Assembly: GCF_963921235.1 (NCBI RefSeq)
Contig: NC_086108.1
Location: 17,732,001 to 17,796,000 of the forward strand
Origin: Mobula hypostoma
Taxonomy: Eukaryota
DNA: 64,000 bases
Direction: 5' to 3'
Part shown: one piece after another, positions 1 to 64,000 of the stretch
Numbering within the stretch: the first letter of the stretch is position 1
Layout: each line of letters starts with the position of its first letter
The notes under the pieces: generated by a model
Seen by the model: only the letters and a program-made list of their open reading frames with translations
Told to the model about the DNA's origin: nothing
Databases searched by the model: none
Position numbers and translations under genes: made by a program

Positions 1-740
1 GGAAAAGGGGAGGTGCAACGAGACCTGGGTGTCATTATACACCAGTCATTGAAAGTGGGCATGCAGGTACAGCAGGCGGTGAAAAAGGCGAACGGTATGC
101 TGGCATTTATAGCGAGAGGATTCGAGTACAGGAGCAGGGAGGTACTACTGCAGTTGTACAAGGCCTTGGTGAGACCACACCTGGAGTATTGTGTGCAGTT
201 TTGGTCCCCTAATCTGAGGAAAGACATCCTTGCCATAGAGGGAGTACAAAGAAGGTTCACCAGATTGATTCCTGGGATGGCAGGTCTTTCATATGAAGAA
301 AGACTGGATGAACTGGGCTTGTACTCGTTGGAATTTAGAAGATTGAGGGGGGATCTGATTGAAACGTATAAGATCCTAAAGGGATTGGACAGGCTAGATG
401 CGGGAAGATTGTTCCCGATGTTGGGGAGGTCTAGAACGAGGGGTCACAGTTTGAGGATAGAGGGGAAGCCTTTTAGGACCGAGGTTAGGAAAAACTTCTT
501 CACACAGAGAGTGGTGAATCTGTGGAATTCTCTGCCACAGCAAACTGTTGAGGCCAGTTCATTAGCTATGTTTAAAAGGAAGTTAGATATGGCCCTTGTG
601 GCTACAGGGGTCACGGGGTATGGAGGGAAGGCTGGGTTCTGAGTTGGATGATCAGCCATGATCATAATAAATGGCGGTGCAGGCTCGAAGGGCCGAATGG
701 CCTACTCCTGCACCTATTTTCTATGTTTCTATGTTTCTAT
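1..740 (+). mobile_element. CR1-clade (HER1-like) LINE, 3' part; young copy running off the window start
   Basis: ORF 13..642 has CR1 ORF2 C-terminal motifs (LYKALVRPHLEYCVQFWSP, RRLRGDLIETYK, RTRGH, FFTQRVVNLWNSLP); 3' UTR ends in (TTTCTATG)n tail at about 718-740. Confidence 0.95.
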
Positions 741-1524
741 AAGCGTGAGGTGGTTCATTTTGGAATGTCAAATATGATGGCAGAATATAGTATTAATGGT
801 AAGACTCTTGGCAGTGTAGAGGATCAGAGGGATCTTGGGGTCTGAGTCCATAGGACATTCAAAGCTGCTACACAGGTTGACTCTGTGGTTAAGAAGGCAT
901 ATGGTGCATTGGCCTTCATCAATTGTTGGACTGAGTGTAAGAGCCGAGAGGTAATGTTGCAGCTATATAGGACCCTGGTTAGACCCCACTTGGAATATTG
1001 TGCTCAATTTTGGTTGCCTCACTATCGGAAGGACGTGGAAACTATAGAAAGGGTGCAGAGGAGATGTACAAGGATATTGCCTGAATTGGGGAGCATGCCT
1101 TATGAGAATAGGTTGAGTGAACTCAGCCTTTTCTCCTTGGAGCGACGGAGGATGAGAGGTGACTTAATAGAGGCATACAAGATAATGAGAGGCATTGGTC
1201 GTGTGGATAGTCAGAGGCTTTTCTCCAGGGCTGAAATGGCTAGCACGAGAGGGCACAATGTTAACGTGCTTGGAAGTAGATACAGAGGAGATGTCAGGGG
1301 TAATTTTTTTACGCAGAGTGGTGAGTGCGTGGAATGGTCTGCCAGCGGCGGTGGTGAAGGCGGAAACTATAGGGTCTTTTAAGAGACTCCTGGATGGCTA
1401 CATGGAGCTTAGAAAAATAGAGGGCTATGGGTAAAGCCTAGGTAGTTCTAAGGTAGGGACATATTCAGCACAGATTTGTGGGCCAAAGGGCCTGTATTGT
1501 GCTGTATGTTTTCTATGTTTCTAT
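741..1524 (+). mobile_element. CR1 LINE 3' fragment of a second family (host of the copy at 1-740)
   Basis: Frameshifted ORFs 885..1382 and 1195..1434 with the same RT C-terminal motifs; tail TTCTATGTTTCTA at about 1511-1523. Confidence 0.9.
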
Positions 1525-2149
1525 TGCTTGCCCTATCGATGGGTTAAATTGGACATCTCCCTCCAACCACTGAGAGGCTTCCCGGCACATGAGTGTCATT
1601 GGACCCCTGGTACCTACAGCTGCATGTGTCTGAATAATTTGATGCATAGTCATGGAGTAATGCAGTATGGAAACAGGCCTTAAATCCAACTCATCCATGC
1701 TGACCGTGATGCCTACCAACCTTGTCCCATTCAACAATATGGACATGCTTTTCCATTCAATCACATAGCTTTCAGCACATATTTCATATTCTGTGATTCT
1801 TTTAATACCTCGTAATCTAATAACTTCTGAATTGAATTTGCTGCCTCCACAGCCTTCTTGTGAAGGGTTTCCAACTTTAAACTTCAAACTGGTTTCTTGC
1901 TGCCTGGCCAGCTCACTGTTTTTGGCATTTTCTGTTTTTTATTATTTTGAAGAATTTTACTTTCCTGATATATTCTGAATGGCTGACCGCTTATTCTGGG
2001 TATCACTACTGGTTCTTGACTTCTCATCCAGGAGAACATTGGCTTCTTATCCAACTCATCAAGCCCTGTAGTAATTTTATATACTGTAGTTGTTTTAAAC
2101 TCCTTGGCCAAATGGCTTAATCACTCCTCATAAGCAATCTGATCAACCT

Positions 2150-3735
2150 TCGTCACTTTGTACAAGAACAAGGGTGCAACAACAACAGTGGTATCTCCCT
2201 CCTAAGTAATGTCAGCAAAGTCTTTGCTCGTATAACTCTAGCACGTCAACAAACTCTGGCAGAACAGGTCTACCCTGAGTCCCAATGTGGTTTTCGCGCA
2301 AGGAGGTCAACTGTCGACATGATTTTCTCACTCCGTCAACTCCAGGAGAAGTGCAGGGAACAACAGAAACCCCTCTATGTCGCTTTCATCAACTTGACCA
2401 AGGCATTCAACCTTTTCAGCAGGGATGGGCTCTTTCAGATTCTCCTCAAGTTTGGCTGTCCCCCAAAACTCCAAAGCATCATCAAGTCATTCCATGACAA
2501 CATGAGGGCTACTGTTCAGTACGATGGCAGCTCATCAGAACCCTTCGCTATTTGTTGTGGAGTCAAACAAGGATGCGTGTTGGCCCCAATATTATTCGGC
2601 ATGTCCTTCTCTATGCTATTGAAGCATGCGTTTGGGACGTCAACAGGAGGCATCTACATGCACACCAGGTCTGATGGGCGGCTGTTCAACCCTGCGCGCC
2701 TGACAGCAAGAACAAAGGTGCGAGAGATCTTAATACGTGACATGCTATTTGCGGATGATGCTGCTATAACCTTGCACACCAAACAGCAACTACAAACTCT
2801 GATGGACTGCAAGGACTTCAGACATACAAGGACTTCAGACTTACCATCAACCTAAAGAAAATAAATGTCCTTGCCCAGAACGTAATGGAGACACCAGTCA
2901 TTACCATCGACAATTATGATCTAGAAGTGGTCCACGAGTTCATATACTTGGGGTCGACCATTAGCGACACTCTCTCCCTTGATGCTGAAATCAATAGGCG
3001 TATCGGCAAAGCAACATCAATCCTTGCTGGACTCTCCTCGCGGGTCTGGGAGAATCTGAAACTCGCTGCAAAGACCAAGACTGCCATGTATAATGCATGC
3101 GTTATCAGCCCCCTCCTGTATGGTAGCATGACTTGGACCATCTACTCCAAGCAGGAGAGGAAATTCAATAGTTTTCACCTGTGCAGCCTTCGCCGCATCC
3201 TCGGCATCACCTGGGGAGACAAAGTCCCAAACTCTGAGGTCCTCTCCCACCTTGGAATTCCCATAACGTTCATGCTTTTAAGACAACGCAGACTGCGCTG
3301 GCTGGGCCACGTCCGTCATATGAACGATGGTAGACTGCCAAAGGACATCCCCTACGGAGAGCCAGCAACAGGCAAGAGGAACGTTGGTAGACCACAGCTT
3401 TGCCTCAAGGACCTCTGCAAGCGCGACATGAAAGCCTTAAAAATCAACACAGAGTGCTGGGAGGATAGAGCAGGTGACCGCAACAAATGGCAAGATACTC
3501 TTCAGCAACACCTAGAGCAAAGTGAAAGAGTGATCCTGACTCAGTTTGAGGAGCAGAGAGCTTAACAGAGAGCACAGTGGACAGCGGACAACAATTTCAT
3601 GACGCCCTACACATGCAGCAACTGTGGCAGAGCCTCCCATTCCAGAATCGGCCTCAATAGCCACAGTCGATGCTGCTCAACAAACCAGTGACTACCAGAG
3701 GGGCGCAGTACCCATGGTTGACCACAACCGACGGA

Positions 3736-3786
<51 letters not shown>
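2150..3786 (+). mobile_element. RTE-clade LINE, 5'-truncated and frameshifted
   Basis: PESQCGFR, GVKQGCVLAP, DGRLFN, LFADD, FIYLGS, RRLRWLGHV motifs (ORFs 2319..2855, 2885..3565); C-terminal CxxC..H finger near 3610-3680; (CA)n tail. Confidence 0.92.
3739..3786. repeat. (CA)n microsatellite, about 24 units, at the RTE 3' end
   Basis: Directly visible. Confidence 0.97.
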
Positions 3787-3787
<1 letters not shown>

Positions 3788-4099
3788 CCTTTGCTGCACT
3801 CCCTTCAACACATTCCCTTTTATCTCAAATTAATTGCACTCAACACACTTCACTTTTAAGATGGCATGTATCCAGCACTAATACTGGCTCTTTGTGGTTG
3901 TAACACTCAAATTTCCAAAGACTTGCTGCTTCACAGCTCAAGTAGCCAATTTCTTCCCACATCCCAAAATGTGAGGGTTGGTAGGTTAATTCTCTTACTA
4001 TAAATTGTCCCAAAGAACTTTGTGGGAGTTGATGGGAATATGAAAAGAAAGAAAAAACAAAATGGGATTAATGTAGGATTAGTGTAATGGGTGCATCAT

Positions 4100-4912
4100 C
4101 CTACAAGGGTGTGTTGTCTGCCTGGTGTCTAGGTTTGGGTCAACTCATCTGACCTGCAAAGGGTATCAACAATGCAGGAAGAACAAGAAAAGAGATTATG
4201 CTGAGGGAATTTGAGTAGCTGGGGACCAACTTTAATACAAAACCAAAAAGGCAATCTCTGGATTGCCATTTGAGTCGTGTGCAAACAGGCACAGGGCTAA
4301 AAAGATCAGAGAGCTAACTACATGATGGACGTGGGAGAAGTGGGTTTGAATTTATGGGACATTGGCTCCAGTACTGGGGAAAGTGGGAACTGTTCCGATG
4401 GGAACAGTTTAACAGTCCACTTTAACTATGCTGAAACCGGGGTACTGGCAAATCACGAAGCTAGGGATGTCGAAAGGGCTTTAAACTAAATAGTAAGGGA
4501 TTGGTTCAACAGCTTGGAAAAGTGTGGCTAAAGCAAAAGGAAAGGAGAGCACGGGAGAGGTTACAGGTCTCCAGAATAAAAGAATAAGACAAAAAGTTGA
4601 GAAAGGGACAAGAATTTAACTTCAGGTGACTGGGAGACAAAATTAAAAAGAAAGGTAGTGAATATAGGACTAAAGGTGTTACACTGGAATGCGCACAATA
4701 TACAAAATAAGGTAGATGATCTTGTATTGCAATTAGAAATTGTTGGTTATGGAAGATCACAGGATACATATCGTAAAGAAAGGACAGGCAGGTGAACAGA
4801 GAGGATGGGGTTGCCTTGTTGGTAAAAATGAAATCAAATTCTTAGAAATAAGTGACATATGATCAGAAGATGTAGGATCCTTGGGATAGAGTTGAGAAAC
4901 TGCAAGAGTAAA
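4100..4912 (+). mobile_element. Decayed CR1 ORF1 (esterase) and start of ORF2 endonuclease
   Basis: Remnants of CLPG, ISGLLP and the NA.NI.NK.D.L endonuclease start; collinear with the CR1 at 24448-28600. Confidence 0.7.
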
Positions 4913-5375
4913 CAGGCCTTCAGACAAGCAAGATAAATTGCCACATGTACACCAAAACTTACAGTGAAACGTGTCTTTTACGTCAACATACATGTCAGTC
5001 CATGGCCGCCTCTACTATCATGATGAGGTCACACTCAGGCTGGAAGAGCAACACCTCATATTCCATCTGGCTAGCCTCCAACCTGATGGCATGAACATAG
5101 ATTCTCAAACTTCTGGCAATGATCCCCCCCCCCACCTCTCCTTCACCATACCCCATTCCCATTTGCCTCTCCACCTTATCTCTTTAACTGCCCATCACCT
5201 CCCTCTGGTGTTCCTCTCCCTTTTCTTTCTTCCATGGCCTTCTGTTCTCTCCTATTAGATTCCCCCTTCTCCAGCCCTGTACCTCTTTCACCAATCAACT
5301 TCCCAGCTTTTTGCTTCACCCCTCACTCCCCCCCCCGTTTCACCTATCACCTTGTGTTCCTTCCTCCCCTCCCCC

Positions 5376-5590
5376 CACGTGGCCAAATGGTTAAGGCGTT
5401 CATCTAGTTACCTCAAGGTTGCTAGTTCGAGCCTCAGCTATAGGTGCGTGTTTGTGCCCTTGAGCAAGGCACTTAATCACACATTGCTCTAATCTGTGCA
5501 AGGAGTGGTGCCCCACACAGACTTCCAATCTGCACCCTGTAAGGCATGAAAATGCCCGACGCAGGCCTCTCATGGTCTGAGTCGACGTTC
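5376..5590 (+). mobile_element. tRNA-derived SINE
   Basis: A box TGGCCAAATGG, B box GTTCGAGCC (5425-5433); CCTCCCCTCC flanks both sides; second copy at 33456-33663. Confidence 0.85.
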
Positions 5591-5639
5591 CCTCCCCTCC
5601 GTCCACCTTTTTATCCTGACTCCTCATCTTTTTTTTCTC

Positions 5640-5677
5640 CAGGCCTGATGAAGTGTCTTGGCCTGAAACGTCGACTG
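5640..5677 (+). ncRNA. Minimal hammerhead ribozyme motif in a Penelope pseudo-LTR (core intact, stems weakened)
   Basis: CTGATGA (5645-5651) ... GAAACGTC (5665-5672) followed by GACTG. Confidence 0.7.
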
Positions 5678-5775
5678 TACTCTTTTCCATAAGTGCTGCC
5701 TGGTCTGCTGAGTCTGTCCAGCATTTTGTGTGTGTTGTTTGGATTTCCAACATCTGCAGATTTTCTCTTGTTTGT

Positions 5776-6040
5776 GAACATACAGTGAAATGTGTTTTGT
5801 GTCAAATCAAATCAGTGACGACTGTGCTAAACATCCGGCAAGTGTTTCCACACTTCTAGCTCCAACGCAGCATTGACACAACTAACTAACCCTAACTGTA
5901 AATCTTTGGAATGTGGGAGGAATCTGCAGCACCCAAAGGAAATCCACATGGCATTGGTAAAAATCTACAAGCTCCTTCCCTAATCAAACCCTAATCTTAC
6001 AGCTGGCATTCTAAAGCATTACACTAACTGCTATGCTAAT
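5776..6040 (-). mobile_element. HE1-like tRNA SINE, decayed
   Basis: TCTTTGGAATGTGGGAGGAA..GCACCC..GGAAATCCACATGG core, resembling the copies near 33315 and 38120. Confidence 0.6.
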
Positions 6041-6417
6041 TGCCAATCTTTCAGAATATATTTTAATATTTGTTAATTTATTTGTGGTAATATTACTTTA
6101 TGTGGTGTATGTGAGTTATATGTACTGTGTTGTGCACCTTGGTCCGGAACATCGTTGTTCTTTTCACAACATACAGTTGAATGACAATAAACTTGAACTT
6201 GAACTATGCTACTGTGCCACCAGGATGTGGAGAACAAATTGCAACAGAAGATACAAAAGGCATGTAAAAAGGATAATGTTTCAATAGCCATGGAGAATTC
6301 CAATATGCATTGGAAATTCCTAGTGGGCTCAGCCACAAGCTGCTCCAAAAAGCCATCTTCTAGGCATTCTGCAAATTCCCTCTCTAGGGATCCAGCACCA
6401 ACTTGAGTTTTCCAATC

Positions 6418-6731
6418 AGTAAGTGAAAAACACCAGAAATATGCTGAATTGAAAGAGGAAATTGAAAAACATTGGAACATGAACAAGGTATACATTGTCC
6501 CGATAGTAATATCTACAATTGGTATTATTCCAAAGTCACTACACTATAACATTAAACAATTAGGGCTACACAGTAATATCTATGTAAATCTTCAGAAAGC
6601 CACAATACTCAACACCACTAGAATAGTCCAAAAGTTCCTAGCAATTGAGAAATGAGTGTGCTTGGCTATGCCTGTACCTCAGGTTTTTCCTGCTTGAACT
6701 GAGAAAAAATATAATAATAATAAATAAATAA
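6418..6731 (+). mobile_element. R4/Dong-like non-LTR element 3' end (restriction-like endonuclease C-terminus)
   Basis: EK..KY.ELK.EI...W....V.IVPIVIST.G.IPK.L...LQKA.IL.T.RIV.KFL (ORF 6449..6655) followed by a (TAA)n tail. Confidence 0.75.
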
Positions 6732-6734
6732 GCA

Positions 6735-6945
6735 AAAATATGAAGAACATGGGATGAAGAGTCCTTGAAGGTGAGTCCAAAGATTGTAGGAACAGTTCAG
6801 TGATGGGGCAAGTAAAATGGGGTGATATTATCCGCTCTGGTTCAGGAGCCTTATGGTTGAGGGGTAATAACTGCTCCTGAATCTAGTTGTGTTTGTCCTG
6901 ATGCTCCAGTACCTTCTTCCTCATGGCAGCAGTGAGAAGAGAGCA
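6735..6945 (-). mobile_element. Rex1/Babar LINE 3' fragment
   Basis: Reverse complement similar to 18770-18945. Confidence 0.6.
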
Positions 6946-7368
6946 TAAAGTTGAAATAGGAAGGTAAGAGGGCCAATAATATAAAAGAAGATACAAGAAG
7001 TTTATTTTCAGATATATTAAGAGTAATAGTGAGGCAAGAGTGGATAATGGACTGCTGGAAAATGACACTGGAGAAATAGTAATGGGGAACAAAGAAATGG
7101 AGGACATTCTGAATAAGTATTTTGCAACAGCCTTTAATGTATAAGACACCAGCCATATGACTAATTGAATTTGTCAGTGTCAGTGGGCAGAAATGAGTAT
7201 TGTCGCTATTACTAAGAAGAAGATGCTTGCAAAGCGGAAAGGTCCAAAGGTGGATAAGTCACCTGGACTGGATGGCTTACACCCCAGTATTCTGAAAGAG
7301 GTGGCTGAAGAAATTGTGAAGGCATTAGTAGTGATCTTTCAAGAATTCCTAGATTTTGGAATGGTTCG

Positions 7369-7957
7369 ACTCAGGCCTAGGGGGCCAGCGTCGGGCATGA
7401 TGACGGACTCTCCACTTCTCCCTCTCCCTCATCAGTGTGTTCAGTTCATCTACATTAGCTGTGCTGCTGTCTTCTAGGAGCGTGTTGACCATAGTCTTGA
7501 GAGGGCGCCCAGGGTTCATCCTCACGTGCTTGGGCTCCCATATGATGACTAGGCTGACAGGTAGCTCGGGGTGGCATAGACAGTGCCCCGCTAGTTGCAG
7601 TCTTCTTGCCTCGATTTTAGTGGAGAGCATCAGTAGGTTGTTATAGAGCTCAACGTTCGTCATGTGCTGTTGCCAACTCACATCAAGAGCCATCCGGAGC
7701 ATTCGTGTACATCAACTATCTAGAGACTTTCGCATCATCTTGGTGAGTGTCCATGTCTCACATCCGTACGTGAGAATGGACTCTATGACTGCTATGAAAA
7801 TCCTCTTCCACGTTTCCTTCATGTCGTTCATAGCACTCCACACCAGCACTTTCCGTATCTTTATGTGCTTCTCCGAACTCATCATTCTTGTCCCGAGGTA
7901 CTTGTAGTCAAAGACTTTCTTAATGGTATAATTCTCTACGGTCTTGAGAGTACCGTA
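7369..7957 (-). mobile_element. RTE-group LINE 3' fragment
   Basis: DYKYLG remnant; MLRMALDVSWQQHMTNVELY...RRLQLAGHC (ORF 7349..7702); approximate TSD GAATGGTTC/GAATGATTC. Confidence 0.8.
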
Positions 7958-8296
7958 GAATGATTCAGGGGGACTGAAATGTTGCTATGCCACTTTACTT
8001 TTTAAGAAGAGGGACAAAAGACAGGAAATTATAGGCCAGTTATCTTGACTTATGTGATTGGTGAGATGTCGGAGTCCATTATTAAGAATTCAGTTTTGGG
8101 GTACTTGGAAGATCATGATATCATAGAGTTAAGTCAGCATGGTTTACATATGGGAAAATTTTGCCTGACAAATCTGCTGGAATCATTTGAAAAATAACAA
8201 GCAGTATAGACAAAGGAGAGTCAGTGGATGATGCGCGCTTGGATTTTTAGAAGGCCTTTGACAAGGTGCCACATATGAAGCTGCTTAACAAGTTAA

Positions 8297-9455
8297 CATA
8301 GAAAATAGGTGCAGCAGTAGGCCATTCGGCCCTTCGAGCCTGCACCGTCATTCAGTATGATCATGGCTGATCATCCAACTCAGAACCCTTCACCAGCCTT
8401 CCCTCCATACCCCCTGATCCCTTTAGCCACAAGGGCCATATCTAACTCCCTCTTAAATATAGCCAATGAACTGGCCTCAACTGTTTCCTGTGGCAGAGAA
8501 TTCCACAGATTCACCACTCTCTGTGTGAAGAAGTTTTTCCTGATCTCGGTCCTAAAAGGCTTCTCCTTTATCCTCAAACTGTGACCCCTCGTTCTGGACT
8601 TCCCCAACATCGAGAACAATCTTCCTGCATCTGGCCTGTCCAATCCCTTTAGGATTTTATACGTTTCAATCAGATCCCCCCTCAATCTTCTAAATTCCAA
8701 CGAGTATAAGCCTAGTTCATCCAGTCTTTCATCATATGAAAGTCCTGCCATCCCAGGAATCAATCTGGTGAACCTTCTTTGTACTCCCTCTATGGAAAGG
8801 ATGTCTTTCCTCAGATTAGGGGACCAAAACTGCACACAATACTCCAGGTGTGGTCTCACCAAGGCCTTGTACAACTGCAGTAGTACCTCCCTGCTCCTGT
8901 ACTCGAATCCTCTCGCTATAAATGCCAGCATACCATTTGCCTTTTTCATCGCCTGCTGTACCTGCATGCCCACTTTCAATGACTGGTGTATAATGACACC
9001 CAGGTCTCGTTGCACCTCCCCTTTTCCTAATCGGCCACCATTCAGATAATAATCTGTTTTCCTGTTTTTGCCACCAAAGTGGATAACTTCACATTTATCC
9101 ACATTAAATTGCATCTGCCATGAATTTGCCCACTCACCTAACCTATCCAAGTCACCCTGCATCCTCTTAGCATCCTCCTCACAGCTAACACTGCCGCCCA
9201 GCTTCGTGTCATCCGCAAACTTGGAGATGCTGCATTTAATTCCCTCATCCAAGTCATTAATATATATTGTAAACAACTGGGGTCACAGCACTGAGCCTTG
9301 AGGTACCCCACTAGTCACTGCCTGCTATTCTGAAGAGGTCCCGTTTATTCCCACTCTTTGCTTCCTGTCTGCCAACCAACTCTCTATCCACATCAATACC
9401 TTACCCCCAATACCGTGTGCTTTAAGTTTGCACACTAATCTCCTGTGTAATCTCC
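8297..9455 (-). mobile_element. Young HER1-like CR1, 5'-truncated
   Basis: ORF 8380..9276 (298 aa) with KFADDTKLG and the C-terminal motifs; near-identical to the other HER1-like copies. Confidence 0.95.
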
Positions 9456-10679
9456 TTAAGAGCCCATTGTATTACAGGAAAAATACTAGCACTGACAGAA
9501 GATTAACTGACTGGCAGAAGGCAAAAAGTGGGAATAAGAGGGGTCTTTTCCGGTTGGTTGTCAGCAACTAATGGTGTTCCACAAGGGTTGATTTTGGGTT
9601 CACTACTTTCACATTCTATGTTAATGATCTGGGAGACAAAATTGATAGTTTTGTTCCTAAATTTGTTGATAGTGTAAAGATAGGTGGAGGAGCAGGTAGT
9701 GTGTGGAAGCAGGAAGTCTGCTGAAGGACTTGGATAGATTGGGAGAGTGGGTAAAGAAGTGGTAGATGGAATATAGTGTTGGGAAATGCATGGTCATGCA
9801 CTTTGATAGTAAAGCTAAAGATGTAGTCTATTTTCTCAAGGGGCAGTGAATTACTAAAGCAGAGGTGCAAAGGATTCCCTAAAGTTTAACTTGAAGAATG
9901 AGACAGTATTAAGGAAGGCAAATGCAATGTTAGCATTTCAAGGGACTAGAATATAAAATCACAAATGTATTGGTGAGGCTTTTTCAAGCATTGGTCAGAC
10001 CACATTTGTAGTGTCATGAGCAGTTTTGCAGCCATATCTAAGAAAGGATGCGCTGGCATTAGAGCAAGTCCAAAGGAGGTTTATGAAAATGATCCCTGGA
10101 ATGAAAGAGTTAATATATGAGGGGAATTTGATGGCTCTGGGCTTGTACTCATTGGTGTTTAGAAGAATGAAGGGAGATCTCATTCTTCTTTATTGAATAT
10201 TGAAGGGCCTTGATAGAGTGGACGTAGAGAAAATGTTTCAAATTGTGGGAGAGTCTAGGACCAGAGGGCTCAGTCTCAGAATTTAAGGAAATCCCTTTAA
10301 AACAGAGGAATTTCTTTGGCTGGGGGTGGTGAAACATTGCCACAGATGGCTGCAGAGGCCAAGTCATTGGGTATATAAACAAAGGTTAATAGGTTTTTGA
10401 TGAGTAAGGGTGTCAAAAATTAAGGGGAAAAAGCAAGACAATTAGTTGGGAGGGAAAATAAATCAACCATGATTGAATGGTGGAGCAGAATCAATGGACT
10501 GAATGGCCTAATTCTGCTCCCATGTCTTATGGTTCTTGTATTCTGGTTGAATGGATTTGATGGGACAAAGGTGCTATTACCTGTTTATGACTCTATGACC
10601 CTGATGTCATAGAGGTGATGCTTCGAGAAATAAGTGGTGGTGTTGTGCGTCCCTGAACCCTGAGGTTTTTTATATTTCA

Positions 10680-12229
10680 AAATAGTCTTCAATCATAATA
10701 GATACAATAGATATTATTATTAATAATGACAAGATACAAAGGAAGAAACAATGCAAAAAGACTTACACATTCATGGTCAAGAAATTCAGTAGTGTAAATT
10801 TGCATTTTTAAAAGGAAAAAATAAACAATTATAGCACCATGCCACTCATGTGGCCCACTGGGGTATTATGCCTTTCTGTATATACTCCTACAGCTTGTAC
10901 TGTGCCAGCCTACAACATTCCCCATAGACATTTCACTGTACTGGAGGACCAACAAACATTGAGAGGACAAACGACGTCTTTCACCAAGTTCTGTTCCTCC
11001 AGCAGTACTTGATGGCTAGGCTGTTATGTGTTCCCGGGAACAACCCATGGTTCAGTCTTCTGTTACGTAGTTGCTGGGGATGAACTGGGGAAATCCAGTC
11101 TGCAAAGAGGTGGGCGAGTGCCTCTTCTCCACTGCAGAAAAAGATTCACAAGGATGTTGTCAGGAGGAAGAAGGCTTATGAGGGCCTCTTTCACCACCAT
11201 CCTAGCAAGGTGTTGGCACTTTTTGGTGAGATTTAGTGTTGAGGCATTTTGCCAGATGACTTGGACAGTTCACTCAGAGAACAACCGCATGGTGTCCCTG
11301 TCCTGCAGCACCTGCAGGATATACCAATGAACTTGTGGTCAAAGGTGTTTAATTGGAAAACCTCTTCCACAGAGGACAGGTGGTGCAGTAATGTTCAGCT
11401 GACTGTGGTGTTATGCGGTAGAGGGACAAGTCCAATCTTCTGCAACACCAGGGACAGGTAGAACCTCAGTAAACAGTGATACTGGGTGGACATGTACTTT
11501 GACTCTACACATGAAGTTGGTCATCAGAAGAGTGCAACTCTAGATACACTTTTGTTTCCATTCTTGGAGGACTTATGTATCATGGTCCATTGGACTTGCT
11601 CCATCTTGACTCCAGATGAATTAGAAGATGTTCTGGGTGATTACTGAAACAGAGGAATTGGTAACAGATCACACTTGTACCCAATACATCAAACCTCAGA
11701 GAACATTCCACATGATGGCCACGTTTTTCCCAGTTATTGACAGAGAACACCATTTCCAAGGACACATTTTTTGTTTTACTTTTCCAGTCAGTTTTTACAT
11801 TTTACGTGCCCCATCCCCTCCAATCCAGGTCGTCGGTGCCTTCAGGGCTTGACAGTGAAGGGTCCATTGAATTGGTTGGGCCAGTTACCAAAGGGCATGG
11901 CCTCACTCTTACTGCAGTTGACCTTGGCCCCCAATGCCAATTCAAATTGGTCATAGATACTGATCAGTCTATGAACTAACCTTAGATCCAAGTAGAGGAC
12001 AGCAACATTGACCATGTACAGGGAGGTTTTGACTTGTGTGTCTCCGCTGTCTGGCAAAGTCACCCCTCATGCTCTCGTCCTTCCTGATGTATTCGGCAAA
12101 GGGTTCTATACAGCATAGAAACAAGGCAGAGGTAAGTGGACAACCCTGTCTGATTCCAGATTTGATGGGGGATCTATCTGCCTACTAACCATTAGTTTGA
12201 ACTGAGCTATGGATGTTCATGTAAAGCAG
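10680..12229 (-). mobile_element. Tx1/L1-clade LINE ORF2, 3' part, decayed
   Basis: Minus-strand SGIRQGCPL...IEPFA...LPDSG..QVKTSLYM, GAKVN.SKS motifs. Confidence 0.75.
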
Positions 12230-12984
12230 TTATAGAGATATAAAAGTTATAGAGCAATATGGCAAGGGTATAAGCCTTTGGCTCAACAAGTCTGTGCTGA
12301 CCATGTCCATCCAACTAGTACACATTTACTACATTTGTCACATATCCCTCTAAGTCCCGCCCCTCCAGGTTTCTTAAATGATACCATTGTACTTGCCTCA
12401 GCGACATCCTCTCACAGCTCTTTCCATGTACTCACCATCCTCTGCATGGAAAAGTTTCCCCTCAGGTCCCTTTTAGGTCATTCCTCTCTCACCCTTTTTA
12501 TGGTCCCTAGTTCTGAACTCCCCTACCCTGGGAAATGACTGTTACCATATACCTTATCTACGCCTCTCATGATTTTAAACAATTCTAAAAGATTCACAAG
12601 GATTTTGCTAGGATTAGGGAGCACAAGTTATAGGGAGAGCTTGGCCAGGCTAGGTGTTTACCTAGCCTATGTTCCAAGGAGTAAACACCTAGCCTGGCCA
12701 AGCTCTCCCTATAACTTGTGCTCGCTAATCTTGGCAACATCCTTGTGAATCTTTTCCTACATTCTCTTCAGTTTAACCACATCTTTCCTATAACAGGGTG
12801 ACCAAAACTGCACACAGTACTCCAAGTTTGGCCTCACCAATGATTTATACAACTGCAACATAATGTCCCAACTCCTATTCCCAATGCCCTGTCTGATGAA
12901 GGCAATTTGCTACACACTTTTTTCATCACCCTATTTACCTCTGACACCACTTTCAATGAACTTGTACTCCTAGGACCACTTTGC

Positions 12985-13250
12985 GTAGACAACCAGTACC
13001 TTTTTCCAATGGTGACAATGGCCAATACAAGAGGACTTTTTTTTAAGTAGGTGGTGGAGAGTTTAGGGAGAATGTCAGAGGTGTTTTTGTTATACAGAGA
13101 GTGGTGGGTGGCTAGAACGCACTGCCAGTGGTGGTGGTAGAGGCTGGTATAATAGGGATATTTAAAAGGTTCTTTGATAGCCACATAGATGTAAGGTTAA
13201 TGGAGGACCATGGGCTGTGTAGGAAGGAAGGGTTAGATGGATAGTGGAAA
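12985..13250 (+). mobile_element. CR1 3'-end fragment
   Basis: TRG..., RVVGG.NALP..VVEA motif. Confidence 0.65.
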
Positions 13251-13258
13251 GTTTGTTT

Positions 13259-16200
13259 TAGAAACATAGAAACATATAAAATAGGTACAGGAGTAGGCCA
13301 TTCGGCCCTTCGAGTCTGCACCGCCATTCAGTATGATCATGGCTGATCATCCAACTCAGAACCCTGTACCTGCCTTCTCTCTATACCCCCGATCCCTTTA
13401 GCCACAAGGGCCATATCTAACGCCCTCTTAAATATAGCCAATGAACTGGCCTCAACTGTTTCCTGTGACAGAGAATTCCACAGATTCACCACTCTCTGTG
13501 TGAAGAAGTTTTTCCTCATCTTGGTCCTAAAAGTTTATCCTCAAACTGTGACCCCTTGTTCTGGACTTCCCCAACATTGGGAACAATCTTCCTGCATCTA
13601 GCCTGTCCAATCCCTTTAGAATTTTATACGGTTCAATCAGATCCCCCCTCAATCTTCTAAATTCCAGAGAGTAGAAGCCTAGTCGATCCAGTCTTTCATC
13701 ATATGAAAGTCCTGCCATCCCAGGAGTCAATCTGGTGAACCTTCTTTGTACTCCCTCTATGGCAAGGATGTCTTTCCTCAGATTAGGGGACCAAAACTGC
13801 ACACAATACTCCAGGTGTGGTCTCACCAAGGCCTTGTACAACTGCAGTAGTACCTCCCTGCTCCTGTACTCGAATCCTCTTGCTATAAATGCCAGCATAC
13901 CATTCACCTTTTTCACCGCCTGCTGTACCTGCATGCCCACTTTCAATGACTGGTGTACAATGACACCCAGATCTCGTTGCACCTCCCCTTTTCCTAATCA
14001 GCCACCATTCAGATAATAATCTGTTTTCCTGTTCTTGCCACCAAAGTGGATAACCTCACATTTATCCACATTAAATTGCATCTGCCATGAATTTGCCCGC
14101 TCACCTAACCTATCCAAGTCACCCTGCATCCTCTTAGCATCCTCCTCACAGCTAACACTGCTGCCCAGCTTCGTGTCATCCGCAAACTTGGAGATGCTGC
14201 ATTTAATTCCCTCATCCAAGTCATTAATATATATTGTAAACAACTGGGGTCCCAGCACTGAGCCTTGCGGTACCCCACTAGTCATTGCCTGCCATTCTGA
14301 AAAGGTCCTGTTTATTCCCACTCTTTGCTCCCTGTCTGCCAACCAATTCTCTATCCACATCAATACCATACCCCCAATACCATGTGTTTTAAGTTTGCAC
14401 ACTAATCTCCAGTGTGGGACCTTGTCAAAAGCCTTTTGAAAATCCAGATATACCACATCCACTGGTTCTCCCCTATCCACTCTACTAGTTACATCCTCAA
14501 AAAATTCTATGAGATTTGTCAGACATGATTTTCCTTTCACAAATCCATGCTGACTTTGTCTGATGATTTCACCACTTTCCAAATGTGCTATTATCACATC
14601 CTTGATAACTGACTCTAGCAGTTTCCCCACCACCGATGTTAGGCTTACCGGTCAATAATTCCCCGGTTTCTCTCTCCCTCCTTTTTTGAAAAGCGGGGCT
14701 ACATTAGCCACCTTCCATTCCTCAGGAACTAATCCAGAATCTAAAGAGTTTTGAAAAATTATCACTAATGCATCCACTATTTCTTGAGCCACTTCCTTAA
14801 GCACTCTAGGATGCAGACCATCTGGCCCTGGGGATTTATCTGCCTTTAATCCCTTCAATTTACCTAACACAACTTCCCTACTAACATGTATTTCCCTCAG
14901 TTCCTCCATCTCACTAGACCCTCGGTCCCTGACTATTTCCCGAAGATTATTTATGCCCTCCTTAGTGAAGACAGAACCAAAGTAGTTATTCAATTGGTCT
15001 GCCATGTCCTTGTTCCCCATGATCAATTCACCTGTTTCTGACTGTAAGGGACCTACATTTGTCTTAACCAATCCTTTTCTTTTCACATATCTATAAAAGC
15101 TTTTACAGTCAGTTTTTATGTTCCCTGCCAGCTTTCTCTCATAATCTTTTTTCCCTTTCCTAATTAAGCTGTTTGTCCTCCTCTGCTGGACTCTGAATTT
15201 CTCCCAGTCCTCAGGTGTGCCGCTTTTTCTGGCTAATTTGTATATTTCTTCTTTGGAATTGATAATATCCCTAATTTCCCTTGTCAGCCACAGGTGCACT
15301 ACCTTCCCTGGTTTATTCTTTTGCCAAACTGGGATGAACAATTGTTGTAGTTCATCCGTGCGATCTTTAAATGCTTGCCATTGCATATCCACCGTCAACC
15401 CTTTAAGTATCATTTGCCAGTCTATCTTAGCTAATTCACGTCTCATACCTTCAAAGTTACCCTTCTTTAAGTTCAGAACCTTTGTTACTGAATTAACTAT
15501 ATCACTCTCCATCTTAATGAAGAATTCCACCATATTATGGTCACTCTTACCCAAGGGGCCTTGCAAGACAAGATTGCTAACTAACCCTTCCTCGTTGCTC
15601 AATGCCCAGTCTAGAATGGCCTGCTATCTAGTTGGTTCCTCGACATGTTGGTTCAGAAAACTATCCTGCATACATTCCAAGAAATCCTCTTCCTTCGCAC
15701 CCTTACCAATTTGGTTCACCCAATCTATATGTAGATTGAAGTCACCCGTTATAATTGTTGTTCCTTTATTGCACGCATTTCTAATTTCCTGTTTAATGCC
15801 ATCCCCAACCTCACTTCTACTGTTAGGTGGCCTGTACACAACTCTCACCAGCATTTTCTGCCCCTTAATGTTATGCAGCTCTACTCATATCGATTCCACA
15901 TCCTCCCGGCTAATGTCCTTCCTTTCTATTGTGTTAATCTCCTCTCTAACCAGCAATGCCACCCCACCTCCTTTTCTTTCATGTCTATCCTCCTGAATAT
16001 TGAATATCCCTAAATGTTGAGCTCCCATCCTTGGTTACCCTGGAGCCATGTCTCTGTGATCCCAACTATATCATGTTCATTAATAACTATCTGCACATTC
16101 AATTCATCCACTTTGTTACGAATGCTCCTTGCATTGCCCTTCAGGCTTGCTTTTACAACACTCTTAGCCCTTATAAAATTATGTTGAAAAGTGGCCCTTT

Positions 16201-16478
16201 TTGATTTTTGCCCTGGATTTGCTGGCCTGCCACTTTTACTTTTCACCTTACTACTTGTTGCTTCTACCCTCTTTTTACACTGCTCTGTCTCTCTGTACTT
16301 ATTTCCATCACCCTGCCACATTAGTTTAAATCCTCCTGAACAACAATAGCAAACGCTCCCCCTAGGACATTGGTTCCAGTCCAGCTCAGGTGCAGACCGT
16401 CCTGTTTGTACCGGTCCCACCTCCTCCAGAACTGGTTCCAATGCTCCGGGAATTTGAATCCCTCCTCCTTACACCATT
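13259..16478 (-). mobile_element. HER1-like CR1 spanning nearly all of ORF2 (APE endonuclease plus RT), with stops and frameshifts
   Basis: ORFs 16010..16441, 15624..15854, 14652..15602, 13998..14633, 13527..13982 carry NARSI, ETWL, GDFN, SDHN, PGPDG, GVPQGSVLGP, FADD; tail at 13259-13280. Confidence 0.96.
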
Positions 16479-16787
16479 TTTCATGGCACATCACTGTGAG
16501 CCGGGCCCAAACTGTGCTGTCCCTCTGTCTGTTTCAATACACTCCCTAGTGCCCTACATGAAAATCCTAAGCTGGTTAGACTTTCCAAAATACATCACCA
16601 CACATTTAGCTGTATTGAAATTCATTTGCTACTGTTTGGACCATTTCCCTAACTGATCAAGATCCCTTTGTAATCTACTATAATCTTCTTCACCATTAAT
16701 ACCTCCTAATTTTTTGTTATCCACAAACTTACTGATCAAACCTTATGCATTTGCATCCAAATTATTTATGTAATTGACAAAGAACAA

Positions 16788-17910
16788 TAAAACTGATTTG
16801 GTAAGTGCATTTAACTGTCATGTGATGGAAAAAATATAGTGATTATACTCAGGTTTATATGGATGGTGCTAAGGTACCTGAAACAGGAGTGACTGGGTTT
16901 GGGGTGGCTATACCAGCAAAAGAAATTGGAATCAGCCGAAGAACATCTAATAAATTAGGGGTGTATACAGTGGAGATGCTGGTAGTGTTGGTTGTGTTGC
17001 GATGGGTGGAGAAAGCTAGAGAAGTCAGAAAATGTTGATATGCTCAGATTCATCCTCAGTTCTAGCAAGTTTAAGGTCTTTTCACTCAAACAGTCTGCAA
17101 GATGTACTTTATGAAGTCCTCCAGTCAATCACAAGAATTGCAAATCAGGGAGGTCAGGTAAAATTTTTATGGGTCCCAGCACATGTAGGGGTGAAGGGGA
17201 ATGAAAGGGCGGATGAGTTGGCAAAGAGGGCGTTAAAGAAAGAAAATATAGAAATGCACATTAGTATCAGTAAAGCAGAGGTTAAGTGTGTAAACTGGGG
17301 AAAAAAATCAACCAAATGTGGCAAGAAAGATGGGACAGGGAAAGGGAGGCATTTATATCAAATACAAAAAGGGATTGGAGGTACTAGGGTAGGTAGTGGA
17401 TACAGAAGAGAGGAGACTGTGTGAACTAGATTAAGGCTGGGGCACTGTACGTTAAACAAAACATTGAAAATGATAGGGAATCACCAGACAGAATTGTGTG
17501 AGGAATATCAGGAAGAGGGGTCAGTAGAACATGTAGTTCTGAGTTGCAGGAAGTATGGGATACAGATAAAGATGATGATAATCAATCTAAGGGAATTGGG
17601 GGTGCAGGAATTCACATTAAAAGGGTTGCTGGGCATGGGTGAGAGAGCACAGGTCAGGGTATTTTTAGCTTTCTTAAGGGGTACAGGGTTTTTTAAAAAT
17701 AGGATATGATGAATAAGCAGGAATAGGGTACTAGGATGGCCAAAGATGGGAGGATAAAATGTAGGTAAGGGTATGTGTGTGTGTATGATTGGGTGAAGGA
17801 ATTTGGAATGTAAGTCTATTGCACACTCCGGAGCAGAAGATGGCGGTAATGCACCACTAAACTGGGTGCCAACCACCGTAAAACAAGAAGAAGAAGAAGA
17901 AGAGAAAGAA
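16788..17910 (+). mobile_element. I/Nimb-clade LINE 3' end with RNase H domain
   Basis: ICSDSSSVL, LWVPAHVGVKGNERADELAK, RLRLGH, EHVVLSC; (AAG)n tail; approximate TSD GACAAAGAAC/GACAAATAAC. Confidence 0.88.
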
Positions 17911-18515
17911 GACAAATAACAGGGGTCTCAACATTGACATCCACAGTATACCACTAGCCCCTTGCCTTCTTTCTGAAAAACAACCTTCAAGCACCACCTT
18001 CTGCTTCCTACCTCATAGCCAATTTTGAATTCACCTACTTAACTCTCCCTGGATTCCATGCGACCTAACCTTCCAGACCAGCCTAACACATTGGACTTTG
18101 ATGGCCTTACTGAAGTCCAAATAGACAATATCCACTACCCTCCCCTCATCTCTTTTTTGAATTACATCTTCAAAAATCTCTAAAAGGTTTATCAGCCATG
18201 ACTTTCCACAAACAAAGCCATGCTAACTCCTCCTGATCAGACTCTGTCTATCCAAATGCTGGTTGTTCTTGCCTTTCAGAATTCCCTCCAGTAGTTTCCT
18301 CACTACTGCTGTCAGACTGACTGGACTATAATTTACTGGCATCTTCTTGCTATTCTTTTTAAACAACGGAACTACATTGGCCACATTCCACTCTTTGGAA
18401 ACTTCACTAGTGGCTAATGATGAAGCAAGTAGCTCCATATGGGTCTCTAATTTCCTCTCTAGCCTCCCACAAAGACTGAGGATGCACTCGATCAGTGCCT
18501 ATAGATTTATCCTTA

Positions 18516-19185
18516 GAAGTTGTGAAGATTTGGCATGACATCTAAAACCTTGACAAACTTCTATAGATGTGTGGTGGAGAGGTTTGACTGGGTGTATCAC
18601 AGCCCGATATGGAAACATTCCCTTGAATAGTAAATCCTACAAGAAGTGGTGGATATGGCCCAGACTATCATGAGTAAAGCCCTCCCCACCATTTGGCACA
18701 TCTACACATAATGTTATCACAAGAAAGCAGCATTCATTATCAAGAACCTCACCACCCAGGCCATTGCTGCTGCCATTGTGAAGAACATACAGGAACCTCA
18801 GGACCCACACCACCAGGTTCAGGAAGTTATTACCCCTCAACCATCAGGCTCTTAAACCAGAAGGGATATCTTCAATGAGCTTCACTCGCTCCATCACTGA
18901 ACTGTTCCCACAACTTATGGATTCACTTTCAAGGACTCTTTATCTCATGTTCTCTATATTGTCAGCTTACCTAATTATTATTACTTTTTCTTTTATATTT
19001 TCACAGTTTATTGTCTTTTGCAAATTGGTTGTTTGTCTATCGTGTTGGATGTGGTCTTTCATTCATTCTATTGTGTTTTTTGGATTTTGCTGTGTATGCC
19101 CACAGAAAACAAATCTCGGGGTTGTACACGGTGGCATACAGTATATGTACTTTGATAATAAATGCATTTTGAACTTCGAACTTCA
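18516..19185 (+). mobile_element. Rex1/Babar LINE 3' fragment
   Basis: RFGMTSKTLTNFYRCVVE, I..P.HPGH motifs; AATAAA followed by a (TTGAAC)-type tail. Confidence 0.8.
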
Positions 19186-19348
19186 ATGTGCTGTAAGGCT
19201 GAAAATACCTCCTCCCTGGTAATATGAATGTCCTCCAAAACATAAACACGAGGAATTCTGCAGATGCTGGAAATTCAAGCAACACACATCAAAGTTGCTG
19301 GTGAACGCAGCAGGCTAGGCAGCATCTCTAGGAAGAGGTACAGTCGCA

Positions 19349-19364
19349 TTAGGGTTAGGGTTAG
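19349..19364 (+). repeat. Short interstitial telomeric repeat TTAGGGTTAGGGTTAG
   Basis: Directly visible in the hairpin loop. Confidence 0.85.
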
Positions 19365-19398
19365 TCCTGACGAAGGGTCTCGGCCCGAAACGTCGACT
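19363..19398 (+). ncRNA. Minimal type I hammerhead ribozyme, intact core
   Basis: Stem I AGTC/GACT; CTGACGA(A); stem II GGGT-CTCG-GCCC; GAAACGTC with palindromic ACGT; predicted cleavage 3' of C19394. Confidence 0.85.
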
Positions 19399-20736
19399 GT
19401 ACCTCTTCCTAGAGATGCTGCCTGGCCTGCTGCGTTCACCAGCAACTTTGATGTGTGTTGTCCTCCAAAACATCTTCACTTGTGCCCCTTATGCTTTGAG
19501 TAACTTGCTTCTTAGTAAATGCTGAGGAGAAATATTCATTAAAAATCCCATCTAGTTCCTGTGGCTCAAGACATAGGCTGCCCTGCTGATCTCTAAAGGG
19601 ACCTACTCACTTTTTGTCCACACTTTCACTCTTAGTATAGCTATAAAAACTGTCAGGATTTTCCTTAATCTTACCTGCCAGATTCATCTCATACCCTGTC
19701 TTGGCCCTCTGATTTCCCTTGTAAGTGTATTCTTAAATCTTTTTACAGTCATCAAAGGATTTATTCAAGCCCAACCTCCTAAACCGATTCTATGCTGTCT
19801 CCTCTTTCTTGACTAGAGCCTCAATATCTCTTGTCAGTCAAAGTTCCTTAAACTTCTAGGTTTAACCTTCACCCTAACAGGAATGTGCTTCTCCTGGACA
19901 TTTGTTATCACACTGGTAAAAGCCTCCCACTTGCCATCTGTTCCTTTCCTTCCAAACAAGTTAACCCAATCGACCTCTGCTGCATCCTGTCTAATTCCTC
20001 CAAAATTGGACTTGCTGCTCTTTAGGACTCTAACCTTTGGGCCTGTCCTATCCTTTACCATCACTATCTTAAAACTAATAGAATTATGGTCACTAGAGCC
20101 AAAGTGCTTCTTGACTGCTACATCAATTACTTGCTCTGCCTTGTTTCCTACAAGGAGGTCCAGTACTGCATCCTCATGAGTTGGGCTCTCTATATATTGA
20201 CACATGAAACTTTCCTGGACACGTTTTACAGATTCTACCCCCTTCCAGGCCCTTAACACTCTTTGCAGCCCAGCTAATACCAGAGAAATTAAAATCTCCC
20301 CCAAAAACAATCCTATTATTCTTACAACTATGAATAATTTCTTTACACACCTGGTCCTCAACTTCCCACTGACTTTGAGAGGGGTCTATAATACAGCCTC
20401 AATTGAATAACCCTCTCCTTCTTGTTTCTGACATCTACCAACATGGCCTCACTAGATTATCCCCGAAGAACATCATCCCTAAGTAGTGTTATTTCGTATT
20501 CCCTTATCAAAGAAGCTACATTCATTTCCAGGTTACCTGTACCTCTGTGATACCTGTGAACATTGAGGATTGTCCTGCCATTCTGTCAGTGATGTTTCTG
20601 TAAGGCCTATAACATCCCGGACCTCAGAGCCATTCCTCAGAGTTCAACTACTTAAAATGCAGTTTAAGTGGATATTCCTTTCCCTGCCTTTACTGAGCTC
20701 CTGGCTATCCTGATTGCTAGACCTGCTGTTACTGGC

Positions 20737-20808
20737 AAGTTGGATACTATTTTTAATTCTGTCCCCAAATTCCATTTTGACAAGCATGTATATCATGTAT
20801 GATGTTCT
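20737..20808 (-). mobile_element. Tx1 RT middle fragment
   Basis: SYMIYMLVKMEFGDRIKNSIQL bridges the Tx1 pieces at 22040 and 12229. Confidence 0.65.
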
Positions 20809-22040
20809 ACTGATGTCTATTACAAACCCACAGACTCTCACAGCTACCTCGACTACACCTCATTCCACCCTGCTACTTGTCAAAATGCCATCCTCTTCTC
20901 TCAATTCCTCTGTCTCCACTGCATTTGCTCTCAGGATGAGGCTTTTCATTCTAGAATGAAGATGTTCTCCTTTTTCAAAGAAAGGGGCTTCCCTTCCTCC
21001 CCATCAATGCTGCCCTCAGCCACATCTCTTCTATTTCACACGCATCTGCTCTTACCCCATCTTCCCGCCACACTACCAGGGATAAGGTTCCTCTTGTCCT
21101 CACCTACTACTCCACAAGGCTCCTCGTGAGCACGCAATTCTCCGAAATTTCTGCCACCTCCAACAGAATCGCACCACCAAACATATCTTACCCCCCCCTC
21201 CCTGCCCACTTTCTGCTTTCCAAAGATATAGCTCACTACCGTGACCCCCTTGTCCATTCGTCCCTCCCCACTGATCTCCCTCCTCGCACTTATCCTTGCA
21301 AACGGAACAAGTGCTATATCTGCCCCTACACCTCCTCCCTCACTATCATTCAGGGCCCTAAACAGTCCTTCCAGGTGAGGTGACACTTCACCTGTGAGTC
21401 TGTTGGGGTCATTTACTGTGTTCAGTTCTCCTGGTGTGGCCTCCTGTGTATCGGTGAGACCCGACGTAGATTGGGAGACCATTTTGCGGAGCATCTATGC
21501 TCCATCTGCCAGAACAGGTGGGATCTCCCAGTGGCTGTCCATTTTAATTCCACTTCCCATTCCCATTAGGATATGTCCATCCATTACCTTCTCCACTGTC
21601 ATGATGAGGCCACACTTAGGTTGGAAGAACAACACCTTATATTCCATTTGGGTAGCCTCCAACCTGATGGCATGAACAACAATTTCTCAAACTTCTGGTA
21701 AAGTCCCCTGACCCCCCTTCACTATTTCAAGTCCCCTTCTCTCTCTCTCTGACCTTATCTCCTTGCCTACCCATTGCCTTCCTCTGGTGCTCCCCCATTT
21801 TTCTTTCTTCCATGGCCTTCTGTCTCTTTCACCAATCAACTTCCCAGCTCTTTACTTCATCCATCCCTCTCCAGGTTTTAACCTATCACCTGGTGTTTCT
21901 CTCTTCCCTCCCCCACCTTTTATATCTACTCCTCAGCTTTTTTTTCCCTCCAGTCCTGCCAAAGGGTTGCAAAACATTGACTGTACTTTTTTCCATAGAT
22001 GCTGCCTGGCCTGCTGATTTCCTCTAACATTTTGTGGGTG
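20809..22040 (+). mobile_element. Penelope-like element (RT C-terminus, GIY-YIG, pseudo-LTR), decayed
   Basis: YYKPTDSHSYLDY.S.HP..CQNAI..SQFL, PLVLTY, C.R.KC.ICP, IGETRRRLGDHFAEHL, LEEQHL; decayed hammerhead at 21951-21983. Confidence 0.9.
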
Positions 22041-22540
22041 TTATCCTGTTGAAAGCCTTCTCCTGGTCCAGGCTGACTAGGCGGGTATCTGGGCCTCTGT
22101 CCTGCTCATAGAAATAGTATCTTTGAGTCATGCAAGGTTGTCTGAGATTTTCTTGCCAGGTACAGCACAGATTTGGTCTGGATGGATCACCTGTTCCAGA
22201 GTAGTTTGACCTGGTTGGCAATGGCCTTGGACACAATCTTATAGTCCACATTCAACAGTGAAATGGGCTTCCAAGTCCTGATGTCCTCCCTCCCCTCCTT
22301 CTGCTTGTTGCTGAGGATGATAATGTTTACCCCTTGGAATCTGCTGCAGCCAGACAGAAGCATGGCAATGTACCCTTCCAGCAGATGCTGGTCCATCCAG
22401 TTCCACAGAGCCGATTAAAAACTCTGCCAGTAAGCAGCCACTTCTGGGAGTTTTACTCATGCCACAGCAATGGATGGAGACAATCAACTCTTCCAGGATC
22501 AGGGGCAGATCCAGATTCTCCTACTTGCTTTTGTCTATCG
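22041..22540 (-). mobile_element. Tx1 RT N-terminal fragment
   Basis: WKPISLLNVDYKIVSKAIAN, LVSLDQEKAFNRI. Confidence 0.8.
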
Positions 22541-22541
22541 C

Positions 22542-22998
22542 CTATAAGACCATAAGATATAGGAGCAGAAGTAAGGCTGCTTGAGTCTGCTCTGCTATTC
22601 AATCATGGGCTGATCCAATCCCCTACCTTCTCCCCAAACTCTTTGATGGCCTGGCTAATCAAGAACCTATCCATCTCTGCCTTAAATGCACCCATTGACT
22701 TGGCCTCCACAGCCGCTCTTGGTAACAAATTCCACAGATTTACTATCTTCTGACTAAAGTAATTTCTCTGCATCTCTGTTCTAAATGGATGCCCTTCATT
22801 CCTGAAGTCATGCCCTCTTGTCCTCGACTCCCCTACCATGGGAAATAACTTTGCCATATCTAATCTGTTCTGGCCTTTTAACATTTTTAACAAGGGTTTC
22901 TATGAGATCCCCCCTCATTCTCCTGAACTCCAGGGAATACAGCCCAAGAGCTGCCAGACGTTCCTCGTACAGTAACCCTTTCATTCCTGGGATCATTC
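22542..22998 (-). mobile_element. CR1 3' fragment
   Basis: ORFs 22603..22893 and 22808..22996; same family as 34400-36035; (CTTATGGT) tail. Confidence 0.9.
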
Positions 22999-24539
22999 TA
23001 CCTTCATGATAGAAGACCGGAAGTTTTGGGAGATAATGCCTTTTGTGGTCTTTGTGTCATATAGTCCAGCACAGAAGGATCTGCAAACTCTTTGTCTGAC
23101 TATCTGCGATGAAGCTATTAAATCACAGATAAAGAAAGAAACTTGTGTTTTAGAGAACCACTCAAAACTACAACAGGTCCTGAAGCATTTTACAGCTAAT
23201 GAACTGTTAATGTTTCGTAACTCTAGAAACTAATCAAAAGAAAAACACAGGAGTCCGGAGATGTTCATCTGCTTAGTTTTACTGTGAGACAATCAAATAT
23301 GTTGAGGTGGCGTAATGACATATGCCATTCACATACTTATTACATTATATTGAATTATGTAACAAACAATGCCTAAGTTACAATATTACTCAAATATTAC
23401 TGAAACATTAAATACACTACACTCCTCCCTGCTTAGCTATAAACTCCAAATATAGAATGCATCTCAACTCAAATATGCAATGTATTGCTCTCTAGACATA
23501 TATATACATACACAGTATAGTAAATTTTAAATTGTCCCATTCAGATCTAAATATTTAATCACTGTGGAGATTTCTTACTCTTTTGGGATAATGTCTTTCC
23601 TGACAAGGGTGATCACTCTGCTTGGGAGGTGAAACTTGTGGCTGTAAAACAATCTCAGATTCTGGGGCCTCCTCTGTGGTTGTTGTAGGAGTTGACTCTA
23701 GGACTGCTAGGACAGTTCTGGCCATCTTTCCTCTCTAACAATTGACTCTGCTCTTCTTAATTGATTGATGTGTCATTTCCAGATGATATCAGATGCAATC
23801 TCCACTGTGTAGGAGAATGATCCAGTTCTGTCCTTAATCTTTCCAAGAACCCACTTTTGATCACCTCTGTAGTCCCTCACCAGGACTGCTTGTTCAGGAG
23901 TAACACAGTGAACCTCCCTGTTTGAGGAGACCTTAATTTGTCTCAGCTGTTTGTCCTACATTCTCATTCAAAGATTGGATTTGAGGAGATCCATTCTTGA
24001 GCACAAGGGACGACCCAAGAACAGCATAGCTGGTGTTGTTGGTTGTAAATTTTTCAGGTATTTCATCATCAAAGGGTAAACAGGACAATCAATCAGCTTT
24101 TCCATGATTTGTCAGCCTCTTGAATTCAATCTTGTAATTGTGTCCTTCAAGAAATAGAGCCCATCTCTGCATTCATGCTGCTGCTGTTAGTGGAACAGCC
24201 TCTGTACATTGAAAATGGACTCTAGTAGTTGGTGTAGGGTAACAAGGGAAAATTTTTTCCCATACAAGTACTGGCTGAAAAGTTTTACACCCAAATTAGC
24301 TCAGGGCCTCTCTGTCAATCTGTGCATAATTTTTCTCTGTGATGAAAAGGGAACGTGATGCAAAGGCTATGGGTGTTTACTTCCATTACTCACAACAAAC
24401 AAGAGAAAATCTGCAGGTGCTGGAAATCCAAGTAACGCGCACAAAATTCGGAGAAGGAAGTCTGAGAATCGGAGCGGGAGTGCAGAGGAAGCCATTTCTG
24501 AATCTTTCATTTTTTTTCCATCGACGTTCAGAGAGGCGG

Positions 24540-24588
24540 GACTGCGCAGGCGTGTGACGTCGGGCAGTAAAGCACGGAAGATTTAAAA
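24540..24588 (+). promoter_or_regulatory. Putative CR1 internal Pol II promoter (NRF1-like, CRE-like and TATA-like motifs)
   Basis: GACTGCGCAGGCGTGTGACGTC...CGGAAG.TTTAAAA; block conserved in the other CR1 5' UTR at 44617-44666 (minus). Confidence 0.5.
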
Positions 24589-26281
24589 GAAACAGAGCCT
24601 TATACAGCAGGCAGTGGAGTTTGCGGGTTGCGGAGTGAGCCGGGAGCAGAGTGAAGGCTTAAGGGCTTCGGCTCAAGGGGCTTAGGCGGAAACGGGTGAG
24701 GCGAAGAGGGTTTGGTATTCAATTTTTTGTTATTTGAGGAGAGGGGAAGTATGAGTGTGAGGGCAGCTTGTTGTTCTCGGTGCCGGATGTGGGAGGTCTT
24801 GTAGTCTCCAGGCCTCCCGAACGTCCACATCTGCACAGGTGCGTCGAGATGCAGCTCCTAAGAGACCGCATTGGGGAACTGGAGCTGCAGTTCGATGACC
24901 TTTGTCTGGTCAGGGAGAGTGAGGAGTTGATAGAGAGGAGTTATAGGCAGGTGGTCACCGCGGCCACGGGAGGCAGACAAGTGGGTCACGGCTAGGAGGG
25001 GGAAGAGGAAGAGTCAGGTAATAGAGAGTACCCCAGTGGCTGTGCCCCTTGACAATAGATACTCCTGTTTGAGTACTGTTGGGGGGGGACAGCTTACCTG
25101 GGGGAAGCAACAGTGGCCATGCCTCCAGCACAGAGTCCAGCCCTGCAGCTCAGAAGGGTAGGGAAAGGAAGAGGAGGGCAGTAGTAATAGAGGACTTGAT
25201 AGTAAGATGGTCAGATAGGCAATTCTGTGGACGCAGTCCAGAGATCCGGATGGTAGTTTGCCTCCCTGGTGCCAGGGTCTGGGATATTTCTGATCGTGTC
25301 CAAGTGAAGTGCCAGAGGTCGTGGTACATATACGTACCAATGACATAGGTAGGAAAAGGAGAGAGGTCCTGAAAGGAGAATATAGGGAGTTAGGAAGGGT
25401 GTTGAGAAAAAGGACCGCAAAAGTAGTAATCTCGGGATTACTGCCTGTGCTACGCGACAGTGAGAGTAGGAATGCAATTAAGTGGAGGATAAATGCGTGG
25501 CTGAGGGATTGGAACGGGGGGAGGGATTCAAGTTTTTGGATCATTGGGACCTCTTTTGGCGCAGGCATGACCTGTACAAAAAGGATGGGTTACACTTGAA
25601 TCCTAGGGGGACCGATATCCTGGCGGGGAGATTTGCGAGGGCTACTGAGGTGACTTTAAACTAGAATGGTTGGGGGGGTGGGAATCAAATTAAAGAGACT
25701 AGGAAAGAGGAGGTTAGTTCACAAATAGAGAAAGCTAGTAGATAGTGTGTGAGGGAGGATAGGTAGGGGACAGACATCAGGAGCGCTCAGACCAAAGATG
25801 TAGGGGACAAGGAAGGAAAAGATAACAAAGTTGTTTGCTCCATTAAGGATAAAAAGAGAGTGAGAGGTGGAGAGTTTCTTAAATGCATCTATTTTAATGC
25901 TAGGAGCATTGTAAGAAAGGTGATGAGCTTCGAGCAAGGATTGATACCTGGAAATTTGATGTTGTAGCTGTTAGTGAAATGTGGTTGCAGGAAGGGTGTG
26001 ATTGGCAACTAAATATTCCAGGATTTCGTTGCTTCAGGTGTGATAGAATAGGAGGGGCAAGAGGGGCAGGTGTTGCATTGCCTGTCAGAGAATATATAAC
26101 AGCGGTCCTCTGGCTGGATAGATTAGTGGACTCGTCCAGGGAGGATATTTGGGTGGGATTGAGGAATGGGAAAGGTGTAGTTACACTTATAGGGGTGTAT
26201 TATAGACCACCTAATGGGGACTGAGAACTGGAGGAGCAAATTTGTAAGGAGATAGCAGATATTTGTAGTAAGCACAAGGTT

Positions 26282-27382
26282 GTGATTGTGGCAGATTTTA
26301 ATTTTCCACACATAGACTGGGAAGCCCATTCTGTAAAAGGGCTGGATGGTTTGGAGTTTGTAAAATGTGTGCAAGATAGTTTTCTGCAGCAATACATAGA
26401 GGTACCAACTAGAGAAGGGGCAGTGTTGGATCTCCTGTTAGGGAATGAGATAGGGCAGGTGACGGAGGTATGTGTTGGGGAGCACTTCGGGTCCAGTGAT
26501 CACAATGCTATTAGTTTCAATATAATTATGGAGAAGGATAGGACTGGACCCAGGGTTGAGAATTTAGATTGGAGAAAGGCTAACTTTGAGGAGATGCAAA
26601 AGGATTTAGAAGGAGTGGATTGGGACAATTTGTTTTATGGGAAGGATGTAATAGAGAAATGGAGGTCATTTAAAGGTGAAATTTTGAGGGTACAGGATCT
26701 TTATGTTCCTGTTAGGTTGAAAGGAAAGGTTAAAAGTTTGAGAGAGCCATGGTTTTCAAGGGATATAGGAAATGTGGTTCCGGAAAAAAGAGGGATTTAC
26801 AATAAGTATAGGCAGCTTGGAGTTAATGAGCTGCTCGAGGAATATAAAGAATGTAAAAAGAATCTTAAGAAAGAAATTAGAAAAGCTAAAAGAAGATACG
26901 AGGCAGCTTTAGCAAGTAAGGTGAAAATAAATCCAAAGGTTTTCTACAGTTATGTTAGTGACAAAAGGATAGTGAGGGATAAAATTGGTCCTTTAGAGAA
27001 TCAGAGTGGACGGCTATATGCGGAGCCAAAAGAGATGGGGGAAATTTTGAACAATTTCTTTTCTTCGGTATTCACTAAGGAGAAGGATACTGAATTGTGT
27101 AAGGTAAAGGAAACAAGAAGGGTAGTTATGGAAAGTATGACGATTAAAGAAGAGGAAGTACTGGCGCTTTTATGGAATATAAAAGTGGATAAGTCTCCGG
27201 GTCTGGTCAAGATATTCCCTAGGACCTTGATGGAAGTTAGTGTGGAAATAGCAGGGGCTCTGACAGAAATATTTCAAAAGTCATTAGAAACGGGGATGGT
27301 GCCGAAGGATTGGCGTATTGCTCATGTGGTTCCATTGTTTAAAAAGGGTTCTAAGAGTAAACCTAGCAATTTTGACAAGTGA
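26282..27382 (+). pseudogene. CR1 ORF2 fragment (endonuclease C-terminus to RT N-terminus), 366 aa
   Basis: DFNFP.IDW, SSDHN, KSPG motifs. Confidence 0.85.
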
Positions 27383-27552
27383 GTTTGACGTCAGTAGTGG
27401 GTAAATTGATGGAAAGTATTCTTAGAGATGGTATATAGAATTATCTGGATAGACAGGGTCTGATTAGGAACAGTCGACATGGATCGTTAGGCATTAATAT
27501 CAAAGTAGTAAAATGGATTCAGCAGTGGCTGGATGGGAGACACCAGAGAGTA

Positions 27553-28521
27553 GTGGTGGATATCTGTGTGTCAGATTGGAGGATAGTGTGTAGCGGTGTG
27601 CCTCAGGGATATGTACTGGGTCCAATGTTGTTTGATATATATAGTAATGATCTGGATGATGGGGTGGTAAATTGGATTAGTAAGTATGCAGATGATACTA
27701 AGACAGGTGACGTTGTGGATAATGAAGTAGGTTTTCAAAGCTTGCAGGGAGATTTAGGCCACTTAGAAGAGTGGGCTGAAAGATGGCAGATGGAGTTTAA
27801 TGCTGAAAGATGTGAGGTGCTACATTTTGGTAGGACTAATCAAAATAGGACATACATGGTAACCGGTAGGGGATTAAAGAATGCTGTAGAACAGAGGGAT
27901 CTAGGAATAATGATGCATAGTTCCCTGAAAGTGGAATCTCATGTGGATAGGGTGGTGAAGAAAGCTTTTGGTATGCTGGCCTTTATTAATCAGAGCATTG
28001 AGTATAGGAGTTGGGATGTAATGTTGAAATTGTATAAGGCATTGGTAAGGCCAAATTTGGAGTATTGTGTACAGTTCTGGTCACCAAATTACAGGAGAGA
28101 TGTCAATAAAATTGAGAGAATACAGAGGAGGTTTACTAAAATGTTGCCTGGGTTTCATCTCCTAAGCTACAGAGAAAGGTTGAACAAGTTATGTCTTTAT
28201 TCCTTGGAGTGTAGAAGGTTGAGAGGGGACTTGATAGAGGTGTTTAAAATTATGAGGGGGATTGATAGGGTTGACGTGGATAGGATTTTTCCATTGAGAG
28301 TGGGGGAGATTCAAACAAGAGGACATGAGTTGAGAGTTAAAGGGCAAAAGTTTAGGGGTAACATGAGGGGGAACGTCTTTACTCAGAGAGTGGTGGCTGT
28401 GTGGAATGAGCTTCCAGCAGAAGTGGTTGAGGCAGGTTTGATGTTGTCGTTTAAAGTTAAATTGGATAGATATATGGACAGGAAGGGAATGGAGGATTAT
28501 GGACCGAGTGGGACTCGGTGA
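27553..28521 (+). pseudogene. CR1 ORF2 fragment (RT core and C-terminus), 322 aa
   Basis: SGVPQG.VLGP, KYADDTK motifs. Confidence 0.88.
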
Positions 28522-29883
28522 GAGTATGAGTTCGGCATGGACTAGAAGGGTCGAGATGGCCTGTTTCCGTGTTGTAATTGTTATATGGTTATATGGTTAT
28601 AAAATGCTGGAGGAACTCAGCAGGACTTGCAGCATCTATGGAAAAGAGTAAAGAGTCAATGTTTTGGGCTGAGACCCTTTATTAAGACTGTCAAGACGGC
28701 GACTGTTTACTCTTTTCCATAGATGCTGCCTTGGCCTGCTGAGTTCCTCCGGCATTTTGTGCATGTAACTCGTAACATGTGACATGCCTGCACCTGTACC
28801 AGAAGGTGAGGTGTCCCAGACAAGCTTCACTGGATCATAATTATAATTATAATTATAATCATAATTATGTGGATCATAATTTGAGAGTTGTGTCTGATGT
28901 CACCATTTCCTTTGTATTGGAAAGCCACCTCACAGTGTCTCGTCCATTGCCATTTCTTCCCAATCTGTAATAATGAGTTCAAGGGGAGGACCACAATAGC
29001 CAGGTTTGGCTGGAACCTGTTTTAGTAATTGACCAGTCCTAAAAAGGACCTCAACTGTGACATATCCTTTGGCCTTGGGGAATCCACCACCAGCTAAATT
29101 TTCTCAGCACACTTGTGTAAATATTGTGTATCAATGGTGTGGCCACAGTAAATGATGCTTGATTTTAAAAGAATCACGGTTTCTGTGTTGTTCTCTGAGC
29201 CTATAATAAGCCGATACTAACAATAAAGCCTTTTGTAATGAGAAACACTTTGGACTCTTCGTGCATCTCCAGCCATAGGTAGGCCTCACCAAAGTCCACT
29301 TTGCTGAAGTGTTTCCCTCCCAGAAAGGTTTGCAAAGATATCCTTTACCCTTGGCAGAGGGTGTTGATGTATTCAGTATTGTGTTAATGACCTTAAAATT
29401 ACCACAGATCCTGACAGACCCATCCTTCTTGGCTACTGGGGCATCTAGTGTTCATTGGGCTGTCATCAACCTTGGAAAGAATTCCTTCAGCCTCCATGTC
29501 ATCTAGCTCACTCACTATTTTATCATGGATAGTACAAGGAACTGGACTGACTTTGCAAACTTGGGTGTGGCATTTTCATTTAACACTGTTTTACCATTGA
29601 TATGTTTAAGTTTTCTGATGCCATCCTTGAATCTGTGACATCACCCAGTACCTTTCATAATTCGCTTTCATTTGACTTTGTTGTTTGGGCATGGCATAAA
29701 TGGTGGCTGGATCTCTAATCACGTTGTAGTTGTCTCAGCCAATCACTGCCCTACAATGCTGGCCCTCCTGTATTTATTACATACAAGTTCAATGTGGCGT
29801 GTTGGAAGCTGTATTTCAAGGTTACAAATGTCATTCCCACAGTAGTTACCTTTTCTCCTGTATAAGTTCTTAGTTAGATATCT

Positions 29884-30147
29884 TTTTGTTTTTTGTTTTT
29901 TTTGTGTGCCATACTCTGCCAGAGCCTTGGCGGCCAGTCTTTCAAATGGTTGTCTTGGAGGAAAGATTCTGTGAGTGGTCCCCCACGTCCTTCTCACAGC
30001 GCAGTTTTTTTTATGAGGCCGAGTTGCAAACTCAACACTCAACCTGGCATGGATGGAAAGCGTGCCCGGGAGCGGCCTGACTGGGTTCGAACTCGGGAAC
30101 CTTCGCTCCGGAGTCCGGCGCTGATGTCACTGCGCCACCAGCCGGCC
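29884..30147 (-). mobile_element. Young full-length tRNA-derived SINE with A-rich tail
   Basis: Minus strand starts GGCCGGCTGGTGGCGCAGTG (A box) ... GAGTTCGAACCC (B box); perfect 13-bp TSD TAGTTAGATATCT (29871-29883, 30148-30160). Confidence 0.93.
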
Positions 30148-31634
30148 TAGTTAGATATCTACAGGCTTCAATTCGGTATCTTTGAAATGCCACTCAAACT
30201 CATTTGATAGAATGATTGAAATAGCCGACCTGGTGTCCAATTCCATTTTAATTAATTTGCCATTCACTTCTGGTGTAAGCCATATTGCTTGCCTCCTGTT
30301 AGTTTTCACCTTGTAAATCTTAAGGCTGCTCAGTCCTGTGTCATCTTATCATTATCAGATTTTTTATCAACAGAATGCAGATTAGTGCTCATTGCTAATT
30401 TTAAAACTGTAACTTGACTTTTTAACCCATTTCTCTTCCCTGTGCCGTCCATTTATTTTTGTCCGCCTGACATACTGTTTCGATGTGACCTACTTTGTTG
30501 CATTTTCTGCAAATTTGGCCTTTAAACCTGTATTAGTCTGGTGAATGTGAAGCCTTGCCACATTGGTAACAGAATTTGTTAGGCCAGACAGATTTCTGTT
30601 TAGATGTTGCAATTTTTTCATGGTCACTTTCATTCCTGAATGCAAGTCAATTGTGTCTCTGGCTGTTGTTTCCATTGATACAGCAATTTTAATTGCTCTT
30701 TTAAGTGTAAATTGTGCTTCAGTTAGGAGCTGTTTTTGAAAGCTTTCTGGTAAGATTCCACAAACTAAACATCTCTCAGTACATCATCAAGCCCATCACT
30801 GAACTGACAATTTCTTCAATTGAACCACTAAGCGAGAACTCTCCTTCCCTTTGATTCTGCTTAAGAGACCCAAAGTGTTCCGCAATCAACAATGGTTTGG
30901 GTTCCATATGTTCCTGCATTACTTTCACGATATCAGCTAAGCTAATTTTGGATGGTTTGGTTGGATCAGTTAAATGTCTAAGCAAACTGTATGCTTTTCT
31001 ATCCATTACATTCTGTAGAACTGGCATTTGTTTCTTATCAGCTATTCCAGTTGCTTTAAAGTACTGCAATTCAGTAATTCATTTAGTATACATTGGCAGT
31101 TATCTGTTGTGCAGTCGAATGCATCTATCTTTCTGATGTGGTCAGCCATTTCTGCTTTACTTTTAATTTATTATTATTATTGCTCACTATTCATGATCCT
31201 GTGAAATGTGTCCATTTTCTTCTTTTTTTAAATTCAAATGTCTCTCTCTCTCTCTCTGTGAAGAAAAAAATACATGCTGCGCTCGTATTTTATCTCAATT
31301 TCATTTGAAAACTTCCTCTTCATCAATGTTTACATTTTTTTAACTCCAGAAACTAATTGAAAGAAAAACACAGGAGCCTGGGGATACTGGTGTACTTAGT
31401 TTTATTTCAGTGAGGCACTCAAATGTGACGTGATGGCGTAATGATTCACGTACACCACATGAAGTACTTCTGAAATGTGGTGATAGCAATAGGTAACTTA
31501 AGATGAAAGACTAGATAATTGGTATGTGTTTGTAAAAAGGTGTCACATGATTGCAAAACGACTAATGACATAGCGGGGCAAGTGGCACAGGACCCCACTG
31601 GCTGAGCCAGGAAACAGAAGAAAGAACTCCTTGT

Positions 31635-31990
31635 ACAGTGATAGATTGCTTTACTGGGTACAATGAGGGATTACTACTGATTAAAGTGATGGATTGCACT
31701 TTTTGATATTAATTACAGTGACAGATTGTCTTATTGATTACAATGTGAGATCGTGCTACTGATTATAGCAAGTGTCATGCTACTGATTACAGTGAGAAAT
31801 CGCACCACTGAGTACAATGACAGATTGTGTTATGGATTACAATGAGGATTGCACAGTTCATTATGGTGACGACCCGCTACTGATTATAGTGAGGAATCAC
31901 GTTACTGATTACAGTGACAATCCGCTACTGATTTCAGTTAGGGATCATGTACTGATTACTATGACAGATTGCGGCACTGATTGCAGTGAT
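31635..31990. repeat. Degenerate minisatellite, 23-25-bp unit (approx. GATTACAGTGAGAGATTGCGCTACT), about 14 copies
   Basis: Recurrent ACTGATTACAGTGA-like phase every 23-25 nt. Confidence 0.85.
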
Positions 31991-32361
31991 TTCTCCTCTT
32001 ACATTTCTGAATTGAATGGGGTGGGTTCAGTAGATGCAAAGGTGTGGAGATAACTATTCTTTCAGGAATGGAGTGTTCCTTTAAGGACACTATAGCATTG
32101 TGCAAATAGAAGGCAGTGAGGGTCCTACTGAAGGTCTCTTTAACTAGGGAACAGCATGGGCCACTGTTGATTCTGAGCATTTCCCATACTTTCCTTTAGG
32201 CATTAAAATACTCATCTGATACCTTCAGCTCTTTAAGGGGGCAGGACACTCAGTCCTGGTGCTTTAGTACACAGTTTGGACAATCCGCTAGAAAAACTGA
32301 CATAACTCATCTTGAAACTTGTCCTACCAACTAATCATAACCTATTTTTTCTCCTGACCCA

Positions 32362-33410
32362 AAGATTAAAGATTTAAAGATTTATTTGTCACATGTACAT
32401 CAAAACATACAGTGAAATGCAACATAGTCCAAAGATGTGCTGGGTGTAGCCCACAAGTGTCGCTGTGCTTCCAGCACCAATATAGTATGCCCATAACATT
32501 CTTACTCCCACAAGCTTTATATGGTTATATGGTTAATATCCCCCTTGAACCTCCCACCCCTTACCATTTTGGTAAATAGTAGGGCATTGAAGAATGCTGT
32601 AGAACAGAGGGATCTAGGAATAATGGTGCATAGTTTCCTGAAGGTGGAATCTCATGTAGATAGGGTGGTGAAGAAAGCTTTTGGTATGCTGGCCATTATT
32701 AATCAGAGCATTGAGTATAAGAGTTGGGATGTAATGTTGAAATTGTATAAGGCATTGGTAAGGCCAAATTTGGAGTATTGTGTACAGTTCTGGTCACTGA
32801 ATTATAGGAAAGATATCAATAAAATTGAGAGAGTACAGAGGAGGTTTACTAAAATGTTGCCTGGGTTTCATCTCCTAAGTTACAGAGAAAGGTTGAACAA
32901 GTTATGTCTTTATTCTTTGGAGCGTGGAAGGTTGAGAGGGGACTTGATAGAGGTGTTTAAAATTATGAGGGGGATGATAGAGTTGACGTGGATAGGCTTT
33001 TTCCATTGAGAATGGGGGAGATTCAAACAAGAGGACATGAGTTGAGATTTAAAGGGCAAAAGCTTAGGGGTAACATGAGAGGGAACTTCTTTACTCAGAG
33101 AGTGGTAGCTGTGTGGAACGAGCTTCCAGCAGAAGTGGTTGAGGCAGGTTCGATGTTGTTGTTTAAAGTTAAATTGGATAGATATATGGACAGGAAAGGA
33201 ATAGAGGGTTATGGTCAGTGGGACTAGGTGAGAGTAAGAGTTTGGCACGGACTAGAAGGGCCGAGATGGTCTGTTTCTGTGTTGTAATTGTTATATGGTT
33301 ATATGGTTAAGCTTGAAATGTGGGAAGAAACCATGCAGTCACAGGGAGAATGCACAAACCCCTTACAGACAGCCGTGGAAATTGAACCTGGATTGTTGGC
33401 TCTGTGAATC
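32362..33410 (-). mobile_element. HE1-like SINE split by a CR1 insertion
   Basis: Tail 32362-32517, body resumes at 33309; AAGCTT duplicated at the junctions. Confidence 0.6.
32518..33308 (+). mobile_element. 5'-truncated CR1 (same family as 24448-28600) with an extra 5' segment
   Basis: ORFs 32521..33009 and 32988..33227; (TTATATGG)n tail; TSD AAGCTT. Confidence 0.92.
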
Positions 33411-33455
33411 ATTATTGTTGATTCACAGTGCCAGCAATGTGAATCACTGTGTGTT

Positions 33456-33663
33456 GGGCACATGGCCAAGTGGTTAAGGCATTCGTCTAGTGATTTGAAG
33501 CCTCAGCTGTGGCAGCGTGTTTGTGTCCTTGAGCAAGTCACTTAATCACACATTGCTCTAGTCTGCGCGAGGAGTGGCGCCCCACACAGACTTCCAATCT
33601 GTGCCTTGTAAGGCATGAAAATGCCTGACGCAGGCCTCTCATGGTCTGAGTCAACATTCCCCC
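33456..33663 (+). mobile_element. tRNA-derived SINE (family of 5376-5590), B-box region deleted
   Basis: High similarity to 5376-5590; A box TGGCCAAGTGG. Confidence 0.85.
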
Positions 33664-33702
33664 ATGAATCTTTATGCTTCCCACTACGCTACTGTGAAAA
33701 GT

Positions 33703-33858
33703 CATAAACATAAGACATTCAGCAAATGCTGGAAATCTTGAACACACAAAGTTCTGGAGGAACTCAGAAAATCAGGAGCATTTATGGAGGGGAATAAACT
33801 TGACATTTTGGGCTGAGACCCTTCATCAGGACTGGAAAGGAAAAGGATAGAAGCCAAA
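33703..33858 (-). mobile_element. Penelope pseudo-LTR fragment with a decayed hammerhead (33799-33835)
   Basis: Reverse complement CCAGTC-CTGATGA-AGGGTCTCAGCCC-AAAATGTC. Confidence 0.75.
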
Positions 33859-33859
33859 A

Positions 33860-34388
33860 GGTTTCAAAGGTACATTTAATGTCAGAAAAATGTATACAAT
33901 ATACACCCTGAAATGCTTTTTCTTTGCAGCCATCCACAAAAACAGAGGAATGCCCCAAAGAATGAATGACAGTTAAATGTCAGAACCCCAAAGTACACCC
34001 CAACGCTCCCCTCCCTCCCACACATAAGCAGCAGCAAACAACAATTCCCCCTACCCCCACCAGCAAAAAAAAAAGCATCGGCACCTGCCATCGGGCACTC
34101 AAGCGTGAGCAAAGCAACAGCAAAGACACAGACTTGTAGTACTCCAAAAGACTACTTGTTCACCCGGTATTCGACATACCACAGGCTCTCTCTCCCTAAT
34201 AAGGGAGAAAGAGATGTCTCCATTTCACAGCAAGAGGGGAGACATAACAAACAACTGACTGGTTTACGATGTTAAAAGTCTGCTGCATCGCTTTTTCCAA
34301 GCTCTGTGCTCAAAGATCTTGGGTCTCTGGGCACACAACCTTAGATCTTCCATCTCCCATGACACACTGATCTGCCCGGACACCAACC
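33860..34388 (-). mobile_element. Non-coding retroposon fragment with LINE-like 3' tail (unclassified)
   Basis: Minus strand ends TGACATTAAATGTACCTTTGAAACC, resembling Rex1/L2-type tails; no ORF homology seen. Confidence 0.45.
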
Positions 34389-34399
34389 TTTAATCTGCT

Positions 34400-36035
34400 C
34401 GTCTAATATCAAAGAAGATACTAAAAGCTTATTTAAGTATATAAAGGGTAAAAGAGTCGAGGGTAGATATAGGACCAATAGAAAATGATGTTGGAGATAT
34501 TGTAATGAGACACGTAGAGATGGCAGAAGAACTGAATGTTTATTTTGCATCAGTCTTCAGAATGAAAGACATCTGCAGTATACCAGACATTCAAGAGTAT
34601 CAGGGAAGTGAAGTATGTCCAGTGAAAATTACGACTGAGAAGGTGGTCAGGAAGCTTAATAGTCTAAGGGTGGATAAATCTCCTGGACCTGATGGAATGC
34701 ATCCTTGGGTTCTGAAGGAAGAGGCTGGAGAGGTTGTGGAGGCATTAACAATGATTTTTCAGGAATCGATAGATTCTGGCTTTGTACCAGATGATTGGAA
34801 AATTGCAAATGTTACTCTGCTATTTAAGAAGGGTGGGAGACAGCATAAAGGAAACTATAGACCTGTTAGCCTGACATCAGTGGTTGGGAAGTTGTTGGAA
34901 TCGATTATTAGGGATGAGATTATGGAGTACCTGAAGGTACATGACAAAATAGGCCAAAGCCAGCATGGTTTCCTGAAAGGAAAATCTTGCCTGACTAACC
35001 TACTGCAATTTTTTGAGGACATTACAAGCAGGGTAGACAAAGGAGATGTAGTAGATGTGGTGTATTTAAATTTTCAGAAGGCCTTTGACAAGGTGCCACA
35101 CATGAGGCTGCTTAGCAAGATAAGATCCCATGGAATTATAGGGAAGTTACTGACGTAGTTGGAGCATTGGCTGATCGGCAGAAAACAGAGATTAGGAATA
35201 AAGGGATCCTATTCTGCCTAGCAAATGAAATACAATGTTGGAAAGTGTATGGTCATGCACTTTGGTGGAAGAACTAAACTGGCAGACAATTATTGATTGG
35301 GAGAGAATTAAAAATGCAGAAATGCAAAGGGACTTGGGAGTCCTTGTGCAGGATACCCTTAAGGTTAACCTCCAGGTTGAGTCAGTGGTGAAGAAGGCAT
35401 TCATTTCTAGAGGTATAAAATATAAGAGCAGGGATGTGATGTTGAGGCTCTATAAGACACTCATGAGAATGCACTTGGGAGTATTGTGTGCACTTTTGGG
35501 CACCTTATTTTATAAAGGATATACTGACATTGGAGAAAGTTCAAAGAAGATTCATGAGAATGATTCCAGGAATGAAAGGTTTACCGTATGAGGAACAACT
35601 AGCAGCTCTTGGGCTGTATTCCCTGGAGTTCAGGAAAATGAGAGGGGATCTCATAGAAACATTCTGAATATTAAAAGGCCTGAACAGATTAGATATGGCA
35701 AAGTTATTTCCCATGGTAGGGGAGTCCAGGACAAGAGAGCATGACTTCAGGATTGTAGGACATCCATTTAGAACAGAGGTGCAGAGAAATTACTTTAGGC
35801 AGAGGGTGGTAAATCTGTGGAATTTGTTGCCACAAGCAGCTGTGGAGACCAAGTCATTGGGTGCATTTAAGGCAGAGATAGATAGGATCTTGATTAGCCA
35901 GGGCATCAAAGGGTATGGGAAGAAGGCAAGGGAGTGGGGATGACTGGAAGAATTGGATCAGCCCATGATTGAATGGCAGAGCAGACTTGATGGGCTGAAT
36001 GGCCTACTTCTGCTCCTATCTCTTATAGTCTTATG
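34400..36035 (+). mobile_element. CR1 ORF2 3' half with an internal deletion of the RT core near 35217
   Basis: ORF 34505..35158 (KSPGPDG, NYRPVSLTS, SQHGF) joins directly to C-terminal motifs; CTTATAGTCTTATGG tail. Confidence 0.9.
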
Positions 36036-37249
36036 GGAAAAATAGAGATATTAAAGATGGAAATAGAACTGTTTCCGAAGATGCAAGCAAAGGAGTTGCC
36101 GTTAGGCGCCATTAATCCTCCTAAGCTCCTCCTCCCAAAAGACAGAGAAAAATCAGTTTGCCAGTGGTATCTTTTGTGAAGGAAGTGCTGTCCCTTTAAA
36201 GCAGTCTCTTTGTGGTACTTCCCTACCTGGTTGAGTAATTTGGGCCAAGACAAGACAGAGTGAGGCAGCATAGATCCCATGGGTGAGGAAGGGGGTTGGA
36301 GAGATCTTCATATGGAGGAGTACTTCAGTCCAACTGTGTTATCAGAAGCATTAGAAGCTTCTGGAAATAACTGCTGGTCTATATTAAGCCAGTATGTAGG
36401 CAGCACTGCGGTAAGTTGGAAAGAGCTGACCTCACTGTATGGGTAACCTTAAGCAATTTCTAAGTAAGTGCATGTTCGGCACAGCACTCTGTTTTTCTAT
36501 GTCACAGAAAGCCATATGCTGAGAGGGTGTTCCAGGGGTTAAGAATCAGGACTTGGCTTTCTCATTCCACAATCCTCACTGAAACACAAGGATCAACCTA
36601 TTTACCTCTTTGTGTCTGTTTATTAACATTGCTGTGCCTAAATGGGGAGGAAGTTCAGAGACTGAAGATGCAAAGGAACTTAGGCATCCTAGTTTAAGAT
36701 TCCCCTAAGGTTAACTTGTAAGTTGAGTCCATAATGAGGAAGACAAATGCAATTTTAGTATTCATTACAAGAGGACTTGACCATAAAATCAAAAATATAC
36801 CTCTGAGACTTTATGAGATATTCATCAGACCACAAGAAGAATATTGCAAATATTGGGGAGGGAGTTCCAGCATCTAGATCCAGTGATGGAGAAGGAGCAG
36901 TGATATACTTCCAAATTGGGATGGTATATGACTTGGAGAGGAACCTGCAGGTGGTGGTGTTCTTCTTTTGCTGTTGTCCTTACCCTTTTTGGTGGTGGAG
37001 GTCACAGTGTTGGAATTTATTTGGTTGATTGTGTATAATTTTGTAATCTTGTGTAATTTTCTATTATATATGTTTGATTTATGTTTTTTTTGTGAATATT
37101 GTTCATCTGATGCTATATGTGCCTGTGATGCTGCTGCAAGTCAGTTTTTCATTACATCTGTGCATACATGTACTTGTAAATACGTCAATAAGTTTGTAGT
37201 ATATTGTGTCAGTAGTCCACACTGCAGCCGCGTGTTTAGAAGGGATTGA

Positions 37250-37575
37250 ACGTTGTTTATTGTCATTCTTCATTCATAAGTGTAAAGGAGAATGAAATGA
37301 TTTTTACTCCAGATCTGATGCACCATAAAAAAAACTCAATAAGCACATAGAACACAATAAATATAAATACATAAGACTAGCTTATTTACATAGACTGTAT
37401 GTACATAAAGTGACATGAGCTAGGTACAGGAGTATCTGTACATATGGTGACTCTGACAGGAATTAATTATGTAGTGGTGGGAGGGAACATGTGGAGGGGT
37501 GGGTTAGCGGGTGGAGGTGTTGATTAGCTTGATGGCTTGGCTGTTTTTGACTCTGGTAGTCCTGGTGTGGATGCA
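37250..37575 (-). mobile_element. Rex1/L2-type LINE 3' end
   Basis: TTTATTGTCATTC tail signature; reverse complement resembles the T.R.KNS...QAI.L.N terminus. Confidence 0.55.
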
Positions 37576-37739
37576 CTCCGGATCCACTTTGGAGTAAGAC
37601 CGGAGTGGCCGCTGCAAGCTGCGTCGCGCCACCATCTACTCCTCTCCTCAAAAAACTTCCTTCATTCCTTGCATTATAGATGCAGGCCCAAGGGATCTTC
37701 TCCTGTTTTGGTCTGACATATACGCTTGTTACTCATATA

Positions 37740-38765
37740 TAACATGTGGAAGGTAGTTGTGGTGGCTGGAACTCAATCATCTAAGCCATGAGAAATCTCT
37801 GCAGGAGTTCCTCAGGGTAGTGTCCTATGCCAGTGATCTTCATCACTGACTGTCCTTCAGACATGAAGTCAGCACAGATGTTCACTGATGATTGCACAAT
37901 GTTCAGCACCATTCATGACTCTCCTCAGTTCAGATGTAGTCCACATCCAAATGCAGCAAGACCTGGACGATACCCAGCTTTGCGCTGAAAGGTTGAGGTA
38001 AAACGCAGAGTGGACCCTTTCCAGCCCTTAGAGCCACGCTACCCCAGCAACTCACAACAACCCTAATTTAACACTAACTTAATCACTTGACAATTTACAA
38101 TGACAAATTAACGTACCTTTGGACTGCGGGAAGAAACCGGAGCACTCGGAGAAAACCCATGCAGTCCATGGGGAGGACGTACAGAGACTCCTTATAGAAG
38201 ATGCTGGGATTGAACTCTGAACTCTGATGTCCCATACTGTAATAACATCACGCTAACTGCTAGGCTACCGCAATGCCCATTCATGCTACAAGAGCCGAGC
38301 AATTACAACATCCAACAAGGGAAGTTCCATCTATAACCCCGGCAGTCAGTGCATTACCATCATTGAATCCTACACTGTCAATATCCTAGGATGACCATTG
38401 ACAAGAAACTGGAGAAGCCACGTACACAATGTGGCCACAGAAGTAGGTTGGAGGCTAGGAATCCTACAGCGAGAACTCACCTCCTAACTCCTCAAGTCCT
38501 GACCACCATCTACAAGGCTCAAGGGTGATGGAATACTCTCTATATGCTTCAATGAGAGCAGCTTTAATACTCAAGATACTCGACACACCAGGGCATAGTA
38601 ACCACTTGATAGGGACCCCATTCACTCACCACTGGTACCAAGCAGCAGCAGTTAGCTCTACCAGCAACACACACTGCAGTAACTCATTAAGACTCCTCAG
38701 CTTTCAATCCCATGACTTCGACCAGCTAGAAGGACAAGGGCAGCAAAAGCACAGGACCATAACAG
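37740..38765 (+). mobile_element. Ancient CR1-group LINE RT fragment, interrupted by a SINE
   Basis: AGVPQGSVL, MFTDDCT (FADD variant), TIYKAQ..MEYS motifs. Confidence 0.7.
37995..38272 (-). mobile_element. HE1-like tRNA SINE
   Basis: Minus strand GCGGTAGCCTAGCAGTTAGCG head, GAGTTCAATCCC B box, and HE1-like core. Confidence 0.75.
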
Positions 38766-38774
38766 CAAGTTTTC

Positions 38775-39085
38775 AGGCTCTGCATGTGGAGTGGGTTCCT
38801 CAGCCTGAGGAACTTGTACAGTTAATGTACCGTGCCCCAGTATGGAGCAGAGTCCATGCACTAAAACCTTTGGACAGGCAGCTCATCTTGACCGCATCTG
38901 TCATCACACAGCCCTCCGACCACCTCCTCTTCCTTGGCTCCCAGGGGTTGAACTGCACTGCTCACACTCAATTGACAAGAGGTTGGATAATGTGTGCACC
39001 ATTCCAGGTCTACCCATGTCCACAAGCTCTTTAACCTATGCAGCTACACAACTTGGATCACACCATCTTTTGTGGTCCTGTCTGG
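38775..39085 (+). mobile_element. Vingi/I-group LINE fragment, strongly decayed
   Basis: Y.APVWSR..H...LD.QL and LRPPPLPWLP motifs across two frames. Confidence 0.5.
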
Positions 39086-40413
39086 CAGAACAGAAAATGA
39101 GTTGTTCCACGCACATTCCAAAAACGTACAAGTTAGTGGGTTAATTGGTCACTTGTAATTGGGTGCTTCAGGCTCACTGGGCCAGAAGGGCCTGTTACTG
39201 TGCTGATTCTCCAAATAAATAAATACAATTAAATAAGCTTGTGGAGGGGTGAATGGTTCACAGACTGAATACAGGGTGCCATTAGGGGGTTGGAGGCTGA
39301 GATCAAATTGAAGGGTTTGAGGGCTTTAAAGGGAACCCATGAATACGACTTCACTACAATTTTTAACTCTTTTTTCACGACTTACTGTATTTAATTTTTA
39401 AATATATATATGCTTCCTATTGCAATTTACAGTTTTTATTATTAGGTATTGCACTGTACTGCTGCCACATAACAACAAATTTCATAACATTCTGATTCTG
39501 AATAATGGATATACAGGAGTCACAAACTGGGATCTAATTGAGGGGCTGGGGCCGGGGGAGACTTCAAATATAGAATTGTAGATAGTCAGGAATGTGGTAC
39601 AGACCATAAGATATATGAGCAAAATTAGGCCATTTGACCCATTGAGTCAAATTGACCCATCTTATACACCTCTATCAGGTTACATAGCTGCAACATTACC
39701 TCTCAGCTCCTAAATACAATTTCCACGATTGATGAAGGCCAATACACCATACACCTTCTTAACCACAGAGTCAACCTGCGCAGCTGCTTTGAGTGTCCTA
39801 TGGACTCGGACCCCAAGATCCCTCTGATCCTCCATACTGCCAAGAGTCTTACCATTAGTACTATATGCTGCAGTCATATTTGACTTACCAAAATAAACTA
39901 CTTCACACTTATCTTGGTTGAACTCCATCTGCCACTTCTCAGCCCAATTTTGCATCCTACCAATGTCCTGCTGTAACCTCTAACAGCCCTCCACACTATC
40001 CACAACACCTCCAACCTTTGTGTCATCAGCAAACTTACTAACCCATCCCTCCACTTCCTCATCCAGGTCATTTATAAAAATTATGAAGAGTAAGAGTAAG
40101 AACAGATCCCCGAGGCACTCCACTGGTGATCGCCCTCCATGAAGATTATGACCTGAATACAACTACTCTTTGCCTTCTGAGGGCAAGCCAGTTCTGGATC
40201 CACAAAGCAATGTCCCCTTGGATCCCATGCCTCCTTACTTTCTCAATAAGCCCTGCATGGGGTACCTTATCAAATGCCTTGCTGAAAACCATATACACTA
40301 CATCTAATGCTCTTCCTTCATCAATGTGTTTAGTCACATCCTCAAAAAATTCAATCAGGCTTGTAAGGCACGACGTGCCCTTGACAAAGCCATGCTGACT
40401 ATTCCTAATCATA

Positions 40414-41234
40414 GAAACATAGAAACATAGAAAATAGGTGCAGGAGTAGGCCATTTGGCCCTTCGAGCCTGCACCGCCATTTATTATGATCATGGCTGAT
40501 CATCCAACTCAGAACCCAGCCTTCCCTCCATACCCCCTGACCCCTGTAGCCACAAGGGCCATATCTAACTTCCTTTTAAACATAGCTAATGAACTGGCCT
40601 CAACAGTTTGCTGTGGCAGAGAATTCCACAGATTCACCACTCTCTGTGTGAAGAAGTTTTTCCTAACCTCGGTCCTAAAAGGCTTCCCCTCTATCCTCAA
40701 ACTGTGACCCCTCGTTCTAGACCTCCCCAACATCGGGAACAATCTTCCTGCATCTAGCCTGTCCAATCCCTTTAGGATCTTATACGTTTCAATCAGATCC
40801 CCCCTCAATCTTCTAAATTCCAACGAGTACAAGCCCAGTTCATCCAGTCTTTCTTCATATGAAAGACCTGCCATCCCAGGAATCAATCTGGTGAACCTTC
40901 TTTGTACTCCCTCTATGGCAAAGATGTCTTTCCTCAGATTAGGGGACCAAAACTGCACACAATACTCCAGGTGTGGTCTCACCAAGGCCTTGTACAACTG
41001 CAGTAGTACCTCCCTGCTCCTGTACTCGAATCCTCTCGCTATAAATGCCAGCATACCGTTCGCCTTTTTCACCGCCTGCTGTACCTGCATGCCCACTTTC
41101 AATGACTGGTGTATAATGACACCCAGGTCTCGTTGCACCTCCCCTTTTCCTAATCGGCCACCATTCAGATAATAATCTGTTTTCCTATTTTTGCCACCAA
41201 AGTGGATAACTTCACATTTATCCACATTAAATTG
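40414..41234 (-). mobile_element. Young HER1-like CR1 3' fragment inserted in the same orientation into another CR1
   Basis: Nearly identical to 1-740; TSD AATCATA (40407-40413, 41235-41241). Confidence 0.95.
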
Positions 41235-42128
41235 AATCATATTATACCTCTCCAAATGTTCATAAATCCTGCCTCTTAGGATCTTCTCCATCAACTTACC
41301 AACCACTGAAGTAAGACTCACTGGTCTATAATTCCATGGGCTATCTCTATTCCCTTTCTTGAATAAAGGAACAACACCCGCAACCCTCCAATCCTCCAGA
41401 ACCTCTCCTGTCTCCATTGATGATGCAAAGATCATCGCCAGAGGCTCAGCAATCTCCTCCCTCGCCTCCCACAGTAGCCTGGGGTACATCTCATCCATTC
41501 CTGGTGACTTATCCAACTTGATGCTTTCCAAAAGCTCCAGCACATCCTTTTTCTTAATATCTACATGCTCAAGCTTTTCAGTCTGCTGCAAGTCATCACT
41601 ACAATCACCAAGATCCTTTTCCCATTGTGAATACTGAAGTAAGGTATTCATTAAGTACCTCTGCTATTTCCTCTGGTTCCATACATACTTTCCCACTGTC
41701 ACACTTGATAGGTCCCATTCTTTCATGTCTTATCCTCTTGCTCTTCACATACTTGTAGAATGCCTTGGGGTTTTCCTTAATCCTGCCCACCCAGGCCTTC
41801 TCATGGCTCCTTCTGGCTCCCCTAATTTCCTTCTTAAGCTCCTTCCTATTAGCCTTATATTCTTCTAGATCTCTAACATTACCTAGCTCTCTAAACCTTT
41901 TGTAAGCTTTTCTTTTCTTCTTGCCTAGATTTATTACAGACTTTGTACACCACTTTTCCTGTATCCTATCATAACTTCCCTGTCTCACTGGAATGTATCT
42001 ATGCAGAACTCCACACAAATATCCCCTGAACATTTGCCACATTTCTTCCGTACTTTTCCCTGAGAACATCTGTTTCCAATTTAAGCTTCCAATTTCCTGC
42101 CTGATGGCCTCATAATTCCCCTTACTCC

Positions 42129-42715
42129 TGTAAGGGATTCTTCTTTCATGTTACTTGCAAGGGTTAATAAAATGGCTTCTCTGTAGTGTTATAATAAAAT
42201 GGCTTCTCTGTAATGTTAACTGCTGATGTAAGGGGTTCTCTGTAGCAACATGTTTGGGTTATAATTAGTGATAACGGGCCTTGTATTCATTTGCTAACCC
42301 ATTGGGACAGATGTTATTTTTTCTTGTGTATCTGAAAGCTGTTGTTTGCGCGGGATTTGGGCAGATCGCGCCATGGGGATGAAGAGAGAAGCCGCACACG
42401 GAGAGATGCTGTGAGCTGGCTAGCGGAGTGGTCCGAGGATATTGTGTGAGCTCCAACATTGTGCACTAACTGTCTAATTACTATTCTTGACGCCTTTCAG
42501 TTTATATTTTGGTTCTCTACTAATTCTATAGTTCAAATAAAAGTTAGAAAACCTTAATTGTTTAACTGCATACTGTGTATGGCTTGTCATTTCGGGGTAC
42601 TGATTTGAAACAGGGGACACATCGCACAGCATCCACCCAAACGGGAATTCTAAGGTTTGGCTGGGCAGGGGGTTATCACTCCGCGATCATGCCACTGGGT
42701 AAAGCAAGGGTTACA
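42129..42715 (+). mobile_element. Solo LTR (587 bp)
   Basis: TGTAA...TTACA termini; 4-bp TSD CTCC; AATAAA near 42536; interrupts CR1 ORF2. Confidence 0.88.
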
Positions 42716-45120
42716 CTCCAATTAAATGCTTTTCTAACTTGTCTGTTCCTATCTCTCTCCAATGCTATTGTAAAGGAGATAGAATTATAATCACTGTCTC
42801 CAAAATGCTCTCCCACTGAGAGATCTGATACCTGACCAGGTTCATTTCCCAATACCAAATCAAGTACAGCCTCTCCTCTTGTAGGCTTATCTATATATTG
42901 TATCAAGAAACCTTCCTGAACACACCTAACAAAGTCCACCTCATCTAAACCCCTTGCTTCAGGAAGATGCCAATCAATATTTGGGAAATTAAAATCTCCC
43001 ATCACGATAACTCTGTTATTAATACACCTTTCCAGGATCTGTTTCCCTATCTGCTCCTCGATATCCCTGTTACTATTGGGCGGCCTATAAAAAACTCCCA
43101 GTAAAGTTATTGACCCCTTCCTGTTCCTAACCTCCACCCACAGAGATTCCATAGACAATCCCTCCATGGTGTCCACCTTTTCTGCAGCCGTGACACTATC
43201 TCTGATCAACAGTGCCACGCCCCCACCTCTTTTGCCTCCCTCCCTGTCCTTTCTGAAACATCTAAAACCCGGCACTTGAAGTAACCATTCCTGTCCCTGA
43301 GCCATCCAAGTCTCTGTAATGGCATATCATATCACCAAGTACTGATCCACGCTCTAAGCTCATCCGCTTTGTTCACAACACTCCTTGAGTTAAGATATAC
43401 GCATCTCAGACCTTCAGTCTGAGCACGTACCTTCTCTTTCACCTGCCTATCCTCCCTCTCGCACTGTCTACAAGCTTTCTCTATTTGTGAGCCAATCTCC
43501 TCTTCCCCAGTCTCTTCAGTTCAGTTCCCACCCCCCAACAATTCTAGTTTAAACTCTTCTCAGCAGCCTTAGCAAACCTCCCCGCCAGGATATTGGTCCC
43601 CCTGGGATTCAAGTGCAACCCGTCCTTTTCGTACAGATCACACCTGCCCCAAAAGAGGTCCCAATGATCCAGAAATCTGAATCCCTGCCCCGTGCTCCAA
43701 TCCCTCCGCCATGCATTTATCCTCCACCTCATTCTATTCCTATTCTCTCTGTCGCGTTGCACAGGCAATAATCCCAAGATTACTACCTTTGCAGTCCTGC
43801 TTCTCAACATCCTTCCTAACTCCCTGTACTCTTTTTCAGGACCTCTTCCCTTTTCCTACCTATGCCATTGGTACCAATATGTACCACAACCTCTGGCTGT
43901 TCTCCCTCCCACTGCAGGATATCTTAGACGTGATCTGAAACTTCCCAGACCCTGGCACCTGGGAGGCAAACTACCATCGGAGTTTCTCTCCTTCGTCCAC
44001 AGAATTGCCTGTCTGACCCCTAAGTATAGAGTCCCCTATCACTACTGCCTTCCTCTTCCTTTCCCTACCCTTCTGAGCCACAGACTCTCTGCCAGAGGCA
44101 TGGCCACTGTTGCTTCCCCCAGGTAGGCTGTCCCCCCCCAACAGTACTCAAAGAGGAGTACTTATTGTCAAGGGGTACAGCCACAGGAGTACTCTCTAGT
44201 ACCTTCCCCCTCCTGACTGTGATCCACTTGTCTGTCTCCCATGGCCCCAGTGTGACCACCTGCCTATAACTCCTTTCTATCAACCTCCCTGCTCTCCCTG
44301 ACCAGGCGAAGGTCATCGAGCTGCATCTCCAGTTCCCTAACTCGGTCCCTTAGGAGCTGCAGCTCGACACACCGGGTGCAGATATGGCTGTCGGGGAGGC
44401 TGGGAGACTCCAGGACGTCCCACATCTGACACCGGGCACAGAAAACTGGCCTCACACAAATACTTCCTCCTTTCCGCACGTAACACCGGTAAACCTACCT
44501 CGCCTCGTCCCGTTACTGCCTAAGCCCATTGAGCCAAAGCCCTATCACTTGCTGCCTCTCACACTGCTGCCCACTCCGCTGCCCACTCCGAACGCTGTCT
44601 ACTGTGTACGGTGGTCTTTTTAAACCTTTCATGCTCTACTGGCTGACGTCACATGCCTGCGCAGTCTGGCCTCTCTTTTACCCCGAGTGGTAAAAACTGC
44701 CTTGGCTCCGAAAATCAGCTGTTCACTCGCAGCCTTCTTGCTCCGAATCCAATTTTTCTCTCAGCCTCAATCTTCTTCCTTCTCACCGTACCCCTGACCA
44801 ATTAAGAATCTATCAATTTCTGCCTTTAGACTTGGCCTCCACAGCCATTGGTGGCAAAGAATTCCACAGATTTACCACTCTCTGGCTAAAGAAATTCCTC
44901 TTTATCGCTGTTCTAAAAGGACACCCCTTTTTTTCTGAGGCTGTGTCCTCTGGTCTTTGACTCTCCAATCATAGGAAACATCCTCCTCCACATTCACTCT
45001 ATCAAGCCCTTTCACCATTTGATAGACTTCAATGGAGTCTCCCTCCATTCTTCTGAATTCCAGTGAATAAAGGCCCAGAGCCATCAAATGCTCTTTATAT
45101 GACAAGCCATTCAATCATGG

Positions 45121-45193
45121 CAACACACATCAAAGTTGCTGGTGAACGCAGCAGACCAGGCTGCATCTCTAGGAAGAGGTACAGTCGAGTTTC
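45121..45193 (-). mobile_element. Penelope pseudo-LTR fragment (family of 19280-19346)
   Basis: Near-identical to the left arm of the 19244 hairpin; breaks inside the hammerhead core. Confidence 0.8.
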
Positions 45194-45194
45194 A

Positions 45195-45593
45195 TCTAGC
45201 TGACAGAGATGGTGCTTGGTGTCGGAAGGCTGGTCGGAGGCCCAAAATTTTTGGACAGACTCAGAGTCGGCTGCGGTCGGTGCTTCCAATGCATCGGCAA
45301 CTTTGCGGTGCTTGGAGTTCATGGCAGGGAGAGTTTCTCCCTTCTATCGTCTGCGTGAGATAGGGCTATCAGGACGAGACTTTTTTTTAACCGTGCCTAT
45401 AGTCTGCTCTTTATCAAATTACGGTATTGCTTTGCACTGTTGTAACTGTATGTCATAATTATATGGTTTTGTCAGTTTTAGTCTTGGTTTGTCCTGTTGC
45501 TCTGTGATATCTCTCTAGAGGAACATTGTATCATTTTTAATGCATTCATTTCTAAATGACAATAAACGAGGACTGACTGTCCTCATAATCTAA
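45195..45593 (+). mobile_element. Non-coding retroposon with a hairpin 3' tail; related copy at 48452-48965 (minus)
   Basis: Ends GACAATAAAC-GAGGAC..GTCCTC-ATAATCT; clear similarity between the two copies. Confidence 0.6.
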
Positions 45594-45747
45594 GATTCCA
45601 TCATCCGAATCACTGATGAATCGGTCCTAACACAGACCCGTGTAGAACACCACTAGTCACAAAATACTCTGCAGATGCTGGGGTCAAAGCAACACTCACA
45701 ACATGCTGGAGGAACTCAGCAGGTCGGGCAGCATCCGTGGAAATGAT

Positions 45748-45785
45748 AATTCAATGTTTCGGGCCAGAACCCTTCGTCAGTACTG
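45748..45785 (-). ncRNA. Hammerhead motif (Penelope), partly decayed
   Basis: Reverse complement CAGTA-CTGACGA-AGGGTTCTGGCCC-GAAACATT-GAA. Confidence 0.6.
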
Positions 45786-47610
45786 AAGAGGGAAGAGGTA
45801 GAGGCCCTATAAAGAAGGTGGGGGGGAGGGTGGGAAGGAGAAGCCTGGTAGGTTCCAGGTGAAAAACCAGTAAGGGGAAAGATAAAAGGGTGGGGGGGGG
45901 AAGCAGGGAGGTGATAGGCAGGAAAGGTGAAGAAGGAATAGGGAAAAACACAATGGATAGTAGAAGGAGACGGAACCATGAGGGAGGTGATAGGCAGCTG
46001 GGGGAGGGGGCAGAGTGAAATAGGGATAGGGGAAGGGAGGGGGAGGGAATTACTAGAAGTTGGAGAATTCTATGTTCATACTAAGGGGCTGGATACTACC
46101 TAGATGGTATATGAGATGTTGCTCCTCCAACCTGAGTTTGGCCTCATCATGGCAGTAGAGGAGGCCATGTATGGACATATCCGAATGGGAATGGGAAGCA
46201 GAGTTGAAGTGGGTGGCAACCGGGAGATCCTGTCTGTTGTGGCAGACGGAGCAGAGGTGCTCGACGAAGCGGTCCCCTAATCTGCGTCGGGTTTCACCGA
46301 TGTAGAGGAGGCCGCACCGGGAGCATCGGATGCAATAGATGACCCCAGACTCACAAGTGAAGCGTTGTCTCACCTGGAAGGACTGTTTGGGGCCCTGAAT
46401 GGTGGCAACAGAGGAGGTTTAGGGACAGGTGTAGCACTTACGCTTACAGGGATAAGAGCCGGGTGGGAGAGCCGTGGGGAGGGACGTGTGGATCAGGTAG
46501 TTCTACTCCTCGACTACACCTCTTCCCAACCCACCACATACAAAAATGCCCTATTCCCTGTTCCTCCATCTCCGCCGCATCTGCTCCCAGGGTGAGGCTT
46601 TCTGTTCCAGGACATCTCAAATGTCCTCTTTCTTTAAGGATCATGGTTTCCCTTCTGCTGTCATCAATAATGCCCTCACCCGCATCTCCTCCATTTCCCA
46701 CACTTCAGCTCTCACCCCATCCTCCCACCACCACAACAGGGACAGAGTTCCCCTTGTCCTCACCTACCACCCCACCAGCCTCCGGATTCAGCACATTATT
46801 CTCCACCACCTCCGCCACCTTCAATAGGACACCACCACTAAGCACATCTTTCCCTCTCCACTCCTCTCCACTTTCCGCAGGGATCGGTCCCTCTGCGACT
46901 CCCTGATCCACTCGTCCCTCCCCACGAATCTCCCACCCGGCACTTATCCCTGTAAGCGTAAGTGCTACACCTGTCCCTACACCTCCTGTCTTGCCACCAT
47001 TCAGGGCCCCAAACAGTCCTTCCAGGTGAGGCAACACTTCGCTTGCGAGTCTGTTGGGGTCATCTATTGCATACCGTGCTCCCGCTGCGGCCTCCTCTAC
47101 ATCGGTGAACCCAACGCAGATTGGGGGACCACTTCATCAAGCACCTCTGCTCCATCCGCCACAACAGACAAGATCTCCCAGTTGCCACCCACTTTAACTC
47201 TGCTTCACATTCCCATTCGGATATGTCCATACATGGTCTCCTCTGCTGCTATGATGAGGCTAAACTCAGGTTGTAGGAACAACACCTCATATACCGTCTA
47301 GGTAGTCTCCAGCCCCTTGGTATGAACATAGAATTCTCCAACTTCCGGTAATTCCCTCCCCTCCTTTCCCCTATCCCTATGTCACTCTGCCCCCTCCCCC
47401 AGCTGCCTATCACCTCCCTCATGGTTCCGCCTCCTTCTTCTACCCATTGTGCCCATTCTACCCATTTTCCCCTATTCCTTCTTCACCTTTCTTGCCTATC
47501 ACCTCCCTGCTTCCCCTCCCCCACACCTTTATCTTTCCCCTTACTGGTTTTTCACCTGGAACCTACCAGCCTTCTCCATCCCACCCTCTCCCCACCTTCT
47601 TTATAGGGCC

Positions 47611-47650
47611 TCAGTCCTGTGGAAGGGTTCCAGCCCGAAACGTTGACTGA
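47611..47650 (+). ncRNA. Hammerhead motif (Penelope); core mutated, stems intact
   Basis: TCAGTC-CTGTGGA-AGGGTTCCAGCCC-GAAACGTT-GACTGA; 6-bp stem I. Confidence 0.6.
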
Positions 47651-48451
47651 TCATTTCCACGGATGCTGCCAGACCTGTTGAGTTCCTCCAGCATATTGTG
47701 AGAACACCACTAGTCACCAGCAGCCAGCCAGCAAAGACTCCCTTTATCCCCATTCTTTTCCTCTTGCCAATCAGCCAATGTTTTATGCATGCTGGAATCT
47801 TTCCTGTAGTACCATGGTCTCGTAGCTTGTTAAGCAGCCTCATACGTGGCACCTTGTCAAAGGCCTTCTGAAAATCCAAGTGCACAACATCAACTGATTC
47901 TCCTTTGGCTATCCTACTTTTTATTTTTTCAAAGAATTCCAACAGATTTGTCAGGCAAGATTTTCCCTTGAAGAAACCATGTTGACTATGGTTATTTTAT
48001 CATGTGACTCCAAGTACTCTGAGATCTCAACCTTAAAAATTGACTTCAACATCTTCCCAACCTGTGTGGTCAGGCTAACTGGCGTATAATTTCCTTTCTT
48101 CTGCTTTTCTCCCTTCTTGAAGAGTGGAATGACATTTGCAATTTTCCAGTCTTCTAGAACCATTCCAGAATCTAGTGATTCTTGAAAGATCATTACTAAT
48201 GTCTCCACAATCTCTTCAGCCACCTTTTTCAGAACTTTGGTGTGTACACCATCTGGTCCAGGTGACTTACCTACCTTCAGACCTTTCAGTTCCCCAAGAA
48301 CATTCTCTCTAGTTATGGTAACTTCACACACTTCATTACCCCTGACACCTGACTTCTACCATACTGCTAATGTCTTCCACAGTGAAGTGAAGACTGATGC
48401 AAAATATTTATTCAGTTCATCTGCTATTTCATTGTCCCCCATTATCAGGTT

Positions 48452-48965
48452 ATGAAAACACATTTAGTAATGCATGCATTAAGAAATGATACATTATTTC
48501 CTCCGGTGTGATATCACTAAACACAGGATAAATCAAGAATGAAAAAACTGACAAAACCACATAATTGTAACATATCGTTACAAACAGTGCAACAATACCA
48601 TAACTTGATGAAGAAGTCCATGAGCACAGTAAAGTTCCAAGTTTCTCAAATGTCCCACATCTCACGCAGACGGGAGAAGGAAGAAAAACTCTCCCTGCCA
48701 TGCCCGACCACAGTCCGACTCTGAGTCATCTGAAAATTTCGAGCTCTGATCAGCTCTACGACACCGAGTACTGAGCGCCATCTCTATCTGAACGATTCGA
48801 CCTCCTTCACGGTTGCCAAAAGCAGGCAAGGCCGGGGATTTTGAGGCCTACCCTCCGAAAGATTCCCAACCACACAGTAACGACAGCAGCGAACGGACGT
48901 TTCAGAAATTTCTCCAGATGTTCCTCTGTGCTTTCATGTCCATTCTCCATCAAATCAGAATTGTC
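48452..48965 (-). mobile_element. Non-coding retroposon (family of 45195-45593)
   Basis: Shared ATGGCAGGGAGAGTTT...GTCTGCGTGAGAT block and 3' region. Confidence 0.6.
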
Positions 48966-49525
48966 CAGCATTGTTTTCCAGCGGTCCGATATCCACTCTC
49001 ACCTCTCTTTTACATTTTATGTATCTGAAGAAACTTCTGGAATCCTCTTTAATATTATTGGCAAGCTCACTTTCGTATTCCATCTTTAACTTCTTAATGA
49101 CTTTTTCTAATTGCCTTCTGTTGATTTTTAAAAGCTTCCAAATCTTCTAACTTTCCACTCATTTTTTTAATGTATTATATGCCCTCTCTTTGGCATTTAT
49201 GTCGGTTTTGCCTTCTCTTGTTTGCCACAGTTATGTCATTCTTCCTTTAGAATACTTCTTCCTCCTGGGATGTATATATCCTGTGCCTTTTGAAATGCTT
49301 CCAGAAATTCCAGCCATTGCTGCTCTGCTGTCATCCCTGACAGTGTCCTATTCCAATCAATTCTGGCAACTTCTCTCTCATGCCTCTGTAATTCCCTTTA
49401 CTCCTCTGTAATACTGATACATCAGACTTCAACTTCTCCTTCTCAAATTTCAGGGTGAATTCCATCACATTATGATCACTTTCTCCTAAGGGTTCTTTTA
49501 CCTTAAGCTGATCAATTCTGGTTCA

Positions 49526-50884
49526 TTGCATGGCAGTCCATCCAGAAAAGGAGGGACAGAGAAACCGGGGAATTATAGACCGGTTAGCCTAACGTCGGTG
49601 GTGGGGAAACTGCTGGAGTCAGTTATCAAGGATGTGATAACAGCACATTTGGAAAGCGGTGAAATGATCGGACAAAGTCAGCATGGATTTGTGAAAGGAA
49701 AATCATGTCTGATGAATCTCATAGAATTTTTTGAGGATGTAACTAGTAGAGTGGATAGGGGAGAACCAGTGGATGTGGTATATTTGGATTTTCAAAAGGC
49801 TTTTGACAAGGTCCCACACAGGAGATTAGTGTGCAAACTTAAAGCACACGGTATTGGGGGTAAGGTATTGGTGTGGGTGGAGAATTGGTTAGCAGACAGG
49901 AAGCAAAGAGTGGGAATAAACGGGACCTTTTCAGAATGGCAGGCGGTGACTAGTGGGGTACCGCAAGGCTCAGTGCTGGGACCCCAGTTGTTTACAATAT
50001 ATATTAATGACTTGGATGAGGGAATTAAATGCAGCATCTCCAAGTTTGCGGATGACACGAAGCTGGGTGGCAGTGTTAGCAGTGAGGAGGATGCTAAGAG
50101 GATGCAGGGTGACTTGGATAGGTTGGGTGAGTGGGCAAATTCATGGCAGGTGCAATTTAATGTGGATAAATGTGAAGTTATCCACTTTGGTGGCAAAAAT
50201 AGGAAAACAGATTATTATCTGAATAGTGGCCGATTAGGAAAAGGGGAGGTGCAACGAGACCTGGGTGTCATTATACACCAGTCATTGAAAGTGGGCATGC
50301 AGGTACAGCAGGCGGTGAAAAAGGCGAATGGTATGCTGGCATTTATAGCGAGAGGCTCCGAGTACAGGAGCAGGGAGGTACTACTGCAGTTGTACAAGGC
50401 CTTGGTGAGACCACACCTGGAGTATTGTGTGCAGTTTTGGTCCCCTAATCTGAGGAAAGACATCTTTGCCATAGAGGGAGTACAAAGAAGGTTCACCAGA
50501 TTGATTCCTGGGATGGCAGGACTTTCATATGAAGAAACACTGGATGAACTGGGCTTGTACTCGTTGGAATTTAGAAGATTGAGGGGGGATCTGATTGAAA
50601 CGTATAAGATCCTAAAGGGATTGGACAGGCTAGATGCAGGAAGATTGTTCCCGATGTTGGGGAAGTCCAGAACGAGGGGTCACAGTTTGAGGATAGAGGG
50701 GAAGCCTTTTAGGACCGAGATTAGGAAAAACTTCTTCACACAGAGAGTGGTGAATCCGTGGAATTCTCTGCCACAGGAGACAGTTGAGGCCAGTTCATTG
50801 ACTATATTTAAGAGGGAGTTAGATATGGCCCTTGTGGCTACGGGGGTCAGGGGGTATGGAGGGAAGGCTGGGGCGGGGTTCTGA
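49526..50884 (+). pseudogene. CR1 ORF2 reverse transcriptase domain, open for 452 aa but lacking the endonuclease and a true start
   Basis: NYRPVSLTS, SQHGF, LDFQKAFDKV, GVPQGSVLGP, KFADDTK motifs. Confidence 0.9.
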
Positions 50885-50968
50885 GTTGGATGATCAGCCA
50901 TGATCATAATAAATGGCGGTGCACGCTCGAAGGGCCGAATGGCCTACTCCTGCACCTGTTTCTATGTT
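49543..50968 (+). mobile_element. Young HER1-like CR1, 5'-truncated
   Basis: Uninterrupted RT ORF, 3' UTR and TTTCTATGTT tail. Confidence 0.96.
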
Positions 50969-53900
50969 TAATAGCTGATCCCCCAGTGGGATCAACCATG
51001 AGCTGCTCTAAAAAAGCTATCTTGTAGGCACTCTAGAAATTCCCCTCCTGGAATCCAACACCAACCTAATTTTTCCAATCTACCTGCATATAGAAGTCCT
51101 CCATGACTATTGTCATAGTGCCCTTTTGACATGTATTTTCTATCTCCCCTTGTAATTTCTAGGCCACATCTTACTGTTTGGGAGTCTGTATGCAACTCCC
51201 ACCAGGGATTTTTACCCTTGCATTTCCTCAGCTCTATCTACAATAATTCAGCACCTTTCGGTCATATGTCTCCTCTTTCTAATGGTTTGATTTCATTTTT
51301 TACCAACAGAGCAACACCACCTCCTCTGGCTTCCTTTTCAATACAATGTGTATCTACCTAATTCAGTATATTGCACACATTTGGATACAACATCTTCAGT
51401 CCTGTATTCACTCGTTTTGATTTCGTCTGCCTTTTACATTGCAACTCATCCTGCAATTTTACCCTATCAACAGCTTCTCCTTACTACACATTGCCTCTGT
51501 TTGTAAACCAGTTACCTCATCTTCAGCACTATTATCTACAATACTTTTTGCACTAGTTGCACCATGCTCCACCTTTTGATTCCTAACTTTGTCTAAGGTC
51601 TTACCAACATCTGCCCTCACAAGCTCTCCATTAACTGTTCTGGCATTCTGGTTTCCATCCCCCTGACTCACCAAGCAGCATTAACAAACTTTCCCCACTA
51701 GGATATTAGTCCCTTCTGTACAGGTTCCACCTTCCCTGGAAGAGAGCCCAATGATCCAAAAATCCAATGCCCTCCCTCCTACACTAACTCCTTAGCTCCA
51801 TATTAAACTGTATAATCTTCCTAGTTCTAGCCTCAGTAGCATGTGGTGTGGGTAGCAATCCTGAGACCACAACTGTGAAGGACCTGCACTTTAATTTAGC
51901 ACCTAACTCCCTGTGCAGAACCTTGTCACTTGTCCTGCTCGTGTCATTGGTACCTACATGGAGCACGACTTCTGGCTCTTCATCCTCCCACTTAAGAATA
52001 CTGAGGACTCAGTCTGAGATATCTCAGACCCTGGCATCCAGGAATCTCATTCTCACCCACAGAACCTCCTGTCGGTTCACCCCTAACAAACAAATCCCCT
52101 ATTACCACAGATTGGTTGAATTAATGAATTTGATAGGGTTTAGATATAGAGTAACAGAGACCCAGAAGTGAGATACAGATTGAGGTCTATTTATGGGGTT
52201 TCAGGTTATATACAGAATAACAGCTGGGACTGAGTTACATAATGGAATCTGAACAAGATGTCTGGGGGATATATAAAAAATATCCTGGGAGTGAGTTACT
52301 AATTGCAATCAAATTGAGAGGTTTAGCTGCAAGAAAATTTCTCCAGAAGGATTTGCAGGCTGGAATGAAATCTTGTGGTAGCGTCTGAGTCATCTTTTTG
52401 CACTGGAGATAAACCTTTATCTCTACCAACCCTTTTATTGGGATGCTATCAGGCGTGCAAAGAGAATCTTATCTCTGTCAATTTAATGATACCAGTAGAT
52501 TCAACCAGTTAGTAACACTTCAGCCAGGACTGAAGTACTGTGACAGAGAGATAACATTCATGATTCTTTCCATGAATTGGTATTAGCAGGGCATTGATTC
52601 CACAATGTAGAAATTGTTTAACCTTTACCAGCCTTGAAGATATCTGCAGAAGGACTTTAGCTGTATTGGAGGAAAATGAGGGGCTGCTGTATTCTCTGCA
52701 TGCCTGAGTGAGGCTTGGCTCTCTCCCAGCACTCCGGAAACAGCATTTCGATTTTCCGTATGAACTGAACTGACTTGGAAAAGGCAAAAGGTGGAGGTAT
52801 ATGTTTCATAATAAACTCTCGGAGGTGCACCGACGTGGCGATTTTGTCAAACTCATGTTCCCCCGCTCTTTAACACCAAATACCGCCTGCTCTAGGGAAT
52901 TCTCCACCATAATCTCAACCGGTTTACATACCACCAGCGGCCGACTAGAATCAAATGCTCGAGGTCTCCAAACAAGAAATAGTCCATCCCGCCACATTTC
53001 AAATCATTGTTGCGTAATTAATACAGGCTTGTTTGAAGAACACTGTTGTGCGACGAGAGGCCTGGCAAAGATGTTAAGGACCCAAGTGCTGGAGTATCCG
53101 AGACTAGAATCGAGACATGATTTCAAGACTGAGACGCGAACGTGTTTCTTGACTTGATGTTAGACAAGAATCCAAATGAGACAGAAATCCTAAATACAAT
53201 CGCAGACTGAAGCAAAGTTGAGCTGATGATTGAGCACCGAAACTTCTTCTTCTTCTTCTTTTTCTATTTCCTGCTGCTTAGATGCATCTAGGCATGTTAC
53301 AGCCCTCCGCAGGATGTATAATTAATTATAGAACTTCAAGGAACTCAAATTCTCGAATATAACCTTGTCTCACGTATAGACTGAATAATAAACTCTTCAA
53401 TCAGATGTTGATTCTCTTGATGGCCAAACAAAGATTTAATAGAAAACCAAAATAAATTTAAGCCAGTTAGCCTCTTGAACAACATGCTTCTTTCAATTTT
53501 GTATCAATTACAGCTCAGCAAAACATGCTGGACTGTCTCTGGACTACCACAGTCACGTAATCCAGTAGGATGTTTTCCTATTATCTTTAAATAATAGTTT
53601 AACCCACAATGCCCCAACTTAAGTCTTGTTAATTTCACCATATCTCTACGACTTAAAAGGTAACAGTCTGAGACCTTTTTAACTAGTGGGTGAGTAGAAA
53701 AATAATGCCTGCCCTTTAATTCATTTTTCCAATCCTCCTGCCACTTCTTTTCTATACCTTTTTTAATCCTACTTCTCAATTCTGCTCTGCCTAGGGGAAC
53801 TCTAATTTCTACTTGCCTGATCTGTAAGGAAGACTTTGCAATGCCATCCACAATTTCGTTTCCCTCCACCCCAGCGTGCCCAGGTATCCATGAAAATCTA

Positions 53901-55037
53901 ACTGCACAACCCATCTTCCCTACTCTAAACAACACTAAGAGAATCTCAATAACTATGTCAGAATGAGCTTTTGATTTATTCCCTTTTATAGTCTCTAAGG
54001 CAACAGCAGAATCTGAACAGATGATAATTCTACGTGGTCGAGAGTCTTCTATCTACCATAAGACCCAGAGGATTGCTAATAATTCTGTTGCAAAGACAGA
54101 AACACCATCTGAAACCCGGTGACCAATTCTAACTCCAAGTTGAGACACATACATCCCAAATCCTGCCCTACTGCTCTCTGGGTCCACTGAGCCATCAGTA
54201 AAAATCTTCAGACAAGATCCCCATTTATTATTTAAATATTCATTTGTGATCAACGCTGATGAAATTGCACTACTTCCTTGAAGCTGAAAAAGGAGGAAAA
54301 GGTCTACTTCTGGTTCTGGAAAGAGCCAAAAAGGGATGGGTGGCAAGCAACTTTGGTCATCTATGTCTTCCTCAGTCAGTTTCAATTTCACAGCCCAGTT
54401 ATTAACCAAATATAAAAATGGGTCTCTTTTAATTTTACTTTGACTTCCCCTGCAAAAGACACTTTGGTGGACAGCTGTGATTGACTCCATCTAGTTTTGC
54501 CCAATACTGCAGGCCCAACTGAATTCGTCTTAAATGCAGAGGCACTTCTCCCATCTCCATACATAATGCCGGGACTGATGTTGTTCTAAATCTCCACAAC
54601 AGAGTCTAAGTGCTTTGGACTGCACAGTGTCTAGTTTTCCAAGCACTGCCGTAGCAGTGGAACCATAAGCAATACAACCATAATCTATAACTGATCTAAT
54701 CATAGCTAGATATATTAAGTACATAGTTTCCCGCCCTGCTCCCCAGTCGCATCCAGCAATACTTCTCATAACATTTAAAACTTTCTCACACTTTCCAATT
54801 GTTTTATCTATATGAACCCTCCAAGTAAGTCTTTCATCAAACCAGACACCTAAAAACTTGAATACCTTGACTTTTTCTAGTGGAGAATCATATAGACACA
54901 ATTCACAATCAGGAATCTTTCTTCTAAAGCCAAAAATCATATATTTGGACTTAGAAGCAGAAACCCTGAAACCCCATTTATTAGCCCAGTTTTCAACTGA
55001 TCTTAAAGCCTTTTGTACCTGTCTTAATATATACTTG

Positions 55038-56185
55038 TCTTGGCGCTCACGGCCCGGTGTCGACTCGATCTCAGCCGGGTGTCTCGGCGCTCACGGCCCG
55101 GTATCTCTGACGGCAGGTTGTTCAACCTTAGGCGCCTGCAGGCAGTTAGAAAGGTGCAAGAGACTGTCATCAGAGACTTCTTGTTTGCTGATGACTGCGC
55201 ACTCAACGCCAGCACAGAGCAGGAGATGCAGCGTGAGATGGACTGCTTCTCACAAGCCTGCGACAACTTCGGTCTCACTATCAGCACCAAAAAGTCCGAA
55301 GTTATGTACCAGCCTGCCCCAGGAAAGCCATACCAGGAGCCGCGCATCACGGTGAAGGGCCAGAACCTCCAGGCAGTTGACAACTTCACCTACCTGGGCA
55401 GCATACTCTCTCGCACAGTGAACATAGACGCTAAGGTCAACAACAGGATTGCCAAAGCCAGCGCCGCCTTTGGGAGACTCTGTGAGAACGTCTGGGAGCA
55501 GAGAGGACTCAGCCTTACCACCAAGCTGAAGGTCTACTGTGCAACGGTCCTTACCACCCTCCTTTACGCCAGCAAGACCTGGACTGTCTACAGCAGACAT
55601 GCCAAACAGCTCAACCACTTTCACCTGAGCTGTCTCCGCAGACTCCTCCACATCAGGTGGCAGGACAAAGTCCCCGACACGGAAATCCTGGAACGAGCTG
55701 TGCTCCGCAGCGTCTACACCCTCCTGCTGAAAGCCCAAGCCAGGTGGGCTGGACATGTGGTCAGAATGCCAGACAGCCGATTGCCTAAGCAGCTGCTGTA
55801 CGGAGAACTGTGTCAGGGCAAGCGCTCAGTCGGGGGGCAGAAGAAACGTTACAAAGTCTGCCTTAAAGCGTCCCTCAAAGGCCTGGGTGTCGACATCAAC
55901 ACGTGGGAGATGCTTGCCCTCGACCGTCCAGCTTGGCGCAGCAAGATCACCACAGGAACCCGTGCAGCTGAAGTCAGGCGCATCATTGAGGCGCAACGAA
56001 AGCGTGCTGTGCACAAGGCCCGAGCAGCATCCACTGCCATGACAGCACCCACCCACTTGTGTCCCACATGTGGGCGAGCCTTCAGGGCCCGGATTGGCCT
56101 CATCAGTGACCTCCGGACCCACAGCCACCAATCTCCCATTTGACTTTGAAGCCATGGTCATCTTCGACTACAAAGGACGAACAAC
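55038..56185 (+). mobile_element. Young RTE LINE, 5'-truncated, inserted antisense into the Nimb RT
   Basis: Perfect 12-bp TSD AATATATACTTG; (ACA)n tail. Confidence 0.95.
55040..56143 (+). pseudogene. RTE ORF C-terminal half (RT core to C2H2-like finger), open for 367 aa
   Basis: DGRLFNLRRL, LFADDCAL, FTYLGS, RWAGHVVRM, CPTCGRAF motifs. Confidence 0.9.
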
Positions 56186-58843
56186 AATATATACTTGATG
56201 TTTCTTTCTCTTTTCCAGATTGCACCATCATCTGCAAACAATGATTTGCCAAATCCTGTCCCAACCTGATCAAAGATATCATTTATCATGACATTAAAAA
56301 GAACTGGACTAATGACATCTCCTAGAGGGGTACCATTACCTATTTCAACTGACTTGGAGCTTGTTCCACCTATTCTTACTTGAATTATCCTTTCCTTAAG
56401 GAAATCTTTGATCCAATTAAACATTCTACCTCTAATTCCCGCATCATAGAGTTTAATTAATAAGCCATCCTTCCATAGTGAGTCATATGCTCTTTCAATA
56501 TCTAGAAATACACTTACCATTACTTCTCTATTTTGAAACGCTTTTTTAATATTATGATCTAAAAGGGCAACAGATACCATTGTTGATCTTCTAGTTCTAA
56601 AACCATTTTGATGGACAGCAAAATGTCCCTTATTTTCCAAAAAATAAACAAGTCTGTTGGTGACCATTTGTTCCATAATTTTACAAAGCACTGACGTTAA
56701 AGCTATAGGCCAATACGAACGAGGACTAGACACGTCCTTACCTGGCTTTAAAACTGGAACTACCTCCGCATGCTTCCATTCTGCTGGTAATTTTCCTTCT
56801 TTCCACACTGAATTAAACAATGCTAGAATTTCTATTAGTACAGAGTCATCTAAATGCTTAAGCAATTCATAACACAGTCCATCCCTACCAGAAGCGTTTG
56901 AACCTGATTGGACAGCTTCCTGCAATTCCTGAAGGATGAAAAACAAATTTATGGAGCTATTATCATCCAAACTCCTGTCCAATTTCCAACTTTCCTTTAA
57001 CATAATTTCCTTTCTCAAATCACCGAACTCTCCAGAACTGTAACGCTTGAAACAACTCTACAAACATATCAGCCTTTTCCTTATTGGTTACAGCTTCAAT
57101 ATCTCCTTCCAGCAAAGCTGGGATAGATTGTTTCCTATACATCCTGACATTCTGTGAATGATTGTCCATAGCTGCTTCATAGGTGTCTCAGGGCTCAGGG
57201 TTCCACAAAATCTTCTCCAACTATTCCTCTTTGCATTTTTAATTACTCTCCTTGCCACTGCTCTTTCCTTTTTATACTCCATAACATTATCTAACACTGG
57301 GTACTTTCTTAATTTCCTGTAAGCTCTATTTCTGTTTCTTACTGCTATATCACAATTTTTATTCCACCACGGAATTAGTGCTCGAGCCTTAGGAACCTTC
57401 CATAGCGGAATAGTCAACTGAGCAACTTTATGAATTATAGAACAGAGGGATTCATTCCAATTGTCTATGGAGCCCTCGCTATTAATCTCTTCTATTATAT
57501 CCACAGCTTTCTCCTGGTACTCATCCCAATGGGCCAAAGAAAAATTATACCTAGCAGACCTCTCCTCAATTTCTACTATCAAATTTCTACCAAATCTTCA
57601 TAATATAGGATAGTGATAACTTCCTGCTGTGTATCTGTCCATAACATCCCATTCACCAACCCTAGCTAAGTTTGAGGAAGTGATAGATAAGTCTAAGTGA
57701 CTACAAGTATTCTTTACAATATTAAATCTTGTGGGTCTTCCGTCATTTAGCAGTACCATGTTGTATTTATCTAGAAACTCCTCTACTACCGCTCCATTAC
57801 TACCTTTACTTCCACTACCCCAAATAGGATTATGGGCATTGAAATGTCCAACCCAGATTACTGGGGATCTTACCTTATAAATAATTTCATCCAAATCTGA
57901 TAACATTACATTACCTGGATTATAAAAGTTAATCAAACTTATTTGACCACGAGAGCTCCAAACCTCCACAGCCACAATTTCAAGGTTAGATTTAAAATCA
58001 AGTCTTCTAAACTGGAGACCTGTTTTTATGAAAGTTGCACACCCTCCACCAGATTTACCTGTTCTGCCAGCTCTCAAACTATCATATCCAGGGATCACAA
58101 AATCTAAATGAGGCTTTAACCATGTCTACTGTATACAGATCAAATCAGGCTTGTCTTTAAAAGTTCCAACAAATGTTTTTAATTCTTGACCATTTGCAGA
58201 TAAAGTTTTTGCATTCCATTGTAATATTAAAAACATCCAATCACTAATTATTGGCTTCTTCATCCACAGAAAGCTCCTCCGTACTCTCTGATCCTAACAA
58301 CTGGGAAGTATTCAGTGATTGTTTGTCATATACTCATGTACGTTTGTAATTTTTCTGGCGAAATCTGTTTTATATCAAGGAATCTCTCTGCAGCTCCAAC
58401 AACTACTTTTATCATATCCAACCTCCTGGTTGTAGTTTTAGCCCTGACCAGTACATCAACAACAAACGCCAAAAATGGCTGTTTAGTCATCAACAACATG
58501 CCTGAAGGAACCATAGTTGGAGAACTCGGAATGAACTGACTCCCCATCATTCCAATCTTTTCTTTACTTATCCTTTGCTCTCTATCAAATTTCTTTACTG
58601 CCTCAGCATATGATATTTTTTGTTGGATACAAACATCCTGAATCTGCTTTGCCTTACTAAAATACTCACATCCTCTGAACGCCGCTATATGGTCCCTCCA
58701 CAGTTACTGCATTTAGGCACCGCTGCCTTACATGCTTTAATATCATGATCCTCTCCACATTTCATACATCTTCTTTTACCTCGACATGAACCAGCAACGT
58801 ATCCAAATCTCTGGCAATTATAACAGCGTAAGGGAGGTCTAAT

Positions 58844-59724
58844 TGTTACGAGAATACACATAAAATTAAGATGTTTGCTGGCCTGGGCTAGCATCAGTGG
58901 CATCAGCAGTTGGTCTGCCACCTGCCCTCAGGGGAAGGAGAGATAAGGAACAATGGAGCAGCGTCTGGAGATGTGTAATGAAGGGATGTGGGAGGAAGAA
59001 CTGTCTGGAGCGGCTCCCCCCTTTGAGCCCTGAACTGTTTGAAGTGATGGACAGGCGATACCCCAGCAGGGGGATAAAAAGGGACAGGTTCGCTAAGACA
59101 GACACACACGCCACCCGAGGTAACGAGACCCTGGAAGCGGTGCGCTTCTCACGAGTGGGTGAGAAGTCCCAGACAACGACAAGGGTGGAAAGGTACGATC
59201 AGCGGGAACCCGGTGTGTGTCCGCCCTTGCCTGGGTGCCGGGTTCACTGCAGAGGATCGACCGCATCTGGAGGAGGGGTCACAGTCGGTGACCTCAGGTG
59301 ACATCACCAAGGACCCGCCCAAAAAGCTGTTTGTGAGCCATCTCGCTGGTCTGTGAGCCATCCTGCTGGTCTGTGAGTGAAGCCGTTCTGAATGATGAGT
59401 TGTTCCTATTCTATCTCTCTCTTCCCCCACGTTGTCCACCGCCATGGCAACGATTACTGCGAACTGAACTACTAAACTGGACTGAACTTTGAGTCATTTT
59501 GAAATTGGTCATTTACCCCTAGACAACGATAGAGCTTGATTGATGCTGTTATCTTAATTCTGTGCACATGTGTGTTTATCATCACTGAACTGTTGCATTT
59601 ATTATCCTTTCGATTACTGTGTTGCTTGTTTCTTTAATAAAACTTTCTTAGTTCTAGTACTCCAGACTCCAACTGAGTGATCCATTTCTGCTGGTTTGGC
59701 AACCCAGTTACGGGGTACGTAACA
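58844..59724 (+). mobile_element. Solo LTR (881 bp) in Nimb ORF1
   Basis: TGTTACG...CGTAACA 7-bp inverted termini; TSD TAAT/TAAG; AATAAA near 59636; excision restores EY(I)RPPLRC. Confidence 0.9.
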
Positions 59725-62392
59725 TAAGGTATTCTCTAGCTTGATAAGACATGCACCCAAGATAGACTCTAGTTGGAAGAACATCACCAGCAAAAACCAG
59801 AAGAACAGAAGAATCCCAATTACCACCTTCTCTCGATTTTAATCGTTTGGCTTCAATCACTTGACCACCTTTAATATTGTCCAAAATTTCCTTTTCAGTC
59901 ATGCTAGACCAAATACCATACACTACCCCCTTAAATCCCTTCCTTTCGGAGTAATACACTCCACTTTCACAACCAATTTTCCCACCATTTTATCACTGTT
60001 ATATTGGTCAATATCTTTGCAACAAATTTTCAGCAATCCATTAGACAAAAACTTGGCCTGGAATCCTTTACCTACTTGGTTCTCTAATGCTGCTGCCACT
60101 TTCAAAGGATTAAGGGCTCTAAATCCTCCTTCTCCTTCCTTCTGGCCTTTAATTTTATACAGAACTATAAATTTCTCCAATTCACCCATTTTCCTCAATT
60201 TGTTGTCCCCCATTACTTCAGGTCTTTCACTTGATGCACCCCTTTTTTGGCTACCCTTACTTCTGGAGTATTCCATAGTCTCCCACCCTCCTCCTTCAAT
60301 CTCAGTCCCATCCCCCCCACCTCTCCCTTTTGCAGTCATGGGCTACAAACTAACCCTTTCCAAACTACTAGGCTCCTCCACGCCAAAGTCCCCACCCACT
60401 CAATCAACGGCTCCTCTTCAAGCACTGAAACTGAATTCAGGTATACTTTAAATATCTAAATCTTGGCACCAATTAACGAAGGGGGCCAGAAACTTTAAAG
60501 AGACCACACTAGCTATCCATACTCAGGAGAATCCCGGACATTGGTGCGGTCGGGTACATACCGTTACAAGTTGTAAAGGAGTGTGTCCCCACAAAATCTT
60601 TCAGTCTTTCCCAATCAGAAGTCATAGGCAACAATTGGGCTTCGCTTCCAGATGAGCTCAATGCCTCCTATGCTTGCTTTGATCATCAAAGCATGAAAGA
60701 ACTATCAGGAACTCTACAACCCCTGATGATCCTATGATTTCAGCCTCTGAGGCTGACGTGTGGATAAACTTCAGGATGGTGAACATCTAGCCCAGACAGG
60801 GTACTAAGGACCTGTGTTGATCAACTGGCTGGAATGTTCACTCAGACCTTTAACCTCTCATTTTGGCAGTCTGATGTACCCACCTGCTTCAGGCAGGCTT
60901 CAAATATACCCTAAAAACAGCGTGGTGACCTGCCTCAGTGACTGTCGTCCAGTTGCACTTACATCCACAGTGATGAAGTGGTTTGAGAGGCTGGTGATGA
61001 AACTTATCAGCTTCAAGAGCTGAGAAGTGGCTTAGATCGACTCCAATTACCCTAACAGGTTCACAGCAGAGCTATCTTATTGGCTCTTCATTCAACCCTG
61101 GAACATCTGGACAGCAAAGATAAATACATCAAGGTGCTCTTTATTGACTATAGCTCAGCATTCAATACCATCATCTCCTCAAAACTAATCAATAAGCTCC
61201 TAGACATTGGCATCAATACCTCCTTGTGCAATTGGACCCTCGATTTCCTCACTTGCACACCTCAGTCAATTCGGATTGGTAACAACATCTCCTCTACTAT
61301 CTCCATCAGCACAGTTGCACGACTATGCCATGTGATTAGTCCCTTAATATATTCACTTTATACTTATGACTGTGTGGCTAAGCGCAGCTCCAATGCCATA
61401 TTCAAATTTGCTGATGTCATAGGCCAAATCAAAGATGTTGACGAATCTGCAAATAGGAGGGAGACTGAAAATCTGGCTGAGTGGTGCCACAACAATATCA
61501 GCGAGACCAAGGACCTTGACATCAGGAGAATGACATCAGAGGTCCACGAGCCAGCCTATATCAGATGATTAGAGGTGGAAGGGTCAGCAACTTTAAATTC
61601 CTCTGTCTTATTATTTTGGAAAATCTGACATGAGCACAGCTCATTAGCGCAATTATGAAGAAAGCACAGCAGCGCCTCTACTTCCTTAGGAATTTGTGGA
61701 GATTTGGCATGACATCTAAAACTTTGACAAATTTCTATGGATGTGTAATGAAGAATATATAGACTAGTTTCATAACAGCCTGGTATGGAAACACCAATGC
61801 CCTTGAACAGAAATCCTACAAAAAGTAATGGATGAAGTCCAGACCTCACGGGCAAAGCCCTCCTCACCATTCAACACATGAAACACTGCTGAGAAAAGCA
61901 GCATTCGCCATCAGGGACCCCACCACCCAGGCCATCAGGAAGGCACAGGAGCTTCAGGACTCATCACTGGGTTCAGGAACAGTTATTGCCCCTCAGTGAT
62001 TAGGCTCTTGAACCAAAGGGGATAACATAAGGTAAGGACATGTTCGGCACAGCTTTGTGGCTGAAGGGCCTGTAGGTTTTCTATGTTTCTAATATTAGTC
62101 AACTTCACTTGCCCCATCATTGAAATGTTCCCACAACCAATGGTCTCATTTTCAAGGATTCTTCATCTCAAGTTCATGATTTTATTGCTTATTTATTGAT
62201 TGATTGTTATTTCTTTCTTTTTGTATTTGTTCAGTTTGTTGTCTTTGGCGCACTTGGGACTTCAGCTCCACCTCATCAATGGAACACTGCAGACTATCTC
62301 TTGCAATTCCATGGATTGTCTTCTATTGTTTCTTTGCATTTATTGCACTGAGATCTTGCTTTTGAACAGTCCTTTTTAACTCTATGCTACAT

Positions 62393-63620
62393 GTTGGGTG
62401 GCGGGGTGGAGATACATCTCTACCAAAGGAGGTGTAAGGCACTTCTTCCCTTCGCTAGCCTGCAGGACACCCTTGAGCACTTAATTAGCACACCCACCCC
62501 CCACCACCAATCAGGCTCATGTGAAGCCATGGGAGCAGGTAGTGGATGGTAGTTCGCCGATGACACGACCGTGGTGGGTCTCATCAGCAAGAACAATGAG
62601 TCAGCATACAGAGAGGAGGTGCAGTGGCTAATGGACTGGTGCAGAGCCAACAATCTGTCTCTGAATGTGAACAAAGCAAAAGAGATGGTTGTTGACTTCA
62701 GGAGGACATGGAGAGACCACTCTCTGCTGAACATCGACGACTCCTCCGTAGCGATCATTAATTTCTTGGTGTTCACCTGGCTGAGAATCTCACCTGGTCC
62801 CTCAACACCAGCTCCATATCAAAGAAAGCCCAGCAGTGTCTCTACTTTCTGCGAAGGCTGAGAAAAGTCCATCTCCCACCCCCCATCCTCACCACATTCT
62901 ACAGAGGTTGTATTGAGAGCATCCTGAGCAGCTGCATCACTGCCTGGTTTGGAAATTGCACCATCTTGGATCGCAAGACCCTGCATGGATAGTGAGGTCA
63001 GCTGAGAAGATCATCAGGGTCTCTCTTCCTGCCATTACAGATATTTACACCACACACTGCATCCATAAAGTAAACAGCATTGTGAAGGACCCCACGCATC
63101 CCTCATTCAAACTCTTCTCCCTCCTGCCATCTGGCAAAAGGCACCGAAGCATTCGGGCTCTCACGACCAAACTAAGTAACAGTTTCTTCCCTTAAGCCAT
63201 TAGACTCCTCAATACCCAGAGCCTGGACTGACACCAACCTACTGCCCTCTACTGTGCCTATTTATTTTTTGTAATGCCTGCAATGTTTTGTGCACTTTAT
63301 GCAGTCCTCGGTAGGTCTGTAGTGTACTTTTTGCATTATTTTTACATAATTCAGTGTAGTTTTTGTATTGTTTCACATAGCACCATGATCCTGAAAAACT
63401 TTGTTGGTACATATCACAATTTCTGGTTCTGCAACCAATGACTCCAGGCAGACAATTTCTGAAGAGTATTGATAATGGCTGGGGTCACCCATCTTGTAAG
63501 GACAGTGCCCAGAAGAAGGCAATGGCAAACTTCCGTAGAAAAATTTGCCAAAAACAATCATGGTCATGAGACCATGATTGCCTGTGTTTTACAACATGCC
63601 ACATAATGATGGTGATGATT
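62393..63620 (+). mobile_element. RTE-related SINE-like element (62393-62551 plus 63405-63620) split by Rex1
   Basis: 3' part has GAAGGCAATGGCAAAC...AAATTTGCC typical of RTE-mobilised SINEs; (ATG)n tail. Confidence 0.55.
62552..63400 (+). mobile_element. Rex1/Babar LINE 3' part
   Basis: FADDTTVVGLI, YREEVQ.L..WC..NNLSLNV.K.KEMVVDFRR, KAQQ.LYFLRRL, FSLLPSGKR. Confidence 0.9.
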
Positions 63621-63871
63621 TTATGTATAGTTTGAATTATATGTGTTATCTAAACCTTCATACTTATGGCATTGCTGAAGCAAGATTTTCATTGTATCTG
63701 TAGCTCACCTTTCTTGTGCACATGACAATAAATGCAATTTAAAGACCTAAAATCTCAATGTTAAAGAGCCTATGTTCAAGTCAACCAAGGGTTAATTGCC
63801 AGAAGGCTTACAAATTCCCCATTCAGAGTTAGAAGAAAATCAGTAATGAAAGACTGACTTCTTTCTTTTGA

Positions 63872-64000
63872 CAATAGAACATAGAATAGTACAGCACAGT
63901 ACAGGCCCTTTGGCCCACAATGTTGTGCTGACCCTTAAACCCTGCCTCCCATATAACACCCCACCGTAAATTCCTCCATATACCTGTCTAGTCTCTTAAA
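63872..64000 (-). mobile_element. CR1 3' end running off the window
   Basis: CATAGAATAGTACAGCACAGTACAGGCCCTT, the reverse complement of a CR1 tail. Confidence 0.75.

Follow-up and report, generated by a model that had tools for sequence, protein, structure and literature searches.

A telomeric filler in a Penelope-like hairpin insertion of Mobula hypostoma, probably added by host telomerase

How does a run of telomeric repeats come to lie in the middle of a retroelement insertion, beside the cleavage site of a ribozyme? The window, i.e., the whole 64,000-nucleotide stretch of Mobula hypostoma DNA analysed here (on G000:C50), holds a 217-bp insert (19244-19460) in which two inverted arms of a Penelope-like element (PLE) meet across such a run, next to the predicted cut of a hammerhead. 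The first-pass annotation had read the junction as the cDNA of a ribozyme-cleaved RNA of about 100 nt, extended either by telomerase or by the PLE reverse transcriptase (RT) after a switch to the telomerase RNA (TERC). The reading that we prefer, and hold to be reasonably likely as a whole, is a two-armed Penelope-like insertion in which telomerase extended one cDNA 3' end, probably during integration, and the two cDNAs were joined via a 5-nt overlap.

Architecture of the insert and its family

Coordinates and letters of the insert are as first described, including its two inverted arms and the 13-nt direct repeat that flanks it (15 nt with the TG common to the element end; Table 1). The arms (19280-19346 and 19394-19460) are complementary at 99% over 67 nt. 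The TCG that closes the antisense arm straddles 19345^19346, the equivalent of the hammerhead cleavage site on that arm, which thus stops one base beyond the cleavage point, in agreement with the original claim of an end within 1 nt. The polarity assigned to the tailed arm would follow from target-primed reverse transcription.

Table 1. Features of the insert and its flanks, in window positions
Feature	Position	Strand	Remark
Target-site duplication, left copy	19231..19243	+	15 nt counting the shared TG at 19229-30
Tailed pseudo-LTR arm of the Penelope element	19244..19346	-	+ strand is the putative first-strand cDNA, with the left target end as primer
36-nt tail, left arm only	19244..19279	-	paired arms begin at 19280
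TCG common to the element and to a copy of the C-form TERC flank	19344..19346	+	likely primer-template pairing
CA	19347..19348	+	complements the two TERC bases directly 3' of the template
Telomeric repeats, non-element	19349..19359	+	length implies one translocation if telomerase-made
GTTAG, common to the telomeric register and to the element upstream of stem I	19360..19364	+	
Sense arm without tail	19360..19460	+	- strand is the putative second cDNA, with the right target end as primer
Minimal type I hammerhead motif	19362..19399	+	core pattern; predicted cut 19394^19395
Target-site duplication, right copy	19461..19473	+	

Directly after the CA stands the telomeric repeat TTAGGGTTAGGGTTAG (19349-64, 16 nt), whose closing GTTAG belongs to the element: The same letters lie upstream of stem I in a longer family copy (L119), in two listed hairpin junctions and in loose contig ends at 19360. 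The overlap between the repeats and the sense arm therefore exists, but it comprises these five nucleotides and not the AG first proposed, and GTTAG is the likely annealing point between both cDNA ends. It follows that only 13 nt (19347-59) are non-element filler, and that the GGTTAG end says nothing about a telomerase template boundary, so that the argument built on a stop at GGTTAG is void. Chance is an unlikely source of the filler: Across the 69,396 arm ends, a given 13-mer with 12 registers allowed is expected about 0.012 times, and a shorter form of the junction is present at an unrelated site (L032).

The hammerhead was called from its core pattern, which is that of a complete minimal core and suggests a putative ribozyme. 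An Rfam scan of the window returned no hammerhead at the gathering score or at E<=10; the matches at E<=10 were miRNA look-alikes driven by the hairpin shape and were rejected. As a single molecule, the motif does not fold better than its shuffles (z about -1), which is expected because minimal hammerheads are reported to be active as dimers. Further pseudo-LTR fragments of the same or older subfamilies lie elsewhere in the window (45120-45193, 5641-5737, 45704-45784, 47613-47693 and 21972-22016), with hammerhead-like cores retained at 5645 and 45780 (- strand). The window also contains degenerate tandem arrays at 31707-31966 (23-25/48-nt units) and 55036-55107 (22-nt units).

The family is very common and dispersed (69,396 exact matches to an 18-nt arm anchor), and the hairpin form is ordinary within it, since 1,616 junctions satisfy one strict hairpin pattern. 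Among the 27 hairpins scored out of 30 loci, 15 had a target duplication of 13-14 nt and none had a second tail, in a set retrieved with a query that was itself one-tailed. The window's own insert is likewise one-tailed, and in it a 30-40-nt tail at one end is combined with an inverted, 5'-truncated partner. The RNA 3' ends of the two arms point to the target and their 5' ends face each other at the centre, a layout that would fit reverse transcription primed on either target strand, with one start site at each border of the tail. In vitro, an anole Poseidon element has both strands cut and extended, two RT start sites delimit the tail, and unprocessed RNA is the main substrate (PMC11167929, in the parts of that study used here).

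As to coding capacity, the end of an open reading frame (ORF) upstream of the pseudo-LTR in L119 resembles GIY-YIG domains (PF01541, E 0.0023, 18.6 bits, below the cut-off of 22.6), and its position and YIG motif are compatible with a C-terminal GIY-YIG endonuclease. L211 has an RT-like, YIDD-type stretch; a Pfam search of two family RT fragments gave no match. TTAGGG was absent from the long copies compared and is thus not family sequence upstream of the hammerhead; its presence there is what the first-pass annotation had named as fatal to its case. Two further hairpins, L004 and L027 (G000:C68:55194689 and C68:55855328), have a common junction filler and right flank but different left flanks, which we read as duplication or conversion after insertion.

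Host telomerase RNA and the source of the filler

TERC has one match in the host genome (RF00024, 186.9 bits) and is of the vertebrate type; our literature search turned up no usable TERC sequence from a ray or a shark. Its template is directly followed by UG, and the CA that precedes the telomeric repeats in the window is the copy of these two bases. A comparison of both filler flanks with the host TERC, suggested at the outset, thus bears out the CA flank; the AG flank is element sequence.

The CA start recurs at interstitial telomeric tracts. A search for tracts that follow two non-G bases and measure 16 nt or more returned 410, 100 of which were listed, and we examined the 38 that are separate interstitial tracts on C1, C2 and C5 starting at TTAGGG after two non-G bases (subtelomeric rows and an array at 13.8 Mb on C5 were left out). 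In 22 of the 38, the tract starts with CA, against 12% expected from the composition of the window (p 2e-11); G stands before CA in 19 of these 22 (p 5e-11), and C before that G in 11 of the 19. The tracts end in the register GGTTAG in 15 of 38 cases, a figure that we do not apply to the window, whose end is element sequence.

From the assembled TERC one would expect A before CA, and not G. Two interstitial 21-nt TERC fragments have C, which gives G, at the third base after the template and are otherwise identical to the gene, and the telomere arrays carry both versions of the flank unit (TCGCA and TCACA). On C2, all four TCGCA units lie inward of all five TCACA units, and the exact-form flank units are of the A type only on C9 (13) and of the G type only on C5 (2). 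The fragments and the telomere units together point to a second, probably older form of TERC in which this third base is C (the C-form); no whole C-form gene was found in the genome. The two fragments are L328 (G000:C63:63880414-63880430), which lies immediately outside the target duplication that flanks a hairpin from the same PLE family, and L329 (G000:C81:26783809-26783825), which has telomeric repeats in both orientations.

Window positions 19344-64 match, at 21 of 21 nt, the product predicted from the C-form TERC, the first three letters being the element's as well. Only 2-5 nt of TERC flank are present in the window, and no long TERC fragment lies beside the repeats. Given the match to the TERC flank, the CA signature of the interstitial tracts and the full match to the C-form product, we regard it as very probable that host telomerase made the filler by adding the G-rich strand to a cDNA 3' end, and on this point the first-pass annotation appears to have been right.

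Targeted exact-pattern searches, sorted by eye, recovered 11 telomerase-type fillers behind a cDNA arm (or 12, depending on the choice of weak cases): those of the window, L032, L048, L094, L161, L310, L311, L137, L147, L035 (in an older subfamily) and one of the weaker L165 and L038. The ambiguous L033 and L173 were excluded, and L169-171 were treated as a single event in three copies. Exact patterns give minimum counts, but even so such events are rare in comparison with some 69,000 arms. Many candidates were discarded: From the 13 loci of one targeted search we dropped three that were non-element, three of target-duplication sequence and two of decayed element; from the 28 matches of another, 17 that were decayed element stem (by eye) and eight of flank sequence; and most matches of two further pattern searches were flank, duplication or decay.

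Among the fillers retained, L032 is the junction of the window minus one repeat, in unrelated flanks; L094 is a three-repeat version at the 5' edge of the hammerhead; and the filler of L161 lies at the element's second TCG site. At L048/L121 (G000:C70:30998 towards the contig start, on a contig of 311 kb), a tailed arm that stops 1 nt before the cleavage point, with no TCG match, runs straight into about 380-400 telomeric units, possibly a new telomere built on a PLE end. In single, non-hairpin copies (L169, L183, L313 and L323), this filler is found at the 3' end on the target side. Among the 38 unselected interstitial tracts, one lies on a PLE junction, against 0.008 expected, so that the enrichment at junctions consists of one site among 38 plus the targeted searches.

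Timing of the filler and the part of the ribozyme

That the filler was formed at integration seems to us fairly likely. The main rival holds that the hairpin was already integrated and then broke at its centre, where telomerase added the filler. Inverted repeats are prone to breakage, most of the 38 tracts lie away from PLE junctions, and at L098 (G000:C2:245769103) a telomerase-type filler on the non-cDNA strand interrupts a sense PLE copy midway, which means that such inserts also arise after integration. Against a later break, the sense arm of the window begins at the family's common 5' start and so looks untrimmed, and fillers also occur at the 5' junctions of single copies in which there is no hairpin. 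We therefore think a later break unlikely, if still the strongest competitor of an origin during integration. Contigs of a related organism enter the insert from both flanks, 29 and 24 letters deep, where 31 letters were set as the bar for bridging, and this organism appears to share the insert; no empty or filler-free orthologous site was among the joints listed for it (775 more were unlisted, the repeat swamping the tables).

The next explanation is the full model first proposed, in which the hammerhead cuts the RNA, the RT runs off at the cut and telomerase extends the resulting end. If this process were common, arms should gather at the cut; they do not. Of 100 unselected arms, the first on C1, one ended within 2 nt of the cut, four were short and 95 ran at least 3 nt past it, from which it follows that the family is copied from uncleaved RNA. 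Short arms pile up 22-37 nt beyond the cut, near the 5' edge of the motif. Thirteen of the first 100 hairpin junctions listed end at the cut (a hand count that includes three identical strings), and an even spread over the range admitted by the hairpin pattern would predict about 16%. Across the family, then, cDNA ends do not cluster at the cleavage site. Reports from the in vitro system run in the same direction: Cleavage was found to be unnecessary there, and no RNA reads were seen to end at the site (PMC11167929, in the parts used here).

Among the telomerase-type fillers, three of 11 are at the cleavage site and eight of 11 lie about 14-37 nt beyond it. The three (those of the window, L032 and L048 on C70) each fall within 2 nt of the cut, a proportion that differs from that of the short arms (1 of 41; p 0.026) and not from that of the listed hairpin junctions (13 of 100; p 0.20); the filler searches were anchored near the cut, which favours such cases. 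Two of the three could be explained by pairing of TCG with TERC, and the second TCG site of the element was used as well (L161); the arm on C70 has no TCG match and, with the other two, is what speaks for a role of the cut. With the C-form TERC, moreover, the G at 19346 may derive from either the element or telomerase, and were it telomerase-made, the cDNA would have ended exactly at the cut; because of these two possible sources, the window alone is not decisive on the ribozyme. A small contribution of the ribozyme is possible, whereas a cDNA end defined by it is improbable here, and we give the complete cleavage-based model equally little credit. A template of ribozyme-cleaved RNA of about 100 nt is not supported, with one in 100 unselected arms at the site.

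Still less probable is that the PLE RT itself switched to TERC, to TERRA or to telomeric DNA and copied the filler. PLE RTs are related to telomerase (PMC8557442, in the sections used), and the telomere arrays of this genome offer TERC-flank units as possible templates. Yet CA precedes just 53 of the 2,548 units in the telomere arrays examined as against 22 of 38 tract starts, a poor fit to telomeric DNA or TERRA as the source. Two to three repeats would require translocation. Telomeres and sites without any PLE show the signature as well, which makes the switch, offered as an option in the first reading, unneeded. Hardly credible at all is a telomere look-alike produced by local templated insertion or by decay of the element's GTTAG, AGGGT and CGTCAGG motifs. 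In its favour, local fillers are visible at L004, L027 and L038, decay gives CATTAGG in many older copies and L033 is ambiguous; against it, the arms of the window are 99% alike, several switches would be needed, and the 21-nt match is to an independent C-form TERC sequence and is repeated at L032 and L094.

Course of the proposed event and relation to known systems

Extension of a cDNA end by telomerase at integration would involve a set of enzymes, an order and a timing that could account for the observed sequence matches, recurrence and breakpoint spread. The element endonuclease would nick the target with a stagger of 13 nt, and both 3' ends would prime reverse transcription on uncleaved RNA, one cDNA beginning at the start of the tail and the other at the inner start. 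The left arm ends in TCG, a match to the next three bases that follow the CA flank in the C-form TERC. Telomerase might pair at this TCG, copy CA and the template, translocate once, and stop, or be trimmed, at GGTTAG; the extended end would then anneal to the other cDNA end through GTTAG, and host repair would seal the gap. The event would be an occasional act of host repair, with no programmed step of the element and no ribozyme cut required. A tentative generalization, which may well prove wrong, is that telomerase in the germline of this vertebrate competes for 3' ends left open when Penelope elements integrate, mostly leaving a few TERC-stamped repeats, sometimes a whole telomere (as on C70), and perhaps preferring ribozyme-cut cDNAs.

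Interstitial telomeric repeats preceded by copied TERC flank are already known. Bases of the TERC 3' flank precede the repeats at eight of 14 mouse loci (Nergadze 2007, PMC2246262), and transposons were found not to be enriched around TERC-ITS loci (Sola 2021, PMC8537989). Our locus resembles the short ITS and TERC-ITS of these two sources in having an internal TTAGGG tract after a copy of the template's 3' flank, with a short match to the broken end. It differs from the TERC-ITS described there in that the primer was apparently a retrotransposon cDNA end, or a target end at the integration gap, instead of a plain break, and in that just 2-5 flank bases were copied.

Inverted one-tailed PLE copies are known as well. 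The insert shares with endonuclease-bearing (EN+) Penelope/Poseidon elements (Craig 2021, PMC8557442; Frangieh 2024, PMC11167929; both as far as used here) the pseudo-LTR with hammerhead, the inverted 5'-truncated partner, the 30-40-nt tail on one end only and, presumably, the priming of both strands, and departs from those descriptions in the probably telomerase-made filler at the inversion junction. With the minimal PLE hammerheads (Cervera and de la Pena 2014, PMC4209133, in part) it has in common a type I core, a near-absent helix III and a palindromic loop, but the cDNA ends of the present family do not gather at the cut. PLE, hammerhead and telomeric repeats are also neighbours in the telomere-associated EN- elements Athena and Coprina (PMC8557442, same sections), which have no endonuclease, carry the repeats as element sequence and use them to direct priming to chromosome ends; the present family, in contrast, is dispersed, has an endonuclease-like ORF end, and carries the repeats as a rare junction filler. 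What sets the insert apart is the likely use of a retrotransposon cDNA end as primer. Our literature search, mostly of open-access papers and their main texts, found no earlier description of a filler made by telomerase where a PLE or another retrotransposon joins its surroundings; the supplements of PMC8537989 may list relevant shark loci.

If correct, the host-specific fingerprint of the filler provides sequence-level evidence that the integration ends of a retrotransposon are open to telomerase in a vertebrate germline, and it offers a specific way in which interstitial telomeric repeats come about. The effect is rare per insertion, and its relevance is thus to mechanism and not to the bulk of the genome. 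For the PLE hammerhead, the same data amount to an in vivo probe of its role across a family of very many copies, and the outcome is negative: Integrated cDNAs come from uncleaved RNA, in agreement with the in vitro study (PMC11167929, parts used). The change from C to U in TERC, visible in fillers and telomeres, would serve as an internal marker of event age, and, should telomerase indeed compete for PLE ends, this one-base change could become a clock for insertions, healed breaks and telomere turnover.

Several observations concern telomeric sequence elsewhere in this genome. At L109 (G000:C5:108413746), two telomeric tracts stand tail to tail and the C-form TERC flank opens each of them, which would fit extension of both ends of a break, and L099 (G000:C5:13831796-13832139) is an expanded, degenerate telomere-like array within another repeat, with many CA-prefixed units. 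Variant units templated by TERC occur in the natural telomere arrays of G000 at C2:6200-12000, C5:940-1900, C9:5500-14000 and C70:28300-31000 (L066, L070, L117, L118, L120 and L121); besides the 3'-flank CA counted above, up to nine flank bases are copied, the C2 array has five read-throughs beyond the 5' template boundary, and one unit on C9 matches the 5' end of TERC. This suggests that telomerase is loosely bounded at the template. Some distal sequence in the array contigs resembles base-calling error, and our search of the main texts of mostly open-access papers found no report of boundary read-through in natural telomeres. Finally, a second, mostly subtelomeric GIY-YIG element (Pfam E 7e-6, above the cut-off) is present at L117:8269-9117, L119, L054, L059 and L091; it starts directly after GGTTAGG in all seven places found among the loci retrieved, and may be a telomere-repeat-primed, endonuclease-bearing PLE in a vertebrate.
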